From an uncultured Nitrososphaerales archaeon (lineage in GTDB: Archaea > Thermoproteota > Nitrososphaeria > Nitrososphaerales > Nitrososphaeraceae), in the NCBI GenBank assembly GCA_963709405.1, contig CAVPXM010000021.1, positions 224,001 to 288,000 on the forward strand: a stretch of DNA of 64,000 bases, given 5' to 3'. The notes below the pieces were generated by a model. That model saw nothing but the letters and a program-made list of their open reading frames with translations, made no database searches and was not told where the DNA came from. Each line of letters begins with the position of its first letter. Position 1 is the stretch's first letter. A program made the translations under genes and the position numbers. Of this stretch, positions 1-64,000 are shown in pieces.

Positions 1-1
1 G

Positions 2-202
2 TATCTGAAAGTTCTTGGAATATATGACCCGAGACTAAAGATTCAATCGTACTATTACGATGCGGGTCCAGTTTATTTTCGACTTAAGATACATATACAA
101 TCAAAAAATTCCTATATAATTGTCTCTAATGCAGACCATCCGCTCCTCAAAGCTGATCCTAAATTTGACTTAGTACGAACCATTGCCCAAATAGTAAAAT
201 GA
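2..202 (+). CDS. 3' end of a hypothetical protein truncated by the window edge
   Basis: Open frame from base 2 (YLKVLGIYDPRLKIQ...RTIAQIVK) to TGA at 200-202. Confidence 0.5.
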   Translation, partial: YLKVLGIYDPRLKIQSYYYDAGPVYFRLKIHIQSKNSYIIVSNADHPLLKADPKFDLVRTIAQIVK

Positions 203-612
203 GTTATACAGTCTATCTATAAAAAATGCCTGCAAACGCTTATTTCATTGATATATAGTCATATACCTATATAGTCATATATCTATTGCAAAGTCCCAAG
301 GCGACAAAAGCTTTCAATCAAAATCGATAATATATTTTTGTACAATTTATCATCAGATTATGCAACAAACGATTAATCTCTATAAAACCTGATGTTCCTA
401 AATATCGATGAAAGCTATTAACACCTTAAGTTATTGTTTTGGTGACCTTCAGAAACGCCATTTGACTTCATGTATTCACAGAATCGGCTCAAAGGGAGGT
501 GTATGTATAATTATTACATAAACTGTCAATAAACATATAAAAAATATAATATAACAATTATTTTTTATAGCAGTAACCTTATTTAGGCGTATTATATTAT
601 AAGAATTATATT

Positions 613-945
613 ATGAAGAGAATAGAAGTAATAATTTCACCTCCTTCTATGTCACAAGCTATTGGTGCTTTACAATCACTAGGGCTACATTTTACACATT
701 ATGATACAAAAGGTCGAGGCAAAGCTCCAACACTCGCAGTAGAATTTGATAGAGGAACTAGTACAATGATGGAAGAATATAATACAAATGTTACAATTAT
801 GACGGTAGTGGCGGATTTAATGGTAGATAGAGTTATCGAAAAGATCCTTAACAACATAGGAGACAATGAAGGAAAAATTTTTGTATATGAGGTTAAGGAA
901 GCGATAGATATAAAATCTAAAAAACGTGGTGAATCTGCACTTTAG
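613..945 (+). CDS. P-II family nitrogen regulatory protein (GlnB/GlnK-like)
   Basis: 110 aa; MKRIEVII start, GRGK motif, GKIFVYEV..A.DI..KKRGE.AL C-terminus typical of P-II; TTATTTA box ~30 nt upstream. Confidence 0.88.
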   Translation: MKRIEVIISPPSMSQAIGALQSLGLHFTHYDTKGRGKAPTLAVEFDRGTSTMMEEYNTNVTIMTVVADLMVDRVIEKILNNIGDNEGKIFVYEVKEAIDIKSKKRGESAL

Positions 946-1319
946 TTTGTAATCTGATAAGATTGTCCAAATTTTCAGCTGACCTGTTGTTTTAAAGCTA
1001 CTCATTCTATTTTCTTTCTTCCTCCTTATCTATAACTCACGTTCTTATTCTCTTTTATATGCATAGTCTTCAAGTCCTTCTTTGTTACTGCCTGTTAGGC
1101 AGACCCTGTAAAAGTGCTGCCGACTGGTGATATACATAACAAAGAAATTGTTGAGAAAGGAGCAGTTAACTAGTTGAGACTGGGGCATAATTCCCTGTTC
1201 ATAGTTTGCCAATTTCCATAGATGATTTTGTTTAAAGCTAGCCTCAGGGTGTCAGATGTTTTGGTGACAAACGATCAAATCCACCCAAAGAAGACTAGCT
1301 GCAACAATAAATGAATAAA

Positions 1320-2205
1320 TGCTTCAGAATCCATCTTAATTAGCATTCTGTATTTCATAGGGTTGATACCTTAGCCAGAGTATCAGAGGAAAAAGAAGAA
1401 AAGAGGTAGGCCTTATGTCTACCCTCCAACCATGATGTTGAGATGTTTTGTAGTCAGGATATGGCTGAGATTGGATTCTAACAGAGTGATGCATGATTTC
1501 CTTGCTACGGATTGTTATCCTTACAATAGAAAGATAATGAAAGCATGTGGATTAACCAGTCTTCCTGACAGAAGGACATTTGACAGAAGGCTAGCGAAGA
1601 TATTTGTTGACATCAAAGAAAGGATAGCTGCTATCGCAGTGTTATTTGTCAAGGAAAAATTCGTTGATCCTTACATTGTTGCAATAGATAGTACATTGCT
1701 CAGAGCCATAGGACATCTCTGGCACAAATCATCTATGATCGAAGGAGTAGTAACTCGTTCAGGTATTGATACAGATCCTAGATGGGGATTTAGTCATACT
1801 GAACTATGGATATTTGGTTATAAACTCCACATAACAGCAAGTACTGATTCTCTTATAATACCTCTATCAGCAGATTTTACACAGGCTGATGTACAAGATA
1901 ATCAAATATATCCTACAATAACATGCTCTTCCTCGCTTCCCCAAGGAGTACGTTACATGGCTGCTGATTCTGGAAATGATGACCATAAGCTGCATAATTT
2001 GAGCATAGACAGAGGATTTGAGCTGGTATGTCCAGTATCAGAAATATACAACAATACTTCAAGTGACAGACTACAATTGATAGAATTCTATGAATCCAAA
2101 ACAGGACAGCCAATATACTCATGGAGAAGCATATCGGTAGAACAATTGAAAGAACACATCAAAGACGTTCTCAAGATAGATTCTTTGCCAATAAGAGGAT
2201 ATTAG
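1320..2205 (+). pseudogene. DDE transposase (IS5/IS982-like, DDE_Tnp_1), degraded
   Basis: AIDST, WGFS...WIFGYKLH and ADSG motifs in ORF 1432-2205; upstream KRGRP segment preceded by an in-frame TAG near 1372; C-terminus truncated. Confidence 0.8.
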
Positions 2206-2395
2206 AAAGCCAACAGGTTTCCCAAGCCGGAAGGTAAAGCTTTCAAGAATAATAAAATGCTAAACTTTCATTGAATTATTATTGATGATGACTGCAAATA
2301 AATTTAATGACATAAGATCCAAATTTAGATAAAGTAGTAGCCAGTTATTTATATCATGAAAATGTTAATGACAGACTCATATCAACGGTAATCAT

Positions 2396-3166
2396 ATGTC
2401 CAGTAAATTACTTGAAGAAATGAACGCGAGACAAGTTAGAAAAGATCTGAACAAAAATACAATCGCCATACTTGTGTTTGGTGCGTGTGAGAATCATGGA
2501 GATCACATGCCGTTTGGCTCGGACTTTATTTTTCCTATGGAACTAGCAAAAAGAATTGCAGCAAAATCCAAAAAAAAGAATATCATTATTCTTCCGGCTG
2601 TTCCATACGGAGTGAGCCTACATCATAATGAATTTCAAATGACAATGAGTCTGGATTCTAATACTCTTGAAAAGATAATTGAAGATCTCTTGAACAGTAT
2701 CATTAAGAATGGGATAAGGAGAATCCTCATAATAAATGGACACGATGGAAATATTGCGCCGATTGAGTCAGCTGCAAGAGCCACAAAGAATAGGTATGCT
2801 GAGGTAGTCATAGCCTGTTTGGAAGCTTGGTGGGTTTTAGTTGGAGAAATTACTACTGGTCTATTCGAGGTATGGCATGGTCTTGGCCATGGAGGAGAGG
2901 CCGAGACATCTGCAATGCTAGCGGTGAGGCCAGACTTGGTGAAAATGAAGCATGCACCTATAGAAGTTGTCCCCAAATTTCCAAGCGACAGAGTAAGGAT
3001 ATATTGGAAATTCGATGAGCTGACAAGCACCGGCGCAACCGGAGCTCCACAGAAAGCAACTGTTCAAAAGGGAATTCAAGCATTAAAGGCCCTTGAAGAT
3101 ACTTTGCTTTCATTCATAAATAATATGGATAGAACTGGTTGGAGATACGGATTATCATTGAAATAG
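2396..3166 (+). CDS. creatininase (creatinine amidohydrolase) family protein
   Basis: G.CENHG.H.P.G.D, INGHDGN and GHGGEAETS metal-binding motifs. Confidence 0.88.
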   Translation: MSSKLLEEMNARQVRKDLNKNTIAILVFGACENHGDHMPFGSDFIFPMELAKRIAAKSKKKNIIILPAVPYGVSLHHNEFQMTMSLDSNTLEKIIEDLLNSIIKNGIRRILIINGHDGNIAPIESAARATKNRYAEVVIACLEAWWVLVGEITTGLFEVWHGLGHGGEAETSAMLAVRPDLVKMKHAPIEVVPKFPSDRVRIYWKFDELTSTGATGAPQKATVQKGIQALKALEDTLLSFINNMDRTGWRYGLSLK

Positions 3167-3616
3167 GGTTTCAGGAGTTATAGTACAACAATGATGATGA
3201 GTGGAAATAAATTAATCGTGATACAGGCTTGCTTCTAAACCAAATTCGTACAAACTAAAGGGGATTTGACTAATGTGTGCATGTATCAACTTAGACCATT
3301 TAGCTCCACCAGGGCATCACCATTATGTTAGCTTGATATGTCCTGGGGTCGACGCTTGATATAGTATTGGCCTTCTTTCTACTAAATCATTCAGTTTCAA
3401 AATATGTAATCAGCATATCGCGATGGCTGTTGCAAATCAATGCCTTATTCAGTTTTAACTTATATACGATACTGATCATAATATTGTGTTGACGCTTTAC
3501 AGTTCAAACTCGACCATGTCGACTATATACAAACCAAGATCAGTTACCAAATTTAGATCCGTAAAATAATGCTTATCATCATAGGAGTATGATAACGCGT
3601 GCATATTTTCATTTAA

Positions 3617-4458
3617 TCAGGCAATATAGGATGTTCTCCTATGTTCATCTCTTACATTTTTCATTCTATTCTCAATTAGTTGTGCCTCGACCATTAAAGC
3701 TCCTATATCGCATGAAAGGTTTGGAATAATTTTGCTTACGGCTTCTGAGACCACAGCTGCCTGCGCGAAAGTCTGGCATATCTGGTAATGCATTGACAAG
3801 AAATACAATTACATCAAGATTCGTCAAAGCTCCTTCGTTTAACAAGATTGCTGGAATACCAGTTATGGTTCCACTACGTAAATGTGAAAAATAATTGCTA
3901 TGTTCCATAATTCGTCGTGCAGCTGATTCAGTACTTGTTGCTGCAAAACTATCAGTGGGAACAGGAGGAAGGGTACTGGTTTCAGAAACGACAGTATTTT
4001 CACTTTTACTCCTTCCATTGTTATAGCCTGAATCTTCTTTTTCCCCATCACTACCATGAGGAGGAGATGATGATGGAATACCTTGGGCACTAATGATTAA
4101 TTTACATTCATTTTCTCTAGTCCACTGAAGAATTACATTAGCTACCTCTCTTTGTAATGGCTTATCAATAGTAATATCGGAAACGAAGAATGCTACTTTC
4201 AGACTCTCATTTACATAGATTCTAATAGGATATTGAGGGACATAATTGGATATTACAGATATTGGTGGAAAATCTGGCGAGTCTAGAAAGGCTACAAGAC
4301 TCTGTTCCTGTTGAACGTATCAAGCATTCTGATGCAATGGCGTTAACGAGGCCGGTACTGCTTGGAAGGCCATCTAATACTATGCCTCCTTTGAGATCTA
4401 TCTCCTTATTATCGCCATCCTTTCTTTTCAATTTCTTGATCTCAATTGATGACGTCAA
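3617..4458 (-). CDS. PAC2 family proteasome assembly chaperone, split by two single-base frameshifts (probable sequencing errors)
   Basis: DGLPSSTGLVNAIA..., GTITGIPAILLNEG, PDFRAAA motifs across three ORF pieces; one continuous frame if one base is removed near 4299 and one near 3760. Confidence 0.8.
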
Positions 4459-4734
4459 ATAAGATTACTTCTCTCTGTAGACATATAATTCGTTGTATCG
4501 AGATTGCATTAAGCATTAAAAATCTAATCTAATTTCTTGTCGTATCCTAATTAACTGAATATCGCTGTTTATAGACCGAAAAACCTAGCTGGGTTGAATG
4601 CCGATGTTAGTCTATAAGATAGCCCATTTTGCGTTTTCATGAATATTTCTTATAGATAATTGTTATACATCAAGATAGTCTAATTTATGTTCATAATCTT
4701 AGTATAATAAAATCTATTATACATTTATGTAGAA

Positions 4735-4997
4735 ATGAATCGAATTCATGTTATCTCAGGATTTGCAATAGCTGCAATAGCTCTGTTGCTAATAACGACA
4801 ACAATGTCTGATAAGCAATCCGCGTTCGCACATCGAAATCACAGCCATCATAATCATAATCATCATCATGGTGGCAGTGCAGCAGCCGCAGCCGCAGCTG
4901 GTGGCGCAGCCGCAGCTGCAGCAGCTAGCGAAGGTGCAGCAGCAGCCGCAGCAGGCAGCTGGTGGCGCAGCCGCAGCAGCAGCAGCAGGTGGCAGAT
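4735..4997 (+). CDS. small secreted His-rich / poly-Ala-Gly protein
   Basis: Signal peptide (..SAFA), HRNHSHHNHNHHH tract, then GCAGCC repeats; removing one G at 4954-4955 continues the AAAAGG repeat to TGA at 4995-4997 (the ORF track version runs to 5079). Confidence 0.6.
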
Positions 4998-5088
4998 GAT
5001 GTTTGTTAGCAAGATTAGAGAATGGTATGGAAAGAACGCCCATAATCACATTTTTTCAAGAAAATCAATTATTATTTAAAAGAAAGAA

Positions 5089-5751
5089 GTGAGCAAGTCT
5101 AGTATGATGATTATGAAAAGAGAATCCCAATTTCTAGTCATTAGTTTACTTGTAGTTTTGACAGTGACAACATCTGCAATGTTATTATCTAATCAGTCAG
5201 CATTGCCCACGGTCACATCATCAATACCATTTTCACCCACTATCGTCCAAACTGCAAGAGCTGATGTGAATATTGATACTTCTGGAAATGGAAAAGCAGC
5301 TGCCTTTGATGGTAAAAATAGTATATCTTCAGATGGAAAGGGCTTTTGCAATACTGTTGACAATATTGCTGGAGGAAAGTTTGCACCTCTGTTCAGTGGA
5401 ATCGTTGATTGCAAATCTTCAAATAATTCGAAACAGTTTATTGTGGACTATTCAGTAATAAAAGACCCTGTAAAGGTCGGTGATACAACGTACATGACCG
5501 TAGCTGTTAGAGATAAGGATACAGGTCAGCCCATCTCTAATGTACTTGTTCTGTTGACTATAGAACCACCAAATTCCAACCCATCTATAGGCAAAACGAC
5601 GACTCAAACGGCATATACTGATAAAGATGGACATGCGACATTTACTGTACATATTGGACCTCGATCTAGCAGCGGAATTTATAATACTAATTTAGAAATC
5701 CGAAAAGACAATTACGATTCGAAGTTACAAAAAGCCTTCCAAGTAATATAG
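5089..5751 (+). CDS. secreted protein with C-terminal Ig-like (Big_1-like) domain
   Basis: N-terminal hydrophobic helix; V.D..TGQPISNV, YTD.DG.ATF beta-sandwich motifs. Confidence 0.65.
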   Translation: MSKSSMMIMKRESQFLVISLLVVLTVTTSAMLLSNQSALPTVTSSIPFSPTIVQTARADVNIDTSGNGKAAAFDGKNSISSDGKGFCNTVDNIAGGKFAPLFSGIVDCKSSNNSKQFIVDYSVIKDPVKVGDTTYMTVAVRDKDTGQPISNVLVLLTIEPPNSNPSIGKTTTQTAYTDKDGHATFTVHIGPRSSSGIYNTNLEIRKDNYDSKLQKAFQVI

Positions 5752-6306
5752 ACAAATCCTCTAATTTATTTATTTGACTCAGCTTGTTAAGATTAGTGTA
5801 TTTAGCGAAAAAGATAAAGAGCATGATAAGAGCGGAATTCTAGAAAGACAAGTATATCATGAAATCCCACCATGGGTAGGATATAGATTAACAAATAAAG
5901 GACAGTAGTTGGTATAATCTATCTGTAAATATGGCTAATTATGCTCTACAATTTGTATCGGCGAATTCAAGACAGCAATACGTAATAAAATAACGAGCAG
6001 ATTAACTTTCAAGAAATCAAAACACGAAACAAGAATCACGACGGCTATGCCTAGAGGATGGTTTGTTGGATGTCTTTATAGAATCATCAATTATCAATTA
6101 TCAACTATAAGCCTAGCAGCATTTGCTATGAATATGAGTTCAGAACCAATATGTATTATGGCTGCCAGTAAAGGATTAATTATACCCATAAAGGCCAGAA
6201 CAAATCCCAAACCATCAACAAATAACGTTCCAAAAAAGTTTTGTCGTATAACTGATAAAGATTGTCTAGACGTTCTCAGTATATAAGGTATCTTGTCTAG
6301 ATCTTC

Positions 6307-6967
6307 GGCTCTGTAAAGTTAAGGAAAAGCCATAGGTTTCTTTCTCGTTTTTTATATATGGTATACCAAGTAAGAAAAAATAGAACGGAACCTGAAGACA
6401 TAGTATATGCTTTGCATCTTTATTTTAATGGTCTTTCGTTAAGAAATACTTCTAAGGCCATATCCAAATTTGTTACAAGAAGCCATACTGCCATAAGAGA
6501 GTGGATTCAAAATTCAAAAGTATAATCCTAAGAGATTATTCTATAGGAAGACGAAGATATTCGAATTCATACTCGACGTAAGCCAAATCAAAGTTGGTTC
6601 TGAGTTAATTAATTTGGTTTTGGGTTGCCATAGAGCCTGAGTAAGGAGGTTCTAAGATTGAATATATCAAAAGAGAGAAATATGTCTGTGGCAGAGCGAT
6701 TTCTATCGAACGTTATAAAAGAATATGGAGAACATCCGATTTCTACCGATGGCGGTACTTGGTATCTATCCACAAGCCTGTCAATTCTTGAAACTAAATC
6801 ATCACATCCGTTCTTCATATGAGAAAAGTATCATAGAAAGGACGATACAGCACATAAAGGATAGAACGGAATGTTTTGATGACTATTTTCCATGTTGAAA
6901 GAAAAATTGCAAGTTGAAGCACGTACAAAAATGGTTAACAAGGAGAAAATATTAACTTTACAGAGCT
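6307..6967 (+). mobile_element. IS6-family element with degraded transposase
   Basis: 16-bp TIRs GGCTCTGTAAAGTTAA (6307-6322) / TTAACTTTACAGAGCT (6952-6967); internal LSLRNTSKA, STDGGTWY, IKDRTECFDDYF fragments; no TSD seen. Confidence 0.88.
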
Positions 6968-7015
6968 CTTTTTGATTAATGAACTCTTTTATACAAGAAT
7001 TACGCTAGGTCTTTA

Positions 7016-7521
7016 ATGAGTAATAGAAGCGTCGACAAGACTGCTCTCTCGTTACTGCCGCCTTCCTGGTTACCGCGGTGTTGGTAGTCATTATAGTTAT
7101 CGCATCAACGAACGGTATGACTGACGAATTGGCGTTAGCACAGGGGGCACAAAAGAAATTTACTGCAGACCTTTCTGGCAAAAATGAGGTTCCGCCAGTT
7201 AATACTAAGGCGAGTGGGACCGCTCAATTTCAGCTGAGCGCGGATGGAAAGCAGTTGGATTATGAACTATCTACAAAGGACGTCAACAACTTTATGATGG
7301 CCCACATTCATCAAGGTAAAGCAGGTGAAAATGGACAGCCCGTAGCTATGTTATCCATTGGAAAGGCAAAGATAACATCAGGGGATCTTCAAGGACCATT
7401 GAATGGTAAACAATTATCAGATCTAGCCAAGCTTCTGGAGGACGGTAATGCATACGTAAATGTTCATACCCAACAGAATCAGAACGGAGAAATTCGTGGA
7501 CAGATAGCAGCTTCCGGTTAA
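7016..7521 (+). CDS. secreted CHRD-domain protein (probable ATG at 7016 with one frameshift near 7048; ORF track start 7078)
   Basis: FTADLSGKNEVPPV, AHIHQG..GENG.PV, YVNVHT.QN.NGEIRGQI. Confidence 0.88.
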
Positions 7522-7911
7522 CAACTGGACACGGTGCAGTCAAACCAAGGAACTAGCACTTTCAAATCAATTTTATCTTTGCAATCTACAATTAATAGAA
7601 AGCGATCTTGGTTAGACATGAGTATTGGAGCATATCAGATTGTTCCTGTCCTCGTGATCACAAGAATTCATTTAATGGCAGAAAAGAAAATTATAATATA
7701 TCAAAAAAGCTATTTGCATTGTGTTGTGTCGTAGAAAGCAATCTTTTAAATCCTGTAAACTTGCAAGAAAAATACGTCCAATCCTTAATTGTCTAATATT
7801 TTGAGGCTGCTTTTTAGTTCCATCGTTTTGTGCTATCGATCCTGGTTATTCATAGAAAGGATTCCTAGAAAGGACAAGTCTAAAAAAGTATACCACCCGG
7901 CGATCGAGAGC

Positions 7912-8634
7912 TCAACTCATACTCATTGACATATTCATATCTTTTCTGTTTTCATGCTCCTGTGATTGTAGTGTGGGCGTTACTAGAGTCTTTTCGATCT
8001 CCTCCAAGCCCATACCTTTTATTAGAGTCCCAAACATTTCATGAGTGCTTGCAAAGTGGTTCGTGGTTTTGACTGTGTCTATTATAAGGCCCAGCACATG
8101 CTGCTTTCCCATAAGATGGACAGTAACAGGAACTTGCTTGAACTTTAGAATACCATCAGAATTGACATTTCCAATACCTGTAATTATCATATCACCACCA
8201 CCGATTATCACATTGTTTGAGACGAAATTATTAATCGAATGCATATGAGATTCACTACCGTCAGGCTTTACCATAGTAAAGTTAGCTGAAAAGGCGGCTT
8301 TGGGAGATGGAGGAGCAACAGATGCATTTTTAGAGATCGGGCTATTAATGTCAGTGTTATTATATACAGCTAAATCCCATAAGCCTCCCTGTATCCAGGT
8401 CACCGAACCATTTTGAATTTGATTATTTGCAAAGTGGCCTGACGCTTGGATCACCTTATTTTGCTGTTCAGTCCTAACATTTTTAGTAATTAACTCGGTT
8501 ATTTTTGCTTTTGAGTTCAAAGCATAAACAAGTGGTAAATTAGTAATTTTAATGACACATACTACGGATATTAATGAAATAGCTAAGGAGGCGAAAAGTA
8601 AAGATGATGTAGGTATACTTCGGCTCTTGTTCAT
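7912..8634 (-). CDS. secreted hypothetical protein with Met-rich tail
   Basis: Signal peptide; FTMVKPDGS..H.H.I..F motif; ends MNMSMSMS. Confidence 0.7.
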   Translation of the reverse strand: MNKSRSIPTSSLLFASLAISLISVVCVIKITNLPLVYALNSKAKITELITKNVRTEQQNKVIQASGHFANNQIQNGSVTWIQGGLWDLAVYNNTDINSPISKNASVAPPSPKAAFSANFTMVKPDGSESHMHSINNFVSNNVIIGGGDMIITGIGNVNSDGILKFKQVPVTVHLMGKQHVLGLIIDTVKTTNHFASTHEMFGTLIKGMGLEEIEKTLVTPTLQSQEHENRKDMNMSMSMS

Positions 8635-9526
8635 GTTATTTCCTTTTTAAATGGTATATAATGTGATATGAAAACATATCCTACACTATGTGTTTATTTT
8701 CACATTTGGCTATATATTAGAGACGATATACATCCAATATTTAAGCCTCACATGGAGTCTAGAACAATGGTATAGAATATAAGCACGCGTTATATAATTT
8801 TCTCAAATTTGATAATTCTTCATATACTCTTCTGCGGCTTTTCATCTTAACCTGATATGGATCATATCACTATGGACTATTTCACAGAGCGTTTATTTTG
8901 TGACTAGCGGGAATATGAAAATATCTTAGCACTGAAAGTTAGTCATGTACTCTAACAATAATATAAGTCATCATTATTAATCCAAATTTATTGGTGAAGA
9001 TTTCCCTATTTTTTGTTATAATAACAAAAAAATGGCCTGGCAATATGATCATGCTAAAAATTCAGATCACCTGATTCTAAAAGACCTGCCGCCTGGTACA
9101 AAAATGTATGTAAAATCTGACTGGCCAGTCGATTTGCATCAGATATTTATTATTTTAATTGTTCAATTAACGGAAGATATCATGGATTCTATACTGAGGC
9201 ATGCGCGGCTATTTGGAGAAGCTAGAAACAAACTACGATCATCTTGACAATTTTGAGAAGGCAATCGAGGAAACGTATCCTCCATGATCGTATCTTTGGA
9301 AGCTCCGAAAATAATCAACTAAATGGTAACGCCTGGAGATGACACAATACAATGAAGATTCTCGATTCTGTTTTAACTGTGGTCAAAAAAGGTTTTGACA
9401 TATTCAATTCGTAGTGGAGCGACAAATGATATTTGGTCCGTTCCTCAGATAAATATAGTAGATAATTTAGTCAGTATCTTCACCTGATAAGAATAAGTAT
9501 ATTGTTATTACAAAATCTTCCATACT

Positions 9527-9787
9527 ATGAAACTTGACCGTAGAAAATATATAGTATCATTAAGCATCCCGCTAGAGGTTTTAACTCCACTTACTATACT
9601 ATATCCGTTGACCGGGCCGGTCTATGCTGCCTCTGCGCATACATCTGGATATAATCATGGTTGCTCTGATGCACAGATATCCATCCCTTCTGATAGATCA
9701 TCCTCTCTTCAATTGCTAGGCCCGAGATTATATCTCGACATCATAGGTAACGTCGAAATCTTTGACATGGCCGCATTGCAGGCTTAG
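9527..9787 (+). pseudogene. remnant of a secreted protein (SGY.HGC.DA motif), 3' part apparently replaced
   Basis: Signal-like N-terminus then SGYNHGCSDAQIS; sequence character changes after ~9700. Confidence 0.35.
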
Positions 9788-10242
9788 GGTTCTAAACTCT
9801 ACGTTATGCCTCTCAAAGCTGAATGCTATAGAATCAGAACAATTTTACATGACTTTATAAGATATTATTCATTCTTAGCTTTAGAGTGTCGATGCTGTCC
9901 ATTTTGTTACCTTAAATAAAATGGATGGTTTTCATTTATACCAAGAAATGTAAAAGATAGACAACAAGGTCAGGGTATGCTTTTTAACAGCCAGCGAGAT
10001 CATATTATGAGTGATTCAGAAAGGAGAAGGATTTTGTGCATTAGACAAGGGTCTATTCATCCGAAAGCCAATTAGAAATGAAGATCTGATACAAAAATAA
10101 TACGATAATCAGATACGGTCAAGTAATAATATCTAGGCTATACGAAAAACAAACGATATCATAAAAATCCCTCTTTATTATTGCTATTAAGACATTTTTG
10201 ATTATTAAGCAATCGCATTTGATATGAAGTAGTTACAGATTG

Positions 10243-11376
10243 TTACAGAGTAAGAGCTCTTCTTATTGTGCTTATGAAATCATGAAGTTCGACTGGCTTT
10301 TTCATAATATCCATGCGGCCTTCAGATCAGGCAATATACTTATAAGCTCTGGTACAGCATCTAGAGCAGATATAAAGAGTATCTTAATATTTCTATTAAT
10401 TGCTTTCAATCTATAGTACAGCTGCAACCCATTGAGGCCAGGCATTCGTATATCTAGAACTGCCAATTTATAATGAGAAGGACTTAATTTGGAAAAGTGT
10501 TTCAAGGCTTTCACAGGATCTACAAATGCATCGACATCATAGCCTTCTAGAAGCCAGGCTTTTCTTGAACGTATAAAGGCTATCCTTTTCGTCATCAACT
10601 AACAAAATGCTGACTGAAGAAGATTGTTGCTGTTCGTGGTCATCAGACTCACTAAAAGAAATAATGCTATTATTTTTTTGCAAAGAATATAGAGGATAGT
10701 CCTTAAATTCAGCCTGCTGGTATTCAGACATTACCATCTTTTCGAAATGGCAATGATTTTCCTCAAGAGAAGAAAGCAAAGAGAAGGATTGTAGATGCTG
10801 ATAAAGCCCATCTCCTATTACTACCCCATTCAGTGATGCTTTCGAATTTATCTTTGAACACATATTCATAATCGGGCCAAACAGATCATCACTCCGGGAA
10901 GTAGCTGATCTTGCAACTTCCACTCTACCATAATCGACACTAATTCTGTAGCTGAGTGAGGGCAATTCTTCCTCATGCAATTTTCGATTAATTGTTTCAC
11001 GAGCTTCAACCATCGTTATACAACATTCGAGCACATCATTAAATGCAGATTTGTTACAAGGGTCAGTTGTTCCTGGGTAGCAGAATATCAAACAGTCACC
11101 CACATTTTTTATTATTTTTGCCCCTGATTCTCTGGCAATTGCAGCAATTGTGTTAAGAAAAATTTCATAGTATCTCCTAACTTTTTCTGGATTATTAATA
11201 CTAGAAGTAATCCCTGTAGAATCGATTATATCAACAAAACAAACACAACAATTTTGTGCTCCAATAAAACATATTTCATCCTCTTCTTTCTTCAATCCTA
11301 AAGAGTTAATGGGTTGAGAACGGTTTAAGATGTTAGTGCTGGTTGTTGACGAGTCATCAGTTGAAATTTTCGGCAC
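10243..11376 (-). CDS. class III adenylate/guanylate cyclase fused to a C-terminal response-regulator receiver domain (two frameshifts)
   Basis: FVDIIDST, KNVGD, DLFG..MN..SKIN cyclase motifs; ILLVDDE...LDIRMPGLNG...FISA...KKPV receiver motifs split at ~10555 and ~10313; final stop 10243-10245. Confidence 0.82.
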
Positions 11377-12499
11377 AGATTATCATCTTCAGTAGGCATC
11401 TTCATCAGTTAAGCTGAATAAAAATCTCCTCTATGAAAAAATGCCATACTTTTATAACCATGATGCATGTATTAAGTCTTTCACCAATTGCAACGCAAGT
11501 CGCTGTTTGTCTCTTTGTAGGTCGATAACTATTGGACATTATATAGTACACATTCTGTCTGGTTTCTAGCCAATAACTGAGGATTCTCAACGAACGCCCC
11601 ATTTACATACACAACTCACCGGGTTAAGTTGCTCTGTTTGATACCTGCTCGAATGTTCGTAGTACTCGAAGTCGAACTCAATAATCGATTAGCAAAGCAT
11701 CGTAGCCAGACAGATTAGACCGAGCTTCCACAACCTTTCTTACTTCTTATCAATCTGGCAGGTAACTTTCGTGGAAACTTTCGTTTTTTCCTATCGTTTA
11801 TATGGTATGACCTAGACCAGCCATTCAAGATCCTCTTGGAACTTCCCATGATTATCAATTTTTCCTGGACCAAGATATTGCTCTATTCAGGTGAGATCCA
11901 CCAGCAGCTATCATTCTCTCAGGATTGTTTCCTACTATGTAATGAAAATATCAGCTGCTAGTTTGTGAAATGGGTGTATAGGTGAGCATATTTAGGTTAG
12001 GTCTAGCTCATTTCTTAATATATAAGTGGTAAATAAAATAATTGGTTCCTATCCATTTTACTGCTACCTTGGATCTAAAGCTTGGAGTGATCTTATCCCT
12101 ACCTACCTTAATTACACTAACATGCTCGCTCGCTAATACACGAAAGGAAAAGAACTACGAAAGTATCAATAAAAACAATGAAGGTTGAAAACTAAGATTT
12201 AAGGATGATGAAGGATGAAGGTTAACTGAGTCATTTATTTTTGGTTCGATACTTATGAATATTAGATAAGGTTCATTCTGACGAAATGGAACCCTTTTAT
12301 TGTATAAAGAATACATTATATTCCATTTCAGTTTTTATGACAGTCCATTTTGATTATTGCATTCGACCTCCAAACAAGTCATATAATACTAATAAATTAA
12401 CACTTCAAATGGTTAACAGTTTATGCACGAATCAATTGATCGCAGGGCTTTTTAATCGTTATTCATCAACAAGAATACACCCAGGAGATTTTACTAACA

Positions 12500-12754
12500 A
12501 TGAATATTGGTGAATCTGAGCAGCCGGTCAACATTATTGCAAAAACCTGTGGCTGTAAAGAAAGAGGATCAAAGAAAATAGCATACTCTTTCATTGACGC
12601 ATATCATAGTCTTTGTCTTGATAAAAAAGATATTATATCATCTGAATTGGAAGCATGTGAAAGTCTATTGAAACGTACTTCAGAGGAATCAGACAGAAAA
12701 GCTATAGAAACCGAAATAACAGAATTAAAAATGGCGCTAGATCTAATGCCATAG
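12500..12754 (+). CDS. hypothetical protein
   Basis: 84 aa, ATG start, CGC motif and helical C-terminus ending LKMALDLM. Confidence 0.7.
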   Translation: MNIGESEQPVNIIAKTCGCKERGSKKIAYSFIDAYHSLCLDKKDIISSELEACESLLKRTSEESDRKAIETEITELKMALDLMP

Positions 12755-12757
12755 ATT

Positions 12758-13204
12758 CTAGAGAAGGTATTCCCTGTTGTCAAATACATGAGGTAGAATC
12801 TTTTTCAGTATAATAAAATCAGCTTCGGCATCTATATCAAATGTTAGCAGCAACAATGACTTATTTTTTAGATCGCTGTTTTGTTGAAGTGGGATTGTAG
12901 CTCGAATTTCTTTGGAATATCTACTGATCGAAAAAAGGAGATCACCAATTTTAGATTTGAATTTATCACGTGTGGCAGAACGAATGACTGCCTGGACAGC
13001 AGCTCTTTCGGCTTCTTCACGTGACATCGATTGAACTAGTCCAGCTCTGGAAGCAGATGCAATTATGTGCCCCAAATGATCAACTATTATCGCAGACCTT
13101 ATGAAATAATCAGTTTTAAGAATTTGTTCGCAGAATCCTTGTAAATATATATTTTGGTCATCAGGATTACTACTAGAATAGGTAATAATTAGACCCATCT
13201 CCAA
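12758..13204 (-). CDS. DUF6659-like / roadblock-like (profilin-fold) protein
   Basis: C..IL..D..IR.A.I.D..G.I...R.G pattern; IG...F...RY.K..RATIP. Confidence 0.65.
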   Translation of the reverse strand: MEMGLIITYSSSNPDDQNIYLQGFCEQILKTDYFIRSAIIVDHLGHIIASASRAGLVQSMSREEAERAAVQAVIRSATRDKFKSKIGDLLFSISRYSKEIRATIPLQQNSDLKNKSLLLLTFDIDAEADFIILKKILPHVFDNREYLL

Positions 13205-13699
13205 CTACAAAAGACAGTTTTTTCAATTTATTAATATCATTAAGGGTTACAATCGACACCTATAATTTTGTTTATTCATTCGTGGATGGACTTTTATTAT
13301 AGCTGAGCAGCAAGTGAGACGCCAACCAACTATTAATATTTTTTTACGATGTATGTAATGAAAGTGAGACAATTATTCTAAATTCACAGATTTTCCAATG
13401 AGATTCAATAGGTGATAATGTGATAGCGCATTGTCTTGTTTAGTAAGCCAGATAGACCTCAAAAACACCCAGGTTTGAAGATATTCATGCAAATTGAGGC
13501 TATGACGAACAACATGTTCCATTACAGGAGAAAAATCTAATCTAACGTAAACTAAACGGACTAATTTGATTATTGGTTAGATGGCTATATGTCATAAGTG
13601 GCTATTAGCCAACCAAATTTCTTGGGAGAATCTGTTCTTAGAATGGTCAATAAATATTTAAAGATCTAGCTAAAAACTGGTAGCATTGATAGAGAGGAT

Positions 13700-14653
13700 T
13701 CAATTATTTAACTCAGGAAGTTTTTCTTTAAGATCCTTAAATCTATTTCTTACGGTTACCTCCGTTACACCTGCTGCTTTTGCAATATCGATCTGAGTCT
13801 TATTTTCACCAGTCCCAAGACAAGACATGTAGATGACAGTCGCCGCCAAACCCATGGGATCTTTTCCAGCAGATATCTCTTTTTCAGTAACCTGGCTCAT
13901 TATGGCCATCGCTTTCCTCTTTGTCTTTTCATTTAAACTTACTTTATTCGCGACCTTTACAATGCATTTCATAGGGTCTAATATTGGAATTGATATGCCA
14001 AGTTCAAAGCTCAATATTCGATAAGCTTTTGATATTCTCTTCTCTCTAATAGAACTAGCTTGGGCAACCTCATTTAGCGTCTTTGGAACTCCCAATTCCC
14101 TGCAAGCCGCATATACTGCAGCACCTAAAATACTATCTATTGTCCTTCCTCTTACTAATCCCCTTTGCTGAGCTTTTCTATATGTGTAAGCGGCTTTTTC
14201 AACTACTGCATCTGGTAAACCTAACCTATCTTTTAATCCATAAAGCTTGTGAAATGCAATCATAAAATTCCTATCGCTGGATTTGGAAAGTTGTGTTCTG
14301 AGATTCCATGTTCTCAACCTTTGCATTTTAGAATATGTGGCAGCATCTAATTTTTGACCGCTGGCATCTCTATCGGTCCTACCTATGGTTGTGGATAATC
14401 CCATATCGTGAAAGGCAATGGAGGTGGGTGGACCTAATCTAATTTTGTTATAATCTTGCTCATTACCAAATGTACGCGAATCTGGTCTCGTACTATCTTC
14501 GATACGATCATTTATTACCATACCACACTTTGAACAGATGATTTCACCAGATTCAACATCCGTGATAACTGTTGATGTCTCACTAGGATTATCTTTACGA
14601 GCAGGACTACCATTGCATACCGGACATATTATACTTGTAACTTCATTTTTCAT
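13700..14653 (-). CDS. tfb: transcription initiation factor IIB
   Basis: CPVC...CSKCG Zn ribbon, HD.GLST.I, two cyclin repeats, GK.P.GLAA, VTEVTVRNR HTH. Confidence 0.96.
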   Translation of the reverse strand: MKNEVTSIICPVCNGSPARKDNPSETSTVITDVESGEIICSKCGMVINDRIEDSTRPDSRTFGNEQDYNKIRLGPPTSIAFHDMGLSTTIGRTDRDASGQKLDAATYSKMQRLRTWNLRTQLSKSSDRNFMIAFHKLYGLKDRLGLPDAVVEKAAYTYRKAQQRGLVRGRTIDSILGAAVYAACRELGVPKTLNEVAQASSIREKRISKAYRILSFELGISIPILDPMKCIVKVANKVSLNEKTKRKAMAIMSQVTEKEISAGKDPMGLAATVIYMSCLGTGENKTQIDIAKAAGVTEVTVRNRFKDLKEKLPELNN

Positions 14654-15803
14654 TGTAATGGATAAGCGTCAATAACACAATCACACATCTATTATATGGC
14701 AAAATACTACTTAAAGCTTGGTTGTATTTATTTATCGTACAAATGTAGAAACAGCTTTCTTGGCAATTAGTCAAGATTTCCAATTCATGGTTATTTTGTG
14801 GCATGATTATATATTTATAATATAAAATGCAGATTCGAATCTAAATTTTTGGAAAGGTATGTCTTTTCATGCTCAAAGTTGTGATTTTTAAATAATTTAC
14901 TAAACGGAGGCATTTCAATACTTTCCTGTGCTTTGTTGCACGAATCCGATATTAGTCAACTAACTTTGAAACATTCAGTAAAAAGGAGTAATCCGCATTT
15001 GGCCTATTCCTGAGAAGTACGAAAAGCATTGCAAGATGACGATCTTTCTGAATTATGCAACAAAGCACTTTCCTGATGACTATTAAATTTCCCTTTTCAA
15101 TTGGGTGTTCAAGAAGAGTTTGAAGGTAGAATTAACAAGTGGTATTTAGATTACGACGAGCTAATAGAACACAAAAAGAATCCAAACTAGGATAAGACAT
15201 AATGCTTTCATTGCTAACTACGTCTTGACATAGACGACCCCATATTAAGTGGAATTAATGGATTAGTTACTAAATGATTAGCGCAAGATAAATACAGTAG
15301 TACTTCACTAGAATATCCATGGTCAGATGAAAACAGATTTGAATGCCCTTATGGTTACAAGAAAGGGAAAATATCACTGCAAAGTTAAGTGCTGCAGATC
15401 TGTTTGAATTTGCTAACTTAGCTTTTGTACTGCCAATTGACTTAGCTATAGCTAGAAGAGATATATCTGATAGCCAAGTAAAAATAAACAGGATCTTTAT
15501 CACGCGTTAACAAATATGGAAATATTAAATAGTATAGTTGTACAAAAACTTGGTTGTATATCATCTAATAAAGAGATATTCCAAAATACATCTGGAGTTT
15601 GTTAATATTTACAGAAATCCAACTGAGGCAAAATCGCAGATCATTTTGTGACTATTAGATACAAAAATGAAACTGAAAGAATTAAGATTCCGGTAGCATA
15701 CTTGCAAACATGTCAGCCTGTCGCATACCAGCCTAACGAGTGTAATGACACGATGCCAGAAACATAGTATACCTTACACCTACGCCATTTTTAAATAGTC
15801 GTT

Positions 15804-16187
15804 GTGATACCAAAAAGACATATGTCTAGCCAGACGGAAGATCCAACACATGAAATACAGACAAAATATGATGAATTTCAGAAAGCCTGTAAGACTATAC
15901 TTCCTAAAATAGATCGAAAGTTAATTGAAGATTTTCTTTATCGCCAACAGGAGGATCCTGGCACCAAACCTATGTATAGCATTGAAGTCACTACAAAAGA
16001 AGGATTGGATACACAAAAAATAAAAGATCTAGTATGGAGCAAAATTGGGGAAATACCGGACATAGATAATCATGGCACATATTATAGAATTGAGCATATA
16101 TTAACACTGGAAGCGCTAAGGCGACTATCTGATCATGATTTTGTTTTGAGTGTTAAAGGATCGTATACAGGACCTTATTCCTTCTAG
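15804..16187 (+). CDS. hypothetical protein (start probably ATG 15822)
   Basis: 127-aa ORF with protein-like composition, TTTTTAAA box upstream. Confidence 0.65.
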   Translation: MIPKRHMSSQTEDPTHEIQTKYDEFQKACKTILPKIDRKLIEDFLYRQQEDPGTKPMYSIEVTTKEGLDTQKIKDLVWSKIGEIPDIDNHGTYYRIEHILTLEALRRLSDHDFVLSVKGSYTGPYSF

Positions 16188-16546
16188 ATATTATCTAGTC
16201 GTTGTCTAATTATTACTGCAATGGAAACAGTTGCGGCTAGATGCATTAAAGAGCTTTATCTCAGACTATTTTCATGTCACCGTAATAAATGTCGGTGATG
16301 ATATAGGTAAAAATTAACAACACAGTATTATTACCTTTCTTACTCTCTAATTCATAATAAAGACGTGAAGACTCTGTACACGAAGGCCAAAACTGGCTCT
16401 AAAACTCTTTTTAGTTTAATTTCTAAGATATACAGTTCTATTATCAGCACCTTGGCTCATTCTTTAGGAAGATGAATCAGATTTATGAAAGTGTATTTAT
16501 CCTCTTAATTAAGATAAATCATTAGATCAAAGATATATTTAGAGTT

Positions 16547-16789
16547 ATGAAGAACCCCCACAAAACTATAAAAAAAGAGGTTGTTCTACAGGCAACATTT
16601 CTAATACTTGTAGCAGCTGTTATCATACCTACTAGTGGTAACAATGCATTTGCGAAGAATGTACAAACGGTATCACCAGACAATCCTTGTGGAAACCGGC
16701 CATTACCGTTAAATATTAAGTGTGAGAACATAGCGTCACAGGTTGAAGGAAGCGATAACGTTGTAAATGGATCAGCTTCACAACGATAA
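16547..16789 (+). CDS. small secreted protein
   Basis: Signal peptide ending NAFA; C.N.....N..C.N..SQ..GSDN.VN motif. Confidence 0.6.
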   Translation: MKNPHKTIKKEVVLQATFLILVAAVIIPTSGNNAFAKNVQTVSPDNPCGNRPLPLNIKCENIASQVEGSDNVVNGSASQR

Positions 16790-17305
16790 TACGCCATACA
16801 CTTACTCACTCACTCACTGTTCTCTTTTATTATTTTTCTATTTGTAATCTAATAGTGTGTTATAGCATTATCTTTCATTTGATTAAGGGTTCTTAACGAT
16901 TATTTAATGAAGTATTTTCAAGAATTATCAGCAATTACTTTAGAGTAGGTCGCTCGAAAAAATCCATGGCATAAAGACAGGCATATTAAACTGCTTCAAA
17001 TTGACATGGATTGATTGATGATAGATATGCTGTGGTCCAGGGAAGAGAAATAGGTAGTATCCTCATCAAAACTATAATAAAATAAGATGTTGTCCATTTC
17101 GTTAGTCTGAAAACCTTTTTATCTGCCAATGACTTGATTGGACCAGCTCGACGATAATAAGAGAGATTTACACGCTGCAGAGACATGAACATAGCGGTTT
17201 GGAATATGTGATAATAGAATATTTTCTATATTCTTATTGGTAAGGAATCGTTTAAGATCTTTCCAAGTCAACCTAATTATTACTTGATTATTCTATTTCT
17301 CGCTA

Positions 17306-17476
17306 CTACTCAAAAACTTTGTTAACTGTAGTAGTTTCTTCTTCTATTGCTATTGTTGATGTTGATTCCTCTCTGCTTATCAAATCTTGTTTCATTTGTT
17401 GAAATTCCGATTCTGATATTACGCCTTGTTCTATGGGTTTAGCAAGTTTAGCCAATTCATCAGCAATTGACATCAT
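17306..17476 (-). CDS. SHOCT-domain peptide or C-terminal remnant (56 aa)
   Basis: Manual translation MMSIADELAKLAKPIEQGVISESEFQQMKQDLI matches the SHOCT pattern. Confidence 0.6.
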   Translation of the reverse strand: MMSIADELAKLAKPIEQGVISESEFQQMKQDLISREESTSTIAIEEETTTVNKVFE

Positions 17477-18053
17477 TGTTGTTGACTAATGATGACAATT
17501 ATTATTATTCATGTCTACCTGATTGTGTTGCTGCTATCGAGGCCGATGTGCTTCATATTGTCTATGGTAGAAGGTATAGATTTTCTGACATGCTTAGTTA
17601 CAGAGGGAGGGTGATAATCATAACTAGATGAACGAACTTCTTGGTCCCGATATCACAAATCACGGTTAAGGGCCCAAAATAAGCCTCTATAGTTACCAAA
17701 CGTTATAACTTAGCTTTACTTACATACTGATTTACTTCCTTAACTTCTTATACTTGCTAAATATTCAGCCTATAAAGTATATTGTTGTTATTACTCGAAT
17801 TACATGTACTCGACAGAACGACTTGAAGTATCGAAATATATCTAACGCAGAACCTAATGCTAAAACATATAGACATCAATTGATGGAAAGAGAGGCTAGC
17901 AAAGCCGTTAATCTTGACCCTTTTTAAGAAAGTTCATAGATCTCGCTAGCATTATCTCAAAACTTCCGTTCTTCGATATATACTCCCACGATCTACCTCT
18001 GACTCACTATATCTTCAAATAACTTTTCCGCCCTTGATCTTATAGACTGGGAT

Positions 18054-19250
18054 GTGGCTACCGCAAATGAAATCAAGGAGAGGCTGGAGAGAAATTGGAT
18101 TAAATTCCTCAACGAAAATTCTGCAAAGTTCTCACTAAAGACACTTTCTGGTGCTACGCCACCCTCAGTATTTGTTGGGCGCTATGGTTACCCGAAAGTA
18201 AAAGTTGGACCAATGGTGCCACCACTTCACGGAGACACAACAATACTGGATAAACCAGAGATGTGGCTCGGCAAAACTATAGAGGAGATTGTTAATTATC
18301 GTTTGTCGCTTGTGCGTGGAGTTTCGAATGTTAATATTCATAATGTTTGTGAAAAATATGTAGAATCTTTACAGGAGCTTGCGATGACAAGTAAATCAGT
18401 CGAAACTGAAGCAACGTTTGAAAAGTCACCAATCGCAGGCTTTGAGCAAGAGAAAGACTCTGGTTTAGATACTGATTCGGCGCCATTTGGCCCTGTTGCT
18501 CCCTTAACGAGCTTTAAGACATCATCTTCAATTTCAGTAGATCAAAGGATAGAAGATGCATTTTATGATAAAGATTTACCAGCAGCAGAGGCAATGGTTA
18601 ATCTTTATCAAGGAGGTGTCGAAGTCAGTAGTATTAACCGAGTTCTAAGTATCGGTATGCTAGGATTGCAAAAAAATCGCAGGTTGGTACCCACAAGATG
18701 GAGTATTTCTGCTACTGACGATGTGATATCAGCTAGTTTGATAAAAAAGATCGATATCTTTTCCGCAATTGATTCCTTCAAAGTCTATAATTATGCGCAT
18801 TTGGGTAACTATTACTCCATAATTTTAATTCCGGATGACATTTGGAGTTTTGAAATGCAGGAAGCATGGCATGATAATAATGGAAATTTGCAAGTCGGAA
18901 TAGATTTTGAAAATGCAAATGGTTTAGATCATTATCCTTCTATAGCAGGAGCATACTTTGCTGCCAGATTAGGTGTAGCTGAATATCTTTTCAAATTAAG
19001 ACGTAAGGCTGCGGCATTGATTCTAAGAGAAATACGTCCGGAGTACGTTATGCCTGTAGGAGTATGGCAGATAAGAGAAGGAGTAAGAAGGGCGTTTGAT
19101 GGACAGGCAGGACAATTTGAAAATTTCGACGAAGCTTTATCATGTGCATGTATTAATCTATCTTTATCTAAGAATGAATGGATTAGGAATAGTGAATTGT
19201 ACAAGAATAAGCGGGAACAGATGAGAATTACAGACTTTTTTAGGACATAA
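18054..19250 (+). CDS. nreA: Nre family archaeal DNA repair protein
   Basis: G.TPPSVFVGR.GYPKV.VGP, R.LVPTRWSI.ATD, GAYFAARL, P.Y..PVGVWQIREGVR; C-terminal PIP box QMRITDFF. Confidence 0.92.
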   Translation: MATANEIKERLERNWIKFLNENSAKFSLKTLSGATPPSVFVGRYGYPKVKVGPMVPPLHGDTTILDKPEMWLGKTIEEIVNYRLSLVRGVSNVNIHNVCEKYVESLQELAMTSKSVETEATFEKSPIAGFEQEKDSGLDTDSAPFGPVAPLTSFKTSSSISVDQRIEDAFYDKDLPAAEAMVNLYQGGVEVSSINRVLSIGMLGLQKNRRLVPTRWSISATDDVISASLIKKIDIFSAIDSFKVYNYAHLGNYYSIILIPDDIWSFEMQEAWHDNNGNLQVGIDFENANGLDHYPSIAGAYFAARLGVAEYLFKLRRKAAALILREIRPEYVMPVGVWQIREGVRRAFDGQAGQFENFDEALSCACINLSLSKNEWIRNSELYKNKREQMRITDFFRT

Positions 19251-19595
19251 TTGTGAAGAGATAGAGCTGGTTTAGGAAGCATAGGAAATAACACTTGCAA
19301 AAAGCAATCAGTAGTTCTATCATATTCATATCTATACATATATCACCAAACAACCCGTGCAAAAATGAGAATGGGTTTGAATTAGCCTGGTAGTATGCAT
19401 AACTTTATTATAATTGAAAATTTGTGATGTCGATACCAATTAGTGTAACTTTGCCATGGTCAAAACTTAGGACTATATTGAAAACCAAATAGAAATGGCA
19501 ATTTCAAGATCTCATTTGGATGATATAATTCATCAAATAGTTGGGGATTATAAGGACTCAAATGATTAGGCCTTTCTCTTTATACTAAACCATTT

Positions 19596-20480
19596 TCATG
19601 AGTAATTTTCTGGTAAGGTTTCAATTTCTGAGATCAAGTCCCAAATTGAATTATATCTGTTTTCTGGTTTAATCTCTATCATTTTCATAATACATCGATC
19701 TAATTTTGAAGAAATGTTTGGAAAATGCGTGGAAGGAGGTTGGACAGCCCTCTTTTCTAAGTTATTATTATTGTCTTCATAAGCAATAGGTTTCTTACAT
19801 GTAAGCATCTCATAGAATATGATTCCAAGAGAAAAGATATCAGCACGACCATCCACCTCATCCAGCCCAAACCACTGCTCTGGCGCACAATAAACCGGTG
19901 TTCCTCCAAGTTGTCCTACTACTGCAGTTAGAGCTATAGATTCTCTCTTGACATCTTTTCCGAGCCCCCAATCAGTAAGTTTTATTTCATATCTATTGGG
20001 AGTTGTATACATAATATTATCCGGCTTTAGGTCTCTATGGTATATTTTCTCACTGTGAGCTTGTGCGAGGGCATTACAAATAGGCAAGATTATTTTACTA
20101 ATCGTCCACTTGGTTTCAAAAAATTCTCCGCGGCTGAACTTTTCATCCATATGTTGTCTAAGTGAACCTCCACTCAAGTATTCCATTATATAATAAGGGG
20201 TAAATTTGGGAGGATCACCACCTACGTTCCATTGAGTAATTTTGACAATGTTTGGATGGTTTAGCTGTGAAAGTATTTTTATTTCCCTCTCAAAACGATC
20301 CTTATTGATGGTACTGAAATTTTCTAATTCTTTCAACGCATACTTGTTGTTATCTTCTCCAATCACCCCGTATACTGCTCCAAATCCACCAGAGCCTAAA
20401 TGTTTTACTATATTATATCTCAATGTGTATATGTATGCCTTGTATATACAACACAGTTTATACAGGTATGTGATTTTCAT
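19596..20480 (-). CDS. Hanks-type Ser/Thr protein kinase (true start possibly TTG near 20423)
   Basis: LGSGGFGAVY, ALK, HRDLKPDNI, DWG, GT..Y.APEQ, D.FSLG. Confidence 0.92.
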   Translation of the reverse strand: MKITYLYKLCCIYKAYIYTLRYNIVKHLGSGGFGAVYGVIGEDNNKYALKELENFSTINKDRFEREIKILSQLNHPNIVKITQWNVGGDPPKFTPYYIMEYLSGGSLRQHMDEKFSRGEFFETKWTISKIILPICNALAQAHSEKIYHRDLKPDNIMYTTPNRYEIKLTDWGLGKDVKRESIALTAVVGQLGGTPVYCAPEQWFGLDEVDGRADIFSLGIIFYEMLTCKKPIAYEDNNNNLEKRAVQPPSTHFPNISSKLDRCIMKMIEIKPENRYNSIWDLISEIETLPENYS

Positions 20481-20614
20481 TAGTCAATTCATTTATCACT
20501 GTGTATTTTGCTAAGTTTGAGGATACGCTTATCAAGATCTCGGTTGATGAGTAACAAGGCACAGAAATAAAGCCTTTAATTCATTATCTTTTCTGAATTT
20601 GGATTCGGTTATAA

Positions 20615-21199
20615 TTACTTAACTATTTCAAATGAGTTGACCATTTTATCAATCGCAGGCGTGTGTTTAAGATATTCCGTCTTTGCTTCAGAATATGATA
20701 TTGTGTAGACAATATTATTTATTATCGTCCATATATTCATTGATTGAAAGTCAGCTGGCATTGGTGTGGGGGGGCTAGTAAATGTGTAAATAATTTTGTG
20801 TGCAGGAGCTCCGGACAACACAGTATTACTTGAATTCATGATGCGAAACCCCGTGATATCCTTCGCAATTTCCAAGTTCTGTTTTGTTAATGAATTCAAA
20901 TCGCCAATTTTTTTCTGCATTTTTTCAATAGCGATAGTTACAAATGGCATGAGTGGTTGATGTTCGGTTTCCACAGCTGGGATAAATTCTACTACTTGAC
21001 CTCCTCTTGTTGTATTCTTTTCGATAGGTTTCCACAATAACGGATGTAAAACCTGGATCCCTAAACGAGAGTTCTTATAAAGAACGAACTTTGTCGCAGT
21101 ATAATCCACAGGAGCTGACATATTCATAGAGGAGGAGGAGGAAGACATGTTCATCTGCGCCATAAGTACTTGGACGCCATTAAATGAAACAAGCAGCAT
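20615..21199 (-). CDS. secreted PsbP-like domain protein
   Basis: Y.N..LGI....P..W, LSG.PAHKIIYT, VYTISY, KMVNSF.I. Confidence 0.75.
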   Translation of the reverse strand: MLLVSFNGVQVLMAQMNMSSSSSSMNMSAPVDYTATKFVLYKNSRLGIQVLHPLLWKPIEKNTTRGGQVVEFIPAVETEHQPLMPFVTIAIEKMQKKIGDLNSLTKQNLEIAKDITGFRIMNSSNTVLSGAPAHKIIYTFTSPPTPMPADFQSMNIWTIINNIVYTISYSEAKTEYLKHTPAIDKMVNSFEIVK

Positions 21200-21285
21200 G
21201 ATTATCGATAAGACGGCGCCTAGAACTGTAGGCAGTTGGAGGTACGGTTTCTTATTATGCCGAGAGTTTAAAGCTTGTCAGCCCC

Positions 21286-21504
21286 CTATTTAATCAGAGT
21301 AGGAGGTGAAGTTGGAGCCAAAGGATCGAATCCAATCCGCGACCGGCTCTCAAACGAAGGTCGAGGTGCAATGGGATCGAATCCATACCATGGTTTTTCT
21401 TGAACTTGAAACATGTCTGGTTCACAGACAACTAAAAGTCCTCCGTCCGGAGCTACATTACCAGAATGAGATGCAGGTGGACTCGTGTGCAGCAATAATT
21501 GCAA
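21286..21504 (-). CDS. possible small protein or remnant with duplicated GFDP(I/L)AP motif
   Basis: GFDPIAP...GFDPLAP; 5' end unclear. Confidence 0.3.
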   Translation of the reverse strand: MQLLLHTSPPASHSGNVAPDGGLLVVCEPDMFQVQEKPWYGFDPIAPRPSFESRSRIGFDPLAPTSPPTLIK

Positions 21505-21950
21505 TAATACTCTGCTTTGTATTAAACTTAATTTCTACTGATGCAAATAAGACAGTACAGAAAGTAAAAATCAGCCGCCTGTAATATGCGCTGTGATATC
21601 CAATTCATTAATTCAATGTCCTTCAAAGTCGTCTGCGATTGGCTGCACATTAAGTTAAGAAGGAACAGATAGCCAATATTTCCCCTTCACGTAATCGATG
21701 ATAGTCTCTTGGATCAACCAGGAATAGATACACAGGATATTTCAGTTTCTTTCTTCACACACTCTTAAAATATTTGTAGTGCTGTAGGTGGACACGATAG
21801 ACTATCGAGGATTACTTCAATATAATAGATCTCACTCTCAATCACCAGATTGCTACCGAGCTGGTCGAAAGTCCACTTCGTTCTTGAAAATGAATGGTTG
21901 AATCCAATCACTGTTGGTAATGCAATATTAAATTAAACAACATGCAAGTA

Positions 21951-22632
21951 AGCTCTGTAAAGTTAAGATAACAAATTATTGTTATGATGACTAACAAATA
22001 GATCCAACCATTTTTGTATGTGTTGCAATTTACACTTACTTTTTCTACAAGGAAAATAATCATCGAAATATTTTGTTCTATCTTTGATGTATTGTACCGT
22101 CCTTTCTATGATACTTTTCTCATATGGAGAATGGATGTGATGGTGCAGTCTCAAGAATCTACAAGCCTGTGGATACCATGTACCTCCATCAGTTGAAACA
22201 GGATAGATGTTCTCCATATCTTTTTACAAGGTTTAATATAAAACGTTCTGCAACAAACATGTTTCTCTCTTTTGATATGCTTATTTGAAGGATTTCTCGG
22301 TTATCATTCATTTTCAATGGCTATCCATAACCAGATATATTCGGAACCAACTTTAATGATAGTTTCATCAATTATAAATTCGGTAATACGTATCTATCTT
22401 TCTGGAACTTAACATCTCTGGTTTATATTTTTGAATCCAGTCTCTGATGGCAGTATGACTTCTTTTAACAAATCTAGACACAGCTTTGGAAGTATTTCTT
22501 AATGAAAGACCAAGGAAATACAGATACAGAGAATATGCTATATCCTCAGGTTCTGTTCTCTTTCTTATTTGACACATCATAAACTATATCGGAGACCTAA
22601 AGCTATAGATTTTTCCTTAACTTTACAGAGCC
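21951..22632 (-). mobile_element. IS6-family element with frameshifted transposase, TIRs and 8-bp target duplication
   Basis: TIRs AGCTCTGTAAAGTTAA (21951-21966) / TTAACTTTACAGAGCC (22617-22632); TSD TGCAAGTA at 21943-21950 and 22633-22640; LSLRNTSKA, TDGGTWYPQAC, IERTVQYIKDR. Confidence 0.93.
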
Positions 22633-22694
22633 TGCAAGTAGTATGGCTGTCTATTGTCTCGACTCGACTCGTACAGGACTGAATTAAAGTCTAG

Positions 22695-25063
22695 TTATTT
22701 AACGTCCATTGGGCGAAGTAAATTGAGGGCCGAACCCGCACGGAACCATTTCAACTGAAATTCGTTATATGAATGCTGTAAATATATGACTTCATTCAGT
22801 CCGTTATTATGATGTAATGTACATCTAACAGGCTGTTTAGGTTTAAGATCATTTAATTCGGATATGCTTATCCTATCGTCCTCCAGTATTTTATCATAAT
22901 CTAATGAATCTCTAAATGTCAAGGCAAGTATGCCTTGTTTCTTAAGATTCGTTTCATGAATTCTGGCAAAACTTCTTGCAATTACAGCTCGCACAGCCCA
23001 GATATCTCGGAGTCATAGCGGCGTGTTCCCTACTGCTACCCTCACCGTAATTCCTGTCACCAATAATGATCCACTTTAGATCTCTATTCTTGTAATCTCT
23101 GGCAATATGCGGAAATGATTCCATCTTACCATCAAGAATATTCTTGCCAGTTCCCACATCTGTATCGTGGTAAGCATTGACCGCACCAAGAAGCAGATTA
23201 TCACTAATCTTGTCGAGATGCCCTCTATACATTAACCACATGCCAGCAGGTGAAATGTGATCGGTAGTACATTTTCCCTTTACTTTTGATAATATCGGTA
23301 ATTTTTCAAAATCCTTGCCATCCCATTTTGGAAACGGCACAAGCTTTTGCAATCGTTCACTATTCTTATTAATTATTACTTCGATATTTCCTGGTTCATC
23401 TGACGGTGGAAGGTAAACACCCTCGATATCTTTGAAACCTGATTGTGGAGTTTCTGGCGCTAATTTTGGGGGAATAAGTTTGAATTTCGTTCCATCGCTT
23501 GCACTCAGTTGGTCAGTAAGTGGATTGAAGGAAAGTCTTCCTCCTAGTGCAAGTGCTATAACGAGCTCAGGACTAGCTATAAAATTCATAGTGTTTCTCC
23601 TTCCATCATTCCGTCCTGGAAAATTCCTGTTATAAGATGTGATAATTGTGTTGGGTTCATTTTTCTTCAGTTCAGGTCGTTTCCATTGTCCTATACAGGG
23701 ACCACATGCGTTTGCAAGGACGTTTGCTCCAATTTTTTTTAGTGACTCCATCTGTCCATCTCTTTCAATAGTAGCTCTAATCATCTCAGAACCCGGAGTT
23801 ACTTGTAACGGTACCTTTGTTTTGATTCCTCTAGCACGTGCTTGCTCGGCTACATCTGCTGCACGGGACATGTCTTCATATGATGAATTTGTACAGCTCC
23901 CGATCAATGCTACTGAAATTGAGTCTAGGTAGCTATTCTTTTTTACATCCTCTGCCATCCTTGAGATAGGCCTCCCAAGATCAGGTGTATGAGGCCCTAC
24001 AACGTATGGTTCTAGGTCAGACAGGTTTATCTCAATTAACTGATCAAAATATTTTTTTGCATTTTCTCGATCCTCGACAATGTCCTCTTCTACTTGCGGA
24101 TCCTGTATTAAAAGGTCGATATGCTTATTTGCAACATTTGCAATTTCTCCTCTTCCCGTAGCCTTAAGATAGGTTTCCATCCTTTCATCATATGGAAATA
24201 TTGAACACGTAGCACCTATTTCAGCACCCATATTTGTAATCGTTGCTTTTCCAGTACAACTGATCGTTCTAGCCCCCGGTCCAAAGTATTCGATCACTGC
24301 ATTTGTTCCCCCTGAAACCGTTAATTTGGATGCAACGTAAAGTATGACATCTTTTGGAGATGCCCATTTACTCAGTTCTCCTGTCAGATACACACCTATT
24401 CGTTTTGGATATAATAACTCCCAAGACATTCCCGCCATTACTTCCGCTGCGTCTAGACCTCCTACTCCAATTGCTATCATCCCGAGGCCTCCCGCGTTTG
24501 GAGTATGAGAGTCAGTTCCTATCATTAGACCTCCAGGGAAGGCATAGTTTTCGAGGACTACTTGATGTATAATCCCCGCACCAGGCTTCCAGAACCCCAA
24601 TCCATATTTAGCTGCCTGCAGACTCTAAGAATTGATATACTTCATTATTCTCATAAATCGCCGCCTGAGTATCTGGTTCACTACCTACCCTCGCTTGAAT
24701 CAGGTGATCGCAATGAACAGTTGTTGGAACGACGGTTCGATTAAGATCAGCTTGCATGAACTGCAGGATTGTCATTTGACCCGTGACATCCTGTAAGGCA
24801 ACCCTATCAGGATTCAAGAGAACGTAACTCTTACCTGGAATCAATTTATCATCCGTGTAAGAAGATATGCTCTCATCTAGATGCCCAATCAGAATTTTTT
24901 CACAGATCGAAAGTGCACGATTTGTATTTTTTCGAAATACTGAGATATTATTATATAATTTTTCATATACCTTACTCACCAGCGACGGAGTTGTATCGAC
25001 TTGAATTTGGGGCTCGGGACTAGTAGTTGATTTCATTATCAAACGATTATCATATATCATCAA
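22695..25063 (-). CDS. acnA: aconitate hydratase, split by two single-base insertions (probable sequencing errors)
   Basis: DRVALQD.TGQM, VHCDHLI, GTDSHT, GSCTNS, NACGPCIG, TTDHISPAG, NYGEGSSREHAA, SFARIHETNLKKQG; shifts at ~24615 and ~22990. Confidence 0.93.
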
Positions 25064-25295
25064 TATTTCAAATAGGTTTTCCTATGGCCCGAATTTTGTA
25101 CTGTCACCGAGAGGGACACTATCAATAGATGAGTACATAAAGAGAGGAGAAGGGATTGATATATCGTAAGGAAAAAGTGTAAGGGAAAGGAAAAATAGTG
25201 TGGAAGGAAAATCATCTGAAGACCCGCTCTGCGCAGGTGGGAATTGGTACATAACTGTTAAAACAAGAAATAACTTAATAGTGAATACATTGGTA

Positions 25296-26189
25296 ATGAG
25301 GTCTGTGACTTCCAGTCCTTCCCAATTTGATTCTGACCAATTTAAGATAGGCCAACGTCAAAGTTGGAACAATGCAGCTGTTGGTTGGCAAGACTGGTGG
25401 AAAACCTTTGAAAATGCAGCTGCAGAGGTAAGTGACAAGTTAGTTGAGCTAGCAGGAATTAAAGCAGGACATCAAATATTGGATCTAGCGACAGGTACAG
25501 GCGAACCAGCTCTCACAGCGGCCAAAAAAATTGCTGAATCTAAAGGCCACGTTCTCGCAACAGATATTTCTCCCCAAATGCTGGCAATTGCAAAACAAAG
25601 GGCCGCGGTGCTGGGATTACAAGACAGAGTTGAATTCAGAGAAAGCGACGCAGAAATATTAGAAATATCTAGGTCATCATTCGATGCAGTACTTTGCAGA
25701 TGGGGACTGATGTACTTTCCACATCTAGATTCTACTTTAACCCGCATATTTGATGGCTTGAGGTCGGGCGGAAGATTTGCATGTGCAGTTTGGGCCTCGC
25801 CTGCAAAAGTGCCGCTAATTAGTCTTCCAATGGGCATAGTAATTCGAGAACTCAAAATTCCTGCTCCTTCTCCTGGCGTCCCCGGACCGTTTGCTCTTGC
25901 TGATATAGGAATTCTCGAGAGCTCCATGACAAAGGCAGGATTCAAAAGCATACAAACAGAACGACTTTCTGTACTCTTTAGGTTTGCCTCCGTACACGAC
26001 TATATTAGTTATACCAAAGCCACCGCTGCTCCGATCAAGATTATTTTGGATAAAGAGCCAGCAACTCGACAAGAAGAGATATGGACCCGGATATCAGATG
26101 AAGTGAGAAATAACTATGCCAATAATGACGATGGCTCCGTAAGTATGGATAACGAATGTATATGCGTAGTCGGAACAAGGAAAGAATGA
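25296..26189 (+). CDS. class I SAM-dependent methyltransferase (UbiE-like)
   Basis: LDLATGTGEPA motif I, TDISPQML, FDAVLCRWGLMY; ORF track start 25200 probably overextended. Confidence 0.88.
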   Translation: MRSVTSSPSQFDSDQFKIGQRQSWNNAAVGWQDWWKTFENAAAEVSDKLVELAGIKAGHQILDLATGTGEPALTAAKKIAESKGHVLATDISPQMLAIAKQRAAVLGLQDRVEFRESDAEILEISRSSFDAVLCRWGLMYFPHLDSTLTRIFDGLRSGGRFACAVWASPAKVPLISLPMGIVIRELKIPAPSPGVPGPFALADIGILESSMTKAGFKSIQTERLSVLFRFASVHDYISYTKATAAPIKIILDKEPATRQEEIWTRISDEVRNNYANNDDGSVSMDNECICVVGTRKE

Positions 26190-26197
26190 ATTGATGA

Positions 26198-26223
26198 ATT
26201 AATTAATTAATTAATTAATTATT
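26198..26223. repeat. (AATT)n microsatellite just after the methyltransferase stop
   Basis: aattaattaattaattaattaatt. Confidence 0.6.
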
Positions 26224-26522
26224 GAATGAATAAACAGTGGAAATAGGTTTATTTGACTAAATTCTGAATATGCTCTCATATTCTATAAATGATAATATAG
26301 TGAATCGATAACAACAATTAGAGTAATAGAATGACTAGGTTATTCTCAGTTTTGTATAACTTTCGATGGATTATGGGTAACCCACTGTTGTTAAGGCACA
26401 GAAATAGTATGATTGGTTTACTGAGGTATGTGGTATAGATTGGATTAAGCGGTGATCTCCTCTTAATTAAAATTATCTTTTTATAGATATTGTTGTCTTA
26501 GTGTCAACTTTTTATACCTTTT

Positions 26523-26897
26523 CTATTTATTGAATCTCTCTGATATTTGGATTGAACGCCTCTCCAATACTGTCTTTAAGCTAAAAAAAATCAGCATTCC
26601 CTGTAGCACATAACCGCCGACGATTAGTATAACCGCATTTATTGGCTTTTCAAATGTCGTCATAAGATGTACATGTGGTGGCGCAAGACTGTTACCTATA
26701 ATTACCAGCAATCCCACTGGTATACATACATATATTGCTTTACCGAACCCTTTCCAAACTAAAAAAGTTAGAGTGATAAACAATAGCTCCAGTGCAATAG
26801 ATCCATAGATCAATTTGGGATTCCCAAATGGAATTGCAACCAAGCCTATCATTGAAATGCATAGGAGAGTAATGATTGTTGCCTGATGGTAATTCAT
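26523..26897 (-). CDS. small integral membrane protein (about 4 TM)
   Basis: Four hydrophobic segments; probable start MNYHQ. Confidence 0.7.
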   Translation of the reverse strand: MNYHQATIITLLCISMIGLVAIPFGNPKLIYGSIALELLFITLTFLVWKGFGKAIYVCIPVGLLVIIGNSLAPPHVHLMTTFEKPINAVILIVGGYVLQGMLIFFSLKTVLERRSIQISERFNK

Positions 26898-27517
26898 ATC
26901 GTAGGCTAAAATTAGTAAATCAAGAAATAAAACGTTTTCTTCTGATAACGCGGCGTTCAAAAGTTCATTTTTAGTAAAAATAAAATAAAGGCTGTATTTG
27001 CATTTGCATTAAAAACTAAAAGATTGCAGACGGTAATCTTATCTAGCAAAAATTGCTTTAAACTCAGACTATTTAATGAATAAGACTTGTGGGATTACTA
27101 CCTTAAACTCCAATCCAAATCACCAATCAAATTAGTATTCAAGTAAACTTTGTATAATTGTCCTAAGTCAAAGTGGATCATGCTTAGCTTGGAGTTGATT
27201 AGTAGGCCATTAGTAAAACAGAATGACATACCGTATACAAAAATTGTGGATGTAAAAAGTATACTTTATGCAAATATTCTTGCTTTGTTGCGTTATTTGT
27301 AGAGTAATTTTCTTATTTATATATCCGGAGATCCTATGTATCCTACTACTTTATATCTTAGACTAAATGCATCAGAAACTTTCAGTATCTGAAAAATTCG
27401 GTATCTTAGCTTATCATTATCACTGTATTAGATTTTTCGCCTCTTGATTCAACTTGATCGATTTCTCTCTGGATTCGAGATGGCTAAACTTATTTATTAC
27501 TCTCTATAATATCAAAC

Positions 27518-27694
27518 ATGCCAATAATTACTATTGCTTTATTTTCGGGTAGGACACAGAGGGAAAAAGATAGATTAGCTGAAGCAGTTACAAATGATGT
27601 AGTAAATGTCTTAAAAGTGGAAAGAAAAGATGTCATAATAGTATTTCAAGAGGAGCCCTCTGGAAATTGGTATGCTTCAGGGATTCGTGTTTAG
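27518..27694 (+). CDS. 4-oxalocrotonate tautomerase family protein (58 aa, missed by ORF track)
   Basis: MPIITIALFSGRTQREKDRLAEAVTNDVV...VIIVFQE....NWYASG; catalytic Pro1 and Arg11 present; TTATTTA box upstream. Confidence 0.88.
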   Translation: MPIITIALFSGRTQREKDRLAEAVTNDVVNVLKVERKDVIIVFQEEPSGNWYASGIRV

Positions 27695-28060
27695 AAAAAA
27701 AATAATGAGATATCGAAGAAAGTATTATGATATGACTTGTGGAAATAGCAAATTTAACTCGCGATATCAACGCTCTGAGAATGATATACCAGATCCACGA
27801 AAGTAATTAATGTGGAACTAAATAAGTAAAGGTTTCAAGTGCAATAATTGCGATTGAAACTTAAGATCTACTAAAACAATTTCAAGGATCATAGATTACC
27901 TTCGAATAGGAATCTTACACTTATGTACTACGTGGGTTGAAAATTGCCAGAGGACTGGACTTTTATTCAGTCAGATGCAATAAATTGACAATTCAGAATA
28001 AAGATGAGACGATAATTAGTATTCACTTGAACAAAGAAAAAGTTGGTTTGAGAATAACTT

Positions 28061-28204
28061 CTAGGTTAAAGCGTCCCTTACTTTTACCTTGGCTTTATTA
28101 AGCGTCTCAGAACTAGGCTTTCCTTCGGCGTGATCTTTTTCAGTTTGAAATTTTGCTTCTGCATCTTGCTCCACATTTTTTACCTTCTTTGCAATATCTG
28201 TCAT
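28061..28204 (-). CDS. small hydrophilic protein (47 aa)
   Basis: MTDIAKKVKNVEQDAEAKFQTEKDHAEGKPSSETLNKAKVKVRDALT; TATTAAA box ~25-30 nt upstream. Confidence 0.6.
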   Translation of the reverse strand: MTDIAKKVKNVEQDAEAKFQTEKDHAEGKPSSETLNKAKVKVRDALT

Positions 28205-28410
28205 ACTAACTACTCTATGGTATACATAGTTTAATACCATTTCATTAAACTAAATCTATCAATTCTCCAATGCGATATTTCTCATAAGGTTACAATCAAC
28301 CAGGGATTGGCTATGATAATGAAGTAAATTTCTGGAAAAGGCGTTTATAACATGCAATTGTTGGTAGTAATAAATTAAAAAAGGAGTTTTATTGACAATA
28401 TATAATTAGT

Positions 28411-28497
28411 GTGTTTGAATTCGATACGCCTATGATCTGTATTATTCTTGGAGCAATTATATTAGCATTGGTGTTTCATTTTAAAAAAGTGAAATGA
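28411..28497 (+). CDS. putative 28-aa single-TM peptide
   Basis: GTG start; MFEFDTPMICIILGAIILALVFHFKKVK; AT-rich promoter-like upstream. Confidence 0.35.
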   Translation: MFEFDTPMICIILGAIILALVFHFKKVK

Positions 28498-28976
28498 TCT
28501 CTGCAAAACAGTTTATGTGACAAAAATATAGGCAGAAACCATCAAACGTAGTAGGTACATCGCCTCTATAGAATAGAAGTGATGTTACTACATATTAGTG
28601 ATAACGTAGCGATTGCAGCAGTAGATGTTCTATCTAATATCTTGTCCCAAATACAGTAATTTCAGGTCGTCAACTGAGCTGGCAATTGCTAAATTATTAT
28701 TCTAGGTGTTCGAAAATGATAGTATTAGGGATGATTAATCATAGGTATTCGAAATTGCACGGGATTATGACAAATAAATGGATTTATATGACGAAAAAGT
28801 GATTTAGATTTAGATTTTATTAACTTATCCATACCATAAGTATTAATTTTCCAATAAGTTCAAACCGCCCTTTAAAGATATTTCTGTCAGAAACGCACCA
28901 CTACAACTTGGGGTAACCGAAAAAGCATATTGATTAAAGAAATCTATAACATGTGACACATCGTATTCTCGTTGAT

Positions 28977-29114
28977 TTATCCACCACCTGCCCCCATTCC
29001 TCCACCCGTGGATTCGACCTCTTGCTCTTGCAACTCCTTGTCTAGTTTTGATCTTACTTTAGTGATTGGTTTAAGAATCTCTTTCGTAATATTTTTCTCC
29101 TCTTGATCTTCCAT
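28977..29114 (-). CDS. small protein (45 aa) with Gly-rich tail
   Basis: MEDQEEKNITKEILKPITKVRSKLDKELQEQEVESTGGGMGAGGG; CATATAAA box upstream. Confidence 0.55.
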   Translation of the reverse strand: MEDQEEKNITKEILKPITKVRSKLDKELQEQEVESTGGGMGAGGG

Positions 29115-29556
29115 GTTTATAATAGGATCACATTTTATATGAAGATCGTTTTTACTGAATTTTATTATTCGTTGATAAAAACTGTAAGGGTTATACTATT
29201 TGCGGTAGTTTCTTGAGTTTTGTCTAACTCCGTACCATTGCGCATGTAGATAAACTCATATAAAATAATTGGAAAATTCTTGTTGATCTAAAAGTAAACT
29301 TACAAACTCTAATTCCACTTCTAGAGACGATAGCCTATGCTCCGGCGGTGATAAATAAATAATGAATAGTTCGTGATATTAGACATAACAAGTAAGGTAT
29401 CCTAAGATCTGGATGCATTGATGTCGTTACCATAAAAGGAATTCAATTGGCAACTTTCACAAAATGCAGCGATCGAATTTTAACTGTGACTATTAGCGAC
29501 AACTGTACAAGCTAAAAATACTTTTATCGTATGTATTTTAATAGATCTAGTAGATC

Positions 29557-29847
29557 ATGCCTGACACAAAATCAAAAACAAGTTCTGGTAAACGAACAGG
29601 TAGCAAAGGCATAGATAAACGATTATCTCCTAGAACAAAAAAACAAATTGATTCATTACCTAAACACGCGCAGCACATTTATGAAAAAGTACACGCCAAT
29701 GCTATAGAACAATATCAAAAACCTGAGAAGAGACGTGGAGGTGAAACACAAAGTGCAGAAGAGGTAGCTCACAAAGCAGCTTGGGTAGCAGTCAAAAAGA
29801 AGTATCTGAAAAATGGAAATAAATGGGTAAAGAAAGAAGCAACTTAA
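29557..29847 (+). CDS. ChaB family protein
   Basis: LPKHAQHIY....NA..QY...E..AHKAAW.AVKK.Y.K.G.KW. Confidence 0.85.
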   Translation: MPDTKSKTSSGKRTGSKGIDKRLSPRTKKQIDSLPKHAQHIYEKVHANAIEQYQKPEKRRGGETQSAEEVAHKAAWVAVKKKYLKNGNKWVKKEAT

Positions 29848-30757
29848 ATAGTCTTTTCTAAAATCGAAGCCTCAGAAATAAATAGTAATGATGTCCTAAG
29901 TATAAAGTCAGTTTGCTTCGGAGTCCACAAACAGGAGTGGGATAGTAGTTTTATACATATCGCTCAGTCATCTACTAGATCTTTTAACTGCACAATAATA
30001 AAAATATACCAGCATTATAATAACAATAAAGTACCAATATTGTATAACAAACTTTCAAACAAAATCTGTGTGAGGTATGGCTGAGGCACCAAGATTCTTT
30101 GTTGTCAAGTCCAAGGCATCTATTAGCAATCCTTTCTTAGGATCGTTATCTAAATGTAGGCAACATCTATAAAAACATACGAAATCCTCTACCAGGATGG
30201 CTGATAAAACGCTTGCAACTCCTAAAGATGCGGATTTCCTCCTTTCGCACATACCAAGTATGTTAATACTAATGTCGGCAAAGAAAGAACTAGAACCAAC
30301 CTAGAATAAATATTACTATTTGAGGAAATATGTGATAAGAAAAGTCCACCCATTGTATAAGTGGCCATGCGATGCGTACCGGATTTTACTGAGATTGGCA
30401 CTCTTTCCCTGTACAGGATCGTTTAATAATAATATTCTAGAAAGCCATAGTTAATTGCAAAAATTATGACTAAACTGGACGCTACTAGAAAAGATATACG
30501 TGTCCACTTTAGCAAGTCTGAATCTGCAGCAGAATCTTTTTCTGTCCAGCTCTTTTCCCTCAGGCATTTTTGCATAAGTAGATATTTAATATCTAGCATT
30601 AAGGTCAGTTCCAACTTCTTCATACTCCACTTCGCTATTGTCATTCCGATATTAGATTGTCAGTACGGTATATTACCGTACTAAGCTCCCCTCCCTCTCT
30701 TATAAGAGCGTGGCTGGTTATTAACTTGTCAGACTCAATATAATTTTGAAGAGGTAA

Positions 30758-31189
30758 TTGAGGGTTGACAAAATGATTAGTAGTTTGTTGGAAGAAGGAA
30801 AACGAGTAATGATAGTAGATGATGATAATGACTGTATGTTCACGATCAAGATTGTTTTAGAGCGATATGGATTTAAAGTATATTCCTTTAATAATGCATA
30901 TTCAGCACTAGAGTCTTATCGAGCTAGCTATTATGATCTTGTGATACTTGACGTAATATTGCCAGGGATGAACGGCTTTCAATTATATAGAGAAATTAAA
31001 AAAATGGATAAAAACGTAAAGGTATGTTTTCTTTCGGCTGGTCAAATTTTCTATGGCACATATCAAGATATATTTTCTGAAATCGATGCAAGCTATTTCA
31101 TTCGGAAACCCATAGAAAATCAGAAGTTGGTACGAAGAGTAGAAGAGATAATTCAGATGGATTCTACCCAACTTGCACTCTCAGAATGA
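30758..31189 (+). CDS. stand-alone response regulator receiver
   Basis: IVDDD, LDVILPGMNG, FLSA, RKP. Confidence 0.88.
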   Translation: MRVDKMISSLLEEGKRVMIVDDDNDCMFTIKIVLERYGFKVYSFNNAYSALESYRASYYDLVILDVILPGMNGFQLYREIKKMDKNVKVCFLSAGQIFYGTYQDIFSEIDASYFIRKPIENQKLVRRVEEIIQMDSTQLALSE

Positions 31190-31489
31190 TTCAATGTTCA
31201 CATTTAAATGATCTGTGATCGGGACTGGGATATGATTAGAGTTTTCAAGCTATTTTCGAGTAGACTAAATTCTTAGATTTGTTTGTTTGATTTATTTTTA
31301 ATTGCGTGTTACTTCTTCCAGTGATTATGCCCAATCATATAGGTACATTAAGACAAGATGCTATAAAATGAACCTCTTTCGAGCTCAGTACGACACATTT
31401 CTCTCTGATAAACCTGATCTTGCCATATCTGTTGTCGCAGATAAGGAGTTTGATAGTAATTATATTAAGTGAATGCCATCCAGCTAGTA

Positions 31490-31670
31490 CCTTCCTATAT
31501 CATACCACTAGACGTCCGATGGTATTATTTGGTTTTTCTGAGGGAGGTATCAACCTTATTCCATCCCATAAATCATCAATGATTCTCTTGACAGGTGAAA
31601 GGCATTTGACTCTATTGTAAGCCACACTTATGCGCAGGACAGTCTCAAGCTATATTTCTATCTATTTTTG
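31490..31670 (-). pseudogene. IS5-family transposase N-terminal remnant
   Basis: Minus strand DDLWDGIRLIPPSEKPNNTIGR; homologous to 54345-54600. Confidence 0.65.
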
Positions 31671-31816
31671 GGATGAGTTCTAATAAGATACATGAAATCG
31701 CTGTTGTAATGTTCCCAGAATCGTTATCGGCCTCGACAATTCCAGCATACATCATCTTCCCCCTCTCCCCTATAGGTTTTCAGATTTAACTAGCAGTAGT
31801 ACTCACTTCTATTACA

Positions 31817-32776
31817 TTGAATTTGTGGTATGATCTGAATAAAGCACCTGAATTTGAAATGAAAGAAAGCAAGATGATTCTTCATCCATTTACTGTAAGA
31901 GAATATGAAGGGCTCACTATAAATCCATATCAAGGCTGCCAGCACAGATGTGGTTATTGCTATGCTACTTATCAATGGTCTCCTGAATTTTATGATAAAG
32001 TGTATGCAAAGAGTAATTCTCCGCAAATATTAGAGAAGCAGATAAGATCATGGAAATTCAAAAAACAAATACGTCCTGTAATAATATCTTCTGCAACAGA
32101 CGCTTATCAAGCGGCAGAACTCAAGTTTGAACTGACAAGAAAATGTATTGAGGTTTTGCAGAATCATAATTTTCCTTACTATGTATTTACAAAGTCGACT
32201 ATCATAAAAAGAGATCTGGAATTACATAAACAATATAAAGATAATTGCGTCATAGTGTGGTCTATAACAACATGTGATGAAAATATAAGAAGGCATATTG
32301 AACCAGGCACACCTCCTGCATCAGCAATGTTTGAAGTAATAAGTAAGTTTACTGATGCTGGGATACGCTGTTGTATAAACATCGATCCCATTATACCACT
32401 TATTACTGATTCTTCAGACGATATTGAATCTATAATTGACAATAGTCGAAAGGCCAATGTCAAGTACGTTTTTGGCGCAATCTTAAGATTAAGAAGAGAC
32501 ATATGGGAAAGAATGAAAACTATCCTTAAGTTACTTGACATAAAAAATGGAACTAAAGAGTACAACAGGATTTTCCAGTTTACCGAACCAATTATTTCCA
32601 GTCACAATATTGCAGCAAATTATTCATATACCAATTTGATACTTGGAAAGATAAGGAAATTGGTATTAAAAGGAAATATGAATTTTGAGTTCCCTAAACT
32701 AATTGTGACAAGTAATATGGAAACAAGTAAGATGTCCAATAACGATGATCAACTTTCAATGATAGACTATATGTAA
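31817..32776 (+). CDS. SplB-like radical SAM protein (putative DNA repair)
   Basis: NPYQGCQHRCGYCYA, SSATDAYQ..E....LTR, TKS..I.RD, IEPGTPP; ends QLSMIDYM. Confidence 0.87.
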   Translation: MNLWYDLNKAPEFEMKESKMILHPFTVREYEGLTINPYQGCQHRCGYCYATYQWSPEFYDKVYAKSNSPQILEKQIRSWKFKKQIRPVIISSATDAYQAAELKFELTRKCIEVLQNHNFPYYVFTKSTIIKRDLELHKQYKDNCVIVWSITTCDENIRRHIEPGTPPASAMFEVISKFTDAGIRCCINIDPIIPLITDSSDDIESIIDNSRKANVKYVFGAILRLRRDIWERMKTILKLLDIKNGTKEYNRIFQFTEPIISSHNIAANYSYTNLILGKIRKLVLKGNMNFEFPKLIVTSNMETSKMSNNDDQLSMIDYM

Positions 32777-32989
32777 AAGTTTTTCAAAGGATTTAAAATG
32801 ATAAGTTCGATTTTCCTTGTTGTAAGAATATAGTATTCTTAACGAATTCATTTTTTATTCTTTGTATAAAACCTGATTCTATAACAAATGGAAAATAGAG
32901 TTGTTATGTTCTATAAGGTGGGATGTTTTATAAATAGATAGCAAGTAAAGACGCACAATTGAATTCGGGTTGAGATCGTAACAAGTAGA

Positions 32990-33281
32990 AAAGTAATGAG
33001 TTCAGTTCTGGGAGGTTTGGCTATTTAAGGAAGGCTTGTCATCATAAGTCCTTCTCAAGAAATCATTGAAGTACCCCCAAACCTATTCATAGCAGGACAT
33101 AGATCGATCGTTGGTTGGCCCAGTGGCACGTCAATTGATTCACAAGATACATTGTCATTCAATGTACTTTCTCGAGTAAGGTCAATGAACCAGGTCCTCC
33201 TCTTGAGCATGCCGCAGAAGTATATGAGGTAATGATGAGTGGTAAAGCTCGATTTCGAGCTATACTTACAACTGGTCATTA
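32990..33281 (+). pseudogene. C-terminal fragment of a Zn-dependent alcohol dehydrogenase
   Basis: GWPSGTSIDSQDTLSF...MMSGKARFR; paralogous to 55720-56006; internal stop and frameshift. Confidence 0.75.
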
Positions 33282-34140
33282 GGGTTACCAAGAATGCGAT
33301 TTTCTTACATCACTTGACGGCGACAGCTGATGAAGCACGTTAAGTATTAATACATGAGAGGCTTGAATAGTCGGTGAATAACTGCGTTTTATGCTAGCTG
33401 GAATACCATGGGAATATTTAATCCCAATCTAACCTTCTGGACGATCTTTAGGTCATACGTAATATTCATGCACTCAGCTGCTGGTCGTTAAGATGAACAG
33501 TAGAAAAACTCCTGTCATGAACATCTGGTAGTGAGGTATTGACTACCTTCTTATATGTTACACTCACACTTCACTCGCATTACACTCACATTAACCTCAT
33601 TTACTTCCAAGGCTCTTATTTGTAATTACATGCCTACTAAATTATTTCCTAAGGCAATATACTCTTAATTCTAAATCCATAATTACTTTTCCATCCAGAG
33701 TCTTTTGTATTATTTTATCATGAAGTCCATGATAAATAATATCTTGATTACAGATTGCAACCTTGTACAGAATGCAATTTCCGACTTATCAGAGAAAAAG
33801 TTTCGTTACCTGCCTTGCGAATAGAAGATGCAAAACACACTTCATTTGAAAGAGTTTGGCATTTTCAACGATTTTTCTAAACTACCTGAAGTTTTTTTTC
33901 CCTAATCCTTCTTTGATTATCCCTCGGTATATCGTCAGCGACAAATTTAATTATTTTTTTTAGCTGCTCATGCCTTCTATTTCTTCAATTTTCTTAATGG
34001 TGAGGGATAAGATTAATCATACATTCTTGGAACACTGTATCTTCATTTGGGTCAGGATTTTATGGATAACTTCATTCAATCATGCAGGTTTCGTGAAAGT
34101 TGTATCCGGGTATTTTATAGAAATTGAATCATGTTCTAAG

Positions 34141-34446
34141 CTAGCTCCAAGACCAGAAAGGCATCCCTCGTATACTACATTGTTTTCTAATGATAGCTCT
34201 GGCTTTTTCGGCTGCTTCTGCCTCATCTCGCGAACTCTTGATATATTGAATTAGTAATTCTTCATACAATTTTTTTGCACGCTCCTCAGTAAATTCTTTA
34301 TATTTTTTTATTCCATGTGTTTTATCATCATCTCTATGATTAATAAAATCTGAAGTATCAGAGAGACCCTTCATTTCATTGTACTCCTTTTTACATTCAT
34401 CACACTCATCATCAAAAAAGTCCGAATGGATAGTACACTTTGTCAT
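34141..34446 (-). CDS. hypothetical protein with C.IH...C..C motif
   Basis: 101-aa ORF, ATG start with TTTATA upstream. Confidence 0.65.
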   Translation of the reverse strand: MTKCTIHSDFFDDECDECKKEYNEMKGLSDTSDFINHRDDDKTHGIKKYKEFTEERAKKLYEELLIQYIKSSRDEAEAAEKARAIIRKQCSIRGMPFWSWS

Positions 34447-34565
34447 TGTATAGCATGATGAAAATTGATTCTTTGTATAAATTTGATTGGAAAATAATCT
34501 TATGTTGTAGTTTAACTATTTTTGGCTTTACGTAAGAGGTAAAGTTAACTTGACATTTTACTAGT

Positions 34566-35609
34566 TGTTGTACTTCCTAACATAGGTGACATTATAGCTT
34601 ACCGACATGGGTTACACTTCTGCTGTCAGGAAGTGTATCCATATAGAAATCAAAACAAGGTTTAATCTAATACATGAGAAAGAATGGACTGGTGATACCA
34701 TAAGCATTATTTGTAAAAGATATGGTGTCTCCAGGAAGACGTATTACAAATGGAATAAGAGATATGAACAGAAAGGAACAGAAGGTCTATCCGATAACTC
34801 AAGAAGACCTCATAATATCAAGTACAAGAAGATAACATCTGAAACACAGGAGACAATACTTGATCTACGATTAACCAAGAGATTTGGATGTAAAAGGATC
34901 AAGTTTAGATTGAGAAAGATTATTGGAATCTCATAAGCACTCGAACCATATACAAGATACTAAAGAGACATGGTCTAAATGTTCTAAACTGTAAGACAAG
35001 GAATAATCAAAAATACAAAAGGTTTGCAATGAAACGACCTAACGATATGGTACAGATGGATATTCTTGGACCGTTTTATATTCGTAATTCTAGTCAAAGG
35101 AATTATTACATCATTAGCTGTCTGGACGATTGTTCAAGAATAGTAGCTAGCAGATGGTCTGAAAGGAAGAGGTCAGTAGATGTTCTTAACGTACTGGAAG
35201 AATGGATAATCCTTAATGGTAAGCCTAAGAAGATAATGCATGACAATGGAAAGCAGTTTACATCCAAAATATTCAGACATTTCCTCGTACAATCAGATAA
35301 AGGATAAGCAAATACCAAATTCTTATCCACAGTTAAAAGGGAAGATAGAAGCATATAACAAGATAGTAAAGAATGAGTTCCTAGCAGTTGAGGATATACC
35401 AAACACAGATGATGGTAAAATAAGATATGATAGTATGTTTGTTAAAGCATATAACGAAACCAGAGAACATGGAGGAATAAATGGTCTTACTCCATCAGAG
35501 ATGTTTCTACAAAGAATTAATTACATCCACCATACAGTACAAGAACAAAGCAGCAAAGTGTAACCCATGTAGGTAATCGAAAATGTAACCTATCTGTGTA
35601 AGTACGACA
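34566..35609 (+). mobile_element. IS481-family element with frameshifted transposase
   Basis: TGT...ACA ends; ~50-bp imperfect TIRs; 6-bp TSD ACTAGT (34560-34565, 35610-35615); HTH (SRKTYYKW..RY), QMDILG, DDCSR, HDNGKQF, GKIE.YN, YN..R.H. Confidence 0.93.
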
Positions 35610-35629
35610 ACTAGTCAACATAAATATCA

Positions 35630-35773
35630 TCATAATCGGTGTAGACCTGCTGAATTACAGAATTGGCAATTTCCAAATAGATTATAGTTCATTTCCCATG
35701 ACTCCTTACCAAATATCTGTAAATGAGTATTGATCTCATCAGGAATTAATTGTGACGATCTATTCTTATCAAT
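35630..35773 (-). pseudogene. degenerate copy of the small Cys-rich gene at 59883-60053
   Basis: QLIPDEINTHLQIFGKESWEMNYNLFGNCQFCN; start ATG replaced by ATT, C-terminus diverged; upstream region also homologous. Confidence 0.7.
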
Positions 35774-35924
35774 TATATTAAAATAAAATAAATTCGTTAC
35801 ATCATATTTAAATTCGATCTTTGTCGATTTAGAATATACATAGAATATACACTACAACATTATTCTATCTACAATAAGAGCATGATCATCTGAAAAGGCT
35901 CATACTAGGTCCATTCACTTACTA

Positions 35925-36416
35925 TTATTGCCATTCTAAATTTCTAATCATATCGATTAATGTATTATGGCTACATTCCACTTCTGTAGTTATGTATAGA
36001 AGCTGGTTATCACCTAATGGCATTGTTATTCGTTTAACCTTTTCGTATTCCGCCAAGACATACTTTCCCTTTCCAATCTTCGATGCAAGTTCACTCCGTA
36101 TCTTCCAACTCTTTACAGCTAGTTCAAGTGAATTTCTGCTTTCCTCGGGAGTGAGCATATTCTTTGTTCCTTGTCTATGACCAGAATACATTATTTCGCC
36201 ATTAAGATCGCATATTGTAACCAATCTAACCGCTGGATCACTCATTACTCTTTCATATAGGTGTTTATAATTAAGGTAAGTATAATGGATAGTCCTTTTC
36301 TGATGGCTCCTGACTTTACACTCCTCTGAACAAAAGAAATTTCCGCAGCATGAACATTCTATCGCATAATCTTGAGATTTCTTGCCACACATAACACATG
36401 TTGCGCTCATATCCAT
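35925..36416 (-). CDS. DUF6659-like protein with N-terminal Cys-rich Zn finger
   Basis: CVMC..CSCC..FCSEEC...H then D..VRLVTICD.NG.I, IGKGKYVLAEYEKVKRITMP. Confidence 0.75.
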   Translation of the reverse strand: MDMSATCVMCGKKSQDYAIECSCCGNFFCSEECKVRSHQKRTIHYTYLNYKHLYERVMSDPAVRLVTICDLNGEIMYSGHRQGTKNMLTPEESRNSLELAVKSWKIRSELASKIGKGKYVLAEYEKVKRITMPLGDNQLLYITTEVECSHNTLIDMIRNLEWQ

Positions 36417-37220
36417 GTAACTAATATAAGAATGAGTATGATAAAAACTTGACACGATTTTCTAGCGTTTTACATTAACCACATCATACTGATTTGATAC
36501 GACTTTCATCTAAAAGCAAGAATGTTGAAGGTGGTCCTAATTATGAAGACTTGATTGAACATGCTAATACCTCAGGAAATCTCATAATAAGAATGTGTGA
36601 AATCCTTTGCGAAATTGTAGAAGAGAATTGATAAATGATGATTATGGCTCAGAATTTTGTTAGGCAAGAAATTTGACTCAACCATTATAACAAAATAAGT
36701 TGGTTGTGAATATCCCCTTATACAACAACCTTTTAGGAAGGGTTACCAGATGATGGTTTACAGAGAAAAATCTACCTAGCAACAGAAAGTCTTCCCACAT
36801 TGTTTTGCAGATTAGTATAAGTGATGGAAGTTTATCAAAGCTTAATTATTCCTCAAACATACCTGTCTTTAACCCAATCTATTCATCATAATCCAAAATG
36901 TTGCCTTGGTCTGGCTTAATAATATTAAGTTCGTGGTATAGTCCTGGACCAAGGCTTCAAGTTTTCTTGCGAAATTACCAGTTAAGACGAATTTTGTAAT
37001 ATTATGATATCATGTTTAGACGTCGTATTGATATCAACGGCAAGACTCATTCGTGACTATACGAATTAAATCCTTGACACTTGCTACGCCTTTAGGTTTA
37101 GATAGGGAGTTAGATCATAGCTTAGGTACCGTTTGTCGATGATTAGCAGGGTATTGAAAATTGTGTTACGAAAATACGTAAAAATATCTAAAAAAGTAAA
37201 TGGAGATTATAGTGCTACAG

Positions 37221-37514
37221 TTATGGGTTTGGTGGTATAGGTATTGGCTGTGTCACGGAATTTGAAGGACTTGTTGCGTTTGTCGCTGGCGATGGTGTCG
37301 CTGGAATACCACATATCTTTGATTCGGTTGAATTGACAAATTTTAGGCGCGGATTACTTGGATTACAAAACGCCCTTTTCTCTTCTGCACTCATTTGCTG
37401 GGCTTGACTTATGCTAACTGTCTCAATTTGTGCTATTATTACTGTTATCGTAACAGCCACAGCAAGCTTTATCACCGTGGATCGAGTTATCGTTTTATTC
37501 ATCAAGCTGTACAT
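37221..37514 (-). CDS. small secreted protein
   Basis: Signal peptide; C.P.NP.L.FVNSTES..CG.P; Pro/Thr/Ser tail. Confidence 0.65.
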   Translation of the reverse strand: MYSLMNKTITRSTVIKLAVAVTITVIIAQIETVSISQAQQMSAEEKRAFCNPSNPRLKFVNSTESKICGIPATPSPATNATSPSNSVTQPIPIPPNP

Positions 37515-38128
37515 TGAGAATATCGAATATTTAAGTATCTCTTATCCAAATTAATTTAGTCAGATACAATCCACATGTTAAGCAAACCTTTATTAGATTT
37601 TCCCTCTTATTTCCTCAGCCCATCGACATATAATTATTATTAATAAGTACTTTCTTTGCAAATTTTGTAGATAGTCCACGTATGTCGATTTCCTCTGAGT
37701 CGAAGATTTCACGCTTCGATTATTCTCGAATCTTAAGAGTACTATAATACAGTATGGAAAATATTTGTCAGAGTCGGTCGTACAACGAAACGGTTTCTGC
37801 CTCTAATTCAAAAAGATTAAAAGCCCGCAAAAAAGTGACTTGGTTGAAAATGATAATTGGATTAAATCATCAACACAAAACTTAATGATGGAAATTAAAA
37901 TACAATTAATGTTTTACAATACCTGATTCACAAAAGCCAAACCTGACGAGAATGAAATGACTACTCCAAGCAACGAAAGATATAACAGTAAGAGCGATGG
38001 GAAAGGCCTTGTTAAAAACAAAAGACTATGTATTATTTCAAACTATGATAATCACGGAAATGCCTTTGAATAGTGCAAGAAATGAAAATGGCCTTAATTT
38101 ATATAACTGGGATCCAAAGAATTGAATC

Positions 38129-38473
38129 TCATATACCTGAGGTCTCTGCTTTCTCTATTTGTATAGTAACAGCGTCTCCTACTCTTAGCCCGGTATCTTC
38201 ATATTCTCTCATACTAAGTTTGAATGTAGGTGATTCAGATAATCCCATACCTCCTAATCCACCTCCACCTAGTATATTCGACATCGCTTTAGGTAGATTT
38301 TTCATCAAGTCCTCTGGTGAAGTGAAAGCAAATGCTTTGGCACCGAACGGACTCTGAGGTTGTTTTTGTAACCTTTCTTCGCTAGAAGAGCTTGGATCAG
38401 TAAAACCAACATAAACGTAAGGGCTTCCATCCTGCGAGGCTTCAATCCTTGATACAATAAATTTTTTTTTCAT
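38129..38473 (-). CDS. hypothetical protein, possibly arcadin-1-like beta-barrel
   Basis: FIVSRI....DGSPYVYV ... TFKLS.REYE..GL.VGD.VTI.IE; probable start MKKKF. Confidence 0.65.
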   Translation of the reverse strand: MKKKFIVSRIEASQDGSPYVYVGFTDPSSSSEERLQKQPQSPFGAKAFAFTSPEDLMKNLPKAMSNILGGGGLGGMGLSESPTFKLSMREYEDTGLRVGDAVTIQIEKAETSGI

Positions 38474-38983
38474 TTTTATAACAATAATGACAAATGACAA
38501 TCGCAACTTATATATGTTGATGGATGAATTGAATTCAACTCTCTGGGTTTTAGACGATGTCTACGCTAAAGATGATTGATTGGAGTTCACAATCATGAAA
38601 AGATCTGCAACTTGTAACAACACATTCTCTCCTTCTCCTTTTCGCTAAAACTTGAACATAATATAAGATTCATTACATATATTCTGTACTATTTTTGTAA
38701 CCTGTATAAATTAATCAAATTTTTCTACAGATACTTTTTCTATATCCTTCCGAACGTGCTATGAGATTCTGTGTTATCTTTCACTTGTTTATGTGAATAT
38801 AAACTGTGTATACAAACCCACACAACTTCTTGAAATATACTATCTGCGGGCAATTTAAAGTGGAGTAAAAACGTCTACATATGTTTCCTATTCTTGAGCC
38901 TCTCTACCTATTAACATGAACCATGAACGTACACCGTGTTCATAGTTAATATTTAGTATATTGAAACATGATCCTACCTATAA

Positions 38984-39736
38984 TTAGAATTCTTCTATTC
39001 TGTTACTAAGTATTGTACAAAAATCATGCCACTTTTTTGAATTGGACACTCCCCATTGCTCAAAACAAATAACGTTGGATAAACCCAACCTAGATATCCA
39101 GCCTAAAATTTCCAGGTCGGGTTTGGGTGAAAATTTTTCAACATATCCCAGACAGAGGTACGCTATTGGCCTGATATGCATTGGTATTTCCAGAATTTGA
39201 TGCAAGTCTTCATTTGCAAGTATACTAACCCAACCTACTCCTATGCCTTCAACTCTAGCAGCTAACCAAAGATTCTGAATCGCGCAGCAAACACTATAAA
39301 CTCCTGTTTCCTCTATGGATGTCCTTCCAAGAACAAAAGGCCCAAACCTTGTTGGATCATAAGTGACACATATGTTTATTGCCGATTCCATTATTCCTTC
39401 TAACTTTAATGACACGTATTTTACTTGTTTTTGCTTATCGTTATCAAGCATAGAAACTGATTTCTTGTATTCTTTTAAGAAGGATTTCTTGACTTGTTCT
39501 TTAATCGAGTTTTCCGTTATAAGAATAAAATTCCATGGTTGAGAATAGCCTACCGATGGTGCATGATGTGCAGCATTAAGAATTCTTAATAGAACATCAT
39601 TTGGAATGGCTTTACCACTTATAAAACGAGAGCGAACATCTCGTCTCGAAAATATTGCCTTATAAAAAGCTTCTTTTTCGTGATTTGAGAAAGGAACATC
39701 GCTGTAATCATTACCGCGTCGACTCTTAGATATCAT
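38984..39736 (-). CDS. bluB: 5,6-dimethylbenzimidazole synthase (nitroreductase fold)
   Basis: RRDVR, AAHHAPSVG.SQPWNFI, LKLEGI.ES, YSVCCAIQNLWLAAR.EG.GVGWVSI, AYLCLGY. Confidence 0.9.
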   Translation of the reverse strand: MISKSRRGNDYSDVPFSNHEKEAFYKAIFSRRDVRSRFISGKAIPNDVLLRILNAAHHAPSVGYSQPWNFILITENSIKEQVKKSFLKEYKKSVSMLDNDKQKQVKYVSLKLEGIMESAINICVTYDPTRFGPFVLGRTSIEETGVYSVCCAIQNLWLAARVEGIGVGWVSILANEDLHQILEIPMHIRPIAYLCLGYVEKFSPKPDLEILGWISRLGLSNVICFEQWGVSNSKKWHDFCTILSNRIEEF

Positions 39737-40171
39737 GATTATCGCATATGTAATAATTCTCCTATAATAATTCAGCTACCAAATAAAGTCATCTATATCC
39801 AACTATTTGATAAAGGTTAGTATGACATGAATAAATTGTAGAGATATATTTCATCATAATTTGATCAATTTAGGGTATTAGTCTATTTCGTATGTTTTCA
39901 TATATTGTAATATCAAGAAATTTTACACATCTGAAATCCCAAGACGATATATAATCTCAACCTAACACAAATTTACAAAGAGGTATTTATTTCACACTTC
40001 AAGGCAGCACTCACTTCTTCATCGGGCCAACTTATTACTCATATCGATAGAATTAAAGACTTACAATAGTTGTTGACATATTTAAAATAAATTATCTCTT
40101 TATGTCGTACCATGACTATACGTACCATTCTTTTTAACTAGTAGTTTTTCCATTTTACAGTATCAAGCTCA

Positions 40172-41017
40172 CTATCTTTTTAGATAACGTGTTCTTTCAG
40201 TTATATTTTCCATAGCAATCCTAACATATTGTTCATCTATTTCTGTTCCCAAGTAGTCTATACCCAATGAGAGGCAAGCCAATGCAGTAGTCCCTATTCC
40301 CATAAAAGGGTCATATACTAACAATCTATCTTTAATTCCGTGTAATTTAATACACAGACATGGTAACTTTTCTGGAAATACAGCCGGATGTGGGCGGCGC
40401 TCTGTAACAGTAGGATATGGAATAAACCATACATTGCCCCTATCTCGTTTATCTTGTGTAGCAGATTTCCATCTACCTATGTTCGTCTTGTCTTGATATT
40501 GAACACCTATTGAAAGTTTGCTCAATTCCAGACATCCAGTTTTTGTGAAGTGAAATATGTACTCTTGAAAATCACTCAAAAACCTTTTACTAACAATAGG
40601 TTTAAAATGACCAACTGACACGCTATCTCGTAGCGAATTACTTCTTCCTATGTCTTCTTTTTCAATAGTTACAGACTTAATCCAATGAATAACATTTTGT
40701 AATTTGTAATCTTCTTTGATAAATTGTTGTGCTATCTTAAATGGTAGGGTTGGTTCTGAATGCATAGCGCCAACATTAAGGAAAAATGAACCATCTTCTT
40801 TTAAAATATTTACGCTTTTCCTGGCGATGGTTTGAAGCCAGGACAGATAATCCTTTTCCTGTCTATTGTCATGATAAGAACCGTATTCCTTATTAATGTT
40901 GTATGGTGGAGATGTAACAATAATGTCTATCCTGATTTCATTGTCCATTAGCCTATTCATAAAGCCAACACAGTCTTCGTGATAAACTTTATTTATCTCA
41001 ATCAATGACGGTACCAA
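40172..41017 (-). CDS. orphan beta-class amino DNA methyltransferase (probably N4-cytosine)
   Basis: TSPPYN catalytic motif before DPFMGIGTT SAM motif; HPAVFP; no adjacent nuclease. Confidence 0.9.
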   Translation of the reverse strand: MVPSLIEINKVYHEDCVGFMNRLMDNEIRIDIIVTSPPYNINKEYGSYHDNRQEKDYLSWLQTIARKSVNILKEDGSFFLNVGAMHSEPTLPFKIAQQFIKEDYKLQNVIHWIKSVTIEKEDIGRSNSLRDSVSVGHFKPIVSKRFLSDFQEYIFHFTKTGCLELSKLSIGVQYQDKTNIGRWKSATQDKRDRGNVWFIPYPTVTERRPHPAVFPEKLPCLCIKLHGIKDRLLVYDPFMGIGTTALACLSLGIDYLGTEIDEQYVRIAMENITERTRYLKR

Positions 41018-41226
41018 TCCAATAACTACATCGTTTAAATTGTTTGTTTATATAATATTTGATTGGTATCATAACAGGATCATATAGAAAAATTTTTGCA
41101 TAGCATATTCCATTTCAAACCAAAACCGGCCAATTTATTTATTTCTTCGGGCATGACTTTTCCCATTTAAACAGCGGTATCTTGAATTTGAGACAATATG
41201 ACCTCGCACAAACATAACTGATTTTA

Positions 41227-41892
41227 TCAAATAACTACGCGCTGATCGCTTTGTGGGTAAGGATATTCCATGTGTCTAGCAGTGGCCTTTCCAACCTCGG
41301 TCCCGAAAAAGTGGCTTACAATTCTTAGGGCTAGGTCGATGCCCGAAGAAATACCTGCTGAGGTATAGATTGGCTCGGTAGTTGTAAATCGAACATTTTC
41401 ACGTATTTTGACCATCGGCGCTGATTCACGAAGAAAATCGAATGCGCGCCAGTGTGTAGTCGCTTCCCGTCCGTCCAACAATCCTGCCTTTCCAAGAAGG
41501 CTCGAACCAGTGCATACTGATGCCGTTAATCTAGCTTTGACTGCCCGATCTGCAATCCATCTGAGTAAGGCCTTATTACTTATTTGCTTACGCGTACCCC
41601 ATCCGCCAGGGATGATCAATAAATCTAGATCTGGGCACTTGTGCATTGTCGTATCAGGAATAAATATCAGGCCACCAACCGCAGTAACCTGATCTGTATT
41701 TTCTGATACTAAGATTACCTTAAAAGGCGATGGTTCTTCACATCGGCGATTTTCGTTCAAACGGGTTACAGAAAATACCTCAAATGGTCCTGCAACATCC
41801 AAGACCTCCACTTGATCAAAGATTAGAATTCCGACTGTCATCTTGCTATTTTGCTTCATTCCAGAAAATATGCTATTATTGGGAGTGGTCAT
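41227..41892 (-). CDS. DJ-1/PfpI family protein
   Basis: EVLDVAGPFEVF, IPGG.G, SVCTG, ATTHW, TSAGISSGID. Confidence 0.9.
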   Translation of the reverse strand: MTTPNNSIFSGMKQNSKMTVGILIFDQVEVLDVAGPFEVFSVTRLNENRRCEEPSPFKVILVSENTDQVTAVGGLIFIPDTTMHKCPDLDLLIIPGGWGTRKQISNKALLRWIADRAVKARLTASVCTGSSLLGKAGLLDGREATTHWRAFDFLRESAPMVKIRENVRFTTTEPIYTSAGISSGIDLALRIVSHFFGTEVGKATARHMEYPYPQSDQRVVI

Positions 41893-42276
41893 GGTTAAAC
41901 CTTAAAAATTACTATTATCTTACAATTTATTTTTATCGTAACCGCAAACAACCTAATACCTATATACTTCAATGGACAATTATGATTAACATATTAATCT
42001 AATTAATTCATGCCAGTTTATGAATCGCTTAATGTAATAATAATCTCAATAATAGTTCCAATCTTAGGAGTGATGTGACGAGCGGCAGGTCGGGGCATCT
42101 TTACTCGCAGTTGGGTTTGCCTTACAGGTCATTGGAAATGTCTTCGAATAGCCACTACCGTAGCACTTGAAACGCGCTTGATGATAGATATCCAAATATT
42201 TAGAGTTTTAGATGTGATGTTTAGAGCCTTATATGTAAAAAAATTGAATATTTTTATATTCTATAGTCAAGAGTAT

Positions 42277-42468
42277 ATGGTAGTGGTTATGAACTCTTTT
42301 AGTCACAAGAGTAGTACAACTCGACGGATAGAAGACATGATGGCAGGTAGTATTATCACTGAGTTAGAAACTGCAAATACTCAGCTGGCAAGCCATGTCA
42401 TTCGGGAAGGAAAAATTCTTGGGTTAGATAAAAACTGCGACTATTGCCGCATTTACTTTGAATATTAA
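42277..42468 (+). CDS. small hypothetical protein with C-terminal CxxC
   Basis: H......G.DKNCDYCR; start uncertain (ORF track 42178). Confidence 0.45.
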   Translation: MVVVMNSFSHKSSTTRRIEDMMAGSIITELETANTQLASHVIREGKILGLDKNCDYCRIYFEY

Positions 42469-42531
42469 CCATTTTGAATTACCGTTAAAATTGAATCTTT
42501 ATTATTGAACTCTCCGATATTATTTGTCATA

Positions 42532-42669
42532 ATGAGTGCAGCGACATTTACTTGCAATCCTTGTAAAGCTAAATTTGAGGTAATTGATATATCAACCAAA
42601 AACAAGGCTAGGTATTGTCCATAGTGTGGGGATATTGCGATAGAAGCAGCTAACTTAATTCTTTGTTAA
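42532..42669 (+). pseudogene. small Zn-ribbon protein with in-frame TAG
   Basis: MSAATFTCNPCKAKFEV...RYCP*CGD; TAG at 42622-42624 inside the second CPxCG. Confidence 0.6.
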
Positions 42670-43405
42670 CTTTTCAATTTTTTACACGTCATATTTGGTG
42701 TATCAGATGATCTGGAGAAAAATATGGTGTGATTGCAGATTTATTCGTAGAATTGAATCTTGAGTCTTCCACACCCGGGATACCAAGAATATTTTCTAAC
42801 CTAAGGAAGAATTGGAGATACATACAATGCTGATATAATAATAGAATGTAATTAGAATGCGAAATAATCCCGGGTATCTCGGGTGCAATGATGTGCCAAT
42901 TAACTATTATAATTTTAGTTCAGTATTTCTCGGATAGGGCTGCCTGTCCATTTGCTCTTAGTACAGACCATAGGGTTATTCCTGACCTTACGTACTCTCA
43001 TCTCTGGTACCACTTGGCCTATCATGCACAATATGTGTTGATAACTTGCCCAGCATATGCTTATTTCCAGACGACTCAAAATAAGGTAACATTGTTAGCA
43101 GGTGAAAGTCCGAATGCGCTTCTTGTTTATTTATGTCGGTTACACGCCTTATGATAAATATCTAGTCTGACATATATGACTTCTCTGACACACCAGTGGA
43201 ATCACCGTCGTGGTTGTATGAGCTGGATGTCTAGCCTATCTGATATATTTGACATATCTGACACCAGATCTGGATTGGGTTCATGACATCAGACCTATGA
43301 AGCAGGTCACCGATTGAATTGTCGAATAAGAGAAAAAGTTTGAGTCTATTTGTCGCCGTTAATTGCGACGGACTGTCTATCTAATATAACCATTCAAAAA
43401 AGGAT

Positions 43406-43603
43406 ATGGTATTATTAACAATATTGTCTATAGAGCTATTGATGAGCGTAGAAAGGAAAAATCCACTAAAGCGCGATCAAGCATTAAATGATGCTACTAG
43501 CGGGCAAATCGAACAGCCAAGACCTGAACCATCAAAACCAGCAGATGACAACTTTAATGAGCAACGTGTAAGAACTGCTCGTAAAATGTCGAGAGATCTG
43601 TAA
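43406..43603 (+). CDS. small hypothetical protein (start probably 43442)
   Basis: Hydrophilic 53-65 aa ORF. Confidence 0.5.
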   Translation: MVLLTILSIELLMSVERKNPLKRDQALNDATSGQIEQPRPEPSKPADDNFNEQRVRTARKMSRDL

Positions 43604-45584
43604 TACATATTTTTAGCTTCGCTTGCATTAACCGATATTTATATAGAAGCTTCATTTTGGAAACAGATGCGGAGTAAGTCGAAGACGGAACGAAGATTTT
43701 TGATGACTATTATTATCCATGTAGAAAACATCTAGCAATTAAGATAGCAATGACAACACAGATTCAGATCTACTGTATATATCCGATAAAGAAAACAAAT
43801 CTTAGAATAAGTGTCCCATAATAGATTTATGTTATCTGCTCCCTAAAACACCTAGATATATCATCAATTTATACCCGAATCGACCGATTTAATAAATTAA
43901 TAAATTTATCTCGATACTAACAGCATCAGGCTCTATTTATCAGCTAATTCATGATCCTGTCTATGATATTCAATAACTTCAATAACTTCAATCTGTGCTT
44001 CTCAGGATCTTGTACTTGAGTGATGTTTCATAGATTTCAGATCACTCTTTACTTCAGAATACAAATACAGTCAAAGTATCCCTGGATTATGCGGAATTAT
44101 TGCATGACGTGGACTTTGATCAAAAGTATCTGTTGGAATTGGTGCATATGGTGTATTTAGATCATAATATTACCCAATTAGTATTTTATTTCATTCTGTC
44201 TAGATAGGATTTCTAATGCCTGGGTATTCTGGTTTATATATAAAAACCCATACTGTTCATAGAGCTAACGCCATACATTAAGGTTATTTGGATGTTATAC
44301 ATCCGGAGCTCCAGCGAGTATAGATGGATCATATGATTCGCACCATGGTACTGAGTTATTTCGAGTGTCTTGGACATGAGAAAAGCATTATCTAAACTAC
44401 TATGACATAGACGTAATCCCTCTATAGATCAGTTGTTTAATCTTTGGTTAAACTGGGGCAATTTAATCTAATGATGTGAATATGTTATTTATAAGATCTG
44501 AAGTCATCTGAGTTACAATACCGACTAAGCAGTTTAGGTCTAGTCAAGATGCACCCATCAGTGACGTTTTCCTATCCCAATAACAGAACTGGCATTCACC
44601 TTGAAGGCATCACGTTAGTCGTAACTAAGATGCCGAACTGTCATAATATTACAATTCAGAAAATATTTATAATCTGGTAATACCTCATAGGTTTAATCGA
44701 CTACATGCAATCGGAAAAATAGTTTCATAGTTGATGTTTGGAATGTAAAATCGATGACAAAATTGATGAGTCATTGAATAATCTCATTTTTATAAGCCAA
44801 ACGTTCCAAACTCACTCTAGCTATAGAGGTGACCATGATACCACTGCACCGAGCACCTGTGTTGTAGATATGTCAATTGACAATCTTGTAGCACTTACGA
44901 GAAGGTTTGCAATACTTGACGCGAGGTTATTACAATAGTAGAGCTTTTTATCTCAGCTAAATTGAAGTTTCGGAAGCTTTGGAGATACCGCATTTTCTAT
45001 CCTTTCCGAATTTGCTAACCGTGGCTATCTGATCTCAATATATTTTGGATGCTAATTGCGTGAATGTTTGAACTTGCAATAAGCAGCTTTTTTACATGCT
45101 AAAAATTCATTCTGATTAGTCATAGATGGTTTTTACTGAAGGTAATTAACGACATTCGAATACAATAAGTAATGATGATTGAAAACATACTCTATGTAGT
45201 TATCGGGTTTGTTGTTACCTATCTATCACTGGAATTGGTGTGGCACAGTAAAAGTATCCCGGTATTATAGCATTTATTGCGTAAGAAGGACTTGGTCGTA
45301 AAGCACTTAGGATAGATTGGGTCTAATTAATGGCCCACAAATTCTTGTTTATATCACTAAGACAAAACGGGTGATAAAAATAACGAGAATTTTTTTGTCG
45401 GCGCACTAATTTGCCATACTTATATCAACCCTAGGACTTTTTATGGACAGGGTGATCCAGTAAGTATTCCTGAAGCAACTAATTCTCCTGGCGTTAATCT
45501 TTCATCACAAAGTGCGTTTCCGACATTGCCTATACCGAAACGGCCGGGCTGATTATCTTCAAAATTTGGCGGATTACCTGCCGC

Positions 45585-45960
45585 TCACTCCACTGCGAAG
45601 GCCTGCCGAAGCCATGACTAGTATGATACGTTTATCTCGTAACTGAGCGGCGTCAACCAACGTTTTGATTTGCTCGTGAGTATACGATTTATCTTAGACT
45701 ATGCTTCTGTATTTGGCTTTAAACTTATTGAGTTTATTCCATCTTATAATTACGTCGTTCATTTCAAAAAAGTGTCCAATTGGTGCTAAGGATGAAGAAA
45801 CTGATGCTAGTGCTAATTTTCTGTGATGTCTTAGGTGAATAATATATTCTCTTATTAGGACTTCAAGCATTTTTGCTAAATTAGTAACATTTCTTCATAT
45901 GCCTTTTTGTTGCAAAATTTCATAAAATAACTAAACATTGTACTATAATCTTTTCTTGTC
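45585..45960 (-). pseudogene. tyrosine recombinase/integrase N-terminal remnant
   Basis: HFFEMNDV..RWNKL.KFK, DKSYTHEQIKTLVDAAQLRDKRIILVMASAGLR (first catalytic Arg); internal stops. Confidence 0.75.
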
Positions 45961-46090
45961 GCCTCACTTTTAATACTACTAATGAAAATCTTGTATGCTT
46001 CACATTCTAAAATTGCTCAGACATAACATTCTGAGCGCGAAACTGATAATTAAAAGTACTATACGTTATTCTTAACTATGGATAAGAATA

Positions 46091-46828
46091 ATGGTTAAAA
46101 GTATTAACAATAATAACTTCAAGAATCCTAATCGACGCCAATTAGACAGAGTTGCATTTTATGGTCGAACTCTATCAGAGTATCTTATGATGTTCGGTAT
46201 AAACAATATTGATCGTCTGAAAACATACAATGCAATACTGGATTGTCCTTCAGGTGCTTCCTCCTTCGTTGCGGAATCTAACAACAATTATAGAATTAAT
46301 ACGATTGGCTGTGATCCTTTATTCGGCCTGGATCCTACAATTTTGCAAAAACAAGGTGAGGAAGACATCGAGTATGTTGTAAAGCGAGTATCACTTACTC
46401 CTAATCTTTTCAATTGGAGTTTTTATTCTTCCATAGAAGGTTTAAGGAAATATAGAAAACTGGCATTAGAACAATTTATATCAGACTACAGTATCTCTAG
46501 GGAAAGAAAACGTTACATAAAGGCAGAATTGCCTAAATTACCATTTGATGATAGGAGCTTTGACCTGGTATTAAGTGGACATCTCCTCTTTACGTACAGT
46601 CATAAATTTGACTTCTCATCCATTTTGTCTTCCATAACAGAGTTATGTAGAGTATGTTCTGGAGAAGTTAGAATATACCCCTTGCAAAAGACAAGTTTAG
46701 AGCCTTATGAACATATGATAGATTTACTCTATACCTTGAAGAAACAATATGGGATCACATATAATGTCGTACCAGTCCCATTTGAGTTTCAGAAGGGTAG
46801 CAACAAGATGTTGTGTCTAACAAATTAG
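46091..46828 (+). CDS. SAM-dependent methyltransferase
   Basis: GRTL.EY..MF, LDCP.GASSF, LPF.D.SFDLVLSGHLLFTY, EVRIYPL, FEFQKG. Confidence 0.85.
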   Translation: MVKSINNNNFKNPNRRQLDRVAFYGRTLSEYLMMFGINNIDRLKTYNAILDCPSGASSFVAESNNNYRINTIGCDPLFGLDPTILQKQGEEDIEYVVKRVSLTPNLFNWSFYSSIEGLRKYRKLALEQFISDYSISRERKRYIKAELPKLPFDDRSFDLVLSGHLLFTYSHKFDFSSILSSITELCRVCSGEVRIYPLQKTSLEPYEHMIDLLYTLKKQYGITYNVVPVPFEFQKGSNKMLCLTN

Positions 46829-47169
46829 GAACAACTTGATACATAGTAGTTATTACTTTTACGAACTGACTTTTCCCTGTATAACACTACTGTCCGACCT
46901 CAGACAACCGCTTGTTACCTTTCCGTTTATTTCACCGCTAAGACGACCGGCAGTAGTACTACTCGAAATATAAGCTGCCTCTGCCAGTACGATTTGCCAT
47001 GAAATTGATATTTGTTCATTATACTAGCTTGCCAATAACACATTCATACGTTATTAGCCACCATTTCTGGTAAGTGCTTTCGCCTGCTCTGATTGAAGCA
47101 CTGATGGTGGGACTGACACGATCGCAATCGTAGCCAGAGTCAAAGAAGATAGATTGAAGCGCCAGAAGC

Positions 47170-47500
47170 AATAGAAGATATTGCAAACGAGATGCAAACT
47201 ATCTGAATTTATCATAGATGAAACATTGATCAAAATATGGAATGACTATGTAACACGAATATGGGTTGCTGCTATCGATCCAATGAATAAGACAATTCTT
47301 GGTATTTGCATCTCCATTGAAAGGAACGTGCTTGTGACTGACCAATTTATACAATCTCCGATTAGAAAATATGGAAAACACAAGATGGTGGTACTAGAAA
47401 GATAGTGATTGTAAACTAAAGCATGTCATGAATTGGTTGAGTTTATTTGTAGATATGCACAATAGAGAAATTACGGGAAAGATTGTAAGTGAATAGAGCC
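47170..47500 (+). pseudogene. IS6-family transposase remnant
   Basis: FIIDETLIKI, WVAAIDP, ISIERN, KYGKH; degenerate right end ...ATAGAGCC at ~47500. Confidence 0.7.
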
Positions 47501-47602
47501 CGTTAGAGAATTATCAAAGGTCAAATGAAAAATGTCACCAGACACAGAGAGGTAGATATTAGTTTGTTAGTAGGATTTAAAGTTAAAAATGAATTAAGTT
47601 AC

Positions 47603-48217
47603 TTACCTCTGTGTTAATGGTTTTGCCATTGCATCTAATGTATATGTAACAGTGAACGGTTGTCCGTCCGTTTTATGAAAGACAAGAGCACTACCTGCAA
47701 AGGTAAAGGATCCCGTGCTTATGGGAGTGTTAGTAATAGTTACTGGAGTATTCGAAAATATCGTCATAGTGGATAGAGCTATCCTTGTAGCATTATCAAT
47801 CCATCTAGCATTGAGAGGCGCTCCACGTTTGACATCGGGGATCATTTTAGGATTATATTTATGTTCGACTTCTACTTCGATGGGTTTGCTAGCAGTAAAT
47901 GTCGCGGTACCTACCCAAATCTTTCCATCTTGCCTTATTGGAAGAGCAACTACTATCTGATGTGGGATAGATTGATTATTAATCGGAGCATTTGGAGCTG
48001 GTACTGACATAGACGTATTCTGTACAGTTATTATGTCAGGTAATGTAGTGTTAGACGGTTGTTGTACTTGCTCTGCACTTACTTCTTGATTGGTGAAGGG
48101 TGTTTTAGTTGGTAACAGTAATAGTAATTCCAAGGTTATTAAAATAATTACAAGAACTGTTACTTTAGTGTTTGACATAGGTATGCTTTCTTCGTACTGA
48201 CCATCATCCGTCAGCAT
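47603..48217 (-). CDS. secreted hypothetical protein
   Basis: Signal peptide; HQIVVALP.R.DGKIW.G..TFTASKP, FAGSALVFH...GQPFTVTYT. Confidence 0.75.
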   Translation of the reverse strand: MLTDDGQYEESIPMSNTKVTVLVIILITLELLLLLPTKTPFTNQEVSAEQVQQPSNTTLPDIITVQNTSMSVPAPNAPINNQSIPHQIVVALPIRQDGKIWVGTATFTASKPIEVEVEHKYNPKMIPDVKRGAPLNARWIDNATRIALSTMTIFSNTPVTITNTPISTGSFTFAGSALVFHKTDGQPFTVTYTLDAMAKPLTQR

Positions 48218-48675
48218 CGGGTATTAATAGTTTTTGCGGATGATTTATTTTCTTATTTTTGAATACTTTTACTATTTACATATCACAATTCAGTTATAGA
48301 TTAAGTATTCATTAGCGATGTTCATCTATAATAAGCACTTGATCAGTAGCGATTTTCACGATGCCTTTAAATACCGGTACTCATAGGAATGATATACTAC
48401 TCCAGATGGATTATGTAAAGTACTAATCTAGAATGTTGGATGGCTCGGACTTTCCATCATAGGCACGTCATAGCAGGATTACATAGAATATTAACGTAAA
48501 TAATTTAACTTAAAATTTTGTTTAATAATAATCTTTTAGAGTGTACCGGTACGCGAGCATAATAGAGCAATCATCTACTACCTACGTTGATACACTGAGA
48601 TAGTAGTTTATGATAGTACGATAATAATATAGACGATAGAATAATAACATATTCCTGCAACTATTTTTTGATAGT

Positions 48676-51009
48676 CTATTGTACTATCTGTTTTACACGC
48701 AGGTTTAATATACCTCCATCCTGGTATAACTCACCTACCACTCTGAATTCTTTGCCCTTCTTGATAAGATCTCTCGATCCTTCGTAATCATAATGGTTTA
48801 ATCTTGCGCGCCATTTACCGTTTACTAATACTACTGCTCTTCCTTCCATCATTTTTTCCACATAAACATCATAGGTTTTCCCAGGAATTTTTTTCAAATT
48901 GTCAACAAGAACAATGGTACTATCATCAATCCATTCTATCCTCCTTAGTTTTTCAAGTCTATTAAGCGCTTCTATCACTACAGAATTACTAGTAGCGTTA
49001 ATATTTTCACATATAACTTTGAAATCCAACCCTGCTTTTCCCGTCCTAGCCAACAGGGAATTAATCCTTCTCGCAGTTTTGTCAACTTGTTGTCTGAAAT
49101 TGTTTGTTAATGTTTCTTCGGCTAAAGATGGTGAATGCTTTCTTTTGTCTCGCAAACTTCTTATATCCTTAGCACTGGTAACATAAGATGTTTTAGTATT
49201 TTTGTCATCTATTAATTTTTTCGTTTTCACTTCGAGTTTTTGGTTTATCCGATCGATCTCATTGTAAATCAAACTTAGATCATCTGGTGTCATAGGGTTA
49301 TCAGATAAGTGGCTCCTGTCGATTAGTTTAAGCGACGTACTAAGTGAAGAGAGTGTTTGATTCATCTTCTGAACACGTCTTTTACTACCATGGAGATAAC
49401 GTTCATCTATAGTATCTTTGGCTGCAAGTATAACAACAGAACCTGCTGATTTTCTTCCCGTTCTGCCTTTCCTTTGGATATACCTTATTTCGCTTGGAAT
49501 CGGTTCATAAAAAATCACCAAATCAACTTCAGGTATATCAAGGCCCTCTTCAGCGATAGAAGTTGCGACGAGTACGTTAAACTCACCATTTCTAAAAGAT
49601 TCGAGAATTGATGTCTGTTCATCTTGCTTCATTCCAGTATCTCCTAGTCTTTTTGCTTGTCCTACAAACCTTGATGCTTTTATTCCATTTTCTGAAAGGA
49701 CCTTGACTATACGTCTTGCAGTATCTCTATACTGTGTAAATATCAAAACATGTGAATCTTTTTGTGGATAGTCCGATATAACATGATTAATATTATGATA
49801 TTCCAATTCAGGGTCTATCTTTTCTTGAAGATTAAAATGATAACATTTCTCTCCGTCAGTCGCTTGACTAGATTTAGAAGTATCTCGGTATTTATTTCTC
49901 AAGATATTCACTATATAACGAAGCTTAGGATGGTCTATTGTTAATTTACTAACAAGTATATGTATCTCTTTTATCCTTGTATCTTTCATTAATGACTGAT
50001 GAGACTTACGACCTATGCCGTGCACATCTTCAATTCTATCAAGAAATGCTTTAAGTGAATATGATCCTTGACTTTCAATCAGTTCATTACAGTACATCAA
50101 AGATAGAGCTGAGGATTGTTGCATTAACGCGATATACAATGGTCTTCTCTCCTGTTCAGTTGTAATCTCTAGATTGTGCCGAATTTGATCTCCTACATCA
50201 ATCAAATCCCGTTTGAAGACCCATCTTGCATCCCTCCGTAATAACAACCTGTGCTGAATTAACCATTTGATCTTTTCGTCAAGCATACTCTTCAAATTAG
50301 ATCGTATATACTGATATTCTGACGGTAGATCAAAGAATTTCCATTCTACCTCAATAGGATTAATATATTGTCTTACATCTGGGTCTTCCTCATTTCTGTA
50401 CTCTAGACGTTCAATAAATAAATTGTCACAAACTTCCTGCATCCTCTGCTTGTCTGAGCCCGGACTCGCAGTTAGAGCAAGAATTACTGGATAGATCGAC
50501 TGTTTGAGGTATTCTTTAGCTATAAACGTATAAGCATAATCTTTCACAGCTCTGTGAGCTTCGTCAAAGACTAACAGTGTGAAGTCAGTTAGTGATAATC
50601 TACCTTCTTCAATATCATTTTTTACGACTTCTGGTGTTGCAAAAACAAGTCTGATTTCTGGTTTATCCCAAATTATCCTTCTTGCATAAGGAACAATTTT
50701 CCCTGTGACAGCTGCAGTTTGTTCCTCTAATATTCTTAGATTGGAGAAGAATGAGTTCATATGCTGAGTAACAAGTGGCCTAGTCGGAGCCATTATTAGG
50801 ACACGTTTATCCCTATAATTGTATAGAGTATTTACACACACAAGTAATGATATAATAGTCTTACCAAGAGCTGTCGGAAGTATTACAAGGGTATTTTTGT
50901 TAAACGCAGATTTAGCTAGGTTGTTTTGATATGCTCTAAATTCAACCGAACTTTTCCGTAGAAGGGGGTGATTTACATAATAAGTAGATTCGTGTATCCT
51001 GTCAGACAT
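48676..51009 (-). CDS. Hef/FANCM/Mph1-like SF2 DEAH helicase without nuclease domain
   Basis: R.YQ, LPTALGKT, FDEAHRA, LTASPG, IFTQYR, ATSIAEEGLDIP.VD, IQRKGRTGRK; no ERKxxxD ERCC4 motif. Confidence 0.92.
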   Translation of the reverse strand: MSDRIHESTYYVNHPLLRKSSVEFRAYQNNLAKSAFNKNTLVILPTALGKTIISLLVCVNTLYNYRDKRVLIMAPTRPLVTQHMNSFFSNLRILEEQTAAVTGKIVPYARRIIWDKPEIRLVFATPEVVKNDIEEGRLSLTDFTLLVFDEAHRAVKDYAYTFIAKEYLKQSIYPVILALTASPGSDKQRMQEVCDNLFIERLEYRNEEDPDVRQYINPIEVEWKFFDLPSEYQYIRSNLKSMLDEKIKWLIQHRLLLRRDARWVFKRDLIDVGDQIRHNLEITTEQERRPLYIALMQQSSALSLMYCNELIESQGSYSLKAFLDRIEDVHGIGRKSHQSLMKDTRIKEIHILVSKLTIDHPKLRYIVNILRNKYRDTSKSSQATDGEKCYHFNLQEKIDPELEYHNINHVISDYPQKDSHVLIFTQYRDTARRIVKVLSENGIKASRFVGQAKRLGDTGMKQDEQTSILESFRNGEFNVLVATSIAEEGLDIPEVDLVIFYEPIPSEIRYIQRKGRTGRKSAGSVVILAAKDTIDERYLHGSKRRVQKMNQTLSSLSTSLKLIDRSHLSDNPMTPDDLSLIYNEIDRINQKLEVKTKKLIDDKNTKTSYVTSAKDIRSLRDKRKHSPSLAEETLTNNFRQQVDKTARRINSLLARTGKAGLDFKVICENINATSNSVVIEALNRLEKLRRIEWIDDSTIVLVDNLKKIPGKTYDVYVEKMMEGRAVVLVNGKWRARLNHYDYEGSRDLIKKGKEFRVVGELYQDGGILNLRVKQIVQ

Positions 51010-51771
51010 GGTTTATTATATCTAGTCTTCTATAAAGGATGCAGGTAGTCATTATTCATGTTTTCTAATTTTGACATATCATGTAAAAATCTAAACGCAT
51101 TAAATTTAAGGCACCTTTCCTAGTTTTATGGAGTAATTCTGTGCTCATTAATAAATCTCGTCATTTCTTAAAGTATTCCATATTTGATCCTGTTCTATTC
51201 TTGACTAAACCGGGATTTGTGTTCCTTAGTATCAGCATTTACTAAATTTGATGTATTTAATTCAATATCAATAACAGAGATCTGCTCCCATAGGCAGAAG
51301 TATTTAGAATGAAGATGCCATATATAATCAACGACTTGCGTTACGGCCCCGTATTAATGTCCAAGAATTGATATTCTTTCATCCACTACAAATAGTTACA
51401 TTATCAAATAACTGCTATATGAAAGGACATGAAACGCAAAAGGGTTCTACGTTCTGATAATTATTTGTTGTATAGCATATATGATAATTATCACGATGGA
51501 TGGATGGATGCAATTTAGTCAACCAAGATTCATTCTGCCAAACCATTCTCATAATTAATAGGAAGAGATAGTTTTTTCGATGTCATACATACATTGATAG
51601 TATGATGAAATAGAGCACTTTAGACGATACTATTATATAACTGGAAAAATATGTTTAAATTTCCTATTTATTCCCAAAAACTATTACTCATACTAAATCA
51701 TTTTTTCATATATGTATGGTTAACGCGCATGTAACTAAAATTGTATTATTGATACCAAATTACAATATAAT

Positions 51772-52218
51772 TCATTTATTCTTCCATGTTATTACTTTTT
51801 GTGGATATATCATTATAACATATTCGCCAATCCCAACTTTTCGATACTGATAATATTTTTCAGACAATAGTTTGTGAGCCTTTTCTAAGTGACATTGACT
51901 TTGATCTTCTCCTAACCCATTGCCTACTAATATAGCTCTTCCTTGAATCATTATAAAATAAAGTTTTGTCCAATCTTCATTATATTCATCTATGAGCAGG
52001 GCAACATTTGGATTTGCTTCAATATTCTTGACCCTTTTTAATCTTTCTGGTTTTGGGCTTTGCTTGGTTTTCCTATCTATAGGTATATAGTAATAATCAT
52101 CGTCATCATATACGAATACAACTGGCACCAAATGTGGCCTGCATCCTGAATCAATTGTGGCAAGTCTGGCTACCCTAGCATTATCGATTATTGTTCTAAG
52201 ATGTGCAATATTAACCAC
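51772..52218 (-). CDS. PPOX-class F420-dependent oxidoreductase
   Basis: ARVARLAT....PHLVPVVF, D.K.K, L.R..NI..NP.V.LLID.Y.EDW..L, KY.QY. Confidence 0.85.
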   Translation of the reverse strand: MVNIAHLRTIIDNARVARLATIDSGCRPHLVPVVFVYDDDDYYYIPIDRKTKQSPKPERLKRVKNIEANPNVALLIDEYNEDWTKLYFIMIQGRAILVGNGLGEDQSQCHLEKAHKLLSEKYYQYRKVGIGEYVIMIYPQKVITWKNK

Positions 52219-52654
52219 AATATCATCACCATGTTTAAGCTATTTTAGCAGCGCGGAGTACAGAATCTATGGTTAAAGTATTTCTGACAAATTTAATATG
52301 TATAAACTATTGCAATTAATTACATAGTCAGATTTGGCTTTTCTAAATGGGCTACACTTTGCTGTTTGATTGTTGAATATCTAGCAAATGTAACTAAGCT
52401 TTTAATATATGTTTAACTATAATAGTCAATTTATTCGCCCAGGGTGCACAGGAGATATTGTCTTTTCAGTGTTCTATCTAAAGTTCTGGCACAGAACTAT
52501 ATTCCAACAGGCTAGAGGCGTCATGACTGATGCCTCTGATGGTGGCCTCTTGCACTTGATACTATAATGCATCTTGGAGTATCCGACAGTTGAATTCAAG
52601 CCATTTATGCAATTTTATAATTTGAGGGAGGGATCGATGTTTCAAATATGAAGC

Positions 52655-53218
52655 CTATTTAGATATCTGTCCTCTAATTTCTCCATTTGGATTTTGTTTT
52701 GTATGAACATTTACGTATGCATCGTTATCTTCAATAAGTTTAGTCAGATCTGAAATTTGTTTTCCTTTCAGTGGTCCTTCAAGTTTACTAGATGATATAT
52801 CGCCTTGGGCTAGACTGTCCATTTACTGGACCAGTAGGGGTTAATGTCTTGAAACGAATGAGAGTAACTACAACAGGCCCGTTTTCACCTTTCTTACCTT
52901 GGTGTATATCTGCCATCGTAACTTTATCTATATTATTAACATCTACACTATAGTCCATAATCATTCCATTGCTATTAGGAGTAAATTCAGCAGTACCAGG
53001 ACTTTAGTATTCGTTGGCGGTACTTCGTCTTGACCACTTAGTTTTGCAGTGAACTTTTGTTCTACTTGCGCTAAAGCTGGCTCTAGAAATTTAATTGATG
53101 GTAACATCGTAGCTGTTGACATTGCTATTGCTACAAGACTAAAAGATAGCGTAACCAAACTGACGATTTTGCGAGGATTGCTTCTTAAATTTTGAAATCT
53201 ATCGAGATTTAACCTCAA
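52655..53218 (-). CDS. second secreted CHRD-domain protein, frameshifted near 53000 and 52813
   Basis: FTAKLSGQDEVPP, HQGKKGENGPVV, YVNVHTKQNPNGEIRGQISK; stop 52655-52657. Confidence 0.82.
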
Positions 53219-53759
53219 TGAAATGTAAATGGAACTATGTTATATATCAGTTATCCGGCATATTATAATAGATTATCTAACCGGCCCATAGGTTACTTGA
53301 GAATAACAAGTTAGTTATCTAACTTTACATTAGAGATTCGAACAAGGATATGTTTTAATGCTGGGCTGAGTATATATGGTAAAAATAGGAAGAGCAATAT
53401 TAAGGGAGCTACTCTGACGATGCCTCAAGACTGCTAATCTAACGAAACCAGCCTCATGATTAGGAACTTATTCGTAGGGTATTATTCGGGACACCTAATG
53501 CTAATGGCAAGAATTCCTTGAGCTATCAGAAAAAGACTGGTTACAACAAACTTAACCCAACTTACTATAATTACATGGTTTCTGCAAGTCCAAATAATTT
53601 AACCTCTAGATTGGTGATTAATATGAGACTGTAAATACCAGAGTTTGAGCGTTTATAAATATATTTTAGAAATAAAACGAAAATCAATCGAATCGCCTGT
53701 TCAGACGATCTTATCTCTTAATACATCATAAATGTAAATATGATGAATAAATTTACCGG

Positions 53760-54339
53760 AAGCGAATATCACGTAAGACTTTAAATGCTGCATTTGATAT
53801 TGATCTAAAACCTATGTCTAGTTATTAGCAACGACTAGAATGCGCGCCGGAGAGGCTCTGTCAATACGTATAAAAGATCTGGATCTATATTCTAATCCTT
53901 CAAAATTATTTGTAAGAGGAGAATATACAAAAACTAGAACAGATAGAATTATTTTTCTAACCGATGAACCTCATCAATTAAAATCATGGTTAGATTATAA
54001 ACATCTGACTAGGTGAGTTTGTTACAAAGGCGACCAAGACGAAAAAACGATTGCAGAATACAAAAGTCCTATTAAAAACGATACTGATTTAATACTTGCA
54101 GTTTACCAAGATATTGAAAAACCAAATTATCTCTGGCTCTATAACGATTTGCTTAAGTCTTTTCAAATGACATCAGATCGTATTGGTAAATACAAACAAA
54201 AGTAGAAGAATTAGAGGAATTAAATCAATCATTAAGACAACGTGACCAAGTAAAGGATGATGCGGGAGCACAATTGTCAGATCAACTCGTATCATTATCA
54301 ACTAGGTTACAGGAGATCGAGAGAAGACAACAACTATGA
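53760..54339 (+). pseudogene. tyrosine recombinase/integrase remnant
   Basis: LLATTRMRAGEALSIRIKDLDL...RGEYTKTRTDRIIFLTDE; stops and an internal deletion; coiled-coil tail. Confidence 0.78.
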
Positions 54340-54344
54340 GATCA

Positions 54345-54600
54345 GCATCTGTTCTTCACCAAGTTCCTAACACATATGGAATGTTATTCACTATTTTCCT
54401 AAATGATACCACTGAACGCCCCATGGTGTTATTTGGTTTTTCTGGTGGAAGTATCAACCTAAATTCACCCCATAACTCATCTAGGGTTCTTTTGACAGTT
54501 GGAACGCATCTTGACTTTGTCGTAAGCCACATTTATGAACAAAACGTCTTTCAAGCTATATGTCTATCTACTTTTAGGATAGGTTCTAAACCCCGCATTA
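54345..54600 (-). pseudogene. IS5-family transposase N-terminal remnant
   Basis: DELWGEFRLILPPEKPNNTMGRSVVSFRKIVNNIPYVL on the minus strand. Confidence 0.7.
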
Positions 54601-54951
54601 ACAAATCGTTCTCTACCAGAAGCTACAAATTCACCTACATCTTTTTTACTGCTGAAATAATTAGCTGTGCTGAATAATATTTCAACTTCGTTGACATTCG
54701 CATTGAATGTTTGACGTTCATCTTTAGTGGCACCCACCCTCGATATTCATCAACAAGTGCTTGATCCAAAAGAGTTCATAAACTACTTTACCAATAAATT
54801 ATATTTCAAAGTGACTCCTCGACGAGAAAAACTCTACGATACTTTCTATTTAAAAATTTGGTTACCAAGTGGTAATCCAATTTTCTTTATCTCACCTGTG
54901 TATTATTATAGTATCATAGATGTATATGTATCTTAATGGTGAAAAAGAACA

Positions 54952-56006
54952 ATGTATATGCGTTCAGTCCAAGTTTCTAAAGCTAATGGGCCTTTTGAAA
55001 TCGTGGAACGAGAGGTTCCAAAGCCGAATCCTATGGAAGTGCGTATCAAAGTCCAAGCCTGCGGCATCTGTCACAGCGATTCTATCACAAAGCAAGGATT
55101 ATTCCCGGGAATCAAATATCCTAGGGCTCCAGGACATGAAGTAGCAGGTGTTGTAGATGAAGTTGGAGGAGGTGTCGTCTCTGAATGGAAGCCTGGAAGA
55201 GAGTCTCTGTTGGTTGGTATGGAGGTCATTGTGGCCATTGTGAATCCTGCAGACGTGGGGATTTTATTACCTGTAAGTATGCTCAAGTACCTGGGATTTC
55301 ATATGATGGCTATGCAGACTATATGATTGCTCCCTCTTCAGCTCTGAGCATCGATCCCTGAGCGTCTTTCAGCTATAGAAGTGCACCACTTATGTGTGCC
55401 GGTATTACTACATATAATGCTCTTAGAAATAGCGGCGCACGAGTAGGTGATGCAGTTGCTATCCTTGGAATAGGTGGACTTGGTCATCTAGGAATTCAGT
55501 TGCAGCCAAGATGGGTTTTAGGACTGCTTGCCATCGGACGAGGAAAGGATAAGGAGGATATGGTCAAAAGCTTGGTGCTATTCACTACATTGATAGCCAG
55601 TCTCAAAATGTTGTTAAAGAGCTTGTCAAGTTTGGTAGTAGTAGTGAAAATGGTGGAGCAGTAGAAGGAGCAGATGGTGTCAAAGTCATCCTTGCAACAG
55701 CCCCAAGTGGAAAAGCAATGAGTGAAGTATTGGGTGGTTTATCCGTCAATGGAAAAGCTTATCGTCGTAGGTGCTTCTGATGAAAACATAGAAGTGCCTC
55801 CAAATCTAATGTTACTTGGACGTAGATCGATTATGGGTTGGCCTAGTGGTACTTCTATCGATTCACAAGATACACTCTCCTTTAGCGTTCATTCAGGTGT
55901 AAGATCAATGAATCAAGTGTTTCCACTTGAGCGTGCACCAGAAGCCTATGAGTTAATGATGAGTGGTAAAGCTAGGTTTAGATGTGTACTTACAACAGGT
56001 AACTAG
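54952..56006 (+). pseudogene. Zn-dependent alcohol dehydrogenase with about 7 frameshifts (pseudogene or low-quality consensus)
   Basis: CGICHSD, GHEVAG, CGHCESC..G....C, CAGITTYNAL, GIGGLGHLG, SGKARFR. Confidence 0.85.
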
Positions 56007-56169
56007 AGCGACTAGGTAAAGGAGGCCCCAGAAAGAAGATTATAGGCAGACGAGTGTGATGGTATTCTATATCGCTGTCATAAAGATTTACCAACCTTAA
56101 CAGGTAGTCGTCGTGAAATATTCGTTGCCATGATGTCTATTTTGTTATCGTAATTAATTTGTGAAGAGA

Positions 56170-56690
56170 TCAGACTGTTGGCACTGTTCCACCATCAATC
56201 ACGTTCTCACTTCCGTTGATTGATGACGCTCTGTCTGAACCCAAGAAAGCGACCAGTTCGGCTACCTCTCCAAGACGTCCAGGACGACCAATGGGAGTGC
56301 CGCCAGGGGATTTCAGTAATTCTTGGCGCGCAATCTGCATATCAGATCCGGTTTGTTTGGACAAGCGCTCTATAAGCGCTTGAGGCAGCAGAAGTCTCTA
56401 TGAATCCCGGAGCAACCGTATTGACATGAACTCCTTTGGGCCCCACCTCGTTTGATGATCCCTTGTTGTAAGTTGTTAACGCTGCTTTTGCAGCTGCATA
56501 AGGCAATGTCGCTTCAAAAAGTGAAAGCCTTCCGAATCGACTAGATATGGATAATAACACCAATAGCCCCCCTTAGGCATTCCGGGTAGTAACCCTCGAT
56601 CCAGTCGAACAGCCGCCATAAGAGTTATGCTCAGCTCTTTTCGCCATTGCTCATCGCTCAAGACGCTTAAGCCTCCGCTTAGTGCGAGTT
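56170..56690 (-). pseudogene. SDR oxidoreductase, 5'-truncated and frameshifted
   Basis: YAAAKAAL, VNTVAPGFIET, P.GR.G...EVAELV.FL.SDRAS.I.G....IDGG; no Rossmann N-terminus. Confidence 0.8.
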
Positions 56691-56818
56691 AGCATCTTAC
56701 ATCTAAATGCAAGCAAGCACTTGGCTCTAGGGTATATTAGTCGAAAACCAAAAAATCGATGCATTCAATTTTTCTTCATCATAAGTTAATAAGATGCAGC
56801 TATACGAATACAAAATAT

Positions 56819-57385
56819 TCATTTGGTCCATGGAGAATACGCAAGGAAATAAAAAGCAGGATGGATTGATAGGCCCATTATCTTTTCGGGTCGGATCTTT
56901 ATTGTAATTCGCTTATGATTGGGTTTTCGGTAGTAATATTTTCCAATTCCAAGATACTTTTTGGCAAGCCCTTTGAGATGCTCATCTGCTCCTTCGGTCG
57001 TCTGCTCGATTACCTTTCCTTTTATCGACACCATATTAAATGGATTGTTCTGCTCAACAACGGATACGGCTATTCTTTTATCATTTGTTATATGTTTGTT
57101 TTTTGCTGAAGTTTCAAAAGTATTTATCAAGATGAAATCGTCGACCATCTCTGCCCAAACGGGGGTGACATGCGGAGAGCCATCTTTTGATAATGTGGAT
57201 AAAAAAGCTAAATTTCTGCCATTAAAAAATTGGTATACTTCCTCTTTAGTAAGTTGTGTTACACCTGCTGCTAATTCATTTGCTGCAGTTATTGTTACGT
57301 AGTCTTCTGGTTCTATTGGAGGTACATCAACCACTTCTACTGAAGTTATTATCCTTCTATGACTACTATCATTATCTTTTTGCAT
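56819..57385 (-). CDS. PPOX-class F420-dependent oxidoreductase
   Basis: A.L.TL..DGSPHVTPVW, K...I..D.R.A.SV, NP..V.I.G, LAKKY.G. Confidence 0.85.
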   Translation of the reverse strand: MQKDNDSSHRRIITSVEVVDVPPIEPEDYVTITAANELAAGVTQLTKEEVYQFFNGRNLAFLSTLSKDGSPHVTPVWAEMVDDFILINTFETSAKNKHITNDKRIAVSVVEQNNPFNMVSIKGKVIEQTTEGADEHLKGLAKKYLGIGKYYYRKPNHKRITIKIRPEKIMGLSIHPAFYFLAYSPWTK

Positions 57386-57730
57386 ATTGTAAGAAGATTA
57401 GATAACTATGTATTAATCATTATGCTATATGATATTGCAATATAATACTAATTTTTAATTTGGCGCAAAATATAGTTCGTAAAAACGCATAAGCGATCCG
57501 CTTCATTATTAAAATTTGGTCCTGGAACTGCTAACACTTTCAGGAAAATGTTGGATTTGACAGAAGTATCATGGAATGGTATTAAAATGTGCCAAACAGA
57601 AGCACTATCTATTAGTAATACAAAAAAAACTACTCTATCAGATTTTTGAATCAGGCAAATCAATCTCACAGAATAATTATAGACTTGTGTAGGTAAAAAC
57701 TCATTTTTGTTGGTATGGCTTTGAATGGTT

Positions 57731-57815
57731 ATGAAAATTGTTAATGCGACTTCAGAAGTTCCTGATATGACCAGGGAAGAGATTTAGAGATTCCTTGAAA
57801 GTAAATTGATCGTGA
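57731..57815 (+). pseudogene. short N-terminal remnant, probably of another PPOX-family gene
   Basis: MKIVNATSEVPDMTREEI*RFLESKL. Confidence 0.35.
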
Positions 57816-57848
57816 TCCATTTATAGTAGCCATTTTATCTTTATTGGT

Positions 57849-58208
57849 ATGACAAGTATTAGATCACTCTTAATAATAATTGCATTGTCTGTGATTGCTG
57901 TTTCGCTTATCATGCCATTTTATTCATATAATATATCTGCACTCAAATCACATGATTGCCCTAAATATTGTGATGGTTGTTGTGTTACCACTAAACCTAA
58001 AAATGCTACGGGAATAGGAACTATTACTCCAGAAGGAGCTAAGAGCGCGAATAGTGGACTTATTCAGGGTCCAATAACTGGCGATAATCAAAAATCTATG
58101 GTGCGTAATAATAGCGGTCCAACTCCACCTCCATGTCCACCAAATGGACCAATACCACCAAATTGCACAATGAAACCGTTTCCTAATGCTACTTTAGCAA
58201 TTCGTTAG
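57849..58208 (+). CDS. small secreted Cys/Pro-rich protein
   Basis: Signal peptide; CPKYCDGCC; PPPCPPNGPIPPNCTMKP. Confidence 0.65.
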   Translation: MTSIRSLLIIIALSVIAVSLIMPFYSYNISALKSHDCPKYCDGCCVTTKPKNATGIGTITPEGAKSANSGLIQGPITGDNQKSMVRNNSGPTPPPCPPNGPIPPNCTMKPFPNATLAIR

Positions 58209-58487
58209 CGCGTTTGACTAACATTGTCACTCCTATTAGGAACTAATATACCAATTCGCTGGAATAATTACCAGATATTGTCAGGTCGGGGTTGCCGTTG
58301 TTGTTTACGGTATGCGGCCATCCTCATTGTTCTGCTGTATCCAGACGTTACCACAATTAAAACATATGAATCGTGTGTGATTTGGTTTGACCGACGTATC
58401 ATGAACTGAATGGAATACGTTATTGCTACTGCATTTGCTACAATTAGTGAACATGGTCATATTCTGGTTAGTTCGTTGATTCCTTAG

Positions 58488-58769
58488 TCAGTTAGTGGGC
58501 TTGATTTCATCTAGTTTCAGTTGTCTTGACTTTTCTTGTTCGTCCAACTTTTTTAATGTCTTATAATGATCAAATATAATGGATAGGAAGATTGGCTGTA
58601 TTCTTATAGGACTAGCGGCATAAGAACACGCTGAATTATACAAACGTTCAATTGAAAACATTCTATCAAATAACTTCTTGTCAGATCTGCCAAGACAGTT
58701 GCGAAATTCCTTCCATTCTTCCTTTTCTACTAAGGTTGCTAATCTAAATGATGGAATTGTTCTACCCAT
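58488..58769 (-). CDS. small protein resembling the PolB2-associated family (arCOG07300-like)
   Basis: MGRTIPSFR....E..EW..FR..L...DK..FD.MF...RLY.SA recalled family signature. Confidence 0.7.
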   Translation of the reverse strand: MGRTIPSFRLATLVEKEEWKEFRNCLGRSDKKLFDRMFSIERLYNSACSYAASPIRIQPIFLSIIFDHYKTLKKLDEQEKSRQLKLDEIKPTN

Positions 58770-59033
58770 ACTGATTTACCCGCGTTGATAGACCCTGGGA
58801 TGCTAATTAAGAAGCTGGATGTCGGGTGAGAGGGAGAGAGTGACTATTGCTACTGCTACTACTACTGAAATCTAAAGATGAGCGTTAACTTTTATGCTGG
58901 AATTAATCCAGCCTGTGTAGCGTGGATAGGGTATGAATGAATTGTGAGTGTCAAACTATAGGATTAAGTTGTGGACATCTATTAGGTAGGCACAGGCTTT
59001 GTAGTGCGTGCTCTAGAGTCATTTTTTCTTTGA

Positions 59034-59080
59034 ACGATTCTTATCTATAGAATGCGTGCATTTGGCGCGCGGCCAAGACT
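59034..59080 (+). repeat. direct repeat copy 1 (bipartite dyad) left of the CRISPR array
   Basis: ACGATTCTTATCTATAGAAT-N9-TGGCGCGCGGCCAAGACT. Confidence 0.75.
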
Positions 59081-59349
59081 TACATAGATATGAAGGTTTC
59101 ATCATAGATGTCTGAGTTACGATGACGTAAATTGCTATCCTGCAGGTATTTGCTTTACGTTCTATATGTATAGATCATCACTGTAACTGGAAAAATGAGC
59201 ATGAGCACGACTCAACTTTCCCGTCATCTTTTCTCGATCAGAACCTTGTTATAATTTGAAAGATCCAAATTCAATCAATCATCAAAAGGTAAAATATTTC
59301 GCAGATCAGTATAAAATCTGACTTAGAACCTATCCGAAAAGTAGTTGAG

Positions 59350-59566
59350 GTTGTAATTTGACTAATATAGGATTGGAATAATGACTAGGCGGTATACATC
59401 AAACCCCGCCTAGATGGTTGTAATTTGACTAATATAGGATTGAAACGTCACTAATGAGAACAAAACAAGTAATGCGAGAAAATGTTGTAAATTGACTAAT
59501 ATAGGATTGAAACATCATGAAAGAAGTAATGTTAGATATCGAGGGTGAACCGTTGTAATTTGACTA
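59350..59566 (+). CRISPR. orphan CRISPR mini-array: 3 full repeats, 1 truncated repeat, 3 spacers
   Basis: 30-bp repeat GTTGTAATTTGACTAATATAGGATTGAAAC at 59350 (2 mismatches), 59417, 59484 (1 mismatch), and the first 15 nt at 59552; unique spacers of 37, 37, 38 nt; ATTGAAAC 3' end; no cas genes in window. Confidence 0.92.
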
Positions 59567-59882
59567 TTTAGTCAACAGGGGACTAGCCAGATGGAATCCA
59601 TCAAGAATATTTCACAACCTAAGAATACTAAAGTTCCGTTAACCCTGAGTTTGTACTTGAGATCTATCCCGATAAGTACGTGTAGCCAGAGTTAATCAGA
59701 AAGTTACCTATTTGAGTTAGTTAGATCTGCCATCCATCTGCATGTAGCCGGCCGGATTATATCTTTTTTATGAATTAGGATCTTAACAAATATGCTGACG
59801 AATAGACGCTTAGGAATTCAGATCATTATTCCATTGAGCGGAAATAAAAGAAGACCTCGCTTAAGAATGTAGGAAAAAATAT

Positions 59883-60053
59883 TCAATCAGCAGTTCCACC
59901 ACATGCACAGTAACCTAATTCGTCTATTCTGCAGTTGCAGAATTGGCGATATCCAAACAGATCATAGCTCATTTCCCATGATTCCTTCCCAAATTTGTAT
60001 AAATGAATATTAATCTCATCAGGAATTAATTGCGAAGATTCATTTTTATTCAT
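59883..60053 (-). CDS. small Cys-rich (Zn-finger-like) protein, 56 aa, missed by ORF track
   Basis: MNKNESSQLIPDEINIHLYKFGKESWEMSYDLFGYRQFCNCRIDELGYCACGGTAD; paralog at 35630-35773 keeps the same frame. Confidence 0.7.
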   Translation of the reverse strand: MNKNESSQLIPDEINIHLYKFGKESWEMSYDLFGYRQFCNCRIDELGYCACGGTAD

Positions 60054-60217
60054 TATATTACAATTAAAAAATAAACGCTATATTATATTTAAATTCGATA
60101 TTCTCCCGGTCTACGAAAATAATGTAGAGCTATTATAACATTTCCAGTACAATCTTTTCCCATGCGTTATTAATTACAAGTATCACGTCAAGTTATACAA
60201 CCTCTTCGCATCGCCGG

Positions 60218-60263
60218 ACGATTCTTATCTATAGAATTAGGTATCTGGCGCGCGCCCATGACT
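60218..60263 (+). repeat. direct repeat copy 2 (bipartite dyad)
   Basis: ACGATTCTTATCTATAGAAT-N8-TGGCGCGCGCCCATGACT. Confidence 0.75.
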
Positions 60264-60348
60264 AACTCACATACAGACTACCTGATTAATGTCTAAATAC
60301 ATCGAATCAAAAACAGTCTATATAGGTAAAGTCTCATTTTAGAAAATA

Positions 60349-61402
60349 GATCTCTTGCGTAATTAGCAGTTATGATCTATTAATGCTGCCTATTTTGACT
60401 GTATTCTTAGATTGAAATCCTGTTAGACTGCATCACTCTGAAGTTCAGTATACCGGATACAATATCAGATATGTTATTGTACCTTCTTAGTTTGTTTCTG
60501 AACTTAATACCCATTATTCCAAACTTCTTGATCTTGCATATGGTGTGTTCTACTATCTATGATCCTGAGTCTTGAGTGATTCTTGTTGTATCTCATATCG
60601 TCATTTGAAAGCAAGGTATTCTTTTTCTTTCTAATGGGAAGTACAGACTTTACTGTGGGAAAGTCCTTTTCAATACCAAGATAACCAAGATCAACTATAT
60701 TGTCAACTTGTGATGGAGTTATAGTAGGATGATTGTGTTTGTAAATGTCATAATCATGTTGTTTTCTTCCATTCCTGTGACCTGTCTTATGCAGGATCAA
60801 ACCTTCAGTATTAACCATCAATTGTGTCTTGACAGTATGTTTCCTCTTTCTACCTGAATAGTAACTCTTTCTCTTTCTCTTGTTCTTAGGTCTTGGAATC
60901 TCCTGTTCTGTAGAGTCTATGAAAGCCTTGAATCCAGGGAAGGACTGTTCAACTTCCTCTATAGTTCTTAATCTCTTAGTACGTTTGTATATCTTCTTTG
61001 GCAATGGAATACACTCCTTTAGCAAAGATTCTAGGATAGTCAAATCTCTAAATACATTGCTCTGGTCAAGATCAAATAGAAATCCCGATAATGCATATGT
61101 AATGTACAATCGATAATAAACCAAAAGCATTAGAAGTCTTTCTCTTGGTTTCAGTTTAAACGGTCTACCGGCACCAACATCTCTTTTCCTCTTCCTTTTA
61201 GAAAGACGTCTTCTTTCATATTCCTCATATTTCGAGTCCATTTCTGTGCTTATTTGATCAAATTCTGGTACAGTTAGTCCAGTAAGTGACCTGAATAACA
61301 AAGGCTTTTTGCATAGTCTTCTATATGACATCAAAGAGATATCACATAAATATCCTATATGACGTCGAATATAGCTGTAAGCTTCTAATTACGCAAGAGA
61401 TC
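60349..61402 (-). mobile_element. IS5-family (ISL2-like, DDE_Tnp_4) element; transposase 61334 to ~60430 with a frameshift near 60555
   Basis: Perfect 18-bp TIR GATCTCTTGCGTAATTAG / CTAATTACGCAAGAGATC flanked by TA; GAGRPFKL, IDSTEQEI.RP, YSG.K.KHTVK.Q, DLGY.G. Confidence 0.92.
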
Positions 61403-61576
61403 TAATGTTTATAATCTGATATGATGCATATCGTATTAGAAGACGCTTTTTCCGATATAATTATTATGGGATTTCATCAGAATTCCAGTTTTGTCGACAT
61501 GGATCATGATCCTATTAGGGTAATAATTCTCACATAAAGCGTAAAACTTAACTCCTCGATAAATTACTATCTTTTA

Positions 61577-61771
61577 ATGACTCTAAGCTTAAACTGTAAG
61601 GATGCTGGTGATCCAGTATGCACACACACTATGTATGGTGAAACAGAAGAAGAATTACTACAAAATGCAAAGAAGCACGGTATCGAAGTTCATGGATATA
61701 ATGAACAGACGTGGAACGAAGAAATATCTAAAAATAAAGACCATTTCCTCAAACTCATGAAAAGTTCGTAA
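61577..61771 (+). CDS. DUF1059 family small metal-binding protein
   Basis: C.D.G...C.....GETEEELL....KH....HG. Confidence 0.82.
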   Translation: MTLSLNCKDAGDPVCTHTMYGETEEELLQNAKKHGIEVHGYNEQTWNEEISKNKDHFLKLMKSS

Positions 61772-62734
61772 ATTACTTTTCATCTTTTTTATTGAGTTCT
61801 TTCCAAATATCAGTCCAGAAAAAGCATTAATATCCTTTCGGATGGTTTCCTTGAATTAGTACTTGAATACACCTCTAAGTGAACCAGTAAAAATCACAAT
61901 ACATTATCGTTTCACTATCATGTAATTTCGCTGCAGTCATCAATTGGAGTTCATATTACACAAATATGAGCTTACTGTCTTTAACCAGTCCAAACTTATC
62001 GGTAGATAACCATTCCTCTTTGGAATATTAATATTATATTTGATCATATAATTTGGATTAAAGTCTAATCTCTTTATCTTTCTTTTAAATGCTTACATTT
62101 CGTATCCCTTCCTCCAAAGTTATTCTATTGAATAGGTATACCAGGGTGTGTCTTAATTCTAAACAGAAACAAGCCTGAGCAAAATCCTTAAACGAATGAG
62201 CTTTCTCACGGTCTAATCCCATTAGAGACGTTAATCAATCATTAGGAGTATTTTATGAACGCTAAATGGTGTGTCACAGCCGCTAAAACAAAAGCTTTAT
62301 TATTAGGAGGATGGAAGGAAAAAATTAAACCTGGGTGGGGTGGTCTTTTGACAGGTCCTTCAATACTTGAAACAACTCTTTTTCATCAAGACCATCAATG
62401 ATGTTAATTTTAGCATTCTTTTTAATGCTATCTAACACAGAATCAGCAAATCATATAACTTATCTATATTTTTTATTTTTGTTATCTCTGACAACTTTTT
62501 TAATAAATCGTAACGATTTAGGTTATCTTGTGTTGTTGTAAGTTTTTGTTAATCATCATCGTTAAATTGATCCGTAACCTCTTTGGGCAGAGCAGACATA
62601 AGGCCTGAAGCCACTTTCGGAGTAGATTTTTGAAGAAACATTTAGGTGTTAATTGTTTTACAATGATAGTCACTAACTGCTGTAGCTATTTAATTGATGG
62701 CACATTTAACTAAGCTCATCTTAATTTAGATCTT

Positions 62735-62935
62735 TCACTTGTCTTCCGAATCTCCTTTGTAAATACCAAATTCTTTCAGAATTCTAATAACTGTTGGAAT
62801 CTCTAAATCGAGTTGCATGGCAATGAACTCTTCTCCTATTCCAGATTCATATAGATTCATAACGATTTGTTTTTTATCTTCAGATAATGTTCCCCGCCCT
62901 AAGAGTTGTGACGACGTATTGTCAGATAGTGACAT
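62735..62935 (-). CDS. small HTH-like protein
   Basis: IV.NLYESGI..EFIA.QLDL....V..IL. Confidence 0.65.
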   Translation of the reverse strand: MSLSDNTSSQLLGRGTLSEDKKQIVMNLYESGIGEEFIAMQLDLEIPTVIRILKEFGIYKGDSEDK

Positions 62936-62968
62936 CTTTCTATTTCTATCTTAATTTTAAGTTAACAG

Positions 62969-64000
62969 TTATGTAAACATGTAGATGCTTTCTCCATGTA
63001 AACTGTTTATACTAGTTTTGCCTCTATGTTTTTTATTATAATCACATGCCCAATCAGATACTGCTTTACCTATATCACGTTCATTTTGAAAGGTGGAATT
63101 GTTTATTGCTTGTCGTTGCATCCATAGCCATCTTACCTCTATCAGATTGAGCTCGGGTGATCTGGTGGGAAGAAATACAAGGTGTATCCTTGGATGGATG
63201 ATATTTGGATAATACTGCTTTCACCTTGTTTGATTTATGTATCGATACGTTATCAAGTATCAGAAATATCTGCTTGATACTATCGTCATACTTTTGGTCC
63301 ATTCTTTTGATAAAATCTAAAAACTGTTTTCCGGTTTTCTTTTTGTAGCCATGCGTCCACATTTGATCATTGGTATAATCGTATATACCAAACACGTTTA
63401 GAATTCCCTTTGTCTTTTGAGCTTTGGATACCTTAGACTGTGTAGAGGACCAAGATGTACCGCCATATGTTTTTGCTACTATCGGTCCTTTCTCATCCTC
63501 GTAGAGCAGTACTGAGTCAGAAGACAGGTTACTGTATCTTAGTTCTTCAATTCTCTTTTTTTCAAATGATATTCAGGATCTAGGCTGTATCCCAGAGTAA
63601 TCTTTGACTGCCTATATTTTATTCCGTGTTTTAGGAGGATATTTCTAACCTCGGTGTGGCTGATAGCATCTACAAGGCTCATCTCCTTGGAGACAAATCC
63701 TGCTAGTACTCTTAATGACCATGTGGAAAATGGTAATCCATAATCTTTTCTTGAATTTTTGGTTGCTATCTCCACAATCTTATTCTCCATATCGTCAGAT
63801 ATTTTGATTGGTTTATGCTTGTGTATTTTTGATGCTATTCCATCTATACCTTTTTCATTGAAACGATGAATCCATTTTCTTATGTTGCTATCATGATGGT
63901 TAGTTGCCTTCCTTATTTCAGGAACTGTGTATCCATCATCCTTAAGAAGAATAATCTTTGCACGGTATCCAGATTCTCTATCCTCAAGTATGCTATCATG
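62969..64000 (-). mobile_element. IS630-family transposase (HTH ORF + DDE ORF), 5' end beyond the window
   Basis: KWIHRFNEKG, WSLRVLA, YEDEKGP, LILDNVSIHKS, SPELNLIE..W; A7G slippery tract at ~63555 typical of IS630; additional frameshift near 63190. Confidence 0.9.

Follow-up and report, generated by a model that had tools for sequence, protein, structure and literature searches.

How a CRISPR mini-array came to lie apart from cas genes in a 64-kb stretch of DNA from an uncultured Nitrososphaerales archaeon of soil (hereafter the window), and whether it serves as a source of guides there, is the question raised by this locus. The initial annotation had proposed that the array and a small Cys-rich gene, enclosed by two copies of a 47-bp dyad, form a 1.2-kb mobile guide cassette. 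The evidence presented below makes it probable that the array is instead one of approximately 15 decaying mini-array copies dispersed in this genome by an IS5-family transposase.

The array is located on the forward strand at 59350-59566 and comprises three full 30-nt repeats and a truncated fourth. The repeat starts are 67, 67 and 68 nt apart, which gives spacers of 37, 37 and 38 nt, and the three-spacer array described in the initial annotation is confirmed, with regular 30-nt repeats and a period of 67-68. Repeat 1 (59350-59379) is degenerate, with 2 mismatches to the consensus GTTGTAATTTGACTAATATAGGATTGAAAC, the end ..GGAAT and the handle ATTGGAAT; repeat 2 (59417-59446) is identical to the consensus, and repeat 3 (59484-59513) has 1 mismatch to it. 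Spacer B (59380-59416, 37 nt) contains an 8-bp GC-rich hairpin (CTAGGCGG/CCGCCTAG) whose loop varies among loci, spacer C (59447-59483, 37 nt) is also found at C21:92602 and C59:11027 (C numbers denote contigs of the assembly), and spacer D (59514-59551, 38 nt) at C21:92534, C40:9118, C55:151270 and C63:86471. The terminal repeat is truncated to GTTGTAATTTGAC and is followed by TAT (59552-59567). The locus is bridged by a contig (59150-59366) of an independent-looking rhizosphere run, X1, which may nevertheless be the source sample of the genome assembly, and a further contig spans 59445-59772.

The assignment of the repeat to a class 1, type I-B kind is borne out by its identity at 23 of 30 positions to the repeat of a cas-linked array on contig C46 of the same genome. 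The array always lies beside insertion sequence (IS) ends, its spacers are not unique as those of a CRISPR array should be (all three window spacers recur elsewhere in the genome), and the Rfam search returned only a sub-threshold CRISPR-DR2 match (24 bits vs 37), all of which could suggest tandem transposase-binding or other protein-binding sites that merely resemble CRISPR. Such an interpretation is hardly credible in view of the 30-nt repeats, the 36-38-nt spacers, the ATTGAAAC 3′ end and the likeness to the cas-linked repeat, as well as the presence of the same repeat with different spacers in another genome of the family (G065) and in a metagenome contig and the lack of these repeats in IS copies without arrays. 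The B hairpin had no match in Rfam. This is a true CRISPR-type array of repeats and spacers, but neither a resident one nor part of a 1.2-kb cassette.

A genome-wide search for the repeat yielded 36 matches at up to 3 mismatches, compared to 0 for a reversed-pattern control. These matches represent 15 scattered loci with 1-4 repeats each, from which the cas-linked C46 array is separate, and a k-mer scan of the genome for regularly spaced repeats detected nothing beyond the mini-arrays, the C46 array and coding tandem repeats. A pool of about 7 spacer modules, arranged in a consistent order, is common to the 15 loci. At 11 of the 15, a shared 24-bp IS end beside TAA/TTA forms the start of the locus, upstream of which the DNA is unrelated, and the homology between loci begins at this IS end and stops at 59566. 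Four loci (C13, C21:92572, C50 and C97) are devoid of the IS-end leader; those on C50 and C97 both start at the first base of the repeat and have unrelated flanks. The AT-rich, leader-like stretch previously described upstream of the array does exist, but it is not a conserved leader, as only the 24-bp IS end is common upstream: in an alignment of the 15 loci, homology starts only ~25-35 nt before the first repeat, and no conserved leader with a promoter was found among them, the flanks past the IS end being unrelated. Among 151 genomes of the family, the repeat is present in two, this one and G065 (a single 1-spacer array), and one JGI metagenome contig has the same repeat with 2 other spacers; in neither the 151 genomes nor JGI metagenomes did this exact repeat turn up in a cas-linked array.

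The true mobile unit in the window spans 242 bp (59326-59567) and consists of a 24-bp IS5-family terminal inverted repeat (GAACCTATCCGAAAAGTAGTTGAG, 59326-59349, forward strand), fused directly to repeat 1 in the position of a leader, and the array itself. It is flanked by a target-site duplication TTA on the left (59323-59325, preceded by GAC at 59320-59322) and on the right (59568-59570, followed by GTC). An unoccupied site would have the sequence GAC-TTA-GTC, which is the preferred target of the IS family, and TTA on either side agrees with the family consensus (G/T)A(C/T)|TWA. At 9 other loci, the 13 nt of GTTGTAATTTGAC precede TAA and an IS end, and the TAT in the window is therefore likely the scar of a lost IS. 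The right TTA corresponds to the outer-left TTA and differs from the inner TAA/TAT, which is what transposition of the complete unit would produce. Inverted repeats of the IS family are found at both outer ends of the loci C55:150265-151582 and C63:38133-39264, and the window copy keeps the left end only. The outer duplication can be checked at only three loci, i.e., the window (TTA/TTA) and these two (both TAA/TAA); since the inner IS alone yields the same triplet at the latter two, only the window copy is informative in this respect. That the array arrived by insertion and not by erosion in place, as had been suggested, is thus borne out by the IS end and the TTA duplication in a consensus IS target. 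No empty site was found in 6 congeners, which is due to the array flanks being unique to this genome, and no contig joining 59325 to 59568 was found in four sequencing runs, a weak test given that contigs drop rare variants.

These observations also bear on the more conventional view that a larger cas-linked host array decayed in place and that the other loci are segmental duplications of it. The genus has apparently lost its adaptation genes (none of 7 genomes yielded Cas1), one Nitrososphaera MAG has a complete type I-B locus that includes Cas1 and 41 repeats, and the orphan arrays of 1-2 spacers in G065 and the metagenome contig share the repeat, all of which would be consistent with erosion. 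However, sequence flanking the 15 loci is unrelated until the IS end is reached, which means that the loci are not segmental duplications, and a target-site duplication in the consensus IS target flanks the window unit. The earlier statement that the 64 kb contain no cas genes holds for the four families searched in the whole assembly (Cas1, Cas2, Cas6 and Cas7), which are absent from the contig of the window even as remnants. We therefore regard in-place erosion as quite improbable.

The 24-bp end is the terminal repeat of IS copies of 930-990 bp in this genome. Exactly 6 copies belong to type 1 (at least 93% identity). Each of them adjoins the truncated repeat, always with the same nucleotide at the junction and in one orientation, while the other half of the repeat is found on the far side of the IS in none of the 6. 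Across the IS family, TWA flanks 100 of 104 ends and is preceded by GAC in 22 of 104, compared to a background of 0.8%. The repeat itself contains GAC-TAA, and two IS subtypes sit at that spot in opposite orientations. The type-1 transposase shows the Pfam domains DUF4096 and DDE_Tnp_1/DDE_Tnp_1_2; nothing of it is left in the window copy, and its reading frames are broken in the copies examined. Since the full-length IS copies have become pseudogenes, any movement would depend on a transposase provided in trans.

The 1.2-kb cassette (59034-60263) was proposed on the basis of features that can largely be verified. The direct repeats 59034-59053 and 60218-60237 are identical (20/20), lie 1184 bp apart and enclose both the array and the Cys-rich gene; in the second part of the dyad, the 16/18 identity is true for the TGGCGCGCG.. 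core, and the GC-rich palindrome (59060-59090 vs 60243-60273) shows 77% identity over 31 nt. Nevertheless, the 20-mer has 16 matches in the genome at up to 3 mismatches, at unrelated sites, which refutes the dyad as a cassette boundary. The left copy (59034-59083, forward strand), a TATA-like 20-mer plus GGCGCGCG palindrome, represents the head motif of an element family that is dispersed in the genome. The right copy, together with the first half of a ~230-nt dispersed element (60218-60345, forward strand), is cut off by an IS at 60345-61407 (reverse strand) that encodes a DDE_Tnp_4/HTH_Tnp_4 transposase (ORF 60504-61334), occurs in at least 10 copies with 97-99% identity and is unconnected with the array. 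Intact copies of the ~230-nt element, such as C6:32881-33038 and C26:54491-54660, join homologues of 60240-60345 and 61404-61460, and its tail has 37 copies in the genome. Several of the 20-mer matches carry the GGCGCGCC part at the same spacing. One contig of the soil RNA run X20 joins 58874 to 59159 and thereby skips the left dyad; it was not counted as evidence.

The 56-aa Cys-rich ORF itself exists at 59883-60053 on the reverse strand and belongs to a multi-copy small-protein family of the genus. Within 58780-60340, it alone is conserved in 6 of 6 congeners, and it has 4 paralogous loci in this genome (80-83% nucleotide identity); its protein clusters contain hypothetical proteins of Nitrososphaerota, and no Pfam family was matched. 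Its role as cargo of the array could not be upheld, since its copies in this genome and in the 6 congeners never accompany an array. Moreover, none of the 14 other mini-array loci has dyads or a Cys-rich gene nearby, and what the loci have in common is confined to 59326-59567. A mobile cassette of 1.2 kb is thus extremely unlikely.

If the array is a copy dispersed by an IS5-family transposase, the following order of events may be inferred. At the outset, a 24-bp IS end would have become joined to the first repeat of an ancestral array whose spacers ran A, B(n), F, G, C, D/E. Another IS of this family (type 1) would then have inserted inside a repeat at GAC|TAA, matching the target preference of the family, after which the array would have been bracketed by two inverted IS ends and mobilised in its entirety as a composite transposon. 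In the window, this composite would have landed in GAC-TTA-GTC and duplicated TTA, and the IS part would later have been lost, leaving TAT and the remaining 242-bp unit. Subsequently, copies may have lost spacers via recombination between repeats and accrued substitutions at about the rate of dead IS copies. The loci on C50 and C97 that start at the first base of the repeat are explained by this model only by a further, unspecified rearrangement, and the exact fusion of the 24-bp IS end to the first repeat is outside what it explains.

Divergence among the copies is largely in line with such decay. Mean pairwise differences per site are 0.051 for the type-1 IS, 0.01-0.10 for the spacers and 0.117 for the repeats, and the 8-nt handle has been conserved no more strictly than the other repeat positions (3.5% vs 4.5% mismatches), although, with a few dozen short sequences, apparently neutral divergence tests function only weakly. 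The loop of spacer B, a hairpin with a predicted fold of -13.2 kcal/mol (z -4.65), shows 0.44 differences per site among loci vs 0.055 in the constant part of the spacer; being ~8 times more divergent than all else, it leaves a part of the data that simple neutral decay does not cover. Hairpins resembling CTAGGCGG/CCGCCTAG are also found outside arrays, at C63:86052 and C30:43397 as well as in another genus (L015). A bridge-RNA-like pairing of the loop with the flanks was considered and rejected, because the B loop has no match of at least 10 nt within 3 kb of the locus that carries it and only scattered 9-mers occur.

The main competing explanation is that the array is useful cargo of an IS5-family composite, the crRNAs of which are processed by host Cas6 and enter a type I-B effector that lacks Cas1. 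An effector of this kind is present: an interference module on contig C46 comprises cas8b, cas7, cas5, cas3 and a partial cas6 and adjoins an array of 5 repeats, the spacers of which are unique. Searches of the assembly, which is 91% complete, detected neither Cas1 nor Cas2, so that the cell cannot add spacers. The cas-linked repeat shares the last 13 nt of the mini-array repeat save the final base (ATTGAAAC/G handle), the ATTGAAAC handle is retained in 28 of the 36 repeats, and the physical coupling of array and transposon in all 6 type-1 IS copies, together with the RNA-library contigs discussed below, may also be taken to favor a working cassette. Mini-arrays of similar logic are known from viruses (PMC11656645). 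As for its role, such a cassette might attack competing mobile elements, soak up the effector in the manner of RNA anti-CRISPRs, or repress genes via partial matches, for which the B-like hairpins outside arrays could be targets.

On the other hand, the repeats, including the handle, diverge like pseudogenised IS copies, the sole cas6 of the assembly is a C-terminal fragment of 146 residues, and a conserved leader or promoter is absent. The repeat differs from that of C46 at 7 of 30 positions, whereas known mobile mini-arrays match the host repeat nearly exactly. Searches for targets were likewise negative. No protospacer was detected in the genome itself or in 6 congeners, in IMG/VR (repeat, B pattern and exact cores of A, C, D, E and F, by which diverged targets would be missed) or in JGI metagenomes scanned with the B pattern for exact matches only; when just the seed (11-15 nt at the start of each spacer) was compared with the genome, matches were at chance level, and no spacer matches were found near the insertion sites. 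We thus consider a functional IS-borne cassette rather unlikely. Slightly less likely again is its fuller form, in which ~15 transposon copies carry the mini-array as working cargo and supply fixed guides to a type I-B effector without acquisition genes; these guides would include the hairpin spacers, whose loops differ per copy and resemble hairpins elsewhere in Nitrososphaeraceae.

With respect to expression, contigs of X20 cover 59156-59611 but not 59612-60067, where DNA runs continue; this comes from one study and from contigs only, and contigs of another run, X19, gave no cover on the array. Given that contigs from this one soil RNA library lie on it, the array may be transcribed, bearing in mind that RNA-library contigs show neither ends nor strand and that DNA carry-over is possible. 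For dispersed, decaying copies, read-through transcripts could conceivably be cut and loaded by the C46 module, but both the occurrence of such crRNAs and selection for them are purely conjectural.

The usual explanations for orphan CRISPR arrays are decay of a locus, carriage by viruses or plasmids, and off-target integration of spacers. Arrays located away from cas genes are reportedly the subject of Shmakov et al. 2020. The locus analyzed here would add, with junctions resolved at the nucleotide level, a further route to orphan arrays, in which an IS prefers a site inside the repeat, captures the array between two ends and scatters copies. As the 15 arrays would in fact represent one, both array counts and the linking of hosts and viruses by spacers would be inflated. 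If the copies are expressed, they bear on the use of a fixed guide set by a type I-B effector devoid of Cas1, and if the mini-arrays were indeed working cargo, this would be the first guide system of CRISPR type borne by an insertion sequence.

A full-text literature search returned no description of CRISPR mini-arrays carried or dispersed by insertion sequences. The closest counterparts appear to be virus-borne mini-arrays, e.g., those of the Saccharolobus portogloboviruses SPV1 and SPV2, which are reviewed together with single repeat units on mobile elements in PMC11656645; neither "insertion sequence" nor "IS5" occurs in that review. The present copies are similar in having 1-4 repeats, no cas genes, a mobile carrier and a host with a class 1 effector. 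They differ in that the carrier is an IS5-family composite transposon, that ~15 copies are present in one genome, that the repeat is identical to that of the host at only 23 of 30 positions, that no spacer target was found and that the copies look neutral. In Thaumarchaeota, stand-alone CRISPR arrays and type I-B loci have been described on integrated mobile elements, along with an expansion of IS5 to 43 copies in a Nitrosocosmicus genome, by Krupovic et al. 2019 (PMC6563490). The archaeal group, the type I-B kind of repeat and the placement of cas-less arrays on mobile DNA are the same here. However, the arrays of that study have 69-96 spacers, reside on conjugative elements, have repeats identical to the host array and are still gaining spacers, whereas the present ones are very small, have a fixed content, occur in many copies and are linked to an IS.

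In terms of transposition, the mini-array copies resemble composite transposons in the inverted IS ends around passenger DNA, retained at the C55 and C63 loci above, in the short target duplication and in their placement at unrelated sites, and depart from the usual ones in that one "IS" is reduced to 24 bp and the passenger is a CRISPR array. Tn7-like CASTs similarly comprise a transposon physically linked to a short fixed array, with no spacer acquisition in host or element. Unlike CASTs, the element here holds just a plain DDE transposase of the IS5 family, the cas genes are located off it, and insertion follows the GAC|TWA preference of the IS instead of a spacer match. The locus would illustrate a way in which CRISPR arrays can be linked physically to transposons, a coupling from which guide-using transposons are assumed to have started.

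The window carries a three-spacer CRISPR array, as the initial annotation described, with full repeats of 30 nt (consensus GTTGTAATTTGACTAATATAGGATTGAAAC) starting at 59350, 59417 and 59484, spacers of 37, 37 and 38 nt, and a truncated fourth repeat at 59552-59566. In folding predictions the repeat is unstructured as RNA, and Rfam returned only a sub-threshold match to CRISPR-DR2. Among four runs compared, a rhizosphere run (X1), possibly the sample from which the genome came, yielded one contig spanning the left flank to the first repeat (59150-59366) and a second spanning the array to the right flank (59445-59772), and 0.36-0.62 of the words sampled from the window were present in approximately 18 soil or rhizosphere runs (14 coded studies). 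The observation is confirmed, while the accompanying interpretation of a 1.2-kb guide cassette has been replaced: the array is probably a 242-bp copy, mobilised by an IS5-family insertion sequence (IS), of a multi-copy and decaying mini-array.

The repeat is dispersed in the assembly (4.83 Mb, 100 contigs, 91% complete; the window spans C21:224001-288000), where 36 matches were found at up to 3 mismatches and none with a reversed control. At up to 7 mismatches, 16 clusters were obtained, comprising 15 mini-array loci of 1-4 repeats and a five-repeat array on contig C46, whose repeat differs from that of the mini-arrays at 7 of 30 positions; a k-mer scan of the genome detected no further CRISPR-like arrays. 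The spacers are not unique, as approximately seven modules (A, B, F, G, C, D and E) recur among the 15 loci, module A beginning with actcttcatctgag and module B being a hairpin. These modules hold a single relative order: A-B-B-E on C30, A-B-E on C50 and C97, A-B-G/C-D at C55:151308, B-F-D on C40, B-C-D in the window and B-C on C59. Judged from sequence, such an order would be the outcome expected of one ancestral array after differing internal deletions. In the family genomes and JGI metagenomes searched, the same repeat occurs only twice more, each time with different spacers: in a one-spacer orphan array in G065, another genome of the genus, and in a two-spacer orphan array with an identical repeat and unrelated spacers on JGI contig Ga0182008_10008529 (minus strand, ~560-700). 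Therefore, the repeat is genuinely of CRISPR type and acquired spacers in the past. In addition to the orphan array in G065, a related array lies at G002:C111:4824-5128 in the same genus.

Homology between loci begins 25-35 nt ahead of the first repeat and stops with the truncated repeat, and the flanks of the 15 loci are unrelated and unique. What the loci share upstream is GAACCTATCCGAAAAGTAGTTGAG, the terminal inverted repeat that characterises a family of 930-990-bp ISs. The transposase pieces of these ISs match DUF4096 and DDE_Tnp_1/DDE_Tnp_1_2, and the 16-mer core of the inverted repeat has 128 matches in the genome at up to 2 mismatches, adjoining TAA or TTA. Eleven of the 15 loci begin with this IS end, tip outward, its 24th base joining the first base of the repeat, and on the opposite side the truncated repeat GTTGTAATTTGAC is followed by TAA and directly by an IS end in 9 of 15. 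Two subtypes adjoin the arrays. Type 1 (at least 93% identity between copies) occurs exactly six times in the genome, always at this nucleotide and in one orientation, and beyond the far side of the IS the missing half of the repeat is absent in all six. Type 2, with eight full-length copies plus fragments, adjoins arrays twice, in the opposite orientation. A single insertion, after which array and IS moved together, accounts better for the six identical type 1 junctions. The outer IS end, on the array side, and the distal end of the IS are mutually inverted, as in a composite transposon; this layout is preserved whole at C55:150265-151582 and also, there with type 2, at C63:38133-39264. The proposed mechanism is that an IS would have inserted once inside a repeat, and that array and IS would then have travelled as a unit to new sites. 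Since the orphan array on the JGI contig ends in the same truncated repeat, GTTGTAATTTGACTAA, without any IS, the truncated terminal repeat may be older than the IS insertion.

The target preference of the IS family was measured from flanks at 104 of its ends in the genome (such as C13:87768, C46:55014 and C61:74349). The adjoining triplet was TAA or TTA in 100 of the 104, and the triplet before TWA follows (G/T)A(C/T), giving (G/T)A(C/T)-TWA as the preferred target, of which 3 bp are duplicated. GAC preceded TWA at 22 of the 104 ends, compared with 0.8% expected in the genome (~26-fold enrichment). Because the mini-array repeat contains ...TTTGAC-TAA-TAT..., every repeat is a preferred target, which explains the independent insertion of two IS subtypes at one spot.

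Read base by base, the window copy consists of GAC (59320-22), TTA (59323-25), the IS end (59326-49), the repeats and spacers, GTTGTAATTTGAC of the truncated repeat (59552-64), TAT (59565-67), a second TTA (59568-70) and GTC (59571-73). Therefore, the unit 59326-59567 is flanked by a TTA duplication, and its removal leaves GAC-TTA-GTC, which equals the palindromic consensus target of the IS family. The right TTA agrees with the outer-left TTA and differs from the inner triplet, which is compatible with transposition of the entire unit. Two further loci with both outer flanks readable have TAA on each side, which is uninformative because the inner IS alone would yield the same result. The window TAT occupies the position where other loci carry TAA and then the IS, and we infer that it is the scar of an IS lost later; the whole unit would have transposed into the GAC-TTA-GTC site before that loss.

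Spacer B forms an 8-bp GC hairpin (-13.2 kcal/mol, z -4.65, by folding), whose arms and flanks differ between copies by 0.055 per site versus 0.44 in the 12-13-nt loop. The loops sort into a small number of related groups and show no match to nearby flanking sequence, and two different B units stand in tandem on C30. Hairpins with the same arms (GACTAGGCGG-loop-CCGCCT...) also lie outside arrays at C63:86052 (+) and C30:43397 (-), the former within a longer inverted repeat (ACAAGGATT...AATCCTTGT), on the strand opposite to a mini-array ~430 bp away; another genus (G219) has one at L015:1375-1401, followed by an identical 3' ATG. Loop-specific hypermutation is a possible source of the loop divergence; we infer instead that several B-type spacers, derived from members of a hairpin-element family, stood in the ancestral array, each descendant having retained a different one.

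The 1.2-kb cassette (59034-60263) had been proposed from two direct 47-bp dyads enclosing the array and a Cys-rich gene. Two copies of the 20-mer do exist, identical at 20/20 positions, 1184 bp apart and each followed by a GGCGCGCG palindrome, but they do not bound a cassette: the 20-mer has 16 genome matches at up to 3 mismatches, and in several of these the GC palindrome stands at an equal distance. A dispersed, non-coding element of ~230 nt (BLAST copies: tail 37, head 7) has the right copy (60218...) as its head; the element opens with the TATA-like box TTATCTATAGAAT together with a GGCGCGCC palindrome, contains two more TATA-like boxes and may be either a MITE or a small RNA gene equipped with a promoter. 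Its window copy (60218-60345 and 61404-61500) is split by a DDE_Tnp_4 IS (~60345-61407; at least 10 copies, 97-99% identity), and intact copies elsewhere, including C6:32881-33038 and C26:54491-54660, join homologues of 60240-60345 and 61404-61460; the element also occurs at C86:48050-48203. The 56-aa Cys-rich ORF (59883-60053, minus strand) is likewise present but has no link to the array. It has four paralogous loci in the genome, no Pfam family, and groups with clusters of hypothetical small Nitrososphaerota proteins; within 58780-60340 nothing else is kept in all six other genus genomes, where the ORF often has multiple copies and never stands beside the array. Thus, two dispersed elements that happen to be neighbours form the bracket by coincidence, and the gene is unrelated; the dispersed dyad family and array-free gene copies make the cassette very unlikely.

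Other features were also observed in this repeat-rich stretch. An ORF of 93 aa with no match in Pfam (58488-58769, minus strand) is another multi-copy element, with ~8 paralogous loci (C14, C19, C50, C5, C36, C40, C42 and C54; 79-94% nucleotide identity), and a gene for a 64-aa DUF1059 protein (61577-61771, plus strand), downstream of the split element, has several (C6:61371, C38:68559, C74:2160 and C21:1070). A ~3% diverged contig from a soil RNA library (X20) joins 58874 to 59159, so that a related strain may lack or replace the 284 bp (58875-59158) holding the left dyad.

A search for cas genes elsewhere in the genome located type I-B genes on C46. First comes a cas6 fragment, a 146-aa open frame that aligns with the C-terminal portion of the model, and next the five-repeat array, whose four spacers are unique; cas8b, cas7, cas5 and a fused cas3 follow in that order, the cas8b and cas5 matches being weak. 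Within C46:1-1350, the first ~900 bp are GC-rich, contain part of an ABC-transporter ATPase and a frame rich in Arg, Pro and Ala, and end inside cas6, the remainder being AT-rich; the break reflects a chimeric assembly or else a true truncation. Neither Cas1 nor Cas2 was detected in the 91% complete assembly, Cas1 was found in none of seven genus genomes (G000, G002, G020, G033, G044, G055 and G065; 75-96% complete), and type I-B Cas7 occurs in two of them (G000 and G020). In a named Nitrososphaera MAG, Cas1 is present together with a Cas7 of 53% identity and an array of 41 repeats, the repeat of which is identical to that of C46 at 28/30 positions. Therefore, the type I-B system of this lineage appears to be reduced and to lack adaptation genes. 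Orphan mini-arrays persist in the genus, which seems to have no spacer-acquisition genes.

That the mini-arrays are a working guide cassette is unlikely, although the exact handle is retained in 28 of 36 repeats, an effector is present in the genome and contigs from one soil RNA library cover the array. Mean pairwise differences per site are 0.051 among type 1 IS copies (with broken frames), 0.01-0.10 among spacers, 0.117 among repeats and 0.096 in the IS-end leader; mismatch to the repeat consensus is 3.5% in the 8-nt handle versus 4.5% elsewhere, and repeats vary within single mini-arrays, in contrast to the five identical repeats of the cas-linked C46 array. No protospacers were detected in the genome itself, six congeners, IMG/VR (exact cores) or JGI metagenomes (B pattern), and the target check suggested for the spacers accordingly gave no match to the host or virus sequences searched. 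Taken together, divergence, handle mismatch, repeat variation and missing protospacers favour neutral decay.

A limited literature search found no description of IS-dispersed CRISPR mini-arrays, which leaves their absence from the literature unproven. An IS5 expansion has been noted in a Nitrosocosmicus genome (PMC6563490), and the closest known systems include virus-borne mini-arrays and single repeat units (PMC11656645) and stand-alone arrays on thaumarchaeal integrated elements (PMC6563490), as well as ordinary composite transposons. Compared with these, the mini-arrays described here have no detectable targets, match the host repeat imperfectly, differ in copy number and are carried by a plain IS.
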